Below are positions 1 through 49,274 of a stretch of DNA of 49,274 nt, piece by piece. The position numbers and the translations under genes were made by a program. The stretch lies in assembly GCA_902384455.1 (NCBI GenBank), contig CABMCB010000053.1:1-49274 (forward strand), given 5' to 3'. How positions within the stretch are numbered: position 1 is the first letter of the stretch; the number at the start of each line of letters is the position of its first letter. The notes under the pieces are model-generated. The model saw nothing but the letters and a program-made list of their open reading frames with translations. It did not search any database and was not told the DNA's origin. This DNA comes from an uncultured archaeon. GTDB taxonomy: Archaea > Altiarchaeota > Altiarchaeia > IMC4 > SCGC-AAA252-I15.

Positions 1-69
1 GGTTACGTATGTGCCGACGAAGCCGCTTCCGCCGGTTATTGTTACCTGTTTATTTGACCAGAATGCCAT
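1..69 (-). CDS. NAD(P)-dependent epimerase/dehydratase, N-terminal fragment (runs off window edge)
   Basis: Manual translation from ATG at 69: MAFWSNKQVTITGGSGFVGTYVT, with the TGGSGFVG Rossmann motif of extended SDRs. Confidence 0.75.
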   Translation of the reverse strand, partial: MAFWSNKQVTITGGSGFVGTYVT

Positions 70-166
70 TGCAGCTCGTCGTATTATGGGTGGGCGTTTA
101 AAATAAACGGTTTATGTTTGGGCGGCGAATAAAAGGGCGGGTTGTATATTCATAAGGTGCGAGGGG

Positions 167-772
167 TTGTATATGACTGAGGAAGAGGTGGTTGCGCGGG
201 AGAGTGTTTGGAGAAAGATTGCGCGTGTTGTCGCCCTTGTCGTGTATTATGGTTTTGTTTGGAAGATTCCTCGTTTTCCGGCTCCTGTGTTTGCCTGTAG
301 GGTTCGGGCGGCCGTTTGCCGCTTCATATTCAGTAAGTGCGGGGAAGATGTGTTTATTGAGAAAGGCGTGTTTTTTGGTTTCGGAAGCGGCATTGAAATT
401 GGTTCCCATTCGGCGCTTGGAGTCCGCGCTGAAGTTATGGGAGCGGGTAGATGCGGTGGGCGGCTGATAATTGGGGATTACGTCCAGATGGGGCCGGACA
501 TCGCTTTCCTAACCATTGAGCACACGCTTGAAGATTTCCCGTATAAGCCGGATACGCCGCATAGGGCATTGAAGATTGTCGTTGAGGATGAGGTTTTCAT
601 AGGTATGAGGGCGATTATTCTTCCGGGTGTTACCATAGGCAGGGGTGCGGTTGTTGGTGCGGGTGCTGTCGTCACTAAGGATGTTCCTCCTTATGCTGTT
701 GTCGGCGGCGTTCCGGCTCGGGTGATACGGATGAGGGACGCCGCGTCTCGCATACGGGAGAATTTAGTTTAG
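167..772 (+). CDS. Hexapeptide-repeat (LbH) sugar O-acetyltransferase; ATG at 173 is a likely start
   Basis: EVFIGMRAIILPGVTIGRGAVVGAGAVVTKDVPPYAVVGGVPARVI is a classic LbH acyltransferase C-terminus. Confidence 0.85.
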   Translation: MYMTEEEVVARESVWRKIARVVALVVYYGFVWKIPRFPAPVFACRVRAAVCRFIFSKCGEDVFIEKGVFFGFGSGIEIGSHSALGVRAEVMGAGRCGGRLIIGDYVQMGPDIAFLTIEHTLEDFPYKPDTPHRALKIVVEDEVFIGMRAIILPGVTIGRGAVVGAGAVVTKDVPPYAVVGGVPARVIRMRDAASRIRENLV

Positions 773-827
773 GCCGGCTTCTTTTGGCGTTTGTTTTTAG
801 GCGCTATTTATTTCGTGACGTGCTAGT

Positions 828-2894
828 ATGTCCGAAGGTGATGTTGTGTTAGGGTTGGTTTTGGGGATTAGTGTTTTGTCTTTTGTCTTCGCGGGTTTTT
901 TGGCTTATTCTGTGTTGAGGAAGGATTGCGGGACTAAGGAGATGCAGAAGGTTTCTGATGCGATACGCGAGGGAGCCAACGCGTTCATAGTTAGGCAGTA
1001 TACTACAATCGCCGTGTTTTCGGTTGTTTTGGGTGTTTTGATTTTCTGCGTCTACGCGTTTTTCGGTAAGTTTGATTTTGGGTTGAGGACTTCAGTCGCT
1101 TTTCTTTTTGGGGCGTTCTGCTCTGGTTTGGCGGGGGTGATTGGATTGTGGATTTCCGTGAGGACTAACGTGAGGGTGGCGTCTGCTTCCCGCAGGAGTC
1201 TTGACGAGGCATTGAAGATTGCGTTTAGGGGCGGGGCGGTTTCCGGCGTGCTTATCGTAGCCATGTCTTTGGCTGGCGTCGGAGTACTTTACTGGGTTTA
1301 TTCTGTTTCTTTGCCTGTGGCTGAAGTGCCTTTTTTGGTTGTGGGCTTTGGATTTGGGGCTTCTTTTGTTGCTTTGTTCGCTCAGTTGGGCGGAGGGATT
1401 TACACTAAGGGAGCTGATGTCGGCGCAGACTTGGTAGGCAAGGTTGAGAAGGGCATCCCCGAGGACGACCCCAGAAATCCTGCAGTCATAGCGGATTTAG
1501 TGGGGGATAATGTGGGAGACTGCGCAGGCCGCGGCGCCGACTTGTTTGAGTCTACCGCCGCCGAGAACATCGGCGCCATGATTCTGGGCGTCGCACTGTA
1601 TCCTTTCTTCGGTGTTTCAGGCGTATTGTTTCCTCTTGTTGCTCGGGCGTCTGGATTGATTGCTAGCATGATAGGGATTCTTTGCGTTTACAACAAGAAG
1701 GGCGAAGACCCGATGACCTCATTGAACCGCGGATATTACATTACCGCGTTCTTGGCCGCGTTGTTTTTTGCCGCCGCGACATACTGGATGCTGGGGGATT
1801 ACTGGTTTTGGTTTTTCATGGCCGGGTTGGTTGGGATAATCACTTCGGTTCTCATCGTCTGGATTACCGTGTATTATACCGAGCAGTCGTATAGGCCGGT
1901 TAAGTCTATTGCGAAGGCGTCTCAGACGGGGAGCGCCACCAACATTATGATTGGCTTTGCGGTGGCTCTTGAGACAACCGCTTTGCCGGTTGTAGTGTTG
2001 GCGGCAGCTTTGCTTTTGACTTACAACTTCGGCGTCAGATCTGGTGTGCCGGGAGGAGGCCTTTATGGGACGGCTATTGCGACTATGGGCATGTTGAGTA
2101 CTTGCGCCTTCGTTTTGGCTATGGACACTTTCGGGCCTATCACTGATAATGCAGGCGGCATAGTTCAGATGTCGGGTCAGAGCGAGAGTTACCGTAGGAT
2201 TACTGACCGGTTGGATGCCGTTGGCAATACGACTAAGGCTTTGACTAAGGGTTATGCTATTGGTTCGGCCGCTCTTGCTTCTTTCCTTTTGTTTTCGGCG
2301 TATCTTGATGAGGTCGCTAAGTATGCGGGTAGTGTGCCTGTGGTTGACTTGTCTCATGTGCCTGTTTTTGTTGGAGGCATGTTGGGTGCGATGCTTGTTT
2401 TCCTGTTTACTTCGTTCGCGATCAGGGCTGTGGGTCAGACGGCTTTTGAGGTAGTCAACGAGGTGAGGAGGCAGTTCAAGGAGATTAAGGGGCTGTCGGA
2501 GGGCAGGTCAAGGCCGGATTACGCCAGGTGCGTTGACATATGCGCTAGGACTTCTTTGAAGGAGATGGTTTTGCCGGGAGTTTTTGTTGTGGGGCTTACT
2601 GTGGCTGTGGGAGTTCTGCTTCATGCGGAGGCGATGGGCGCCTACTTGATGGTAAGCACTATTACGGGCATACTTATGGCGTTGATGCTGAATACCGGCG
2701 GCGGAGCGTGGGACAACGCCAAGAAGTACATTGAGGAGGGCAGTTTCGGCGGAAAAGGCAGCGAAGCGCATAAGGCGGCAGTAATAGGCGACACTTTAGG
2801 CGACCCGTTTAAGGATACTGCCGGGCCGTCTCTTCACGTTTTGATTAAGTTGTTGAGTACTTTGACTTTGGTTTTGGCGCCGCTGTTTGTTTGA
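828..2894 (+). CDS. hppA: Membrane-bound H+-translocating pyrophosphatase, K+-independent type
   Basis: GGGIYTKGADVGADLVGKVE, DNVGD, GDTLGDPFKDTAGP motifs; GNTTKA has the Lys that marks K+-independent enzymes. Confidence 0.95.
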   Translation: MSEGDVVLGLVLGISVLSFVFAGFLAYSVLRKDCGTKEMQKVSDAIREGANAFIVRQYTTIAVFSVVLGVLIFCVYAFFGKFDFGLRTSVAFLFGAFCSGLAGVIGLWISVRTNVRVASASRRSLDEALKIAFRGGAVSGVLIVAMSLAGVGVLYWVYSVSLPVAEVPFLVVGFGFGASFVALFAQLGGGIYTKGADVGADLVGKVEKGIPEDDPRNPAVIADLVGDNVGDCAGRGADLFESTAAENIGAMILGVALYPFFGVSGVLFPLVARASGLIASMIGILCVYNKKGEDPMTSLNRGYYITAFLAALFFAAATYWMLGDYWFWFFMAGLVGIITSVLIVWITVYYTEQSYRPVKSIAKASQTGSATNIMIGFAVALETTALPVVVLAAALLLTYNFGVRSGVPGGGLYGTAIATMGMLSTCAFVLAMDTFGPITDNAGGIVQMSGQSESYRRITDRLDAVGNTTKALTKGYAIGSAALASFLLFSAYLDEVAKYAGSVPVVDLSHVPVFVGGMLGAMLVFLFTSFAIRAVGQTAFEVVNEVRRQFKEIKGLSEGRSRPDYARCVDICARTSLKEMVLPGVFVVGLTVAVGVLLHAEAMGAYLMVSTITGILMALMLNTGGGAWDNAKKYIEEGSFGGKGSEAHKAAVIGDTLGDPFKDTAGPSLHVLIKLLSTLTLVLAPLFV

Positions 2895-2904
2895 TTTCTA
2901 GGGG

Positions 2905-3711
2905 TTATTTCGCGGCGTTCTTCAGTTTTTTTGTGTAGTCGGAGAGTTCTTCGGCGAGCTTCTTTTTGCTTTGGGAGTTTTTTTGGATTATTGCGACAAG
3001 TGCGCTTCCGACTATTGCGGCGTCCGCCCCTGATGCTATGACTTCTTTGACGTGCAGGGGTGTTGTGACGCCGAATCCGACTGCGACTGGAACTTTGGGT
3101 TTTGCCGCCTTTATTCTGCCTACGTACTCGGGGAGTTCTTTGTTTACTGCCTTTTTCTCGCCGGTTGTTCCCAGGTGGCTTACCGCGTATATGAATCCGC
3201 CTGCTTTTTGGACTACGGCCTTAAGGCGTTTGTCGGGTGTTGTTGGGGCGGTAAGCAGTATCAGGTTTCTCCCGTTTTTCCTTAGCGCCTTCATCAGAGG
3301 CTCCGCTTATTCAAGGGGTATGTCCGGGCAGATTAATCCGTCTATTCCCGCCGTCTTCATGTCTGACGCGAATTTTTCAAGCCCGCGCTTAAGGACGAGG
3401 TTGTAGTAAGTGAGGCAGACAAGCGGGGTCTTAGGGTGCTTCTCGTGAACCTTGGATACGAACTTGAAGTACCTGTCGGGGGTCATGCCCGCGTTCAAAG
3501 CCCTTTGTCCTGCCGCCTGAATCGTTGGTCCGTCCGCTACGGGGTCGGAAAAAGGCAGCCCCAGCTCAAGCACGTCCGCGCCGCCTTCTATTACCGCAGA
3601 CGCCGCAATCAAGCTTTTGCTTTCATCGGGGTCGCCGGCGATTATGAATGCGATTAAACCGCCCTCACTCTTCTTTTTCAGCGCAATAAGCGTTTTGGTG
3701 AGACTGCTCAC
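2905..3711 (-). pseudogene. trpA: Tryptophan synthase alpha chain interrupted by one in-frame TAA at 3307-3309 (nonsense allele or sequencing error)
   Basis: ELGLPFSDPVADGPTIQ in the 5' half and VGFGV...GADAAIVGSALV in the 3' half, in the same frame; junction reads PDIPLE*AEPLMKAL. Confidence 0.85.
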
Positions 3712-4883
3712 AGTTTCACCCCCAACGCGTCCGCAACAACATGAACATCCTTGTCCCCCCTGCCAGACAAGTTTATTACGACGACCTCATCCCGGCCCAT
3801 CTTAGACGCGACTTTCACCGCATGAGCGACCGCATGAGCGCTCTCAAGCGCCGGCAAAATGCCTTCAGTCCGACACAACAACGTCACCGCCTCAACCGCC
3901 TCCCTATCGGTAATCGAGGCCTCAGTGAGACGGCCACATTCATGCAGGTTGGCAAGCTGAGGGCCTACTCCAGGGTAGTCTAGTCCTGCGCTTATGCTGT
4001 GGCTTTCCTTTATCTGGCCGTATTTGTCTTGTATTACGCGGGTGAACATTCCGTGGAGCACTCCGTCCGTTCCTTTGGCAAGTGTTGCTCCGTGCTTTCC
4101 TGTGGCTATTCCTTTGCCTGCGGCTTCCACTCCTATTAGCCTGACTTTTTTGTTTGGAATGAACTCGTAGAACGCGCCCATCGCATTGCTCCCTCCGCCC
4201 ACGCACGCTACCACCGCGTCAGGCAGGCCGCCGAATCGCTCATTGCACTGCCTCTTGATTTCACGGCCGATTACGCTCTGGAAATCGCACACCATAGTGG
4301 GATAAGGATGCGGCCCCATCACGCTGCCGATGACGTAGTGAGTAGTCTTGACGGTTGAAATCCAGTCGCGAAAGGCCTCGTTGATTGCGTCCTTCAACGT
4401 CTTGCTTCCGGACTCCACTGCGTGCACGCGGGCGCCCATCAATTCCATCCTGAAAACGTTTAGGCGCTGGCGCTTCACGTCTTCTGAGCCCATGTACACT
4501 TCGCATTCTAATCCTAGAGCAGCAGCCGCGATGGCGGTTGCGACCCCGTGCTGGCCGGCGCCCGTCTCAGCGATGACCCTTGACTTGCCCATCTGCTTTG
4601 CAAGAAGAACCTGCGCCAAAGTGTTGTTTATTTTATGCGCGCCCCCGTGAAGCAAATCCTCGCGCTTCAAGAGAATACGGGCGCCGCCCGCTTTCTTCGT
4701 AAGCGCCGGAGCGTCAGTCAAAGGAGTAGGACGCCCTGCGAACTGCGCAAGCAACCTGTCAAGTTCCCTGCGGAACCCCGCCGACTTCCCAATCGAACCA
4801 TACGCTTCCTCAAGCTCAAATAAAGCAGGCATCAAAGTTTCAGGGCTGAACCGTCCGCCGTACTTTCCGTAGCGCTTAGGCAT
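3708..4883 (-). CDS. trpB: Tryptophan synthase beta chain (TrpB1)
   Basis: [16 protein letters not shown] (PLP lysine), [31 protein letters not shown]. Confidence 0.98.
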
Positions 4884-5505
4884 CGTTTAAGGCCTCCATG
4901 AAATTGCGTATTAACAATCGGTCTTTAACTCCTGGCGCGGATTCTAGCCCGCTTGAAGCATCGACAGCATAAGGCCTTACTGCGCGGACTGCTGCGGCTA
5001 CGTTTGTGGGCTTCAGTCCTCCTGCGAGTATTACCGGTATTTTGACGTTTTGAACTACTTTGCGGCTTATGCTCCAGTCGTGGGGTTCGCCTGTTCCGCC
5101 CCGCCCGGAATCCAGGAGTATTGCGTCCGCGCAACTTGCGTATTGCGCCGCCTTAAGCAAAGTGTCTTCGCCCACCACAGGCACAGACTTTATGACCCTG
5201 AAACCCTTCGACTTCAGTCCGGCGATTAATTCAACCGGCTCGTCTCCTGCAAGCTGCAGAGTGTGCGCGCCGGATTCCTGCGCTATTCTCGACGCCACCT
5301 CGACCGAGTCAGGCATTATAACCGCCACCGCTTCCACGAACGGCGGCAGATTCTTGAATATGATGTGGGCCTTTGACGCAGAAACCTTCCTGGGCGTATC
5401 AACAGGCACGTCTATTACGCACCCTATCGCGGAGGCTCCCGCCTCCACCGCAACCTGCGCGTCAGAATTCCTCGTCACACCGCAAATCTTAGCTCTAACA
5501 GTCAT
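4876..5505 (-). CDS. trpF: Phosphoribosylanthranilate isomerase
   Basis: [41 protein letters not shown]. Confidence 0.95.
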
Positions 5506-6278
5506 GGCGCCGCAGTAACAATGCTCCTGACTGCCTGCGCAGGGTCAGGCGAATCCATGAAATGATTGCCCACAAGAAGCCCGTACGCCCCCTCTTTCAT
5601 AAGCCGGCGAGCATCCTCCGGACCAGACACCCCAGACAAAGCCAGCACCTTAGACCTAGGCGGAAACAACTTCTTCACCGCAGAAAAAACATTAGGATTA
5701 ATCTGCAACGTAGACAAATCCCTGCTGTTAACCCCAAAAAGAGGACTACCAGAATCAACCACCGCATTAATTTTATCCGAAGAATTAAACGTAGCATCCA
5801 CCTCCACAATCGGAGTGAGATTCAGCTTAAACGCCTCCTGAACAAGAAACTTAATTTCATGCGGCCTCAAAATCCGAGCCATAATCAACACCGCATCCGC
5901 GCCGTAAGCGGCCGCCTCATACAGCTGGAACTCGTCCAAAATGAAGTCCTTGCGCATCACAGGCACAGGCACGGAAGACTTGATGTCAGACAACAAAGAC
6001 AGGCGGCCTTGGAAATAGCGCGGCTCGGTCAAGACGCTTATTGCTGCTGCTCCGCCTCTCACGCACGCCGACACGTAGGGTATGCTTGCGGTCGTCCTCC
6101 TTGCTTTCCCGGGCGAAGCCGGCTTGTATTCGGCTATCACCGGATTCAGGTTTCTCCTGCGGACGCTCTCTAAGGCGGCAGTCAGATTTCTTTTTTCTTT
6201 AGCGCCTCTCACGCGCTCCCGGGTTGACGCCACAACGTCGTCGAGGAAGGACATATTCAGTTGAAACGGGAATTTCAC
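5502..6278 (-). CDS. trpC: Indole-3-glycerol phosphate synthase (start GTG 6278 or ATG 6254)
   Basis: IAEYKPASP, ISVLTEPRYFQG, MRKDFILDEFQ, GVNSRDL; operon position. Confidence 0.92.
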   Translation of the reverse strand: MKFPFQLNMSFLDDVVASTRERVRGAKEKRNLTAALESVRRRNLNPVIAEYKPASPGKARRTTASIPYVSACVRGGAAAISVLTEPRYFQGRLSLLSDIKSSVPVPVMRKDFILDEFQLYEAAAYGADAVLIMARILRPHEIKFLVQEAFKLNLTPIVEVDATFNSSDKINAVVDSGSPLFGVNSRDLSTLQINPNVFSAVKKLFPPRSKVLALSGVSGPEDARRLMKEGAYGLLVGNHFMDSPDPAQAVRSIVTAAP

Positions 6279-7696
6279 CGGCTTGCTTTAGCCGACTTGA
6301 ATCGTTTGTTGAACTCTATGTACTCGTTGAGCTTCTCAAGCGCCTTCCCATCAGAAAGGACATTCCGCGCCTTAGTCACTCCGTCGGCAAGATACTTTGC
6401 CTTCCCGCCGGCAACAATCGCAGCCGCAGCATTAAGCAGGACTACATCTCTTCTTACGCCAGTGTCTTCGCCCGAGAGTATGCCCCTCAGAATTTGAGCG
6501 TTCTCCTGCGGATTCCCTCCCGCAAGGTCCTGTATGTTAGCCCTCTTCAGTCCGAAACCGTCCGGCTGGATGGAATAAGTGCGTATGACACCTTCCGCCA
6601 AATCCGCCACCTTAGTTTCCCCGCACGTGCTGAACTCGTCAAGACCCGGCTCACCATAGACGACGAAAGCCCGCTGCACATGCAGCATCTTAAGGACTTC
6701 AGAAACAGGCCTCAAAAGCTGCGGCTCATAGACGCCGATGACGTGAGCCTGAGCGCCGGCAGGATTCGACAGGGGACCCAGTATGTTGAACAGAGTTTTC
6801 ACCCCCAGACTTTTGCGCGCGGGCATGACATGCTTCATTGCGGTGTGGTAGGCCGGAGCAAAAATAAACCCAAGACCCACGTACCTGATGCTGTCTTCAA
6901 CCTGCTCAGGAGGCATGTCGATGGGCACGCCCAACGCCTCCAAAACGTCTGCGCTCCCGCTTCTGCTGCTTACTCCGCGGTTCCCGTGCTTAGCTATGGG
7001 AACTCCGGCGGCAGCCGCAATAAACATGCTCGTAGTCGAAATGTTGAACGTCCCAGCGTTGTCTCCGCCAGTCCCGCAAACATCCACAAGAACATCATTA
7101 ACCACCGGCTTGACGCTAACCGCATTATCACGCATGAAAGAAGCCGACGCAGCAATCTCCTCAGGAGTCGGACCCTTAACCGAAAGAGCCATCAAATAAC
7201 CCGCAATCTCAGCGTCCGACGCCCTACCGCTCATAATCTGAGCCATAGCCGCCTGCGCCTCAGCATAAGTCAAATCATACCTGCGCGACAAACGCTCCAA
7301 ATAAGGCTTAAGCACATGAGAATGAACCTTCACAGGCAAAACATCAGAAGAAGGAACAACCTGCGAACCAGAAGAAACATCCGGCAAAACAACCCCGCCA
7401 ACAGAAGAAACATCCTGCGCAACAACCTTCCTAGGACGACCCCTACGCCGAACACCCAACAAACCCACAACCTCAACCTTACGCGGCCTACCAACACGGC
7501 GAACCCCGCGATCTACAGAGCCCACCCTGCGTGCGACAGACTTAGGCGGCCTTCCCCTGCGTTTTTGCGTGCTGTTTGTTTTGCGTGTGGGTTTGCTGGT
7601 TTTTTTCAGCGCGTGTTTTTTTCTGGCCGCTTTTGGTTTGGATTCTTTTTTTGCGCGGTTTTTTCCTTTTGTTTGGCGTGTTTTTCGTTTCTTCAT
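6275..7696 (-). CDS. trpD: Anthranilate phosphoribosyltransferase with ~127-aa basic N-terminal extension
   Basis: DVCGTGGD, FNIST, KHGNRGVSSRSGSADVLEALG, NILGPLSNP, GLDE; ATG overlaps the trpG stop (ATGA). Confidence 0.95.
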   Translation of the reverse strand: MKKRKTRQTKGKNRAKKESKPKAARKKHALKKTSKPTRKTNSTQKRRGRPPKSVARRVGSVDRGVRRVGRPRKVEVVGLLGVRRRGRPRKVVAQDVSSVGGVVLPDVSSGSQVVPSSDVLPVKVHSHVLKPYLERLSRRYDLTYAEAQAAMAQIMSGRASDAEIAGYLMALSVKGPTPEEIAASASFMRDNAVSVKPVVNDVLVDVCGTGGDNAGTFNISTTSMFIAAAAGVPIAKHGNRGVSSRSGSADVLEALGVPIDMPPEQVEDSIRYVGLGFIFAPAYHTAMKHVMPARKSLGVKTLFNILGPLSNPAGAQAHVIGVYEPQLLRPVSEVLKMLHVQRAFVVYGEPGLDEFSTCGETKVADLAEGVIRTYSIQPDGFGLKRANIQDLAGGNPQENAQILRGILSGEDTGVRRDVVLLNAAAAIVAGGKAKYLADGVTKARNVLSDGKALEKLNEYIEFNKRFKSAKASR

Positions 7697-8286
7697 TTTT
7701 TGATTGCGAGGAAGTTTTGTATTATCCGCATGCCTTGCGGCGTCAGTATGCTTTCCGGGTGGAATTGCACTCCATATATAGGATAGTCTTTGTGGCTTAA
7801 ACCCATTATCTCATTGTCGTCTCTGCTTGTGGCGGTTACTTTAAGGCACTTTGGTAGGTTTTTTTGGTCTACTACGAGGCTGTGATAGCGGGTTGCGGTG
7901 AGCGGTGTTGGTATTCCTGCGAGCACTCCTTTTTGGTCGTGGTCTATGAGGCTTGTTTTTCCGTGCTTAAGCGTGTGAGCGCGTCGGATTTTGCCTCCGT
8001 ACACGTAGCCGATGCACTGGTGGCCTAAGCATACGCCTAAAGTGGGTATTTCAGGGCCCAATTTTTTTATGACCTCGTTGCTTAAGCCTGCGTCCTGAGG
8101 CGCTTTGGGGCCGGGACTTATTACTATGTGGGTTACGTCATGGGTTGCGAGCAATTCTTCCACGGCCTTGTAGGGTTGGGTGTTTTCTATCACCAGGGGG
8201 TTTCCTTTCTGCACTCCCACGTATTGAACTAGGTTGTAGACGAAGCTGTCTATGTTGTCTATGAACAATGTTGTTTGCTTTTTCAT
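7693..8286 (-). CDS. trpG: Anthranilate synthase component II (glutamine amidotransferase)
   Basis: IDNIDSFVYNL, ISPGP, LGVCLGHQ, TRYHSL, GVQFHPES. Confidence 0.96.
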   Translation of the reverse strand: MKKQTTLFIDNIDSFVYNLVQYVGVQKGNPLVIENTQPYKAVEELLATHDVTHIVISPGPKAPQDAGLSNEVIKKLGPEIPTLGVCLGHQCIGYVYGGKIRRAHTLKHGKTSLIDHDQKGVLAGIPTPLTATRYHSLVVDQKNLPKCLKVTATSRDDNEIMGLSHKDYPIYGVQFHPESILTPQGMRIIQNFLAIKK

Positions 8287-9707
8287 TGTCTGTTGTTTAC
8301 GGCGGCAAGAAGTGCCCCCGCCTTGTTGAGCGTTTCTTCAAATTCCCTTCTTGGGTCGCTGTCGGCCACTATTCCCGCGCCTGCCTGAACAGTCGCCTTT
8401 CCGTTTTCTATCACCACTGTGCGGATTGTTATGGCGGTGTCTATGTTTCCGTCTGCGCTCAGGTATCCTACGGCTCCCGCGTATATTCCCCGCCTTGTGG
8501 GTTCAAGTTCTTCTATGATTTCCATCGCCCTTACCTTGGGCGCTCCGCTCACGGTGCCCGCAGGGAAAATGCTTTGAAGGGCGTCAATTGAGTCTTTACC
8601 TTCTGCAAGCGTCCCTTCGACCTCGCTGACTATGTGCTGAACGTGACTGTATTTTTCAGGCCGCATGAACTTGGTGACTTCGACGCTCCCGTAATCGCAT
8701 ACTCTGCCCAAGTCGTTTCTGCCCAAATCCACGAGCATAACGTGTTCTGCGCACTCCTTCTCGTCGGACAGCATCTCGCGCTCAAGGAGCGCGTCTTCCT
8801 GGCGGGTTTTGCCGCGAGGCCTAGTTCCGGCGATTGGGTAAGTTAGGGCTTTTTTGCCTTCGACCCGCACGAGCATTTCGGGGCTTGCTCCGATTACTTG
8901 GCGGTCGCCGAAGTCAAGAAAGTACATGTAGGGGCTGGGGTTATGCTGCTTTAGGTGGTGGTACACGCGCAGTTGGTCGCCCGAATATTCGGTCGTGAGT
9001 CTTTGGGATAATACTGCCTGAAATATGTCTCCCGCCTTTATGTATTGCTTTGCCTGCCTTACTGACTCCTCGTATTCATGGCGGGTCACGTTTGATTGAG
9101 CCTCGGGTTGCTCTAATGAATTTTCCTGCGATGGGATGCCGGGCAGCTTAGACAGTCTTGATGCTATTTCCATGAGCCGACCGCGGATTTCTTCCTCGTC
9201 GATTTCACGCGGGTCTCCGAAGTGGTTCTCGGTGATATATGCGACCTGCTTTTTGTGGTCGTAAATGATGTTGTTTTTTGCCAGAAGAAAATGGGCGTCA
9301 GGATGATTTAAGTCGTCTTTAGCGCGATTAGGCAGATTGACGTGGTAGCGGACTAAGTCGTAGGCCAAGTATCCGGTGAGGCCGCCTGTGAATCGTGCCA
9401 GAGGTGAGCCGCCTAGTTTGAGGCTTTTTGTTATTGAGCGCAGGGCTTGTAGGGGTTCGCCGGGTATTTTTATGTTTTTGAGTGAGGGCTCTTTTGTCGT
9501 GTATTGCGCCTTTCCGTCTTTGATTTTCAGTTCGGCTGTTGGATTGAATCCTATGAAGCTGTAGCGGGCCATTTTCTCCCCTCCGTCGCTTGATTCCAAG
9601 AGGTATGTTCCGGGTTTTTTCAAAATGGCGTATGCTGCTTCCGGCGGATGTATGGCCACTGTTATGTGGATGGGTGTGATGGTAGTTGCTTCTTTTTTTG
9701 TTTTCAT
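8283..9707 (-). CDS. trpE: Anthranilate synthase component I
   Basis: LLES (Trp feedback site), [38 protein letters not shown]. Confidence 0.96.
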
Positions 9708-9756
9708 CTTGGAGTGCGTTCTTTGCCAAGTATAGGATTACACTAACTAAGAATCA

Positions 9757-9792
9757 TGTATATAAAAATACATTTATGTACAGTTTTATACA
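9757..9792. promoter_or_regulatory. Four TRP-box-like hexamers overlapping the predicted trpE TATA box (putative TrpY operator)
   Basis: TGTATA 9757, AATACA 9767, TGTACA 9777, TATACA 9787, each 4 bp apart; minus-strand TTTATATA at about 9759-9766. Confidence 0.75.
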
Positions 9793-9796
9793 TAAA

Positions 9797-10294
9797 TTAT
9801 GCTAAAACAACGACTTCCTTAACGCCCTCAACCTTAAGCACAACATCAATCAAATCTCTTGGCACAGGCTTAGACGTAACAATCAAAAGACGAGCATCAG
9901 TAAACATCGGGTCATCAGCAATAACCTGACGAACAGAAATCCCGGCGTCAGCCACAATACGAGTCACCCCCGCAATAATGCCGGACGCAGAAGCGTCCTT
10001 AGGCACAATCTCAAGAGCCCCATAACCCAAAGCCCCCGCAGCATCCCTCAACAAAGGAGTCGTCGAAATACGAGTAAAAATATCCACCAAAAGAGGCTTC
10101 TTAAGAATCTCCTCAACAGCACCCACAACAACACGCCTATCAACGCCAACCACAGCACCAACCTTCGCATAAGCAAGCTCAACACCACCAGCAAAAAGAC
10201 CGCCATCCGCAGAAACACGTATACCATGACGCAACAAGAACTCGGCCACCTTCAACTGGCCTTTTTTACCGCCAAATTCGCCTTCTAAGTCCAT
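9797..10294 (-). CDS. trpY: TrpY-like regulator of amino acid metabolism (HTH plus ACT domain)
   Basis: VAEFLLRHGIRV...VGVDRRVV N-terminus and GIIAGVTRIVADAGISVRQVIADDP ACT domain; directly upstream of trpE. Confidence 0.8.
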   Translation of the reverse strand: MDLEGEFGGKKGQLKVAEFLLRHGIRVSADGGLFAGGVELAYAKVGAVVGVDRRVVVGAVEEILKKPLLVDIFTRISTTPLLRDAAGALGYGALEIVPKDASASGIIAGVTRIVADAGISVRQVIADDPMFTDARLLIVTSKPVPRDLIDVVLKVEGVKEVVVLA

Positions 10295-10373
10295 AACTCA
10301 GCATTTAATATAAAGACTATAAAAGTAGCTATAACACTAAAGAGCCGCAAAAAAAAACTCTGGGTGACTTAAC

Positions 10374-11612
10374 ATGCTGGACGGAATACTAACTTTTGAC
10401 GACTACGACTTCAACAATAAGACAGTCCTAATGCGCGTAGACCTAAACGCGCCACTTGACCCCAAAACAGGGGAAATACTAGACGACCGACGCTTCCGCT
10501 CCCACGTACCCACCATCCAAGAACTAATGGACCGCAACGTCAAACTCGTACTCATAGCACACCAAGGACGCCCAGGAGAACCCGACTTCACAACACTCGA
10601 AAAACACACAGCAAAACTCCAAACCCTACTCAAACGCCCAGTCAAATACGTAGACGCCCTCTTCTCGTCAGACGTCGCAGCCAAAGTCCACGCCATGAAA
10701 CCCAAAGACATCATACTGCTGGAGAACGTCCGACTATACAGCGAAGAAGTCCTGCAACGCCCGCCGGACGTCCAAGCAACCACCATATTCTGCAAAAAAC
10801 TGGCGCCAATGTTCGACGTATTCGTAAACGACGCATTCGGCACAGCACATAGAAGCCAACCCTCCATCGTAGGATTCCCCCAACTACTGCCATCAGTAGC
10901 AGGCCGCCTACTTGAACGCGAATACCGCACAATCACCGACTTGCTTAGAAACCCCAAGAAACCGCTCACATTCATCATAGGAGGCGCCAAATCAGACGAC
11001 TCCCTTGCAGTAGTCAAAAAAGCGCTTGAAAACGGAGCAGACAACATACTCATGGGCGGAATAGTCGCCAACATATTCCTTGCCGCAAAAGGATACCGCC
11101 TTGGAGAACCAAACATAGAATTCATACGCGGGAAAAAAGCCATAGACCAGATAGACCTGGCAAAACCCATACTCGACGCCTACGAAGACAAAATACATCT
11201 CCCAGTAGATCTCGCAATAGACGAATACGGCAAACGCGAAGAAATATCCGTCAGCAACCTCCCCACAAACTACAAAATCTGCGACGTAGGACACAAAACA
11301 GTCGAAGAATACGTGAAAATAATCTCCAAAAGCAAGACCATATTCGCCAACGGAGCACTCGGAATATTCGAAGACAAAAAATTCGCCTACGGAACAGAAG
11401 AAATAATCAAAGCAGTCGCCTCAGCAAAAGGATTCAGCGTAATAGGAGGAGGACACACAGTAGCCGCAGCGGAAGGCCTGAAGATTTCCGAGAAAATCAC
11501 CCACGTCAGCAGCGGCGGCAAAGCCTGCATAGACTTGCTGGCAGGATACAAGCTACCGGCCATTGAGACGTTGAAGCAGAGCAAGATGGGCAAGCCCGCG
11601 GATACTGAATAG
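10374..11612 (+). CDS. pgk: Phosphoglycerate kinase
   Basis: RVDLNAP, AHQGRP, LLENVR, VNDAFGTAHRS, GGGHT, HVSSGGKA; GGTGA SD upstream. Confidence 0.97.
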   Translation: MLDGILTFDDYDFNNKTVLMRVDLNAPLDPKTGEILDDRRFRSHVPTIQELMDRNVKLVLIAHQGRPGEPDFTTLEKHTAKLQTLLKRPVKYVDALFSSDVAAKVHAMKPKDIILLENVRLYSEEVLQRPPDVQATTIFCKKLAPMFDVFVNDAFGTAHRSQPSIVGFPQLLPSVAGRLLEREYRTITDLLRNPKKPLTFIIGGAKSDDSLAVVKKALENGADNILMGGIVANIFLAAKGYRLGEPNIEFIRGKKAIDQIDLAKPILDAYEDKIHLPVDLAIDEYGKREEISVSNLPTNYKICDVGHKTVEEYVKIISKSKTIFANGALGIFEDKKFAYGTEEIIKAVASAKGFSVIGGGHTVAAAEGLKISEKITHVSSGGKACIDLLAGYKLPAIETLKQSKMGKPADTE

Positions 11613-11637
11613 ACATATTTGTTTAAAATCAGACTCT

Positions 11638-12222
11638 TCACGGCAGGATTCCGGCCAGAGACATGCATACGACTATTGTCGATGACACGAAAACCGCCGG
11701 CAGGTAAGGATACGCATCGTCGCTCCCAAAGTGCTTGAGTATAGGCGACAAAAGCTCCCCCACGACAGCCAAAAATATGAAATAAGCACCGGCCGAAACC
11801 GGCGGCAATGCGGCGGCAGTCGCCGCGGCGGCGGCCACGTCCATTGGTGCAATCGACAATAGACGAATAGTTAACGCAAGAGACGAAAACGCAAGTATCA
11901 GAATCCATTTCACTATGAAGGAGATGGGCAAAAGTTCTCCGGCGAATAGAAAATACGCGTCAAGAGAAAGCAGCACCGCGACTGCGGCAACCCACACTTC
12001 CGCGAAATCGGATTGGGCTGCCATCCTCCTCAAATCGGATAGCGCCGCCACGCAGTAGCTGCCTGCGAGGAAAATCAGGGCGTAATTTTGATATATCGAG
12101 ATATGGTAGGGAAAAAGACTCATCGTTTTTAAAAGGGAATGAGACATAATATATTGGGGAGGGGAATGGGGTGTCTGTATGGACACCACAAGTATTTCAC
12201 CAACCATCCACCTTACACCCAC
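11638..12222 (-). CDS. Membrane protein resembling a degenerate prepilin peptidase (A24); true start probably downstream (about 12147 or later)
   Basis: Multiple TM segments; AALSDLRR, APMDVAA and PYLPAV loosely echo the two-Asp and PFLP motifs of A24 peptidases. Confidence 0.4.
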   Translation of the reverse strand: MGVRWMVGEILVVSIQTPHSPPQYIMSHSLLKTMSLFPYHISIYQNYALIFLAGSYCVAALSDLRRMAAQSDFAEVWVAAVAVLLSLDAYFLFAGELLPISFIVKWILILAFSSLALTIRLLSIAPMDVAAAAATAAALPPVSAGAYFIFLAVVGELLSPILKHFGSDDAYPYLPAVFVSSTIVVCMSLAGILP

Positions 12223-13135
12223 CCTTGTTAAGGCGGCTTCTATAGCAGTTGTAGGCGCTGTTGCTGTGTATTACGGCTACAAAAAGAGACAATCTGTTGT
12301 TGACGTGCTTCACGTCCACGTGGATCCGAAGACCAAGAAAATAGCACTTGGGATACGCAACAACAAAGCAGAAAATTTGTTCGTCCACGGCAGCCTAAGG
12401 ATAGTCCGGGAACGAAAGGAAACCGGCGAAGACGCAAGGGAGGCCGCGTTCAGCGAGCTTAAGCTTCCGGTTCACTTCGGCGCTGCAACGACGGTGCAGG
12501 TGGGGTACGACCTTATTGCCGAAGATGGCAGGCCGAGTACTCTGGGGGGTTTGAGCGTCAATAACCTTACTTATCCTCTGCCTCCTGACGTTGATTTGAC
12601 TGGGGGGGAGAATGTGCGCGCCTTCGTCTTCTACGGTGAGGACCCGGAGGACATGAGCCGCTGCATAGACGTGACGCTGCCGTTGAACCTGCGCAATCTG
12701 GGAGGGGGAGGAATCCAAGCCGCCCAACAGAACCTCGCATTCGTGTGCGCAGGTGGAATGTGCGTGGGCGAAAAAGACAGCAGGCAACATTACTACTTAA
12801 GGGACGTAGGCAAGCAGAACCAGTTTTACATCAAATCAAATAACAGAGAAACAATAGCGTGCGCCCGCTCACTTGACGAACTGCACAACTACCTGCTTTC
12901 GACGCCGGCAAACGTCTTCGCATTCCACGCCCCCTCGTACGACTTCAGCAACTGGGTAAACAGCGTAATCGGCGACAAAGAACTGGCAAACCAAATATCA
13001 AAAATAGAGCACGACGGAGGCCTAAACGCCAGAGCGAAAACCATCGAAGCATTGGGAAGCAGAGTCCGCGAACTAAAGGCCGCCGCACCGGTCGGAGCAA
13101 GCCTGAGGCCGTACAAATACAAGTTCCGCCGCTGA
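12179..13135 (+). CDS. Membrane-anchored hypothetical protein with C-terminal DUF5752-like domain
   Basis: N-terminal TM; C-terminal FYIK...ARSLDEL...FAFH...DFSNWVNSVIGDKELA pattern recalled for DUF5752-type domains. Confidence 0.55.
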   Translation: MDTTSISPTIHLTPTLVKAASIAVVGAVAVYYGYKKRQSVVDVLHVHVDPKTKKIALGIRNNKAENLFVHGSLRIVRERKETGEDAREAAFSELKLPVHFGAATTVQVGYDLIAEDGRPSTLGGLSVNNLTYPLPPDVDLTGGENVRAFVFYGEDPEDMSRCIDVTLPLNLRNLGGGGIQAAQQNLAFVCAGGMCVGEKDSRQHYYLRDVGKQNQFYIKSNNRETIACARSLDELHNYLLSTPANVFAFHAPSYDFSNWVNSVIGDKELANQISKIEHDGGLNARAKTIEALGSRVRELKAAAPVGASLRPYKYKFRR

Positions 13136-13170
13136 TTGCTTTTATTTTCCCTCGCTGTAAGGCATATGAA

Positions 13171-13866
13171 ATGAACTACATCAAGCAGATTGCGTTAGGG
13201 CAGAAAATAGACCCCCGCTTCCACTCCAGATTCACCCGATTCAGCCGAGGAACATTCGACGGGCCAATCGCCACCCTAACAGTTGGCAAGACCGCCAAAG
13301 TAGTCGCATCCTACGACTACGTCACTATGCTTGGCGGAATACTGATGGGCGCATCCAAAGGCCCAACTTCGGTAACGGGCGTAGTGACAGCCAAAGAAGA
13401 ACTTAAGCCCATATTCAAAGAGCTGGGAATTCCGGCGACACACAAAAAAAGCGGAGGACTCTTCACTGCAGAAATCAAGGATGCTTTGGAGGCCGAACAT
13501 CTTTCTAGCCTTTACAGGGAAGTTCCGCATGCGTTCGTGATGCTTTCTTTTTCGTCTGGCGCGGGGAAGATTGCGACTAAGAAGAAGCTGCCTAAGCCTG
13601 GCGGCAAGGTTGAGGCCGATTTTGTTAAGGCTGATTTCAATCTCAACGAGCTCCCTATTGTTCTTGACGAGATATTTTTTGGCGCTGAAAAAGGCGTTAA
13701 GAAGGCTACTGTCTCGAATGCGTACGTCATAACGGAGTTCGTGGTTCCCGACGGCGTCACAGACCCCGCCAAAATAAGGATTGACGCCTTGCGCAAGGGA
13801 GTTGTGAAACGCACTCTTGAGGCGGACGGTAAAACTAAGACTGCGGAGTTTCCTTTCGCAGTCTGA
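13171..13866 (+). CDS. Hypothetical protein
   Basis: 231-aa ORF with normal composition; no motif recognised. Confidence 0.65.
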   Translation: MNYIKQIALGQKIDPRFHSRFTRFSRGTFDGPIATLTVGKTAKVVASYDYVTMLGGILMGASKGPTSVTGVVTAKEELKPIFKELGIPATHKKSGGLFTAEIKDALEAEHLSSLYREVPHAFVMLSFSSGAGKIATKKKLPKPGGKVEADFVKADFNLNELPIVLDEIFFGAEKGVKKATVSNAYVITEFVVPDGVTDPAKIRIDALRKGVVKRTLEADGKTKTAEFPFAV

Positions 13867-14050
13867 ACCCCGCGATTGTAGCCCCCCTGTAACTCCCTGC
13901 CTCATTGATTGACCGATTGGTCTTCTGCTCTCAGCTTAGAGTGACCCAAAAAGGGGGCGATAAAGAAGGGGGAACTGTTTGTTAAAAACACGGCCGTTTT
14001 TTAGTGGCCTCTCATATACCTAACTTACGTTTTCACATTGGGTGGCTTAA

Positions 14051-15343
14051 ATGAGTGACAGCATTATTAAGGCGGTCGTTGCTCGCGAAGTCTTAGACAG
14101 CCGCGGCAACCCCACGGTAGAAGCAGAACTGACGACAAACGCAGGCGTGTTTCGCGCAATAGTCCCTTCCGGAGCATCAACCGGAACCCATGAAGCAGTT
14201 GAGTTGCGTGACGGCGACAAAAGCCGCTACGGCGGGAAAGGCGTGCTTAATGCTGTGGGCAACGTGAACAAAGTCATTGCCGCCAAAGTTGTGGGAATGG
14301 ATGTTCTTGACCAGCGGGGCCTTGACAATGTGCTTATCGGCCTGGATGGCACCCCGAACAAGGGGAAATTGGGCGCTAACGCCATTTTAGCCGTCAGCAT
14401 GGCTGCGACTAAGGCGGCGGCCGTGTCTAAGGGAGTCCCTTTGTATGCTCACATAGCAAGGATTTCCCAGAGCAAGGGCGTTGTTCTTCCTGTGCCGCAG
14501 TTGAACGTCATAAACGGCGGAAAGCACGCCGGCCTGGAAAACGACATCCAAGAAAACATGTTCATGCCAATTGGAGCAAAATCTTTCAGCGAAGGCCTTC
14601 GCGCAGGAGCCGAGACTTACCACGTCCTAAAGAAGATTCTGAAAGCGAAGTACGGCGCAGGCGCAATAGGACTTGGAGACGAAGGCGGATTCGCCCCGCC
14701 CATTAAGACCCCGCAAGAGCGCCTTGACACACTGGTGAAGGCCATTGATGAGGCGGGCTACACGGGCGTCATAAGCTTGGCTTTGGACTCCGCAAGCAGC
14801 GAGTTCTACTACAAGGACAAGGGAAAGTATAATGTGAGCGGCAAGGAGTATTCTTCCGCTGAGCTCGTGGACTTCTACGCTGATTTGGTTTCGACTTACC
14901 CTGTCGTCAGCATCGAGGACGGTATGGCTGAGGATGACTGGGAGGGTTGGGTTCTTTTGAACAAGAAGCTTGGAGGCAAGATTCAGCTTACAGGCGACGA
15001 CCTCCTAGTGACTAACGTGGAGCGCATTAAGACGGCGATACAAAAGAAGGCCGCAAACAGCGTTTTGATTAAGGTTAATCAGATTGGGAGTGTCAGCGAG
15101 AGCATTGACGCCGTTCAGATGACTCAGAAGCAGGGTTGGACTGCGACAGTAAGCCACAGAAGCGGTGAGACGGAAGACGCCTTCATCGCAGACTTCGCCG
15201 TGGGCGTGGATGCGGGTCAGCTTAAGACTGGTGCGCCGGCTAGAAGCGAGCGCCTGGCTAAATACAACCAGCTTTTGAGGATTGAGCAGGAGTTGGGCGG
15301 TAAGGCGGTTTATGCCGGAAGGAACTTCAGGAAGCTTAAGTAG
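14051..15343 (+). CDS. eno: Enolase
   Basis: [57 protein letters not shown]. Confidence 0.98.
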
Positions 15344-15398
15344 GCGGATTTTGTGGGTGCGATAGGTATTTAACACTGAAAATGCTATTGAGGGTGAA

Positions 15399-15776
15399 AT
15401 GGAGATAAAGAAAGTTCATAAGGTCCTCATAGGTTTTGCTGTAGTTGTTGTTGCGGTAGTTGCCGTTCTTTCCGTGCTGTCGTCAAGCAAAAAAAGCCAG
15501 GACAGCGTAAATTTTTTTTACGGAGAAACATGTCCGCACTGCAAGGCCGTTGAGCAGTTCATAGCAGACAACAACATTAATGCGACTTTAAACATTATTG
15601 GGAAGGAAGTCTCTTCAAACAGAGACAACCTGGCTGAAATGTCTAGTTATGCGCGCAAATGCGGGCTTAGCGGCGATACTCTTGAAGTGCCTTTTGTGGC
15701 TGCAAACGGCAGATGCTACATGGGCGAGGAGGAGGTCACCTCTTTTTTCAGGAGCAAAATAAACCAAACTAAATGA
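15399..15776 (+). CDS. Membrane-anchored thioredoxin/glutaredoxin-fold protein (CPHC)
   Basis: N-terminal TM, FFYGETCPHC active-site motif, VPF cis-Pro motif. Confidence 0.75.
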   Translation: MEIKKVHKVLIGFAVVVVAVVAVLSVLSSSKKSQDSVNFFYGETCPHCKAVEQFIADNNINATLNIIGKEVSSNRDNLAEMSSYARKCGLSGDTLEVPFVAANGRCYMGEEEVTSFFRSKINQTK

Positions 15777-16276
15777 AAAAAATATTTTCATTTGTGTTTT
15801 TTTTCCTGGCCGCACCAACCGCCTCGGCAGTCTGTCCCGTATGCACCGTCGCAATTGGCGGGGGAGTTGGGATACTTAGGGTTTGGGGGGTAGACGACCT
15901 GCTTACGGGCATATGGGTCGGCGGACTATTGCTTTCAAGCTCTTTTTGGCTTGTGGACTGGCTGAGGAAAAAGAAACATCCCTTCAAGCACATGTACATC
16001 ATCACCACCGCCTTGATGTACGCAATAGCCTTACTTCCTTTGTACTACACCGGGTTCATAGGGAGAAACGTTCACAGCCAGATTTTGGGGATAGACCGCC
16101 TCCTTACCGGAACAGCCTTCGGCACAGCAGTCTTTATGGCGGCGCTCGTCTTCGACATGTACCTTAGAGGCATTAACGACGGGAAAGTTGCGTTTCCATA
16201 CCAGAAAGTAATCCTGCCAGTATCCTTTTTAGCGATAACGACCGTCATTATTTACTTCATCGGCACGATTATCTAG
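15773..16276 (+). CDS. Membrane protein with N-terminal CPVC motif
   Basis: Signal-like N-terminus, AVCPVC, four or more TM helices; ATGA/TAA overlap with the upstream gene. Confidence 0.7.
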   Translation: MKKIFSFVFFFLAAPTASAVCPVCTVAIGGGVGILRVWGVDDLLTGIWVGGLLLSSSFWLVDWLRKKKHPFKHMYIITTALMYAIALLPLYYTGFIGRNVHSQILGIDRLLTGTAFGTAVFMAALVFDMYLRGINDGKVAFPYQKVILPVSFLAITTVIIYFIGTII

Positions 16277-16285
16277 GTGACAAAA

Positions 16286-16846
16286 ATGAGCAAAGAGGAA
16301 GACATCAACAAGCTAATAGAAAAAGCGACGAAGACGGCCAAAGACAATAAACTCGACCTTTCCGCGGACGAGGACCTAAGCATCGGCATAATGAACCTCA
16401 TTAGCATAGAAGAACACCTCTTTTTCACAGCCCAAAAAACAGGTAAAGACGAATACTACCTTCTGCTTAAGGAAACCAGAGAGATGAGGAAGGGGCTGCT
16501 TAAGGAAATCGTAAAAGACTATGAAGGCGAAGTCTGGTGCATAAGCAAGCACCTTCTTGCAGCCAGCATGCGCCTGATGGAGGTTGGAACTAAGGAACTT
16601 GGCAAAGGCAACGACCAAAAAGCCAAAGAACTCTTTTCTAAGGCATACGACCTCTACACAATGTTCTGGGGCATCAACCTAAAGATGCTCGACGGCAAAG
16701 GCGTTGACAAAAAACAGGTCATCAAGGAGTCCGTGAAGGAAAACTACCTTACCGCAGCCGTCGCGCCCGACGAAGAGAAGAAGCCCGCATTCCTCTCCAA
16801 AATGCGTGAAGCACTCACCAAGGCGATAGACTGCTGCAAAGAATAG
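16286..16846 (+). CDS. Hypothetical helical protein ending in DCCKE
   Basis: GGTGA SD before ATG 16286; EEH, WCISKH and C-terminal CC motifs. Confidence 0.7.
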   Translation: MSKEEDINKLIEKATKTAKDNKLDLSADEDLSIGIMNLISIEEHLFFTAQKTGKDEYYLLLKETREMRKGLLKEIVKDYEGEVWCISKHLLAASMRLMEVGTKELGKGNDQKAKELFSKAYDLYTMFWGINLKMLDGKGVDKKQVIKESVKENYLTAAVAPDEEKKPAFLSKMREALTKAIDCCKE

Positions 16847-17253
16847 TGAAACCGCCTCTTTCTCACCAGATGCCCATCGCGTTGGCATGCGGCTTTCTTG
16901 AGGACGGAGGCCGGATTCTGACTCTTACTCGCAGGAGCGCGTCCGGCGGGGAGTACTTTGAGGTGCCTTGCGCGCTGCTTTATTCGGGAGACGACCCTGT
17001 TGCCGCGCTTGTCGATGTCTTTAGGAAGAGTGCATGCATTGACGCGGAAGTTCATGAGGTGTTGTTTCAAAGGCAGCATAATTGCGGTTCGCGCAAGAGA
17101 AAAAAATGGATTTCCGCTTTGGTGTTTAAGGTGACTGCTAAGGAGCGCGTAGCTAAGCCTGCCGTGCCTTACGTCGGATTCAAATGGATTCCGCTTAAGG
17201 ACGTGGGGAAGTACAGGTTTTCAAGGGACTCCGAGTGGATGCGCCCTAAATGA
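16846..17253 (+). CDS. NUDIX-fold protein with degenerate Nudix box
   Basis: ILTLTR...FEVPCALLYSGDDPVAAL...GFKWIPL layout; the Nudix-box Glu residues are absent. Confidence 0.5.
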   Translation: MKPPLSHQMPIALACGFLEDGGRILTLTRRSASGGEYFEVPCALLYSGDDPVAALVDVFRKSACIDAEVHEVLFQRQHNCGSRKRKKWISALVFKVTAKERVAKPAVPYVGFKWIPLKDVGKYRFSRDSEWMRPK

Positions 17254-19165
17254 CTTTGTAGAGCGTGACGTCGGCGTTTTGAGCGTAAATGACGAACTGA
17301 GGTTCGCCCAGCCGGGTCTTTAGGTCGTAGAGCGGCTTGCACACGTCAGAGTTGCTTTTGCAAAGCGCAGTGCAGGAACTGTCGCATAATATGAAATCAT
17401 AGCCGGCCTCCTTCATGACCCTGCTTATTTCAACGGCATCGGGGGGTTTAGTCTTCAGCAGTTGGATTAACTCCGCCGTCTTGTTTTCCCACGACGCCAC
17501 GCTCAAATCCATACCTACTACGTACGCCGCAGGCAAACACACAGGCAAAACACTTGACCCCTTAGGCAAACCAGAAAGCACCTGATAATTCCCCGAAACG
17601 CCGTACAAACTCAAGTCAGTCGGCCACTGACCGTCAGTCTGAACCACCGCCTTAGGCCAAGCGGACGTCAGAAGTACGCCTGCGCAGATTAAGCCCACTA
17701 TTATGCGGCCTCCGGCTGCTTCGTGGCGGGCTGTGTAGTCGATGAATGCTAGGCCGTATGCTGCGATGTATGCTGCGGGGAATGCTATTGCGCCCCACAT
17801 TCTTGGTGCGAGTGTTGTGGCCGGGTGGCCGTAGCTCATTAGTGCTATGGCGGTTAGTGTGAGCCATGTTAGTGTTAGGGTGGTGTTTTGGGTTGACGCT
17901 TTTTCTTTGAATGCGGGTGTGTCTTTTCGTTTTAGGGTTGTGTATGCTGCGGTTGGTAGGGATATTAGTAGGAGTAGGAAGTATGTGGTGCCGAATCCTG
18001 TGTGTAGGTATATGTTGCCTTGGGGTTTGGCTATTGCGAGTTCGTATAGGGAGTATGTGTTTTCTTTGCCTTGGATGGTGTAGTTTCCTGTTACGAATTG
18101 TTTGCCTGCGTTGTCTATGGCCGGCAGTTCCCAGCCGTATGTGCCCATTAGGTAGACCCAGAATGTTAGTCCTAGGATTATTCCCACTGTTGCGGCTGCG
18201 ATTGTTCTGCGGCGGTTTGTTTTCTTTTCGGGTATTGCCGCAAAGAGTATGATTGTGAATGCGTTTATGATTGCTAGAAATGGTTGTATTAGGAGGGCTC
18301 CTGCGGCTGGCAGCGCTGAAGCCATCATTGTTTTCCTGTTTATGTGCGCTTCCGCGAGCATTGTGAGCGCGGGGTACAGTGCGGTTAAGGCGTATGTGTG
18401 GGCCCATATTGCGTGGGTTTGGTATCCCGGCAGGCATGCCGTAAGTAATGATGCGTAGAAGGCTAGCGTCCTGTTTTTGCTCAGCCGGTATGCCAGCAGG
18501 TACGCGAATGCTACGCCTAATGCCGCTATCAGTGCGTTGCCTGCTTTGAGGGTCCATGATATTGAAGGGTTAGGTTGCGCCGCAACTCCGATTAATGTGT
18601 CGTAGAATGGCGGGTAAGGCATCAGGTAATGGCTGACGTAGACGCCGGAGGGAGGAGTGTATGAACCGGTCTCACGGACGTAATACGCGCCTGCGGCATG
18701 CTGCCAGCTGTCGCCGTCCTCAAGGAACCACTGGTTAAATGCGCCTAAAGTGAACAGCATTAAGAGCGCAAGCGCCACCGCCAAACAGCCATAGAACGGC
18801 GCCTTGTCTTCGGACAGTTTTTTAGCCGGCCTCTTAAGTCGCGTCCGCTGCGCATAGGTTATGAAAGGTATGAGCCAGCAGACTGTGATGTAGATATACC
18901 ACCTGTGGGGTATGCCAAGCAACTCGAATATGAATGCGAGAAAGGGGAATGATGCGAGCCCGACTCCGATCTCCAGGAATATTCTTTCTCCTGCGCTCCA
19001 AAAGTCGGATTTGTATGAGGATAGAATTGCGGATCCTAAACCTAGAGGAATCCCCAGAAGGAGGATTACGGAAGCTAACCGCGCTAAACTCGAGGGTTCG
19101 CCTGCCGGGAATAAAAGCAGGTCACCGATTAGAAGAAGACACAGCAAGTAAGCCCATTTCTTCAT
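17246..19165 (-). CDS. Multi-pass membrane protein, putative GT-C-type glycosyltransferase
   Basis: About 12 or more TM helices; loop EDGDSWQH...YPP resembling GT-C first loop. Confidence 0.55.
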   Translation of the reverse strand: MKKWAYLLCLLLIGDLLLFPAGEPSSLARLASVILLLGIPLGLGSAILSSYKSDFWSAGERIFLEIGVGLASFPFLAFIFELLGIPHRWYIYITVCWLIPFITYAQRTRLKRPAKKLSEDKAPFYGCLAVALALLMLFTLGAFNQWFLEDGDSWQHAAGAYYVRETGSYTPPSGVYVSHYLMPYPPFYDTLIGVAAQPNPSISWTLKAGNALIAALGVAFAYLLAYRLSKNRTLAFYASLLTACLPGYQTHAIWAHTYALTALYPALTMLAEAHINRKTMMASALPAAGALLIQPFLAIINAFTIILFAAIPEKKTNRRRTIAAATVGIILGLTFWVYLMGTYGWELPAIDNAGKQFVTGNYTIQGKENTYSLYELAIAKPQGNIYLHTGFGTTYFLLLLISLPTAAYTTLKRKDTPAFKEKASTQNTTLTLTWLTLTAIALMSYGHPATTLAPRMWGAIAFPAAYIAAYGLAFIDYTARHEAAGGRIIVGLICAGVLLTSAWPKAVVQTDGQWPTDLSLYGVSGNYQVLSGLPKGSSVLPVCLPAAYVVGMDLSVASWENKTAELIQLLKTKPPDAVEISRVMKEAGYDFILCDSSCTALCKSNSDVCKPLYDLKTRLGEPQFVIYAQNADVTLYKVI

Positions 19166-19270
19166 CTCGTCAGAGAGTAAGGATTTCGCGCTTAAGTTTG
19201 GCTTGTCTGGCAGAAGTAAGTGATAGGGCAGACTAAATAAGATTTCTTAGCCAGTCGTATAGGCGGGTGT

Positions 19271-19993
19271 TTATCTGCGGCTGAATCCTCGTTTTCTGCG
19301 TTGGCGTCGTTTGCGTTCCAATGCTTCAAGGAGGTATGGTTGAGGTTCGGCTGTGCTTATGAATTCTTCGAGCGGCGCGTCAAACCCTTCTTTGCCCCAT
19401 TGCTTGAGCACTTCGCGGGTGAGGATTTTGTAGATGAGTGCGAGAGAGTTCTTTCCTTTGTTGTTGCTTGGTATGACGAAGTCGATGTTCTTTAGGCGGG
19501 TGTTTGTGTCGCAGATTGCTAGCACCGTGATTCCTGATGCTGCCGCCTCCTTTATGGCTTGCTGGTCTGCGGTGGGGTCTGTGACTATAAGTAGTTTGGG
19601 TTCAACGTACGAGCGTATGTTTGGGTTCGTGAGTGTGCCTGAGACGAAGCGTTCTGGAACTGTTTTTGCGCCGGTGTATGTGGCGAACTTTTTTGCCGGC
19701 TGCCTGCCGTAAACGCGGTTGCTGACTACGAGTATTTCTTCAGGGCGGAACCTGGCGATAAACTGGGAAGCAAGCCTTAGGCGCTCGTCAATCTTCTGGA
19801 CGTCGAAAACGCAAAGCTTGTCGCTCCTAATCTTGTATATGAACGGACGCATGTCGGAGGTCCTGTATTTGAGGCCTACGTGTACGCCGTTGCTTAGGTA
19901 GTCGTCTAGTGAAACCAGGAGGTTTTCAGATGATGCCTTCGGTTGTTCAAGCAGTTCGGCTTGCGTCGTGGCGGTTGTTTCTTCTTCGCTCAT
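19271..19993 (-). CDS. rps2: 30S ribosomal protein S2 (uS2)
   Basis: YLSNGVHVG, RFVSGTLTNP, VTDPTADQQAIKEA, IPSNNKG. Confidence 0.96.
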   Translation of the reverse strand: MSEEETTATTQAELLEQPKASSENLLVSLDDYLSNGVHVGLKYRTSDMRPFIYKIRSDKLCVFDVQKIDERLRLASQFIARFRPEEILVVSNRVYGRQPAKKFATYTGAKTVPERFVSGTLTNPNIRSYVEPKLLIVTDPTADQQAIKEAAASGITVLAICDTNTRLKNIDFVIPSNNKGKNSLALIYKILTREVLKQWGKEGFDAPLEEFISTAEPQPYLLEALERKRRQRRKRGFSRR

Positions 19994-20166
19994 TTTCTTT
20001 TGATTGTGAGGGGAATTACGTCCTTTTCGTATTCGAGTTTTGCGATTTCAAGTGTCGTGAGGGCGATTGCAGGCAGTTTAGCCAGTACTGGCGCGCCCAT
20101 CTTGAGTTGGAGGGCGCGAGCGCCGATTAGGCGGGCCTTCTCGTATTTGGTTAGTTCCTCTTTCAT
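19990..20166 (-). CDS. rpoK: RNA polymerase subunit Rpo6/K (58 aa, below the ORF-track cutoff)
   Basis: Manual translation MKEELTKYEKARLIGARALQLKMGAPVL...IPLTIKRK. Confidence 0.95.
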   Translation of the reverse strand: MKEELTKYEKARLIGARALQLKMGAPVLAKLPAIALTTLEIAKLEYEKDVIPLTIKRK

Positions 20167-20169
20167 CCT

Positions 20170-20367
20170 CTATACCCTCCTGTACTTCATTATTTCATCG
20201 ACGATGTCGTTGTGGGATATGAACATCCTGCGGCAGCAGTAGCGGCTGTAGCCTAGGTTATCGAGGACTTTGGCGGGGTTTTCTCCTCCGGTCGAGCGCT
20301 TCTTGTATTCTTCCCAGTGGTGGGATATCGGCTTCCCGCATGTGAAGCAACGCATCGGTATTATCAT
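20170..20367 (-). CDS. rpoN: RNA polymerase subunit Rpo10/N
   Basis: MIIPMRCFTCGK...RYCCRRM. Confidence 0.97.
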   Translation of the reverse strand: MIIPMRCFTCGKPISHHWEEYKKRSTGGENPAKVLDNLGYSRYCCRRMFISHNDIVDEIMKYRRV

Positions 20368-20372
20368 TTTTT

Positions 20373-20789
20373 CTATCTGTAACTCTTCTGGCGCTTGTGG
20401 CGCGGGCCCTTGCTGCTTTGGCTGGGCTTGTGCGGTTCAGTCAGCCGGCTGTCTCCGGCTATGAGCGTTCTGTTGAATGCTAGGTAATGGGACAGCAGCG
20501 CTTCGCCTCCGGTCCATTGGGAAAGTCCTCTTGCTATGCTGTTTGCTGCAGCTTCTGCCTGGCTTATTACTCCTCCGCCTTTGACTGTGGTGTCTATGTT
20601 GATTGCGGACAGGTCAACGTGGTCTTTTGCGAGTAAAAGCACTTCTTGCACCAGCATCCGGGATACGTCTGTGCCGTATACGGGCAGAGGTATCTTGTTT
20701 ATTCGGACTACGCCTTTTCCGGACTGTATTGTCGTTCGGGCTATGGCCTTCTTTCTTTTTCCGGATATATGCAGTATTTTTTCTGGCAT
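20373..20789 (-). CDS. rps9: 30S ribosomal protein S9 (uS9)
   Basis: SGKRKKAIAR, GGGVISQAEA, C-terminal QKSYR. Confidence 0.96.
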   Translation of the reverse strand: MPEKILHISGKRKKAIARTTIQSGKGVVRINKIPLPVYGTDVSRMLVQEVLLLAKDHVDLSAINIDTTVKGGGVISQAEAAANSIARGLSQWTGGEALLSHYLAFNRTLIAGDSRLTEPHKPSQSSKGPRHKRQKSYR

Positions 20790-21232
20790 CAGTACTTCCC
20801 TCCGAGTTCTTTGCAGAGTGCCCCGACAGTTATGTAGTTTGCTAGTGACTTAGGTTTCATCGGCGGATTAATCTTTCCTTTTGTTACGTCAACGTCATGC
20901 TGCTTTTTAATTTCTTCTTTGGGTACGCCCATGTACACCATTATGCGCGAGAACGCTTCTCTCCCGCGGCTTTTCTCGTAAGGCAGCATACCTCGAATAG
21001 CCCTGCGGACATAGCGGTCAGGGCGGCGCTGGTGAAACGGACCCCTAAGGGGGCTGGCGTTGTTTTTTATGCTGAGCTTTACGCGCCCTTCTTCCACCAA
21101 CATGTCGGGTTTACCGGACACTAATGATTTTTCCGCGTTGACTATGATTATCTCTTCCTTTGTTGAAAGAGCCGCCTTGGCTACGTATGCTGCGAGTCGG
21201 CCTAACGTTTGGTTTGTTGCGTCTACTATCAT
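20789..21232 (-). CDS. rpl13: 50S ribosomal protein L13 (uL13)
   Basis: IVDATNQTLGRLAAYVAK, RRAIRGMLPY. Confidence 0.96.
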   Translation of the reverse strand: MIVDATNQTLGRLAAYVAKAALSTKEEIIIVNAEKSLVSGKPDMLVEEGRVKLSIKNNASPLRGPFHQRRPDRYVRRAIRGMLPYEKSRGREAFSRIMVYMGVPKEEIKKQHDVDVTKGKINPPMKPKSLANYITVGALCKELGGKY

Positions 21233-21235
21233 TTT

Positions 21236-21598
21236 TTAGCAGATTATTTTGATGTTTGTTCCGGACGGGTTTTCTTTTGCTATGTCGAGTATGCTTTTGT
21301 GGCTTCCTCCGGCGGATTCTATTTTGATTTTAGCTCCTTCAGTGAACTGGAAGGCGGCTACTATTACGCTGTGGTCTATGTCTCCGTCACCTAAGACTTT
21401 TCCAGGCACGACTATTATGTCGCCGTCTTGAGTGAACCGGTTGATTTTGTGGATGTTGACTTCCCTGCGTTGGCGTCTGCTTCGGGACAGTTCCTTGGCT
21501 ACGCGTTCCCATATGGCGGAGTCTTCCTTAGACGCCTTCTTCAGTTGCTGGATGACATCCAGCCTCGCCGGGTTTTCGTATCGAATGGTTCTTACCAT
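21236..21598 (-). CDS. rpl18e: 50S ribosomal protein L18e (eL18)
   Basis: IWERVAKEL, VNIHKINR, VVPGKVLGDG. Confidence 0.95.
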   Translation of the reverse strand: MVRTIRYENPARLDVIQQLKKASKEDSAIWERVAKELSRSRRQRREVNIHKINRFTQDGDIIVVPGKVLGDGDIDHSVIVAAFQFTEGAKIKIESAGGSHKSILDIAKENPSGTNIKIIC

Positions 21599-21626
21599 TT
21601 TCTTATGTTATGAACGTGATTGGGGA

Positions 21627-21709
21627 TGCGGGGGACGAGGTTCGAACTCGCGTAGGCCTTCGCCACACGGCCCTCAACCGTGCCCGTTTGACCACTCCGG
21701 CACCCCCGC
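21627..21709 (-). tRNA. tRNA-Leu(GAG), CCA not encoded
   Basis: GCGGGGG/CCCCCGC acceptor stem, CACGG-TT-GAG-GG-CCGTG anticodon arm, long variable arm, GTTCGAA T-loop. Confidence 0.93.
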
Positions 21710-21716
21710 GTAGGCA

Positions 21717-22319
21717 TCAAGCGATTTTTTCGCTGAATACCTCCATCTTTTCGTTGAGGACTTTGAACGCTTCCAAGAGCAATTCTTCCACAGGCAACTG
21801 GCCGAATGACTCCACGAAGGCGTCTATTCTGCCGTCCTGTTTTTGCTCGTAGGACATCAGTCCTGCCTGCCATTTGATGTGTTCGCGGCCGGTGCCGAGT
21901 CGGGCTGTGGCTTCGAGTTTGATGTGCTGGTCTGCGTTGAGTTTGTTTATGAGTGTTGTCGGGTATACGGGTGTTATTTCTGGGTCCTGAGGGTTTAGGT
22001 CGCTTGCGTGGACTATTCCTGGGCCTGTTATGTCGAGTGTGAATTGTGCTTTTTCTAGCGCTTTTCCTTTTCCTTTTGTTTTTTGGCCGGGTAGCGCGTA
22101 GTTTTTGAGGTCTGTTTTTAGGGGTGTTAGTCCTAGGCGGTGGGCGAGCATTTCGTCGTTTAGGGCGCTTGTGTTGTCGTGGAATGTCACTTCTTCTATG
22201 GCCATGACGGGCACTTCGCTTATGACGATTCGCCTTAGAGCGTTGATGACGGCCGCGTCTGCGCCTTTTACGGTGAATGTTATGACATCACCTTTCTTTT
22301 TCAGGTTTGTGACCTCCAT
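21717..22319 (-). CDS. rpoD: RNA polymerase subunit Rpo3/D (no Fe-S insertion)
   Basis: NALRRIVISEVPVMAIEEV, DEMLAHRLGL, GTGREHIKW, ESFGQL. Confidence 0.95.
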   Translation of the reverse strand: MEVTNLKKKGDVITFTVKGADAAVINALRRIVISEVPVMAIEEVTFHDNTSALNDEMLAHRLGLTPLKTDLKNYALPGQKTKGKGKALEKAQFTLDITGPGIVHASDLNPQDPEITPVYPTTLINKLNADQHIKLEATARLGTGREHIKWQAGLMSYEQKQDGRIDAFVESFGQLPVEELLLEAFKVLNEKMEVFSEKIA

Positions 22320-22322
22320 TTT

Positions 22323-22928
22323 TTATACTCTCCTCCCGCGTTTTCCGCCTTTGATTCGGCAGCCGTCGTGTGGGATGGGCGTGACGTCTTCTATGCGTCC
22401 GATTTTGATTCCTGCTCTGGATAGCGCGCGTATTGCGGCTTGGGCTCCTTTTCCGGGGTAGCGGGGGCCGTTGTGGCCGCCTGGTGCTCTTACTCGGATG
22501 TGGACGCCGGTGAATCCTTTTTCGCGTAGTGCGTCGGCGATGCCCATTGCGGATTGCATTGCTGCGTATGGGCTGCTTTCTTCTCTTTGGCTTTTTACCA
22601 TCATTCCGCCGGATACGACTTTGATTGTTTCTGCGCTTGTGATGTCTGTTGCGTGGAGTATTGTGTTGTTTTTGCTGCTGTATATGTGTAGGATGCCCCA
22701 TAGGTCTTGTTTGGGTTTTTGGGCTTCTTCTGCGATTTCTTCAGCTGGAACTTCTGCTTTTGCTTCTTCGGCGGGCTCTTTTTTCTCCGTCTTTGTTGTT
22801 TCGCCGCTTTCTTCAGATTTCTTTTTTCTTGCGCGCTTTGGTTTTTCCTTGGTTTCTTCGGTCGCCTTGGCTTCCTTGGGCTGTGCGACTTCTTCCTGCG
22901 CGTCCTTCGGATCTGTTTCGTCGGTCAT
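22323..22928 (-). CDS. rps11: 30S ribosomal protein S11 (uS11) with ~75-aa E/K-rich N-terminal extension
   Basis: [39 protein letters not shown]. Confidence 0.96.
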
Positions 22929-22945
22929 GTTTTTGAATCGGATTT

Positions 22946-23533
22946 TTATTCGGCAGTTTCTACTGCGATTGGAGCCGGCTGCTCAACAGCGGGTGCTGTC
23001 GGGTGGGCTTTTTTGGTTGCGGCTTCTTTTGCCATTGCGGCTTGTGCTTCTTTTATTGCGAGTATTTTTTCGACCAGCTGGATTTTTCCTTCTTCTTCGG
23101 TCGAGACTATGTATGTCGGCATGTCGACTATTCTGTCGCCGACTTTGATGTGCCGGTGGATAATGAACTGGCGGGCTTGCGCGATGGTGTTGGCGAGGCC
23201 TTTTCGGTATACGACTGTTTGCAGGCGTCTTTCCAGCAGGTTTTCTATGGTTAGTGCGAGTACGTCGTCGAGGGTTTTGGCGTCTGCTATTCCGCTTTTG
23301 CGCAGGATGTCCAGGAGTTCTTTTCTTTCTTTCTGGGTTTGGTCTTCAGGTAGGCTCAGTAGTTTTCGGGCGTTCTGTCTGAAGCGGCGTATGGCTTGGT
23401 TTGCGCGCCATATTTCCTTCATGCTCCTTAAGCCGTATTTCTTTTTTGTTTCTGTCTCCTGTACTATGCGTTCGCTTTTCCAGGGGTGGCTTGGGTGCGA
23501 GTATTTTTTATGTGCTTTTCGTGGGTCTCCCAT
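22946..23533 (-). CDS. rps4: 30S ribosomal protein S4 (uS4)
   Basis: [34 protein letters not shown]. Confidence 0.96.
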
Positions 23534-23542
23534 TGTGAACCT

Positions 23543-24139
23543 CTATTTTTTCTCCGTTGAACCCGAACCTGTTGATGCGGGTTGCTCTTTCTTTCGGACG
23601 ACGCCGATTGCGCCTCCTTTGCGGAATGTTGAGCGTGTGCGTTGGCCTCTTACTGGTTGGCCTGTTGCGTGGCGGAAGCCTTTCCAGCTTCTTATCCGCT
23701 TTAGTCTGGCGATGTCTTCTCGCACTGCGATTTCGACTTCGGGGCCGATTAGGTGGTGGTTTCCGCCGTCTATGGGGTCTTTTCGGCGGTTTATCATCCA
23801 GTTGGGCACCGCTTGGCTTATTGAAGAAATGATTGCTTCGAGTTTTTCTACGTCGGCTTCAGTTAGGGTTCCCAGCTTCTTTTTCTGGGGGTAGCCGGCT
23901 TGCCGCACTATGGCGGTCGCTATTTGGGGGCCGACTCCTTTGATTCGTGTGATTGCGCGGCGTATGTCTAGGTTTCCTTCTAGTACTACTCCTGAAACTC
24001 TGACTAGGTGTGTGAATCCGTCTTCTGTTGTTTCGGCTGGTTTTTTAGCGTGTCCGCCTTCTGGCTTCGGCTTGTTGGCCTTGGCTTTCTTTTTGGCGTC
24101 TTCAGGTATTTCCAGCGGTTTGGTTTCAGGTTTTGGCAT
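23543..24139 (-). CDS. rps13: 30S ribosomal protein S13 (uS13) with N-terminal extension
   Basis: IKGVG, PNWMINRRKD, GQPVRGQRTRS. Confidence 0.96.
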   Translation of the reverse strand: MPKPETKPLEIPEDAKKKAKANKPKPEGGHAKKPAETTEDGFTHLVRVSGVVLEGNLDIRRAITRIKGVGPQIATAIVRQAGYPQKKKLGTLTEADVEKLEAIISSISQAVPNWMINRRKDPIDGGNHHLIGPEVEIAVREDIARLKRIRSWKGFRHATGQPVRGQRTRSTFRKGGAIGVVRKKEQPASTGSGSTEKK

Positions 24140-24154
24140 CGTATTCGTTCGAAA

Positions 24155-24258
24155 CGCCGAGGTTGGGATTTGAACCCAAGAGGCCTTTCGGCCACGGGTT
24201 TACTCGTCTTTTATGGATTTCAAGACCCGCGCGATAGACCGGACTCCGCCACCTCGGC
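24155..24258 (-). tRNA. tRNA-Ser(TGA) with 18-nt intron at position 37/38 (24201-24218)
   Basis: GCCGAGG/CCTCGGC acceptor stem; CGGGT-CT-TGA-A[ATCCATAAAAGACGAGTA]A-ACCCG; BHB central helix CUUG/CGAG with two 3-nt bulges. Confidence 0.9.
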
Positions 24259-24366
24259 TTTTTTATTGTGCGAAGAGTTACCGTCAAGGGCGCAAGGCCC
24301 GACTAAACCCACTCTTGGGCGACCAGTTTCTTTCGAAACCGTAGATGTTATAATGGGCATACGGAC

Positions 24367-24374
24367 TATATAAA
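24367..24374 (-). promoter_or_regulatory. Putative TATA box for the tRNA-Ser/rps13 operon
   Basis: TTTATATA on the minus strand about 110 nt upstream of tRNA-Ser. Confidence 0.5.
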
Positions 24375-24377
24375 TGC

Positions 24378-25100
24378 ATGGTTTTAGGCGAATCTTTGTC
24401 TGCGGTGCTGTTTGACTTGTGGAGGACTCTTGCTTATTCGGACGAAGAGGGTAGGCAGCGTGATGAAGAAAACGTCGTCACATTCCTCAAATCGTTTAAT
24501 CCTGCCGTTGACATCGAGATGTACCGCGGTTTGCGCAAGAAGTTTCATACGGACTTGACGACCGGGAAACTTTCTCTCAACGAAGTTAACGCCCGCATAG
24601 CGGAAGAAATCGGCGCTCCACCGCAGGCGGCAACAACGCTCACAAAGGCGGTTGAGGCCGCGGTAGTCCGTAATGTGCGGGCTTATGATGGTGCGCATGA
24701 TGTTTTGGATGGGCTTCGTGAGGAGGGTTTGTTGTTGGGTTTGGTGACTAATTGTGCGGGCGATACCTTGGGTTTGTTGAGGAAGGTTGATTTGGATTTG
24801 TTTGATGCTTATGGGTTTTCTGATGAGGTTGGTGTGCGTAAGCCGGATCCTAAGATTTATGTTAAGGTGACTGGGGAGTTGGGTGTTGGACCTGAGAGGT
24901 GTGTTTTTGTTTCTGATGAGATTGAGGATTTGGTTGGCGCGAGTAAGTTGGGGATGAGGACTGTTCATGTCGTCCGCGCCAAGGGCGGGCGCATTTTTGA
25001 CGTGGATGATTATGCCGCCGATTTTAAGCCTGATGCGTCTGTTTCGTCTCTTTATGCGGTTTATGACGTTGTTTTGGGGTGGGTTGATGAGGGGCGTTGA
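24378..25100 (+). CDS. HAD-superfamily hydrolase
   Basis: VLFDLWRTL, LVTN, KPDPKIY, FVSDEIEDLVGA. Confidence 0.88.
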   Translation: MVLGESLSAVLFDLWRTLAYSDEEGRQRDEENVVTFLKSFNPAVDIEMYRGLRKKFHTDLTTGKLSLNEVNARIAEEIGAPPQAATTLTKAVEAAVVRNVRAYDGAHDVLDGLREEGLLLGLVTNCAGDTLGLLRKVDLDLFDAYGFSDEVGVRKPDPKIYVKVTGELGVGPERCVFVSDEIEDLVGASKLGMRTVHVVRAKGGRIFDVDDYAADFKPDASVSSLYAVYDVVLGWVDEGR

Positions 25101-25758
25101 CGCTGTTTTGTTTGACTTGGACGGCGTGTTGGTTGATTCTGAGGCTTATTCGCTTACTTCCACGAGGTTGTTGTTTGAGGAGTTGGGTACGCCTTGGAGG
25201 GATAGTCTTTTTGAGGAGACTTTCGGGAAGAGGACCAGCGAGAACCTCGCAATATTCAAAGGCAAGTACGGTTGGAAGCCGAGTGTTCCGTGGCTTGTGC
25301 GCAGGAAAAACGACATTTTCCTTGATTTGATTCGAGGGCGGCTTAAGCCTCTGCCCGGAGTGGTTGCACTGCTGAAGGATTTGGAGGCCGCCCGTGTTCC
25401 TTTGGCTGTTGTGTCTGCGAGTCCGAGGAGGCGGGTTTTGGGTAGTCTTGATGAGGCTGGTCTTGAGGGTTTTTTTGCTACTGTTGTTTCGGGTGATGAT
25501 GTGTCGTGTTGTAAGCCCAGTCCTGCGCCGTATAGGCTTGGTCTTAGGCGGCTTAAGGCTTCGGCTGGTAAGTCTGTGGCCATTGAGGATACTGATTCGG
25601 GTGTTGCGTCTGCGACTGCGGCGGGGATTGTTTGTCTTGGCGTGAGAAGCCCTAATACTTTCGGGCAGACTCTTGGGGGCGCCAACAAGGTGGTCGGCAG
25701 TCTTAAGGGAGTTGACGCTGAGTTTCTTTGCGGGCTTGTTGCGCGGCGTAAGGGTTGA
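25087..25758 (+). CDS. HAD-family phosphatase (beta-PGM/CbbY-like); start at ATG 25087
   Basis: LFDLDGVLVDSE, VVSAS, KPSPAPY, IEDTDSGVASA. Confidence 0.9.
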   Translation: MRGVDAVLFDLDGVLVDSEAYSLTSTRLLFEELGTPWRDSLFEETFGKRTSENLAIFKGKYGWKPSVPWLVRRKNDIFLDLIRGRLKPLPGVVALLKDLEAARVPLAVVSASPRRRVLGSLDEAGLEGFFATVVSGDDVSCCKPSPAPYRLGLRRLKASAGKSVAIEDTDSGVASATAAGIVCLGVRSPNTFGQTLGGANKVVGSLKGVDAEFLCGLVARRKG

Positions 25759-25797
25759 AGCGGCTTTTTTATTCGGCGTCTGCCGTATTGTTACGCT

Positions 25798-27519
25798 ATG
25801 CGCATTGCAGTCGTAGATTTTGAGCGGTGTCGTCCTAAGGACTGCGGTAACTTCCTTTGCGTTAGAGTGTGCCCTGTCCTTAAGGCGGGGGTGGAGTGCA
25901 TAGGCGAAAACAAGGAGACTGGCAAGCCGTTCATAAGCGAGGAGTTGTGCACAGGCTGCGGAATCTGCCCCAAGAAGTGCCCGTTTCAGGCGATAACAAT
26001 AATCAATCTGCCGGAAAGCATAGGCGACCCGGTTCACCGCTTCGGACTAAACGGGTTCAGGCTGCATAATCTTCCCACGCCAAAGGAAGGCATTGTCGGG
26101 CTTGTTGGAGCCAACGGCATCGGCAAGTCCACTGCGTTGAAGATTCTTTCAGGAGAACTCAAGCCTAATCTCGGCTTCTTGGAAGGAGAAGTCGACTGGC
26201 GGCGCATCATAGAAAGATTCAGAGGACAGGAAATCCAGAATTACCTCGAACAGCTTTCAGCCAAAAACATCAAGGCAGTGTACAAGCCGCAGTACGTGGA
26301 TTCACTGCCTAAGCACGTGAAAGGAAAAGTCCGCGCGATACTTAAGAAGGCGGACGAAGAAGGCCGTATGGATTCTATTGTTGATCAGTTGGATTTGGGC
26401 AGTGCGCTTGACAAGAGTATGGATGAGTTGTCTGGCGGGGAGCTTCAGCGTGTTGCTGTGGCTGCGGCTTTGGGCCGTAAGAGCGATGTTGTTTTGTTGG
26501 ACGAGCCTTCGAGTTATTTGGACGTTAAGGAGCGGCTTAAGCTTGCTCGTCTTGTGCGCGCTCAGGAGGGCAAGAATGTTTTTGTGGTCGAGCATGACCT
26601 TGTCGTGTTGGATTATTTGTCTGATTGGGTGCACGTTTTCTTCGGGGAGCACGGCGTCTACGGGATAGTCAGCAACTCTTTGGGGGTGCGCGCGGGAATC
26701 AACGAGTATTTGTCCGGCTTCTTGACGAGCGAGAACATGCGCTTCAGGCAGTCCATCAAGTTTGAGGTGAGGCCGCCTAAGGATTCTACTCATAGGGTGG
26801 TTCGTTTTGAGTATCCGAGTATGAGTAAGACTTACGATGGTTTTTCCGTTGATGTGGGGGCGGGTGTTATTCGTGCGCCGGAGATTCTTGGTATTCTTGG
26901 TCCTAATGCGACTGGTAAGACTACTTTCGTTAAGATGCTTGCTGGGGCGGTTAAGCCTGACGGCGGGGAGGTGGATTTGGGTTTGAGTGTTTCTTATAAG
27001 CCGCAGTATATTCAGCCTCAGGATATGCCTGTTGCTGCGTTGCGCATTAAGGAGGATTTGAAGACGCTTTTTGGAATCAATTATTTGTTGGAGAGGAATC
27101 TTACGGAGCTTTCCGGCGGGGAACTGCAGAAGGTGGCGGTTGCGGAATGTTTGAGCAAGCAGGCAGACGTTTATTTGCTGGACGAGCCCTCCGCCTACTT
27201 GGATATAGAAGAGCGCCTTAAGTTGGCCAAGCACCTTAAGAGGTTCGCCTATGAGAACGCCACAAGCATAATGGTCGTAGACCACGACATCCTGCTCATA
27301 GACTACCTGTCGGACGCGCTGCTCGTATTCGAAGGAGAGGCGGGAGTAAGCGGCCGCGCCCAAGCGCCTCTTCCTCCGCGCGAAGGAATGAACTTGTTTT
27401 TGAAGCAGATGGACGTGACTTTCAGAAGAGACCCCGACACAGGGCGTCCTAGGGCTAACAAGCCGGGCAGCGTCAAGGACCGTGAGCAACGCGCAGCAGG
27501 CGAATACTACTACGGGTAA
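25798..27519 (+). CDS. rli1: Ribosome recycling factor ABCE1/Rli1
   Basis: N-terminal Fe-S cysteines (CTGCGICPKKCP), two ABC domains (GANGIGKS, GPNATGKT, LSGGELQ), TFRRDPDTGRPRANK. Confidence 0.97.
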   Translation: MRIAVVDFERCRPKDCGNFLCVRVCPVLKAGVECIGENKETGKPFISEELCTGCGICPKKCPFQAITIINLPESIGDPVHRFGLNGFRLHNLPTPKEGIVGLVGANGIGKSTALKILSGELKPNLGFLEGEVDWRRIIERFRGQEIQNYLEQLSAKNIKAVYKPQYVDSLPKHVKGKVRAILKKADEEGRMDSIVDQLDLGSALDKSMDELSGGELQRVAVAAALGRKSDVVLLDEPSSYLDVKERLKLARLVRAQEGKNVFVVEHDLVVLDYLSDWVHVFFGEHGVYGIVSNSLGVRAGINEYLSGFLTSENMRFRQSIKFEVRPPKDSTHRVVRFEYPSMSKTYDGFSVDVGAGVIRAPEILGILGPNATGKTTFVKMLAGAVKPDGGEVDLGLSVSYKPQYIQPQDMPVAALRIKEDLKTLFGINYLLERNLTELSGGELQKVAVAECLSKQADVYLLDEPSAYLDIEERLKLAKHLKRFAYENATSIMVVDHDILLIDYLSDALLVFEGEAGVSGRAQAPLPPREGMNLFLKQMDVTFRRDPDTGRPRANKPGSVKDREQRAAGEYYYG

Positions 27520-27541
27520 ATGTTTTTTGTTTTAGGTTGCG

Positions 27542-28354
27542 TTGTATTGTTTTGTGGAGAAGCGTGTTTTGCGCGGCGGAGACTTCAGGGAACTGGAGGA
27601 AGTGCATCTTCCCGCGGGAGTTGAAGTTTGCAGTCAGACTTTTTTCGGCCGTCATTTTTGGGTTATGGATTGGTTGAGGAGGAATCCGCTTGGTTTGGCG
27701 GGCGACGTTAATGTTGCGGATTTGGGCGGCGGGTGTTCTCCGGCTGCGGGCCTTGCGCATTCTAACGCTAGGGGGAGGCGTTTTAGTTGGGAGCCTCTTG
27801 AGATTTTTGATGCTCTGTCTAAGGCGGGCGTTAGGGCGAATGTTGACGTCTATGACATTAGGTCTGTTGTGGCGGAGGTTGTTAACGGTCAGGGGGCGGT
27901 TTTTGTTTCTCGGCTGGATAATCCTTCGCGGGATGCGTTTCCGCCCGGTTACGCGGACGAGTTTCTTCTCGGCTGCAAAAGCCACACTCATTCGCAGGCT
28001 TTTCTTGACGGAGATTTGGTGAAGGGGCTTACTGTGTCTCACGCGAGGACAATAGAGATTCCGCCTGAAATCAGGGAGAGGATAAACGGGTTTGCCGCGG
28101 ACTACACACGAGAAGATTTCTTTAGGCCTGATGGGCGGGAAAACCACTACGACTTAATCGTCCGGTTGGGGCCGGGATTGCGCAAGGAGGTGGGGGAGGA
28201 GGTTATGAATCAGCCTAACGTTAATGCGGTGTTCAGGGCTTTGAAGCCCGGCGGACGCTACCTCGTAAGAAGCGACTTCGATGCGGGCGGACTCCCGTGG
28301 GTTCGCCCGGATGTTGCGGCGCCCGCTGGCTACGTCATACTGCAGAAGCCTTAG
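27542..28354 (+). CDS. Hypothetical protein with class I SAM-methyltransferase-like motifs; start uncertain
   Basis: VADLGGG, YDLIV, FRALKPGGRYLV. Confidence 0.5.
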   Translation: MYCFVEKRVLRGGDFRELEEVHLPAGVEVCSQTFFGRHFWVMDWLRRNPLGLAGDVNVADLGGGCSPAAGLAHSNARGRRFSWEPLEIFDALSKAGVRANVDVYDIRSVVAEVVNGQGAVFVSRLDNPSRDAFPPGYADEFLLGCKSHTHSQAFLDGDLVKGLTVSHARTIEIPPEIRERINGFAADYTREDFFRPDGRENHYDLIVRLGPGLRKEVGEEVMNQPNVNAVFRALKPGGRYLVRSDFDAGGLPWVRPDVAAPAGYVILQKP

Positions 28355-28360
28355 GCGTAC

Positions 28361-29137
28361 TTAATCGAATGCTTGCAGGGGTTTGCAGAGTTTGCTGTCG
28401 AATTCGCACAGTATTGCGTTTGCGGCTATTTCCGGCACGCAGACTACGTTGTGGGCTCCGGCCATCTTCATTTTTTTGACTGAGTCGGGTCTGTTGGCGC
28501 GGGCGTATATTTTGGCTTTAGGGTTCATTTCTTTGGCGGTCAGTATTGTGAACACCGTTTCTGGGTCGCTGTTTAATGCGATTATTACTGCTGACGCCCG
28601 TTCTACGCCCGCTTTTTTGAGTACGCCGGATTCCGTTGATGTCCCCTCGACTATGGGGTATCCTGCGTTCAGTGCTGCTTCTACTGACGCATCCCTGTTT
28701 TCTACGACGACTACTGATTGTAGCCCAGATGCTACGCGGGCTCCTACGTCTCCGTAGCCGCAAAGCACCACATGGTTTTTCATCTTCTTTATTTTGTCTT
28801 GCATTTGCTCCATCTTGAACACCTCAATCATCTTTCCTTCGAATATCGTTACGGATACGGCCGATAGGAGGTAAAGGTATGCTCCTACTCCGAGGGGGAT
28901 GAACATTATTAGGAATATTTTGGTTTCGTGGCTGGTGGGTGTGATGTCGCCGTATCCTATTGTGGATAGTGTGACTACTGTGAAGTAAAGTGAGTCCATA
29001 AGCGACAGGTGTTCTAGCCGCGTGAAGCTGAACGTCCCGATAAGTAAGACGAAGAGTATGAAAGCTATTGCTCCCAGTAGGTGCCGAAACGACCTGTGCA
29101 GGTGCTGGAAGAGCGATGTCGGACCGAATTCCATCAT
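28361..29137 (-). CDS. 2-TM potassium channel with RCK/TrkA-N domain (MthK-like)
   Basis: TLSTIGYGDITP selectivity filter; HVVLCGYGDVG. Confidence 0.92.
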   Translation of the reverse strand: MMEFGPTSLFQHLHRSFRHLLGAIAFILFVLLIGTFSFTRLEHLSLMDSLYFTVVTLSTIGYGDITPTSHETKIFLIMFIPLGVGAYLYLLSAVSVTIFEGKMIEVFKMEQMQDKIKKMKNHVVLCGYGDVGARVASGLQSVVVVENRDASVEAALNAGYPIVEGTSTESGVLKKAGVERASAVIIALNSDPETVFTILTAKEMNPKAKIYARANRPDSVKKMKMAGAHNVVCVPEIAANAILCEFDSKLCKPLQAFD

Positions 29138-29171
29138 TTTAATTATGGGGAGGAGGGGTTATTATTGTTGA

Positions 29172-29756
29172 TTATGCGTCTTGGCCTTGGGCTATTTCGT
29201 AGTCGCATTTGCAGTGGCCGGGGTTTTCTTCGTCTCCTTTGACGAATATGCATTTGCCTTGTGGGCACGCTAGTCCTTTGCAGTCGTCTTGTGATGTGGC
29301 GTTTGTTTCTCCCCAGCAGTATTTTTTGGTTGGGGTGGATGTTTCTGTTGTGTTGCCGCAGGCTATTGTTGTTGAGGAGGATATGCATGCGGGTTCTGTT
29401 GTGGTGGTTGAAGTGGTTGTGGTTGTCGTAGTCGTTGTGGGTGTCGTAGTCGTTGTTGTGGTTTCTTCTGTTGTGGTGGTGGTTTCTTCAGTGAGGGTTG
29501 TTGTAGATGGTTCGTTTGTTGTGGGGGTTGCGGGTTCGTTGAGTGTTGTCGTTGACGCCTCAGATGTTTCTGGCGTTGTTTCTCCGGCTATGAGTCTGGC
29601 GGCGGTCGCCCTAATGTCGTTTAGAGTCGGCAGCGTCGGCTTGCCTGAGGACAGAAGAGAGACGATGCCTAACGTTATGGCGCAGAACAATACCAGCGTA
29701 AGCACAAATAAAATGTGCCTTATCACCCCTGCCATACCGGTTAGAAACAGGGACAC
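29172..29756 (-). CDS. Membrane-anchored Thr-rich protein with small Cys-rich C-terminal domain
   Basis: N-terminal TM, poly-Thr linker, C-terminal CW...C...C...C...CKC. Confidence 0.7.
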   Translation of the reverse strand: MSLFLTGMAGVIRHILFVLTLVLFCAITLGIVSLLSSGKPTLPTLNDIRATAARLIAGETTPETSEASTTTLNEPATPTTNEPSTTTLTEETTTTTEETTTTTTTPTTTTTTTTTSTTTTEPACISSSTTIACGNTTETSTPTKKYCWGETNATSQDDCKGLACPQGKCIFVKGDEENPGHCKCDYEIAQGQDA

Positions 29757-29775
29757 GTCCGTTTAAAATCCTGTT

Positions 29776-32166
29776 TTGACCGGCTTTCACACAGTATATT
29801 TCGTTTTGCTTCCCATATTTGACTGGATGAAACTCAGGAGGGGGGGCGAACAGAAGGCAGGCAGCATCTCCGATATGCCTGCGTCGCCTGCATGGAGGGA
29901 CGAACTCCTTAAGGTGCATGACGCCATAGAAGGCCCTCTGCCCCAAGTGAGGAATCCTGTGTCGCCGGAAGAGCTTCAGGGCTATCTTGGCCGCGACGAC
30001 GTTGCTGGCGCTCTTGGCGTTTCCGGGCATGACTTGGATTTCGCGCGCGCATTGGCTTCCGCAGGGAATGCGCCTCTTAAGCAGCTTGGAGTCTCGGTTA
30101 GGTCTCATGAGTACCGGCTTGCTTTGGCGGTTCATCTGGAACGCAGGACAGGCATCAGCTTTAGGCCGGATGGCTTTCTTTCTGTTGACGCTGATAGGCT
30201 GGATGAGGCCGACAATATTCTTTTTGCTCCGAACACCAGTTTCATGGGCCACTCAGATTGGAGGATGGCCCTTAGCAGAAGCGACGTCAAAGGAGTGTTC
30301 CAACACCAGGACGGTTCCGTGCGCCCAACTTTTTTCGGCGAACCCCTTACTTCAGTCGCCAACGCGAATTTCTTCCACGTGAAAGTCGGGGACGAATTCC
30401 GAAGCATGCAAGGGGGAATACTCCGCGTTTCCCCCGAAAAAGGCGTGATAGTCCCGATTGTCGGAGAATTCATGGGAGAAGACGGCCCCATACCCGACGA
30501 AAGACTCGCCCAACTTGGAATAGAAAGAGTCCGAGACACTGAGGGGAGGCCTGTGACTTACCCTATGTTCGCCTCCACAGCCCGCTCTCTGATTCAATTC
30601 TGCAGCTTCCAAATCCACGTGCCAGTGGTGGACGGCCGCCCTAGGTTGTTGAATGGTCCTGAGGCTATTCTTGATGTTTTTAGTATGTTGGGGGATGAGT
30701 CAGCTGACGGTTTGAGGGAGGCGGCTAGGATGCTTTTGGACGGGGCGTATGAGGATGCGAAGCCTGGGATGCCTAAGGAGGCGTTTGTTGAGAACCAGTG
30801 GGGCAAGGCGCTGACTATGGCTGGGACCACTGTTCTTCAGAATATTGATGCTCCTGAAGTCACTGAGTATCTTACTTGGATGAGTCTGCCGGTCTGCGCG
30901 GTGCAGTTTAAGGGCGGCGGATGCGTTCATTACGACGGGAACTACGTGACGTTGACTGAGGGGGAGGTGAGAAAGCATCCTAACTTAAGGTTTAAAGAGC
31001 GTAGGGGCGATTGGTCTTTTGTCGTCGACAGGCGCCATGAGGGGCAGCAGGGAATCATGTTGTCCATACCTCATCAGCCGGGTTCTATGGATCCCGTGGG
31101 CGGGGCTCCGACTCTTGAGGCGATAGGATACGAGAGGGAGCAGAGGATTCTGGAGCACGGCGGAGTGCTCTCTGGAGTGACGATCGGGGTGATAAAGCTT
31201 TTTGACGACACTCAGGTGCCGGACCTATGCGTGCCAGACGCCGCAGTGACGGTCGTCGCAATACTAGACGACACAAGGAGGGTAGAAGACTTCATACGGA
31301 CCGAAAGAAACCCCAAAGCAAGAGAACACTGGTACAAAGAGGCGGTAGTTGAAAAATACGGGCCCGCCCCGCCTGAAGTAAAAAGCGGCGATGAATGGGA
31401 AGCGTGGGTTGACAGCCAATTCATCGAATGCAGGGAAAAGCACCTTGCGCAACTGTGCTTAAACCTCGGCAAAACAACGAGAGCGACATTAGAGGCAAAC
31501 CTCACCAACCCCAGAAACCAAAACCTCATGGGCAACATAAGCTTCGCAGGAGGCATAACAGACACAAGGGCGCTTGCGGAAATGACGGACCCAAACCAAT
31601 CATATAGCTTCATAACCCACGTAATAGAAGGCCTGAACGATTTGGCTAAGGTGGCGGGAATCCAAAGCGGCGAAATATTCAGGACGCCCCACTTCCGCTC
31701 TTTTATTACTGAATTCATTGGGGAAGATGCAGCTGCGCCCGTACTGCAGTTCATTCAAAAACCCTACTTCAGAGTGGGGCAAAGATTCGACGACCAAATA
31801 CAGGAAAGCAAAATCATAGGCCTATCTACGGACGCGTGGGTCAGAAAGCAAGGAGGAACTCCAACAGGCGCATATCACACAAGCGATGTCGACTTGACCA
31901 GACTTCTTGCTCGAGACGAGTCTGCCCGCAAAAGAATCGGCATGAATGAAGGCCACGCCATAACATTAATCGCCTACCTTTCAACCCCTACGTTGATGTT
32001 ACATGGCCCAGAGGGAGTTACAACTCTAGAAGAAGCCCTTGAAATCCCCAGAGCGCTTCTTGAGGATAGACTTGGTAAAGTCCCCACAATAGAGGAAAAC
32101 GCCCGACTACTAGAACAACAATGGTGGGGAAGAGCCGCAAAAGGAAGAACGCAACAGACTACTTAG
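29776..32166 (+). CDS. Large hypothetical protein (likely start ATG 29827); possible kinase-like C-terminal half
   Basis: Uninterrupted 796-codon ORF; no confident family. Confidence 0.7.
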   Translation: MTGFHTVYFVLLPIFDWMKLRRGGEQKAGSISDMPASPAWRDELLKVHDAIEGPLPQVRNPVSPEELQGYLGRDDVAGALGVSGHDLDFARALASAGNAPLKQLGVSVRSHEYRLALAVHLERRTGISFRPDGFLSVDADRLDEADNILFAPNTSFMGHSDWRMALSRSDVKGVFQHQDGSVRPTFFGEPLTSVANANFFHVKVGDEFRSMQGGILRVSPEKGVIVPIVGEFMGEDGPIPDERLAQLGIERVRDTEGRPVTYPMFASTARSLIQFCSFQIHVPVVDGRPRLLNGPEAILDVFSMLGDESADGLREAARMLLDGAYEDAKPGMPKEAFVENQWGKALTMAGTTVLQNIDAPEVTEYLTWMSLPVCAVQFKGGGCVHYDGNYVTLTEGEVRKHPNLRFKERRGDWSFVVDRRHEGQQGIMLSIPHQPGSMDPVGGAPTLEAIGYEREQRILEHGGVLSGVTIGVIKLFDDTQVPDLCVPDAAVTVVAILDDTRRVEDFIRTERNPKAREHWYKEAVVEKYGPAPPEVKSGDEWEAWVDSQFIECREKHLAQLCLNLGKTTRATLEANLTNPRNQNLMGNISFAGGITDTRALAEMTDPNQSYSFITHVIEGLNDLAKVAGIQSGEIFRTPHFRSFITEFIGEDAAAPVLQFIQKPYFRVGQRFDDQIQESKIIGLSTDAWVRKQGGTPTGAYHTSDVDLTRLLARDESARKRIGMNEGHAITLIAYLSTPTLMLHGPEGVTTLEEALEIPRALLEDRLGKVPTIEENARLLEQQWWGRAAKGRTQQTT

Positions 32167-33506
32167 GGCGTCAGTCTCGTTCTGTCTCTGGGCCAAAGCA
32201 CCGTCTCGCGGATGTTCGGCACTCCCGTGAGCACTTGGGTTATTCTTTCGCTTCCTATGCTCCATCCGCCGTGCGGAGGCATACCGTACTTGAACGCCGA
32301 CAGGTAGAACTCGAAGTTCGCGGGGTTAAGGCCGCGCTTCTTAAGTGCTGCGACGAGTTGGTCGTGGTCGTGTATTCGCTGTGCTCCGCTGCATAGTTCC
32401 AGGTCGCCGAGCATCAAATCGAATGCGCCGCATCTTTCGGGGTCGTCGTCGTATGGGCGACTGTAGAATGCGCGGACTTTGGTGGGCCACGCCTTGATTA
32501 TGTATGGGCCTGTGAATTCGTCTTTCAAGAGGTGGCATGCTTCGCTTGAGAGGTCTTCGCCCCACGGCATCTTCATCCCTTTTTTATTTAGGATTTCGAG
32601 GCATTCGTCGTATGTGACGCGCGGCAGAGGAAGCTTTGGGACTTCTAGGTTTCTGTTGAGCGCCTTAAGTTCCTGGGGGCATTCCTCAACGACCTTCTTG
32701 ATTATGTGGTACGTTACGCCCTCCAATTCCTCCAACACGCCTTCTTCGTCGCGGATGAAGGCCTTCTCAATGTCCATTTGGTATATTTCGTTTAGGTGCT
32801 TTGTGGTGTTGTGGCTTTCGGCGCGGAAGACGGGAACTGTCATGAAGACTTTGTCGAATCCTCCCGCCAGAATCATCTGCTTGTACAACTGCGGGCTCTG
32901 ACAGAGGTACGCCTCCTTCTCGAAGTAAGTTAAAGCGAAAAGATTCGTGCCGCCTTCGCTTGCGGCCGCTATGATGCTTGGCGGGTTGATTTCAATGAAC
33001 TTCTTCTTCAGGAAAAACTCCCTGAAAGCCTCCTGCACCTTAGCGCGGATTCTAAACACCGCCATGACTTCAGGTTTTCTCACGTCCATGAAACGGTTGT
33101 TTATGCGCGTATCCAAATCCGCGTCAACCTTACCTGTGACGTCCAAAGGCAGAGGACTCTGCGCCGAAGCGATTACAGTAATCTTAGACGGAACCACCTC
33201 AACGCCGCCCGGCGCCTTAGCGTTCTTCACCACATTTCCGACCACAACCACTACGCTCTCGCGGCTAACTCCCTTAAGAGAATCAATAACGAGAGAATCC
33301 GCAACACCCTCCTTAGCAGTAACCTGAACGCGGCCTTCCCTGTCTCTTAGCACCAGGAATTTTAGTTTGCCTAGGTCGCGTATTTCATGCGCCCATCCTG
33401 CGAGTGTGATTGTCTGCCCGTCTAGGGCTTCTGTGACGGCTGAGGAGTAGTGCGTGCGGAGGCTGCTTGCGGGTTCGTGCGTTTCGCCGTGGTGCGTGTG
33501 GGCCAT
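32163..33506 (-). CDS. aspS: Aspartyl-tRNA synthetase, archaeal type, likely non-discriminating
   Basis: AYLCQSPQLYKQ, FRAE, GMPPHGGWSIGSER, PRDRTRLTP; Pro in the KAPGG anticodon loop. Confidence 0.95.
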   Translation of the reverse strand: MAHTHHGETHEPASSLRTHYSSAVTEALDGQTITLAGWAHEIRDLGKLKFLVLRDREGRVQVTAKEGVADSLVIDSLKGVSRESVVVVVGNVVKNAKAPGGVEVVPSKITVIASAQSPLPLDVTGKVDADLDTRINNRFMDVRKPEVMAVFRIRAKVQEAFREFFLKKKFIEINPPSIIAAASEGGTNLFALTYFEKEAYLCQSPQLYKQMILAGGFDKVFMTVPVFRAESHNTTKHLNEIYQMDIEKAFIRDEEGVLEELEGVTYHIIKKVVEECPQELKALNRNLEVPKLPLPRVTYDECLEILNKKGMKMPWGEDLSSEACHLLKDEFTGPYIIKAWPTKVRAFYSRPYDDDPERCGAFDLMLGDLELCSGAQRIHDHDQLVAALKKRGLNPANFEFYLSAFKYGMPPHGGWSIGSERITQVLTGVPNIRETVLWPRDRTRLTP

Positions 33507-33520
33507 CGGATGGTGCGGGT

Positions 33521-33793
33521 TTATTTTGTGAGGAATATCTCTATTGAAGAGACTTTGACTGGTCCGTTTTCGCCTTCTACTTCTTCGGTGGTCAGGCGTA
33601 TGTCCTTGTAGGAGACGTCCGTCATGAATCGGTTTCGGACTATTTCTGCGACATCTACCGCGCAGCTTATGGAGCGTCCGCGGGCTTTGATTGTCACTTC
33701 GTTTTGGCCGTTGTTGAATTGCGTTACGACGGCTAGTACGTAGCTCATCGGCTTTTTCTTTCCTATGTAGACTGTGTTGTCGTTGGCTTCCAT
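33521..33793 (-). CDS. albA: Chromatin/nucleic-acid-binding protein Alba
   Basis: [39 protein letters not shown]; start ATG 33793. Confidence 0.95.
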
Positions 33794-33828
33794 TGGAATC
33801 ACTTTTTGTTTGATTGTTGTTGGTTGTT

Positions 33829-34431
33829 TTATTCTTTGATTGCGGGGGAAGGGGAAAACAGGTAGTATTTGCTTTCTCCTTTTATTTCCTCGATTATTTT
33901 TTCTGCTAGTATTGTTACTGGGTCTGGCGTGCTTTTGAGGCGTGCGCGCATGTCTTCGAAGCTTGTGAATGGGGTTATGTCTCTTTCTGTGAGTATTTCC
34001 TGGCGGTGTCTTTTGCCTATCTTCGGCAGTGTCTCCAGTTTGTGTAGGCGGGGGCTTATTATGCCGCATGTGTTGTAGAAGCCCACGAACCTTTGTTCGT
34101 CTTGCGTGATTATCTGCTGGAGCACTACTGGGAGTTCGCTTTTTGCGACTGACGTCAGCCAGTCGTGTTTTAGGCGGCGTTCTATGTGGTCTATCTTGTC
34201 TCTTGGTCCTTCGCCTACGTATACGCGTTCTCCGAGAGTCAGGTTTATGCCGGGTTTGGGCGATACTTCAAGTAGGGTGAAGTATTTTTCTCCTATGCCT
34301 TGGGCTATCGGCTTGCGTTTGTGCGACGGCAAGTCTGATTTGCCTTGGGAGAGGAAATCTAGAATACGAACGTAATCGTCTTTTTTTATGTCCACTACTG
34401 CACCCCACGTTGTTATTGTGTCTGATATCAC
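33829..34431 (-). CDS. DUF655 family putative RNA-binding protein; start uncertain
   Basis: [38 protein letters not shown]; conserved position after rpoF. Confidence 0.85.
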
Positions 34432-34436
34432 CTGAT

Positions 34437-34781
34437 TTAGCGGTATTTGGCCACCAATTCGGTGATTTGCTTTATGTCCTCTTCAGAGTACTTGAATCGC
34501 TCTTTGGCGAATATTGCCCTGACGTCATCGACGTCTGCGGGAAGTAGGTCGACGATTTTGACTATTGATTCCTGAGGAAGCGAAAGCGACAGTTCCTTGA
34601 GTTGCTTGCTTAAGTCTGCGGTGTCTTTCGCGGAAAGGCGGGCGAATTGAGTGGAGTGCTCAAGCGCGCGGCGCTGCTCGTACAACATTTCCTTGCTGTC
34701 TTGGCTGTATTCCTTCTCCTTTCTCTTGAGGATGCCTTTGACTTCCGCAAGGGGTACCGGACGTTCGTCTTGGACCTTCAT
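34437..34781 (-). CDS. rpoF: RNA polymerase subunit Rpo4/F
   Basis: LAEVKGIL, YEQRRALEH, KIVDLLP; follows L21e. Confidence 0.9.
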   Translation of the reverse strand: MKVQDERPVPLAEVKGILKRKEKEYSQDSKEMLYEQRRALEHSTQFARLSAKDTADLSKQLKELSLSLPQESIVKIVDLLPADVDDVRAIFAKERFKYSEEDIKQITELVAKYR

Positions 34782-35068
34782 TTTTGCTGTTGTGGCTTAA
34801 GGTGTTCTGGGTTCACGAGCACAGTCTTCTGGCTGTTTCCGTCTCTTACGCTGATGTAGTATGCGCGGCCTTGTTTTCCGACGATTACGCCTGTTTTTCC
34901 TTGGAAGCGCTTGTGCGGGACTGACTGGTAGCGGGAGTCTATGACTATGGACACCGTCTCGGCTTCCTCGAACTGCTGGAGGTACCGGCTGATGCTTATT
35001 TTGCCCCTACTTTTGGGTTCCACATGGAAGTTGCGCGTTCGCCGTCTAGGTCCGTTGCTGCCTTTCAT
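34778..35068 (-). CDS. rpl21e: 50S ribosomal protein L21e (eL21)
   Basis: GPRRRTR, PHKRFQGKTG, VNPEHLK. Confidence 0.95.
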   Translation of the reverse strand: MKGSNGPRRRTRNFHVEPKSRGKISISRYLQQFEEAETVSIVIDSRYQSVPHKRFQGKTGVIVGKQGRAYYISVRDGNSQKTVLVNPEHLKPQQQK

Positions 35069-35255
35069 TGTTTTGATAGTGGATAGAGTACTCTACCCTA
35101 AAGGAAACTGAAGTAGTATTTAGGGCTGTGGAGATTAAAAAGGTTTAGGAAGCCGTTCTGCCGAATTAAGCGCGTTTAACCGCTATATTTCATGCGGCAT
35201 GAAAGGGCTTCACGGAGGTTTTTTACCTTAGAAGGAGTATCTACTTGTAGGGGAA

Positions 35256-36182
35256 ATGGGATTTAAGACTAAGGTTGCGGCGTTGCTTGCTGGCGGGACA
35301 GTCATGCTTGTCGTCGTCGCAGTCATCGCCCTGGTCGTTCTCGGAGGGGTTATCGCCGCCGCCTGGATGTACTTCGGGCATTCTTCGCCCACGCCCTCCA
35401 GCGGACCACCTTCCACATACAAGACTACTAAATCGTCTTCCACATTAGGAACGACTACGACAACTCTTCCGCAGGCCCAGAATGTTCCAACAACTACAAC
35501 TGAGCCAATACCTACCCAAACCACGACCACCGTTTCGCCTCCTCAGACTGTAGAGGCAACTACGACAACCGTCGCTTCTTCTGGCAGCCAGCAGCTTATG
35601 GCGTCTTGCGTGAACCAGTACGGAGTTTCCTCGGACACCGTCCTTTATTTGTACACCAGACACTGCTGCGACCCGACTGTCACCAACATGGTGAATGCGG
35701 TTGAAAGAAAGGGCTTTCCCTTCAAGCACATAGACACCGAAAACCCAAGCGACACCGACGCCGACATAATCGCCTGCTTCATCCAGAAAGGCAACAGCAT
35801 ATACGTGCCCCAATTCATATGCCCCGCAACGCAAGGAAGCTCCATCATGACCAACCCCGCCGGAATGCAGGCGGCCATTGAACGTTTCGCTGAAGACTGC
35901 GTAAAGCAGGCTCGAGGAGGAGCCGCAAACACAGACTCTGCTGTTTCCGGCGAAGTGAAATGCCGGAACAATTCTGACTGCGGGGTCCTTAAGACTTCTT
36001 ATATCTGCGTTAACGGCAACGTTTACTTGAAGAAGGAACTTCCTATATGCAGGAATCCTGGAACGCCTCAGTCGACATGCGTCACCAACATAGGGGGGAT
36101 GAACTCTGCGGTAGACACCTGCAATGATAAGGAGCGGTGCGTAGCCGGCCAGAGCACGTGCCAGCTGATTGACACTGAGTAA
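35256..36182 (+). CDS. Membrane-anchored Thr-rich protein with thioredoxin-like and Cys-rich domains
   Basis: N-terminal TM, Thr/Pro linker, LYLYTRHCC...VPQFIC, C-terminal CRNNSDCG...C...C. Confidence 0.7.
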   Translation: MGFKTKVAALLAGGTVMLVVVAVIALVVLGGVIAAAWMYFGHSSPTPSSGPPSTYKTTKSSSTLGTTTTTLPQAQNVPTTTTEPIPTQTTTTVSPPQTVEATTTTVASSGSQQLMASCVNQYGVSSDTVLYLYTRHCCDPTVTNMVNAVERKGFPFKHIDTENPSDTDADIIACFIQKGNSIYVPQFICPATQGSSIMTNPAGMQAAIERFAEDCVKQARGGAANTDSAVSGEVKCRNNSDCGVLKTSYICVNGNVYLKKELPICRNPGTPQSTCVTNIGGMNSAVDTCNDKERCVAGQSTCQLIDTE

Positions 36183-36186
36183 GTTT

Positions 36187-39100
36187 TTACCGGCTTTTTA
36201 TTGCCACGTGTATTTCTTCGCCTTGGAATTCCAGCGTCGACTCTCCTTTGACTTCTGCCGCGGCAAGTTCGTCTGCGCGGGTTTCTGTGAGGATTAGGCT
36301 CTTGTATTTTCTTAGCATGCCTTCGACGGATTTTGTGTCGGACAGCTTCACCGTTATCCTGTCAAGTTCCGCCAGGCCGTGCTTCTTCCTTAGTTCCTGT
36401 ATGTGTCGGATTACTTCTCGGGCTAATGCTTCGGTAAGTAGTTCCGGCGTGCGTTCTGTGTCCAGGTATACAACGCCTGAGCCGGAGGGTAGTGTGAAGT
36501 TTTCTGCGGCGTATTTTTCGGGGACGTTCACTCTTATTTCAGTGACCGTTTCTGGGGTGACCGTGAGTTCGCCGAGCGTCAGAGTCTTTCCCTCATCGAA
36601 TGCCTTCTTTATCTGCCTGCTTCCGGCGGTTATCGCCTTCGCTATTTCAGGCGCCTTCTTCCCGTACTTGGGGCCCAACACCTGGAAGTTCGGCACGGCA
36701 GTATAAGTCGTGCCTTCGACTTCCGGATGGTACTCCACCTTCTTGGAGTTCAGCTGCTCCTCAAGTATTCCCGAAAGCTCTTTAACCGCCTTCTGAACAC
36801 GCTCCCCGCCTGCGACAGTGACTGAAGCCACAGGATGACGAAGCTTAATCTGAGCCTTCTGCCTAAGGTGAGCGGAAGACTCGAATATCGCGCGCGCAAC
36901 CGCCATATTAGCTTCAAGCTCAACGTCGGACTCTTGAGGTTGAGGCCATGTTTCTAGGTGGACGCTTTCTTTGCCTGCGATGAGGTTTTGGTATAGGTGT
37001 TCTGATAGGAATGGTGCGAATGGCGCAAGTAGCACTGTTAGGCGGTGGAATGAGTGGCGCAGCGTCTCGTATGCGGCCTGTTTGCTTGGGTTGAGTTTGT
37101 CTGCTTCGTCTTCAAGCCATAGTCTGTCACGGATGAGTTTTATGTACCAGCGGGAGAGGTCTTCTATTACGTAGTTGTTTATGTGTCCGTATGCTATGTG
37201 GTAGTCGTTGTGGTCGAGTGCTTGTGTGACGTTTTGGACTAGTGTTTCTGTGGTTGAGATGAGCCATTTGTCTTCCGGCTTTAGGTTTGCGTAATTTATG
37301 TTTGCTGGGCGTTTTTCTTGCTTGTCTAGCACCATGTATCTTGTTGTGAATTCGTAGCAGTTCCACAGGGTTCTTAGGAACGGCAGGACGCTTTCGTTTA
37401 GGCTTTCTTTTCCGAATCGCCTTGCGTTCCATGGGGCTTGGCTTACCATTTGGAGGCGTACTGCGTCTGCGCCCACGTTGTTGAATAGTTCCCAGGGGTC
37501 GAGGATGTTTTGGTTGCTTTTGCTCATCTTCTCCCCTTTGTCGTCAAGGAGTAGTCCGCCTACGACGCAGCTTTTGTATGCGGGCTTGTTGAATAGGACT
37601 GTGCTTTCGGCAAGCAGTGTGTAGAACCATCCGCGCGTCTGGTCTGTTGCTTCGCTTATGAAGTCGTAGGGGAAGTGAGAGTTGAATTTCTCCTTGTTTT
37701 CGAATGGGTAGTGGAATTGCGCAAACGGCGCTGCTCCTGAGTCGTACCAGCAGTCTATGACGTAGTCTAGGCGCCCTTTTGTTCCTCCGCATTCGCATTT
37801 GAGTTTGACTTCGTCTATGTAGGGGCGGTGCAGGTCCAGGTCTTTATGAAGGGGCTTGACGGATTTTTCGTTGAGTTCCGCGCGGCTCCCTACGACGTCT
37901 TTCTTCTTGCATTTGCCGCACTGCCATACTGGAAGCGGAGTGCCCCAGAACCTGTTTCTGCTTAAGCTCCAGTCGCGGATGTTTTCAAGCCAGTTCCCGA
38001 ATCTGCCGTGCTTTATGTTTTCAGGGTACCAGCTGATTTTCTCGTTGTTTGCTAGCAAATCTTTTTTGGCTTTTTCCATGGCGATGAACCAGCTTTCCAT
38101 CGCATAGTACAAGAGCGGGCTTCCGCATCTCCAGCAGTAGGGGTATTCGTGCTCGTACGGGTAGTGGGCAACAAGCGCCGTCTGATCATCGAGTATTCTG
38201 ACTATTTCAGGGTCCGCATCCTTGGCGAATTTCCCTTCAAGTTCAGGTATTTCCGGGCCGAATGTTCCGTCTTCTCTTATGGGGTTTACGAGGGGTAGGT
38301 CGTTTTCTTTGCCTACGTTGTAGTCGTCTTCTCCGAAGGCTGGTGCTATGTGGACTATTCCTGTTCCTTCTTCTGTTGTTACGAAGTCTCCTTTTATGAT
38401 TCGCCATGCGGGTTTTTTGAGTTTGCTTCGGTAGTGGTTGAATATGGGGTGGTATGTTTGCCCCAGGAATTCCTTCCCTTTTTTGACTTCAAGCACGGGG
38501 TCGTCGGGGAATCTTTTTTCTGCTATCGCCTTGGCGAGAACAAACTTCTGGCCTTCATGGGCGATTATCGCGTAGTCGACGTCGGGGTGTACTGCGAGCG
38601 CGAGGTTAGACAGGAGCGTCCAGGGCGTGGTCGTCCAAGCGAGGAAGGAGTAGTCGTGGTCTGTCGCCCTAAGAGACACTATGACTGTTTCCTCCTTCAC
38701 CGTCTTGTATCCCAAAGCGACTTCATGGCTGGAAAGAGGCGTACCGCATCTTGCGCAGTAGGGGACGACGCGGTGGCCCTCATAGAGGAGGCCTTTATAG
38801 TATATTTCCTTTAGGCTCCACCATACGCTTTCTATGTAGTCGTTGTCCATGGTGACGTAGGGGTCGTCCATGTCCACCCAATACGCCATCCGTTCCGTCA
38901 GCTTGTTCCACGCCTCTATGTATGTGAAGACGCTTTCCCTGCATTCCTCAACGAACTTGTCCACGCCATACGCGAGAATGTCTTTCTTGCTTTTGAGGCC
39001 GAGCTTCTTTTCGATTTGGACTTCGACTGGTAGGCCGTGACAGTCCCATCCGGCTTTGCGGGGGACGGTCTTGCCTTTCATGTATTGGTGGCGGTTTACT

Positions 39101-39315
39101 AGGTCTTTGAATACGCGGACTTCTACGTGGTGTAGTGCTGGGGGTGCGTTTGCTGTTGGTGGTCCTTCTAGGAAGCTGAATGTTTCGCCGCGTTTTTCTG
39201 TGAGTGTTTTTGTTGGAACGCCTGTTTTGCGCCAGCTTTCGAGCACTGTTTCCTCTATTTTTACGGGCTCGTATGCGCCTGCTGGTTTTATTTCGCGTTC
39301 TTGTTTTGGGTGCAT
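36187..39315 (-). CDS. ileS: Isoleucyl-tRNA synthetase (type 2) with ALHH in place of HIGH
   Basis: EGPPTAN, GWDCHGLPVE, WTTTPWTL, WSLSRNRFWGTPLP, DQTRGWFY, KMSKS. Confidence 0.97.
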   Translation of the reverse strand: MHPKQEREIKPAGAYEPVKIEETVLESWRKTGVPTKTLTEKRGETFSFLEGPPTANAPPALHHVEVRVFKDLVNRHQYMKGKTVPRKAGWDCHGLPVEVQIEKKLGLKSKKDILAYGVDKFVEECRESVFTYIEAWNKLTERMAYWVDMDDPYVTMDNDYIESVWWSLKEIYYKGLLYEGHRVVPYCARCGTPLSSHEVALGYKTVKEETVIVSLRATDHDYSFLAWTTTPWTLLSNLALAVHPDVDYAIIAHEGQKFVLAKAIAEKRFPDDPVLEVKKGKEFLGQTYHPIFNHYRSKLKKPAWRIIKGDFVTTEEGTGIVHIAPAFGEDDYNVGKENDLPLVNPIREDGTFGPEIPELEGKFAKDADPEIVRILDDQTALVAHYPYEHEYPYCWRCGSPLLYYAMESWFIAMEKAKKDLLANNEKISWYPENIKHGRFGNWLENIRDWSLSRNRFWGTPLPVWQCGKCKKKDVVGSRAELNEKSVKPLHKDLDLHRPYIDEVKLKCECGGTKGRLDYVIDCWYDSGAAPFAQFHYPFENKEKFNSHFPYDFISEATDQTRGWFYTLLAESTVLFNKPAYKSCVVGGLLLDDKGEKMSKSNQNILDPWELFNNVGADAVRLQMVSQAPWNARRFGKESLNESVLPFLRTLWNCYEFTTRYMVLDKQEKRPANINYANLKPEDKWLISTTETLVQNVTQALDHNDYHIAYGHINNYVIEDLSRWYIKLIRDRLWLEDEADKLNPSKQAAYETLRHSFHRLTVLLAPFAPFLSEHLYQNLIAGKESVHLETWPQPQESDVELEANMAVARAIFESSAHLRQKAQIKLRHPVASVTVAGGERVQKAVKELSGILEEQLNSKKVEYHPEVEGTTYTAVPNFQVLGPKYGKKAPEIAKAITAGSRQIKKAFDEGKTLTLGELTVTPETVTEIRVNVPEKYAAENFTLPSGSGVVYLDTERTPELLTEALAREVIRHIQELRKKHGLAELDRITVKLSDTKSVEGMLRKYKSLILTETRADELAAAEVKGESTLEFQGEEIHVAIKSR

Positions 39316-39402
39316 GGCTGGTTTAATAGTGTGGGTGGTGGATTAAAAAATGCCGCTGTTGCTTCATTGCTGCCGTCAAGCGGGTTGTCTTGTGTGAGTC
39401 GG

Positions 39403-40440
39403 TTAAATCCGCTTGTCTGAGTCGAGGATTTTCCGGTAGAGCACAAGCCACCAGGGGAATATGTTTCCCCAGTCGTGTGCTTCCGATTCTGCGCGGGCTT
39501 CAATTGATATTCTGGCCGCCTTTGAGTTGTCTGATATGATGCGGTCTACTGCGTCAGCGATTTCTTTTGGCTTTGCGGTTTGCGTGAGTATTCCGGTTAT
39601 GCCGTTTTTTATTGGTGCTTCTTTGTCCCATGCGTTTACTGCGATGACGATGGCGCCTGATGATTGCGCTTCAATGAAGCTTACGGGTCTGTTGTCGTAT
39701 TTGACTGCAGACAGGAGTATGTTGTGGTTGGCGTATAGTTCGTTTATTTTAGATGGGGAAACAGGCCCCGTGAATTCTACGTTCCCCAACAGGTTCAGCG
39801 ACGTCACCTTTTCTTTTAGGCGCTTGCTTTCAGGGCCGTCTCCCGCTATTGTAAGGCGGGTTGCGGGGTATTTTTGGCGCAGTATGTCTGTTGCTTCGAT
39901 TAGAACGTCGGTGTTGTAGTGTGGGTATAGGGGGCGCGCCGAAAGCATTTGAGGGACGGTAAAGTCTTTTTCTTTGTAGGGAAATTTTGATGTGAACAGG
40001 CCGTTGACTATCAGTTCCGGCTTGTATCCTTTTTCTTCGAACTGTTTTTTGACTGCCGGCGAAGGCGTTACTATTGCCGCCGCGCGGGATAGCATCATTT
40101 TTCCTCCGGCAACATTCATCAAGTCGTTGGCGTTTCCCCCGTGATAATGCAAGATGAATGGTTTATGTAATATTACGGCCGCAACCGCGGGAGGTAGCGA
40201 CCATAATGCCGCCTTCTTTGATGCCACGTGCAGGTGGACGATGTTTGACTTGGCGACAGTCAATAATGATTGTAGGGTGTAGTTCGGCGCGGAGAGCTTG
40301 CTTGTCGGATAACTTAATCGGACTGCTCTGAATCCGTTCCCTTCAAAAAGTTCTGCGAGCTCATTTGCCACTGTCGCCATGCCTCCGGTCACGGGAGGAA
40401 ACCAGCTTGCAGAACACACTATGGGGGAGGATTCCACCAT
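39403..40440 (-). CDS. Glycosyltransferase family 4
   Basis: FPPVTGG, IAGDGP, DNRPVSFIEAQSSG. Confidence 0.85.
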   Translation of the reverse strand: MVESSPIVCSASWFPPVTGGMATVANELAELFEGNGFRAVRLSYPTSKLSAPNYTLQSLLTVAKSNIVHLHVASKKAALWSLPPAVAAVILHKPFILHYHGGNANDLMNVAGGKMMLSRAAAIVTPSPAVKKQFEEKGYKPELIVNGLFTSKFPYKEKDFTVPQMLSARPLYPHYNTDVLIEATDILRQKYPATRLTIAGDGPESKRLKEKVTSLNLLGNVEFTGPVSPSKINELYANHNILLSAVKYDNRPVSFIEAQSSGAIVIAVNAWDKEAPIKNGITGILTQTAKPKEIADAVDRIISDNSKAARISIEARAESEAHDWGNIFPWWLVLYRKILDSDKRI

Positions 40441-40479
40441 GAGGGGTATTTATTCGACCCCCCTAAATAGGGGTGAGAC

Positions 40480-41694
40480 ATGCGGATTACATGGGTGACT
40501 GGACACTATCCTCCGGACGTTGGAGCCGCCTCAAACAGGTGCGCAGACTTCACCCGCATCTGGGCAAACTTGGGCCATGAAGTCACCGTAATAGCGCCAC
40601 CCCCCGTTTACCACAAGGAAACTTCTGAGTCAAATGGACTTTGGAAGTGGGAGCAAGACGGAAAAATCCGCGTGCTTAGGGCATTCAAGCCCGCCTCAGA
40701 CTACTTGTTCATAAACCGCGCCGTATCCGAGGCAGCGTACGCCGCGATGGTTGCGGCCTCGACTTTCCGTATGACCCGGCAGGATGTTGTAATCGCTTCT
40801 TCGCCGCCTTTTCCAGCGGCGTTTGCTGCGTTTTTTCTTGCTCGGCTTAAGGGTGCGCGCTTTGTTTTTGACGTGAGGGACTTGTATCCCGAATCAGCTG
40901 AAGCGGTCGGCGCAATCAAAAGCGACTTGATTATCGCAATGCTCCGCTACTTGGAGGGCTGGATTTATAGGCGCGCATACCTCATCGCAGGAACTTCCCA
41001 GGCGTACGAAGAGCACGTCAAAAAGTCCGGCGGAAAAGACGTAGCGTTCGAATACATTCCAAACGGAGTGTGGCCTCCAGTTAGGAATCCGCCTAAGCAC
41101 GGGGGCGAGCTCTTCAGGAAGAAGGTTTCTGCGGGCGGGTGTTTTCTTGTGGTTTATGTTGGGAATGTTGGTTATGCTCATGGTCTTGATGTGGTTTTGA
41201 GGGCGGCGAAGAAAACGGGCGGCAATGTTCTTTTCGCCGTTGTGGGGGATGGGCCGCGTCGCGCCGAGATTGAGGATTTGGCGCCGGATAATGTGGTTTT
41301 TGTTTCAAAGAAGCCGCGCAGGGATTTGGGCGAGGTGTTTGCTGGCGCGGACTTGGTGCTTGCCACTCAAGAAAGCGATGCGGCGTTCAAAAAGGTTCTT
41401 TTGAGGAAGGTTTTGGACGGGTGGGCTGAGGGGAAGGCCGTAGTCGCTTCTGCCGCGGGTGAGACTGCGCACGTCATTGAAGAATCAGGCGGAGGCATAG
41501 CAACTTCCCCGCAGGATGCTTCGGCGCTTGCTAAATCAATACTTCGCCTTAAGGCTAATCCTTCTCTCGCCCGCGAAATGGGACGGCGCGGACGACTCTA
41601 CGTCAAGGAGCACCATAACACCGAGAAGCTGGCTAAGAAGTACCTCCAGCTGCTTATCAAAGGCCCCCGGAAGCGTATGCGACTCGGTTTATAG
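40480..41694 (+). CDS. Glycosyltransferase family 4 (WbuB-like)
   Basis: HYPPDVGA, SSPP, DVRDLYPE, YVGNVGYAHGL, VGDG. Confidence 0.87.
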   Translation: MRITWVTGHYPPDVGAASNRCADFTRIWANLGHEVTVIAPPPVYHKETSESNGLWKWEQDGKIRVLRAFKPASDYLFINRAVSEAAYAAMVAASTFRMTRQDVVIASSPPFPAAFAAFFLARLKGARFVFDVRDLYPESAEAVGAIKSDLIIAMLRYLEGWIYRRAYLIAGTSQAYEEHVKKSGGKDVAFEYIPNGVWPPVRNPPKHGGELFRKKVSAGGCFLVVYVGNVGYAHGLDVVLRAAKKTGGNVLFAVVGDGPRRAEIEDLAPDNVVFVSKKPRRDLGEVFAGADLVLATQESDAAFKKVLLRKVLDGWAEGKAVVASAAGETAHVIEESGGGIATSPQDASALAKSILRLKANPSLAREMGRRGRLYVKEHHNTEKLAKKYLQLLIKGPRKRMRLGL

Positions 41695-41719
41695 GATAAA
41701 CTTCATATAGGTTTCTACG

Positions 41720-42697
41720 ATGGAGCTACCGTGGACTGAAAAGTACAGGCCGAAAAAGCTTTCTGATATGGTGGGGCAGGAGGCGGTTGTGGAGCGCCTC
41801 CAGGCGTATGTTGAAAAAAAGAGTATGCCGCACCTTCTTTTCGCTGGCCCCGCAGGAACCGGCAAGACGACCGCCGCGATATGCCTGGCGAACGCTTTCC
41901 TGGGTGACATTCACCACGACTTCCTTGAGTTGAACGCAAGCGACGAACGAGGCATAGACGTGATGCGCACCAAAAGCCAGCAGAGAAACGAAGCCACAAG
42001 CCTCAAAGACTTCGCACGCACCCGCCCCATAAGCGGAGACTTCAAGATAGTGTTCCTCGACGAAGCGGACGCGTTGACGTCCGACGCGCAGACAGCGCTA
42101 AGGCGTACGATGGAAAGCTACACCACCACATGCCGCTTCATCCTCAGCTGCAACTACTCAAGCAAAATAATCGAGCCGATACAAAGCCGCTGCGCAGTAT
42201 TCAGGTTCAAGCGCATAAGCCGCGAAGACATCAAGAAACGCCTCCTCTACATCTGCAAGCACGAAAACGTCGCCCACACAGAAGAAGGAATAAACGCCAT
42301 AATATACGTCTCAGAAGGCGATGTCCGCCACTCAATAAACATACTCCAAAGCGCAGCGTCACTAGGGAAAGTCGACGAACAAAACGTCTACCAAATCACA
42401 TCCCGCGCCCGCCCAGACGACGTCAAAAACGTCCTCGAACTCGCGTTAGCCGGAAAATTCCTTGACGCAAGAAACCTGCTTGACAAACTAATGATAAACC
42501 ACGGCCTCTCCGGAGAAGACATACTCCTCCAGATGAATAGGGAAGCAATGAGCCTGGAAGGAGTCCCAGACGTAACCAAGGTGGGAGTAATAGACCTCGT
42601 CGGAGAAGCAAACTTCGCACTCGTAGAAGGCGCAAACGAACGCATACAAATCGAAGCGCTCATTGCCCGCCTAATGCTTCTTACGAAAAAACACTAA
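41720..42697 (+). CDS. rfcS: Replication factor C small subunit (no intein)
   Basis: WTEKYRP, GPAGTGKT, LELNASDERGID, LDEAD, IQSRC. Confidence 0.97.
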   Translation: MELPWTEKYRPKKLSDMVGQEAVVERLQAYVEKKSMPHLLFAGPAGTGKTTAAICLANAFLGDIHHDFLELNASDERGIDVMRTKSQQRNEATSLKDFARTRPISGDFKIVFLDEADALTSDAQTALRRTMESYTTTCRFILSCNYSSKIIEPIQSRCAVFRFKRISREDIKKRLLYICKHENVAHTEEGINAIIYVSEGDVRHSINILQSAASLGKVDEQNVYQITSRARPDDVKNVLELALAGKFLDARNLLDKLMINHGLSGEDILLQMNREAMSLEGVPDVTKVGVIDLVGEANFALVEGANERIQIEALIARLMLLTKKH

Positions 42698-42719
42698 GAG
42701 AAACAGCAAGGTTGACTAA

Positions 42720-43997
42720 GTGACAGAAAGACTTTTCGGAACATCCGGCATACGCAGAAAAGTAACGGAATTCCCACCCGACTTCGCCAAAAAACTAGGG
42801 CAAGCAGTCGGCACAATAACCCAAGACCAGGAAGTCGCAGTAGGCCGAGACACACGCGCAAGCGGCCCCACGTTGATGAAGGAGGCCGTTGAAGGATTGG
42901 CTTCGACTGGAAGGATTGTTGTGGACTGCGGGATGGTTCCGACACCTACTTTGGGCGTTGCTGCCGCCAGGTACGGTACGGCTGTGATGGTTACGGCAAG
43001 CCATAATCCGGGGGACTACAACGGATTCAAAGTCTTCAACCATAAGGGCGCTTTCAGTCCGATTGAGGAGGATGAAGTACAGCGTGTGCTTGAGGACGGG
43101 AGATTCAAGAAAGGCAAAGTCCGTCCGATACGAAAGGAAGATTTCATCGAAGAACACATTCAGCTAATTCTCAAGCGCGTTCCTAAAGCAGACGGCGTCC
43201 GAGTTCTTTTGGATTGCGCGGGAGGCGCAGGAAGCGCGGTGACCCCGAAACTTCTTGAGCAGATGGGCTGCGAAGTAACAGTCATAAACGACAACACCGA
43301 CGGCAAATTCCCTCACCCCCTGGAACCCACCGCGGAAAACCTAGCCCAAACCAGCCGGAAAATGATAGACGGAAACTACGACGTAGGATTCGCCCACGAC
43401 GGAGACGCAGACAGAACAGCATGCCTATCATCAGACGGACGACTTGTAGAGTGGGACAGCTTCCTTGCGGCGCTCGCATACGAGATGGACGTCGTCGTCA
43501 CAACAGTGGACGCCAGCATGCGCATTGAAGACGTCGCAAAAAAAGTCATCCGAACCAAAGTAGGCGACGTAGCGGTAGCAGACGCCATACGCAAAAACGG
43601 CGCCCAATTCGGAGGAGAACCCAGCGGAAGCTTCATATTCCCAGACATACACTACTACCCCGACGGACCAGCAGCAGCAGCCAAAGCAGCCGCAATGGCC
43701 GCGGAAGGCCGCCTTTATGATGCTCTTGCGAGAATAAGGTCTTATCCTATGGCGCGGCTTAAGTTGCCCTGCGTTGAGGCGAAAAAGAGTAAGGTGATGG
43801 AGAAGCTGCCGTCTGTTCTTTCGGAAAAATATTCGACCGTGGACGGAGTACGTATTGAAAGAGCAGACGGGTGGGTGCTTGTGCGGCCTTCGGGTACTGA
43901 GCCTTTCATGCGCATCACTGCTGAAGGGAGAACTCAGGAGGCGTTGGATAAGATGGTTTATGACGCTAGAGGATGGTTGAAGAAGGCGGGACTTTAG
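42720..43997 (+). CDS. glmM: Phosphohexomutase (phosphoglucosamine mutase/PMM-PGM family)
   Basis: LFGTSGIR, TASHNP, DGDADR, GGEPSG, RPSGTEP; exact substrate not determinable. Confidence 0.85.
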   Translation: MTERLFGTSGIRRKVTEFPPDFAKKLGQAVGTITQDQEVAVGRDTRASGPTLMKEAVEGLASTGRIVVDCGMVPTPTLGVAAARYGTAVMVTASHNPGDYNGFKVFNHKGAFSPIEEDEVQRVLEDGRFKKGKVRPIRKEDFIEEHIQLILKRVPKADGVRVLLDCAGGAGSAVTPKLLEQMGCEVTVINDNTDGKFPHPLEPTAENLAQTSRKMIDGNYDVGFAHDGDADRTACLSSDGRLVEWDSFLAALAYEMDVVVTTVDASMRIEDVAKKVIRTKVGDVAVADAIRKNGAQFGGEPSGSFIFPDIHYYPDGPAAAAKAAAMAAEGRLYDALARIRSYPMARLKLPCVEAKKSKVMEKLPSVLSEKYSTVDGVRIERADGWVLVRPSGTEPFMRITAEGRTQEALDKMVYDARGWLKKAGL

Positions 43998-43999
43998 GG

Positions 44000-44428
44000 T
44001 TATAAGTCCAATAGCACAGTAGCTTCGTATCCTCCGTCTTGTGTTTCGTTTAGTGCTAGTCCGTGGTGCGTCACCGCTTTGATTTCTGTTCCTATCCCGT
44101 GTTTGGCTGGGACGTGCGGTTCGCCTTTGGCTGTCGCTTCAAGGACGTACTTGTCTTTGTCTTCTTTCACTTTCACTGTGAATGTTGCCGGGACAAATCC
44201 GTCTTCCATAAGGAGTATTATGTCCATTAGGAATGCGATGAGCAGAAGCTGCGGCTCCCATGCGGAAAGCTTTATTGTTCGGGCTTCCTTGGCTTCTGCC
44301 TTAACGTCCCCGTATGCGACGGCAAGCACCGCCGAAGCGGCGGCTGAGAAGCATTCCCCAATTGATGGGCCCCACGCGTGGACTTTGACGTCTGCGGTGT
44401 GGTCCAAAAGTTCGAAGCCCGCCTCCAT
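44000..44428 (-). CDS. Archease
   Basis: LDHTADV, EIKAVTHH, terminal LDL. Confidence 0.93.
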   Translation of the reverse strand: MEAGFELLDHTADVKVHAWGPSIGECFSAAASAVLAVAYGDVKAEAKEARTIKLSAWEPQLLLIAFLMDIILLMEDGFVPATFTVKVKEDKDKYVLEATAKGEPHVPAKHGIGTEIKAVTHHGLALNETQDGGYEATVLLDL

Positions 44429-44470
44429 TAAGGAGAAATAAGCGGCGCGATATAAAAGAGCCTTTTTGAA

Positions 44471-44662
44471 TCAAGCTGCGTCTTTGTCTAAGACGCTGAT
44501 TATCTGCGTTTTCACGGGCGTCTTGCCTCCCGTGGGTTCGGCGATAATCTTTTCGCAGGCCAGGCACTTGACTTTGGTCGCCACCGACCCGAAAATAACC
44601 TGTTCGTTCCCGCAGTCATTGCATTTGACGCGCAGGAAGTGGCTGCGAGTGTTGTTGGTCAT
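44471..44662 (-). CDS. rps27e: 30S ribosomal protein S27e (eS27)
   Basis: FLRVKCNDCGNEQVIF, CLAC, PTGGK. Confidence 0.96.
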   Translation of the reverse strand: MTNNTRSHFLRVKCNDCGNEQVIFGSVATKVKCLACEKIIAEPTGGKTPVKTQIISVLDKDAA

Positions 44663-44943
44663 GAAGTCACCTCAATCGGTTTTTTGGTTCTTGCTTCGAA
44701 TATGCGCTGGTGCTTCTTCTTGCAGTTGGAGCACTCAAGTATTAGAACAGTCCGCTTCCCCACCTTATACACCGGCTTCTTAGGGGTCCTGGGGCTTCCA
44801 CCGTACCCCTTCTTGACTTCGGTGTATTTTCTTCGGCCTCTGCTTAACGTTGATTCTTTGCCTTTCCTGTTGATTCTGACGTTGTGTATGACGTGCTTAT
44901 GGCATGACGGGCAGTTGGCCGTGATTTTGTCTGGGATTTTCAT
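44659..44943 (-). CDS. rpl44e: 50S ribosomal protein L44e (eL42)
   Basis: CPSCHKH, GYGGSP, LECSNCKK. Confidence 0.95.
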   Translation of the reverse strand: MKIPDKITANCPSCHKHVIHNVRINRKGKESTLSRGRRKYTEVKKGYGGSPRTPKKPVYKVGKRTVLILECSNCKKKHQRIFEARTKKPIEVTS

Positions 44944-44991
44944 TGTGTTACGTGAGGAAATACGTGGAAAGAGATAGGGTAGTTCGAGTAT

Positions 44992-45513
44992 TTAAATGGT
45001 TGAGGGCACCGGGTTATGGGCTTCCGCAGCCCCTTTAGACAGAAGTAAGGCGGCGATGGACTCCGGAAGGCTTGCCACGTCTCCTTCCTTGTAGGGGCCG
45101 TATGTTTGTTCTTCGTCTGCGACTTCGGGCAGAGGCCGTATTATTTTGACTGAGACGTTTATTTTGGGTCTTGCCGGTTCGGGGGTCTTGGAACGGGCTG
45201 AGGGCATGGACGGCGCAAGGATTCTTTTTCTGTGCGTGGATAACAAAGCGTACGCGTTTTTCAGCAGTTCCTCCTCGTCTTTAAGGAGGTTTTCCGGCGT
45301 TTTCTCGTCCGTCCTTAATGCGGCCAGAAGTATTTTGTGTTGGCGGCGGCTTACTACGTCTGCGGCGAGTTTTTTTATGTGTTCGCGGTGGCGTTCTTCG
45401 CTTTCAGCCAGCAGCACTGTGATGCTTCTGTAGAAGTCGTCGGGCAGCCTTTGGAGTACGGGCGTCTTTCTTTCGCGGTGGTATATGCTTTGGAGTTCTT
45501 GGTATGACAGCAT
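44992..45513 (-). CDS. DNA replication complex GINS subunit (Gins51-like)
   Basis: ER...LQRLPDDFY, RRQHKI, YGPYKEGDVASLPESIAALL; conserved position upstream of L44e. Confidence 0.85.
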   Translation of the reverse strand: MLSYQELQSIYHRERKTPVLQRLPDDFYRSITVLLAESEERHREHIKKLAADVVSRRQHKILLAALRTDEKTPENLLKDEEELLKNAYALLSTHRKRILAPSMPSARSKTPEPARPKINVSVKIIRPLPEVADEEQTYGPYKEGDVASLPESIAALLLSKGAAEAHNPVPSTI

Positions 45514-45514
45514 T

Positions 45515-46945
45515 TTACACGTAGCTTTCGCCCATTTTTCCGTACTCTGGGCTTATGATTTTGTCGCGTTCGATACCTCTTAGGACGCTTCCGTAGCGTT
45601 CCTGAAGCTGGTACTCAATCGGCTTACTTTCTTCTATCGCGCGTTTTATTAAATCTTTTGTTATTAGTTTGAGGCCGTCTTCTACCGCCATGTCGCCTGC
45701 TGTTCTTATTACTCCGCCTAAATCCCTAAGTCTTAGTGTTAGTGCTCCGCGTGCGTCGTCTATTACTTTTGCTCGGCGGCGTGCTTCTTCCATTAGGGTG
45801 TAGACTGCTTCTGAGTCTGCGTGGGGTATTTTTGTGTCTTTGACTATTTCTTGGGCGACGAATCGGGCGATTAGTCTTTGGTTTTCTTCGGTGTCTGGCA
45901 TTGTTGTCTCAAGGAGGATTTCGTAGCCGTTTCCTAGTATGCGGCTTCGAAGTGGAGAGAGTATGTCTTGCACGTCCCTTATGTTGCAGGCGCCAACGAA
46001 CAGGAAGTCGCAGGGGACGTCTTCGACTCTGACGCTTGCTCCTGCGCTCTGGGGGTTTCTGCCTGTTATTGTGAATTTTTTCTCCTGCATCGCAGTGAGT
46101 ATGAAGTTTTGCAGGTGCTCAAGGTGAGGTAGCTCGTCGATGAAGAGCACTCCTTCATGCGCGTCGTGTATTGCGCCTGGCACCACACGCAAGTACGGCG
46201 GAGTCCCAATGTCAGGGTGGCTGCCGTAGGGGTCGTGGCGGACGTCTCCAAGCAACTCGGTTTCAGATGCGCCGGTAGCATGGACGAACGTCTTCCTCTT
46301 TAATGGAACAAGAGCTATCCTCTGCGGAAAATCAGACCTGCCTCTTCTAAGACCCTGCTCGGGCGCGTTCCCGCCCAAAACTATTCCATCCTCACTTCGT
46401 CGGTAAGTAACACCCTCCTCAGTCCCAAGCCGGCTGAACCGAGTGGTCGTAATCTCCTTCTGAGGAGAAAAACGCCTATACTTATCGGCCTTACAAACAG
46501 GACAAACTTTGACTTCAGGCATGCTCACCGCCGCGCACGCGCTGCATTTGAAACCCAACTTTTCTGCCACATACGCAGGCACCTGATTAGGATGAACCTT
46601 CTTCTGGGCAACCGCGTCCTCACGAACCACTTCAGCCAGAGGCCTCTGGGGGTTCTGCGGGTTGTTGACTACGTCAATCTGCTGTGTGGGAGGCGGCATA
46701 TGCGCCGACATAGCCTGCGCAATCATGCTTTTGCCTATTCCCGGCGGCCCCACAAGAAGGAGATTCCTTCGCTGCTTCAAGGCTATTTTAGCCCTCCTCA
46801 CGGCGACAGGCTGACCAATCACCTGGTCCATCATGTCCTTGGGAACTTTGATTTCGCTGGTTAAGTTGAAGTCCAATATGTCGCGGCCTTTCACCGTCTT
46901 TTTGCCGGCTTCGATTTGAGTGCGCTTTGGGGTGGACTTGGTCAT
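45515..46945 (-). CDS. LonB-like AAA+ ATPase lacking the protease domain and TM anchor, with Zn-ribbon insert
   Basis: DQVIGQ, GPPGIGKS, LLGDVRHDPY, PGAIHDAHEGVLFIDE, PLRSRILGNGYE, LRLRDLGG; ends right after the ATPase lid. Confidence 0.85.
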   Translation of the reverse strand: MTKSTPKRTQIEAGKKTVKGRDILDFNLTSEIKVPKDMMDQVIGQPVAVRRAKIALKQRRNLLLVGPPGIGKSMIAQAMSAHMPPPTQQIDVVNNPQNPQRPLAEVVREDAVAQKKVHPNQVPAYVAEKLGFKCSACAAVSMPEVKVCPVCKADKYRRFSPQKEITTTRFSRLGTEEGVTYRRSEDGIVLGGNAPEQGLRRGRSDFPQRIALVPLKRKTFVHATGASETELLGDVRHDPYGSHPDIGTPPYLRVVPGAIHDAHEGVLFIDELPHLEHLQNFILTAMQEKKFTITGRNPQSAGASVRVEDVPCDFLFVGACNIRDVQDILSPLRSRILGNGYEILLETTMPDTEENQRLIARFVAQEIVKDTKIPHADSEAVYTLMEEARRRAKVIDDARGALTLRLRDLGGVIRTAGDMAVEDGLKLITKDLIKRAIEESKPIEYQLQERYGSVLRGIERDKIISPEYGKMGESYV

Positions 46946-47061
46946 TTACGTTTTATGATGAGAGTTTAGGGGTAATTAAGCCCAACGGTTTCTTTTGCAG
47001 AAAGGATTTGTTTTGCGCCGCTTTTGCGTCTGCCATTTAGAAGTGCGATTTCACCCTATCC

Positions 47062-47442
47062 TTAGCGGAACGTCCAGAGTTTGTTCCCTATGAAGTTGAC
47101 TATTGTGGCGGCGATTATTGCGGTGAAATTGGCGGCAGGCTCCCAGACGCTAAAGTGCTCCACGAGGATTACGAGCACCGGTATGCGCACCACCAGCGCC
47201 AGAAGGCTTATAGAAGCGAACTGGACAAACTGTTTTTTGGAGTAAGGGGTGCCGTCCGTGAACGTCCAGCGTTTGTTCAGCACATAGTTGTTGACTACGG
47301 CCACTGAGAATGATAGTATGGAGGATAGTATGTAGTGTATGTGCAGTAGTTGGTTTAGGATGGTGAATATGCTTAGGTCGATTATTGTGCCGACTCCTCC
47401 GACGGCGCAGAATAGGATGAATTGTTTTTTTGTTGACGCCAT
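47062..47442 (-). CDS. GtrA family membrane protein
   Basis: FCAVGGVGTIID, NNYVLNKRWTF, NFIGNKLWTF. Confidence 0.88.
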   Translation of the reverse strand: MASTKKQFILFCAVGGVGTIIDLSIFTILNQLLHIHYILSSILSFSVAVVNNYVLNKRWTFTDGTPYSKKQFVQFASISLLALVVRIPVLVILVEHFSVWEPAANFTAIIAATIVNFIGNKLWTFR

Positions 47443-47451
47443 GTTATAATC

Positions 47452-48408
47452 TCACTGTTTTTTGTCCTGCTGCGCCGTGTTTTGTGGGGGGTGTTGTTTT
47501 TCGGGTTTTTTTGCCGCGATGTCTTGCGTGTCCTTTTCAATGTCTTCAATCTCGTTTTCCGCCGGTTCCGGCAGGGACATGATGTCTGCCGGCGGCAGCT
47601 CGTCTTCTTCGTCTGGCGGCACGTCGATGAGGTAAGTGTCCTTGAGTTGTTCCCGGATGTCTTTGGCTTTCTTGAGTATGTCCGGCTGGAACTTTAGGTT
47701 GTTGGACCGCTCGTACATTAATGCGGCTGAAACAAGGTCTCCGGCCTGTTCGTGGACGGACCCCATTATCTTGTATATTTCTGGGTTTCGGGGGTCGGAG
47801 TGCAAAGCTCTCTCCAGGTCTGCTTCCGCTTCGTCCGTTTTCCCGTGCATAGCGTAAGCAAGGCCCCGTTGAGTATATGCTTCCGTCGAGTCTGGCGAAA
47901 TATCAATAGCCCGGCTGTAGTATTCTATTGCGGAATCGTATTCTTCCTCCAGTGAGAGGCAGTATCCCAGAAGCAGGAGTGCTTCGAAGTCTTCGGGTTT
48001 GTGCTTCAGGTACTCCTGGTAGGCAGGTATTGCTTCTTCGTAGTTTTCGCTAAGGCGCAACGCGTCGCCTATTAGCCAGTGCAGCGTCGTTAGGTTCGGG
48101 TTTTTTGCGAGGGCTTTCTTGAAGTTTTCGATTGCCGCAGGGTATTCTTTTTTTTCGAGCTGTATTAGGCCGAGCATGTAGTGCGCTTTTGCTGGTGCGT
48201 CTGATTTTGACGCGCTTTTTTCTAAGTGGTCTTCTGCTTCTGCTGGGCGGTTAAGCGCTATGAGGGTTTTTCCTGCGCCAAGTGATGCTTCGGCGGTATT
48301 TGGCTGTTTTTGGATGGCGAGAAGGTAGTTGGTCAGTGCTTTTTCGTAGTTTTTTTTGCGGTAGCTATCGTCGGCTTCCGCAAGCAGAGTTTGGGTTTCT
48401 TTGTCCAA
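47452..48408 (-). CDS. Tetratricopeptide-repeat protein with acidic tail
   Basis: About 7 TPR-like units (e.g. AHYMLGLIQLEKKEYPAAIENFKKALAKNP). Confidence 0.85.
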   Translation of the reverse strand: MDKETQTLLAEADDSYRKKNYEKALTNYLLAIQKQPNTAEASLGAGKTLIALNRPAEAEDHLEKSASKSDAPAKAHYMLGLIQLEKKEYPAAIENFKKALAKNPNLTTLHWLIGDALRLSENYEEAIPAYQEYLKHKPEDFEALLLLGYCLSLEEEYDSAIEYYSRAIDISPDSTEAYTQRGLAYAMHGKTDEAEADLERALHSDPRNPEIYKIMGSVHEQAGDLVSAALMYERSNNLKFQPDILKKAKDIREQLKDTYLIDVPPDEEDELPPADIMSLPEPAENEIEDIEKDTQDIAAKKPEKQHPPQNTAQQDKKQ

Positions 48409-48450
48409 TGGTTTACCCTGTTGAGGTCGTGGTTTATTTTTTTTGCGGCT

Positions 48451-48651
48451 TTAGGGTTCTTCGTCTGCCCAAACCAGGCGTGCGTCTTCTTCTTCCGGGT
48501 TTTTGACCAGGAGTTCTTTTTGGCGCTCTATTTTTTTGTCTCTGCGCTGCATGCGGGCTTGGCTTTGGTTTCTGCTTTTTTTGCACAGTTCGCATACGCC
48601 TTGCGGGTTTGGGGTCGGCATGCCGCATATACCGCAGTTTATGAGGTACAT
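48451..48651 (-). CDS. Small putative zinc-finger protein
   Basis: CGIC-x10-CELC followed by a charged helix. Confidence 0.5.
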   Translation of the reverse strand: MYLINCGICGMPTPNPQGVCELCKKSRNQSQARMQRRDKKIERQKELLVKNPEEEDARLVWADEEP

Positions 48652-48711
48652 TGCGGTTTAAGGATGGTCGCTGTTGTTTATAAGGGTGCGTTGCGGGAAT
48701 ATAATAGGATT

Positions 48712-49274
48712 ATGAGAAAATATTTCATAATCATCATGGGATTAAGCATATTGTTCATAATATCGCTTGTTTGGTTGGGGTTAGCTCAGACGCCGATTAT
48801 AACATCCACAGGATGCACCCAAGACCTAGACTGCGGACTAAGCTTCTACACAGGAGAACCATTCTGCCGAAACAACACAATACAACGCTGGTTCATCCTA
48901 AAACAATGCAAGCAAAACAACTGCGTAACCACCCTCAAGACAATCAACACCACAGACTGCCCCGAATGCCAAAACCTATCTAAAACATGCTTTCAACCCA
49001 AAACAACCAAAATGCCCACATGCTTCGACGAAATAAGAAACCAATTCGAAGAAGGAGTAGACTGCGGCGGACCCGCCTGCACACCATGCCCCACATGCAC
49101 AGACAACATACAAAACCAAGGAGAAACACAAACAGACTGCGGAGGACCATGCAAACCATGCGAAACATGCTTCGACAAAATAAGAAACCAAAAAGAAGAA
49201 AGCATAGACTGCGGAGGACCAAACTGCTAACCATGCCCAACCTGCTCAGACGGAATACAAAACCAAGGAGAAAC
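48712..49274 (+). CDS. Secreted/anchored Cys-rich repeat protein; in-frame TAA at 49228-49230 with the repeat continuing to the window edge
   Basis: Signal/TM MRKYFIIIMG...; TCxDxIxNQxExxxDCGGP repeats. Confidence 0.7.
49018..49274 (+). repeat. Coding tandem repeat of about 72-75 bp (TCxDxIxNQxExxxDCGGPxC), at least 3.5 copies
   Basis: acatgcttcgac.aaataagaaacca, atacaaaaccaaggagaaac and gactgcggaggacc each recur. Confidence 0.8.

Follow-up and report, generated by a model that had tools for sequence, protein, structure and literature searches.

The archaeal trpD gene analysed here, which encodes anthranilate phosphoribosyltransferase, carries an in-frame insertion of 384 nt between its start codon and an intact catalytic core. 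The insertion is entered through an ATGA junction with trpG, encodes three GRP motifs and has a coding-type base pattern. Our preferred reading, to which we assign a probability of roughly 0.45 on the strength of sequence comparison and structure prediction, is that the insertion encodes a translated, selected and disordered tail, basic in character, which would hold a TrpD dimer that is in other respects normal on DNA without much regard to sequence. Should the tail indeed bind DNA, an in-frame insertion would have given a metabolic enzyme a chromatin-type module, in a clean and young case for which 52 relatives still offer the tail-less ancestral TrpD for comparison. The finding also suggests a broader tendency of the order, in which HMGA-like and H1-like tails are found on TFB and Nth. 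Its importance is limited by the confinement of the tail to one lineage, by the lack of support for a regulatory circuit and by a lesser but appreciable chance that the tail accreted neutrally. The window, that is the whole stretch of 49,274 nucleotides, corresponds to contig C53; the genome, 2.41 Mb in size, is 92% complete and the sole representative of its genus in our set.

The insertion and its motifs

The trpD open reading frame (7696..6275, minus strand) encodes 473 aa, beginning MKKRKTRQTKGKNRAKKESKPKAARKK, and scores 425 bits against the TrpD model TIGR01245 (cut-off 199). Upstream of V128 (7315) it contains 127 aa; alignment with relatives assigns codons 2-129 (7310..7693, minus strand) to the insertion, directly behind the ancestral ATG. 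The first in-frame ATG of the relatives' trpD aligns to L129 in 26 of 34 loci, and the -4 ATGA overlap of trpG and trpD is common to 14 of the 25 relatives having trpG upstream. The simplest history that we infer takes the ATG at 7696 for the original start codon, with 128 codons inserted behind it. The first-pass annotation had described an extension of about 127 aa ahead of the TrpD core; the extension is real, and is better read as codons 2-129 inserted behind the old start.

The tail, encoded throughout on the minus strand, opens with a Lys-rich, H1-like segment (aa 1-44, 7565..7696) that lies inside an A/C-rich strand block. Up to residue 52 it contains 25 Lys and Arg (17 K, 8 R), a single D/E and only 4 Ala and 4 Pro, which makes it weakly PAKK-like. 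AT-hook 1, KRRGRPPK (aa 45-52, 7541..7564), with an RGR core, is followed by the AT-hook-like motif 2, RRVGRPRK (aa 66-73, 7478..7501), where GRP lacks the first Arg (VGRP), and by AT-hook 3, RRRGRPRK (aa 83-90, 7427..7450), again with an RGR core, which uses other synonymous codons and contains no GGCC. A Ser/Val/Pro/Asp-rich linker (aa 91-129, 7310..7426) places about 39 residues between the hooks and the enzyme. As described in PMC11354804, an AT-hook consists of a GRP core with basic flanks, and an RGR core enters the minor groove. The three peptides are thus present as the first-pass annotation had listed them, and all three have GRP with basic flanks; its description of three AT-hook-like motifs needs amending for the second, which has VGR in place of the RGR core of motifs 1 and 3.

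A scan with the Pfam AT_hook profile (PF02178), as had been suggested, gave 21.0 bits for the whole TrpD and 28.2 bits for the extension alone (cut-off 17.4), with three matching stretches. When nucleotides were shuffled within 30-nt blocks, at least two motifs were obtained in 0 of 100,000 shuffles, and amino-acid shuffles yielded three motifs in 0 of 100,000, as against 5.7% of local shuffles that kept an open frame of the tail's length. Consequently, the motifs are beyond chance and the open frame is by itself weak evidence. Among six-frame ORFs of the genome, 23 bear the motif, trpD being the sole one with more than one; a profile scan of the genome contigs with PF02178 was disregarded as evidence of absence because it missed the trpD locus itself. 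A single-sequence model of aa 1-172 predicted no secondary structure in aa 1-125 save one 3-residue turn. Sequence and model support the view that the tail carries features of a nucleic-acid-binding disordered region. The epithet histone-H1-like, used in the first-pass annotation, is apt as far as Lys-richness and the predicted unfolded state go, and does not extend to homology: no linker-histone or H1-like Pfam family matched TrpD at E≤10. With HMGA the tail shares three GRP motifs, basic flanks and a predicted unfolded chain; it differs in being fused to an enzyme, in having only two RGR cores and no acidic segment, and in showing no detectable homology. The HMGA-type sequence TPKRPRGRPKK given in PMC11354804 has a Pro before RGR, which the TrpD tail does not.

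Probable translation of the tail and possible selection upon it

Translation from the ATG at 7696 is very likely judging from the sequence, in agreement with the first-pass annotation. This ATG and the trpG stop have 4 nt in common (ATGA, 7693..7696, minus strand), as that annotation had noted, and -4 is the commonest overlap in the genome (165 of 1670 same-strand neighbours). PMC6728339 reports strict coupling for 13 of 14 overlapping gene pairs examined. Codons 2-140 of trpD contain no further ATG. In codons 51-127, third positions are G/T in 69 of 77 cases, and first and second positions in 97 of 154 (p=1.1e-5); for codons 67-127, which were picked after inspection, the values are 60 of 61 and 77 of 122 (p=1.3e-8), and the TrpD core has a third-position G/T pattern like that of codons 67-127. 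A control set of 33 skewed windows, all strictly non-coding, contained none with p≤1e-4. A looser intergenic control was set aside because it contained uncalled genes; 14 of its 153 windows were as periodic as the tail, and the top 15 all had an open frame. In the Lys-rich half of the tail the third-position signal is nil (p=0.52).

An internal start, at GTG 7315 or GTG 7333, would leave the upstream frame untranslated or expressed as a minor form. The linker does contain a possible start at GTG 7315, codon 128, which is one codon off the start position of the relatives and has a weak SD-like word (GAAGGT) about 10 nt upstream, and the 5.7% of local shuffles with an equally long open frame are in keeping with an untranslated tail. 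We nonetheless hold an internal start to be quite improbable, since the ancestral ATGA junction has been retained at 7696, codons 51-127 show the coding pattern, a second strain (X1) has the tail without indels, and SD words are rare in the genome (GGAGG in 97 of 1628 genes).

Strain X1 (run X1) is represented by two contigs, 93% and 96% identical at a depth of about 2, which span both ends of the tail, one joining trpG and the tail (7527-7765), the other the tail and the core (7219-7434). The two are unjoined, leaving 7435-7526 (hook 2 and most of hook 3) uncovered. They cover 289 of the 381 nt of the tail, with 18 listed substitutions and no in-frame stop; 20 of the 25 X1 differences are listed, the remaining 5 being near contig ends. 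Runs X2-X4 leave the tail uncovered. In the core, the listed differences between X1 and the source genome number two, both synonymous. Codons 1-46 have 7 changes, about 4 synonymous and 3 non-synonymous (pN/pS about 0.2, p about 0.04), and linker codons 99-127 have about 3 synonymous and 8 non-synonymous changes (pN/pS about 1.0). Small as these numbers are, they agree with a basic region under constraint that is attached by a linker evolving neutrally.

A serious alternative is that the tail is translated and near-neutral, a low-complexity accretion after the start codon that has been tolerated. It would have stayed in frame solely because TrpD depends on the coupled ATG, and its Lys-rich and Val/Gly/Arg-rich halves would stem from the genome's mosaic of A/C-rich and G/T-rich strand blocks. 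Third positions along the tail are A/C-rich, then mixed, then almost pure G/T near the GGCC of codon 70 (motif 2), and the amino-acid composition switches where the strand skew does. GGCC occurs at tail codons 23, 49 and 70 (7628, 7551 and 7488, minus strand), being found inside two of the three GRP motifs. The whole proteome shifts with strand skew, more weakly than the tail does (V 6.1 vs 11.3%, K 6.3 vs 4.3%), so that the H1-like appearance of the tail may in large part be mutational. Restriction of the tail to one lineage, the neutral pN/pS of the linker and a nonsense codon in trpA also favor accretion. Several features are nevertheless hard to reconcile with it. The basic part has a pN/pS of about 0.2, A/C has been retained at codon positions 1-2 and lost at position 3, hook 3 preserves GRPRK through other codons without GGCC, and three motifs are not obtained by shuffling. 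Moreover, positive charge survives the skew switch, passing from the Lys-led aa 1-52 to the Arg-led aa 53-92 (2 K, 12 R). Hooks 2 and 3 are identical at 10 of 12 residues and 24 of 36 bases (pS 0.56, pN 0.24); Arg is encoded by AGG in one hook, by CGT in the other. This comparison carries a bias, the alignment of the hooks having been made on the similarity of their peptides. On balance, accretion appears unlikely, though its chance is not small.

The trpA gene (2905..3711, minus strand) has an in-frame TAA at codon 135 (3309-3307), a position at which Glu is found in 25 of 25 relatives, and the assembly yielded no further trpA copy. The TAA may reflect a fault in the assembly or a recent loss, and the tryptophan pathway may accordingly be relaxed in the source strain. 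It is an unlikely explanation of the tail because the latter is also present in a diverged strain, and its third positions have reached equilibrium.

The trp promoter, the enzyme core and a possible mode of action

On the minus strand the operon reads trpY-trpE-G-D-C-F-B-A. Between trpE and trpA each gene overlaps the next by 4 or 8 nt, at all six junctions; trpG lies at 7693..8286 and trpE at 8283..9707. The trpY-like regulator gene (9797..10294, minus strand; NF053754, 149 bits, under the cut-off of 180) is co-directional with trpE, and not divergent from it; a trpY-like gene was detected in 38 of the order's 49 genomes. The 89 nt upstream of trpE (9708-9796) are 72% AT, a value reached by 70 of 27,038 genome windows, which bears out the earlier description of the trp promoter as AT-rich. 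This region contains three TGTACA-like hexamers that resemble TRP boxes and have a 10-nt period (9767..9792, minus strand), predicted to be a likely TrpY operator, and the spacers between them are A/T tracts. The hexamers were likened to TGTACA, which we take to be the consensus; no such consensus was found in the literature searched. Paired boxes occur in all five loci where trpE follows trpY (L200, L202, L204, L207 and the window) and near none of 25 others. In three of the four relatives concerned (G030, G032, G046) TrpD is tail-less, and in the fourth no TrpD was found.

It had been proposed from the sequence that the hooks bind the AT-rich trp promoter and that TrpD senses PRPP or anthranilate there together with TrpY. 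The high AT content, the A/T-tract spacers and the adjoining trpY-like gene would suit such a sensor. The model is weak, since the same operator stands in relatives without a tailed TrpD; in addition, the hooks confer little sequence specificity, the linker evolves fast and neutrally, the net charge of the core is like that of relatives, and the protein is not YbiB. We therefore regard a promoter-bound sensor as very improbable. As reported in PMC6737238, TrpY binds TRP boxes in M. thermautotrophicus and does not bind the trp promoter in T. kodakarensis.

The catalytic core of TrpD (6275..7309, minus strand) contains GTGGD (208), NISTT (218), KHGN (236), the R of PARK (292-295) and the DE of GLDE (351-354), and the TIGR01245 match spans model positions 1-329 of 330. 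Aligned to solved TrpDs, the GTGGD PRPP loop, KHGN, the anthranilate Arg and the Asp-Glu metal ligands are all present; the roles of the PRPP, anthranilate and metal-binding motifs, and dimer formation through helices of the N-terminal domain, are described in PMC9835598. This conservation suggests that TrpD has retained catalytic activity and forms a homodimer. The core net charge is -3.2 vs -3.1 +/- 5.8 in 35 relatives (a comparison of net charge only). The protein thus resembles monofunctional TrpD (TIGR01245, a type III phosphoribosyltransferase) in its full core, its motifs, its operon position and its 53-59% identity to the best relatives, and departs from it in length (473 aa vs the 330-380 aa given in PMC9835598) and in the 128-aa basic insertion after Met1.

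YbiB (TrpD2), a DNA-binding protein that shares a fold family with TrpD, had been invoked as an analogy. It is described in PMC10123104 as binding nucleic acid without sequence preference via grooves of the folded dimer, as having no PRPP motif and no catalysis, and as less than 20% identical to TrpD. The TrpD studied here keeps GTGGD, and its charge resides in the added tail. YbiB identity was rejected (NF006005, 52.8 bits vs a cut-off of 185), E being 2.7e-99 to solved TrpD and 4.7e-7 to YbiB. The analogy breaks down on these grounds.

In the DNA-tether reading that we prefer, ribosomes ending trpG would restart at the overlapping ATG and produce the 473-aa TrpD. Because TrpD dimerises by N-terminal-domain helices, two tails, with six GRP motifs and two Lys-rich segments between them, would exit near the dimer axis. 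The RGR cores would enter AT-rich minor grooves and the Lys-rich part would lie on the backbone, so that a dimer could bridge two DNA segments. The fast-evolving linker would decouple binding from catalysis, which would make the enzyme a scaffold or a passenger and not a sensor. As the operon is likely TrpY-repressed, DNA-bound TrpD would increase when tryptophan is scarce.

The nearest functional precedent for the tail is CarD of Myxococcus xanthus, likewise a prokaryotic protein in which a folded domain is joined to an unfolded region with RGRP repeats. According to PMC4374960, this region binds AT-rich minor grooves and merely enhances activity, and a study cited there is reported to have found HMGA-like and H1-like domains to be functionally equivalent. 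CarD differs in being a regulator that binds RNA polymerase, and in having its tail at the C-terminus together with an acidic segment; TrpD is a biosynthetic enzyme whose tail is N-terminal.

The tail might instead bind RNA or another polyanion, which could, for instance, keep TrpD on ribosomes or on trp mRNA as a translational feedback, or drive condensate formation. AT-hooks and extended AT-hooks can bind RNA (as stated in PMC11354804), the tail is highly basic and predicted to be disordered, and a fully overlapped operon makes translation a plausible control point. Comparable tails of the order, however, are on the DNA-handling proteins TFB and Nth, and we judge this alternative improbable.

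Distribution of the tail and basic tails elsewhere in the order

The closest named TrpD homologues are labelled Candidatus Altiarchaeota. TrpD was found in 53 of 61 phylum genomes, and the tail in none of the 52 TrpDs other than that of the source genome, a count in which three matches were without the N-terminus and 13 genomes were judged by frame length alone (341-393 aa). The extension was missing from TrpD at the loci of 29 relatives (one cut by a contig edge) and at 7 further loci. An open trpD frame of more than 410 aa occurs only in the source genome and in G027, where the sole in-frame ATG is two codons ahead of the core. Among 123 TrpD protein hits, none of them with the tail, 114 have fewer than 15 extra residues, one has 16 and 8 are TrpG-TrpD fusions. 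Fusion was ruled out for the locus studied here, where trpG has its own stop and is in a different frame. Absence from relatives, which the first-pass annotation had named as refuting its reading, is thus observed at family, order and phylum level; one close strain has the extension.

No homologues of the tail were found among proteins of 30-259 aa and 260-828 aa, nor among 1.84 billion representatives, the sole search that covered proteins longer than 828 aa. The Atlas gave no feature match to the tail and a TM of at most 0.36, and a search for a donor inside the genome returned short low-complexity matches only (best E 0.001). The literature searched, to which subscription titles were largely external, contained no description of an AT-hook TrpD or of an archaeal AT-hook N-terminal extension on TrpD. 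By sequence, the tail appears to be young and very local, confined to one genus-level lineage. Metagenomic data offered 80 distant trpD loci (43-51% identity), 42 with at least 60 open codons upstream; these look like GC-rich shadow frames, unlike the tail.

A two-hook DNA pattern matched 14 of 49 genomes, about the rate of the reversed control, and the only true multi-hook ORFs behind it were L147/L161 (TFB) and the trpD locus. Basic terminal tails were surveyed in 497 ORFs of relatives (88 families, 216 loci), a sample drawn from around a few query genes and hence not unbiased. Three cases were found, all on TFB (3 of the TFBs of 29 relatives), two Lys-rich and N-terminal and one C-terminal. 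The C-terminal one, on the TFB at L147:475-1680 (G023:C21; tailed TFB L166), is a 91-aa HMGA-like extension with four RGRP motifs, seen in 1 of 30 TFB loci. On TFBs L181 (G022:C95) and L176 (G011:C180) the extension is N-terminal, Lys-rich and H1-like, measuring about 180 aa in the former and about 80 aa in the latter. In the source genome, Nth (Endonuclease III; L138:1720-2526, G000:C71:222219-223025) has a 55-aa PAKK tail that is missing in 29 relatives, and its core, with a net charge of +1.3, is less basic than that of the relatives (+9.6 +/- 3.6), as though the tail made up for the difference.

These sequences suggest that basic tails recur in the order, mostly on DNA-handling proteins (TFB, Nth), with TrpD as an odd host. 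The tailed TFBs (L166, L176, L181) and Nth (L138) share with TrpD a lineage-specific basic tail at a terminus of a conserved protein; they differ in that the hosts already act on DNA, and no sequence homology to the TrpD tail was detected. A bolder and rather unlikely reading is that the order repeatedly and independently grows HMGA-like or H1-like tails on TFB, Nth and TrpD, TrpD having become a starvation-induced, six-hook, DNA-bridging chromatin protein. If true, TrpD would be a newborn enzyme-scaffolded nucleoid protein that couples amino-acid status to chromosome structure. The source genome also encodes histone and Alba, so that the tail fills no obvious gap.

Other basic proteins were observed in passing. 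L139:1507-2058 (G000:C18:55006-55557) is Lys/Pro/Ala-rich, has no Pfam match and looks like a stand-alone H1-like protein; L140, L141 and L143 are Lys/Pro/Ala-rich or basic-ended proteins, also with no Pfam match. L142 (G000:C69:17019-19328) is a P4-type primase and L146 (G000:C68:29278-30126) a sigma-70-like protein, and the contigs that carry them are possibly viral or mis-binned.
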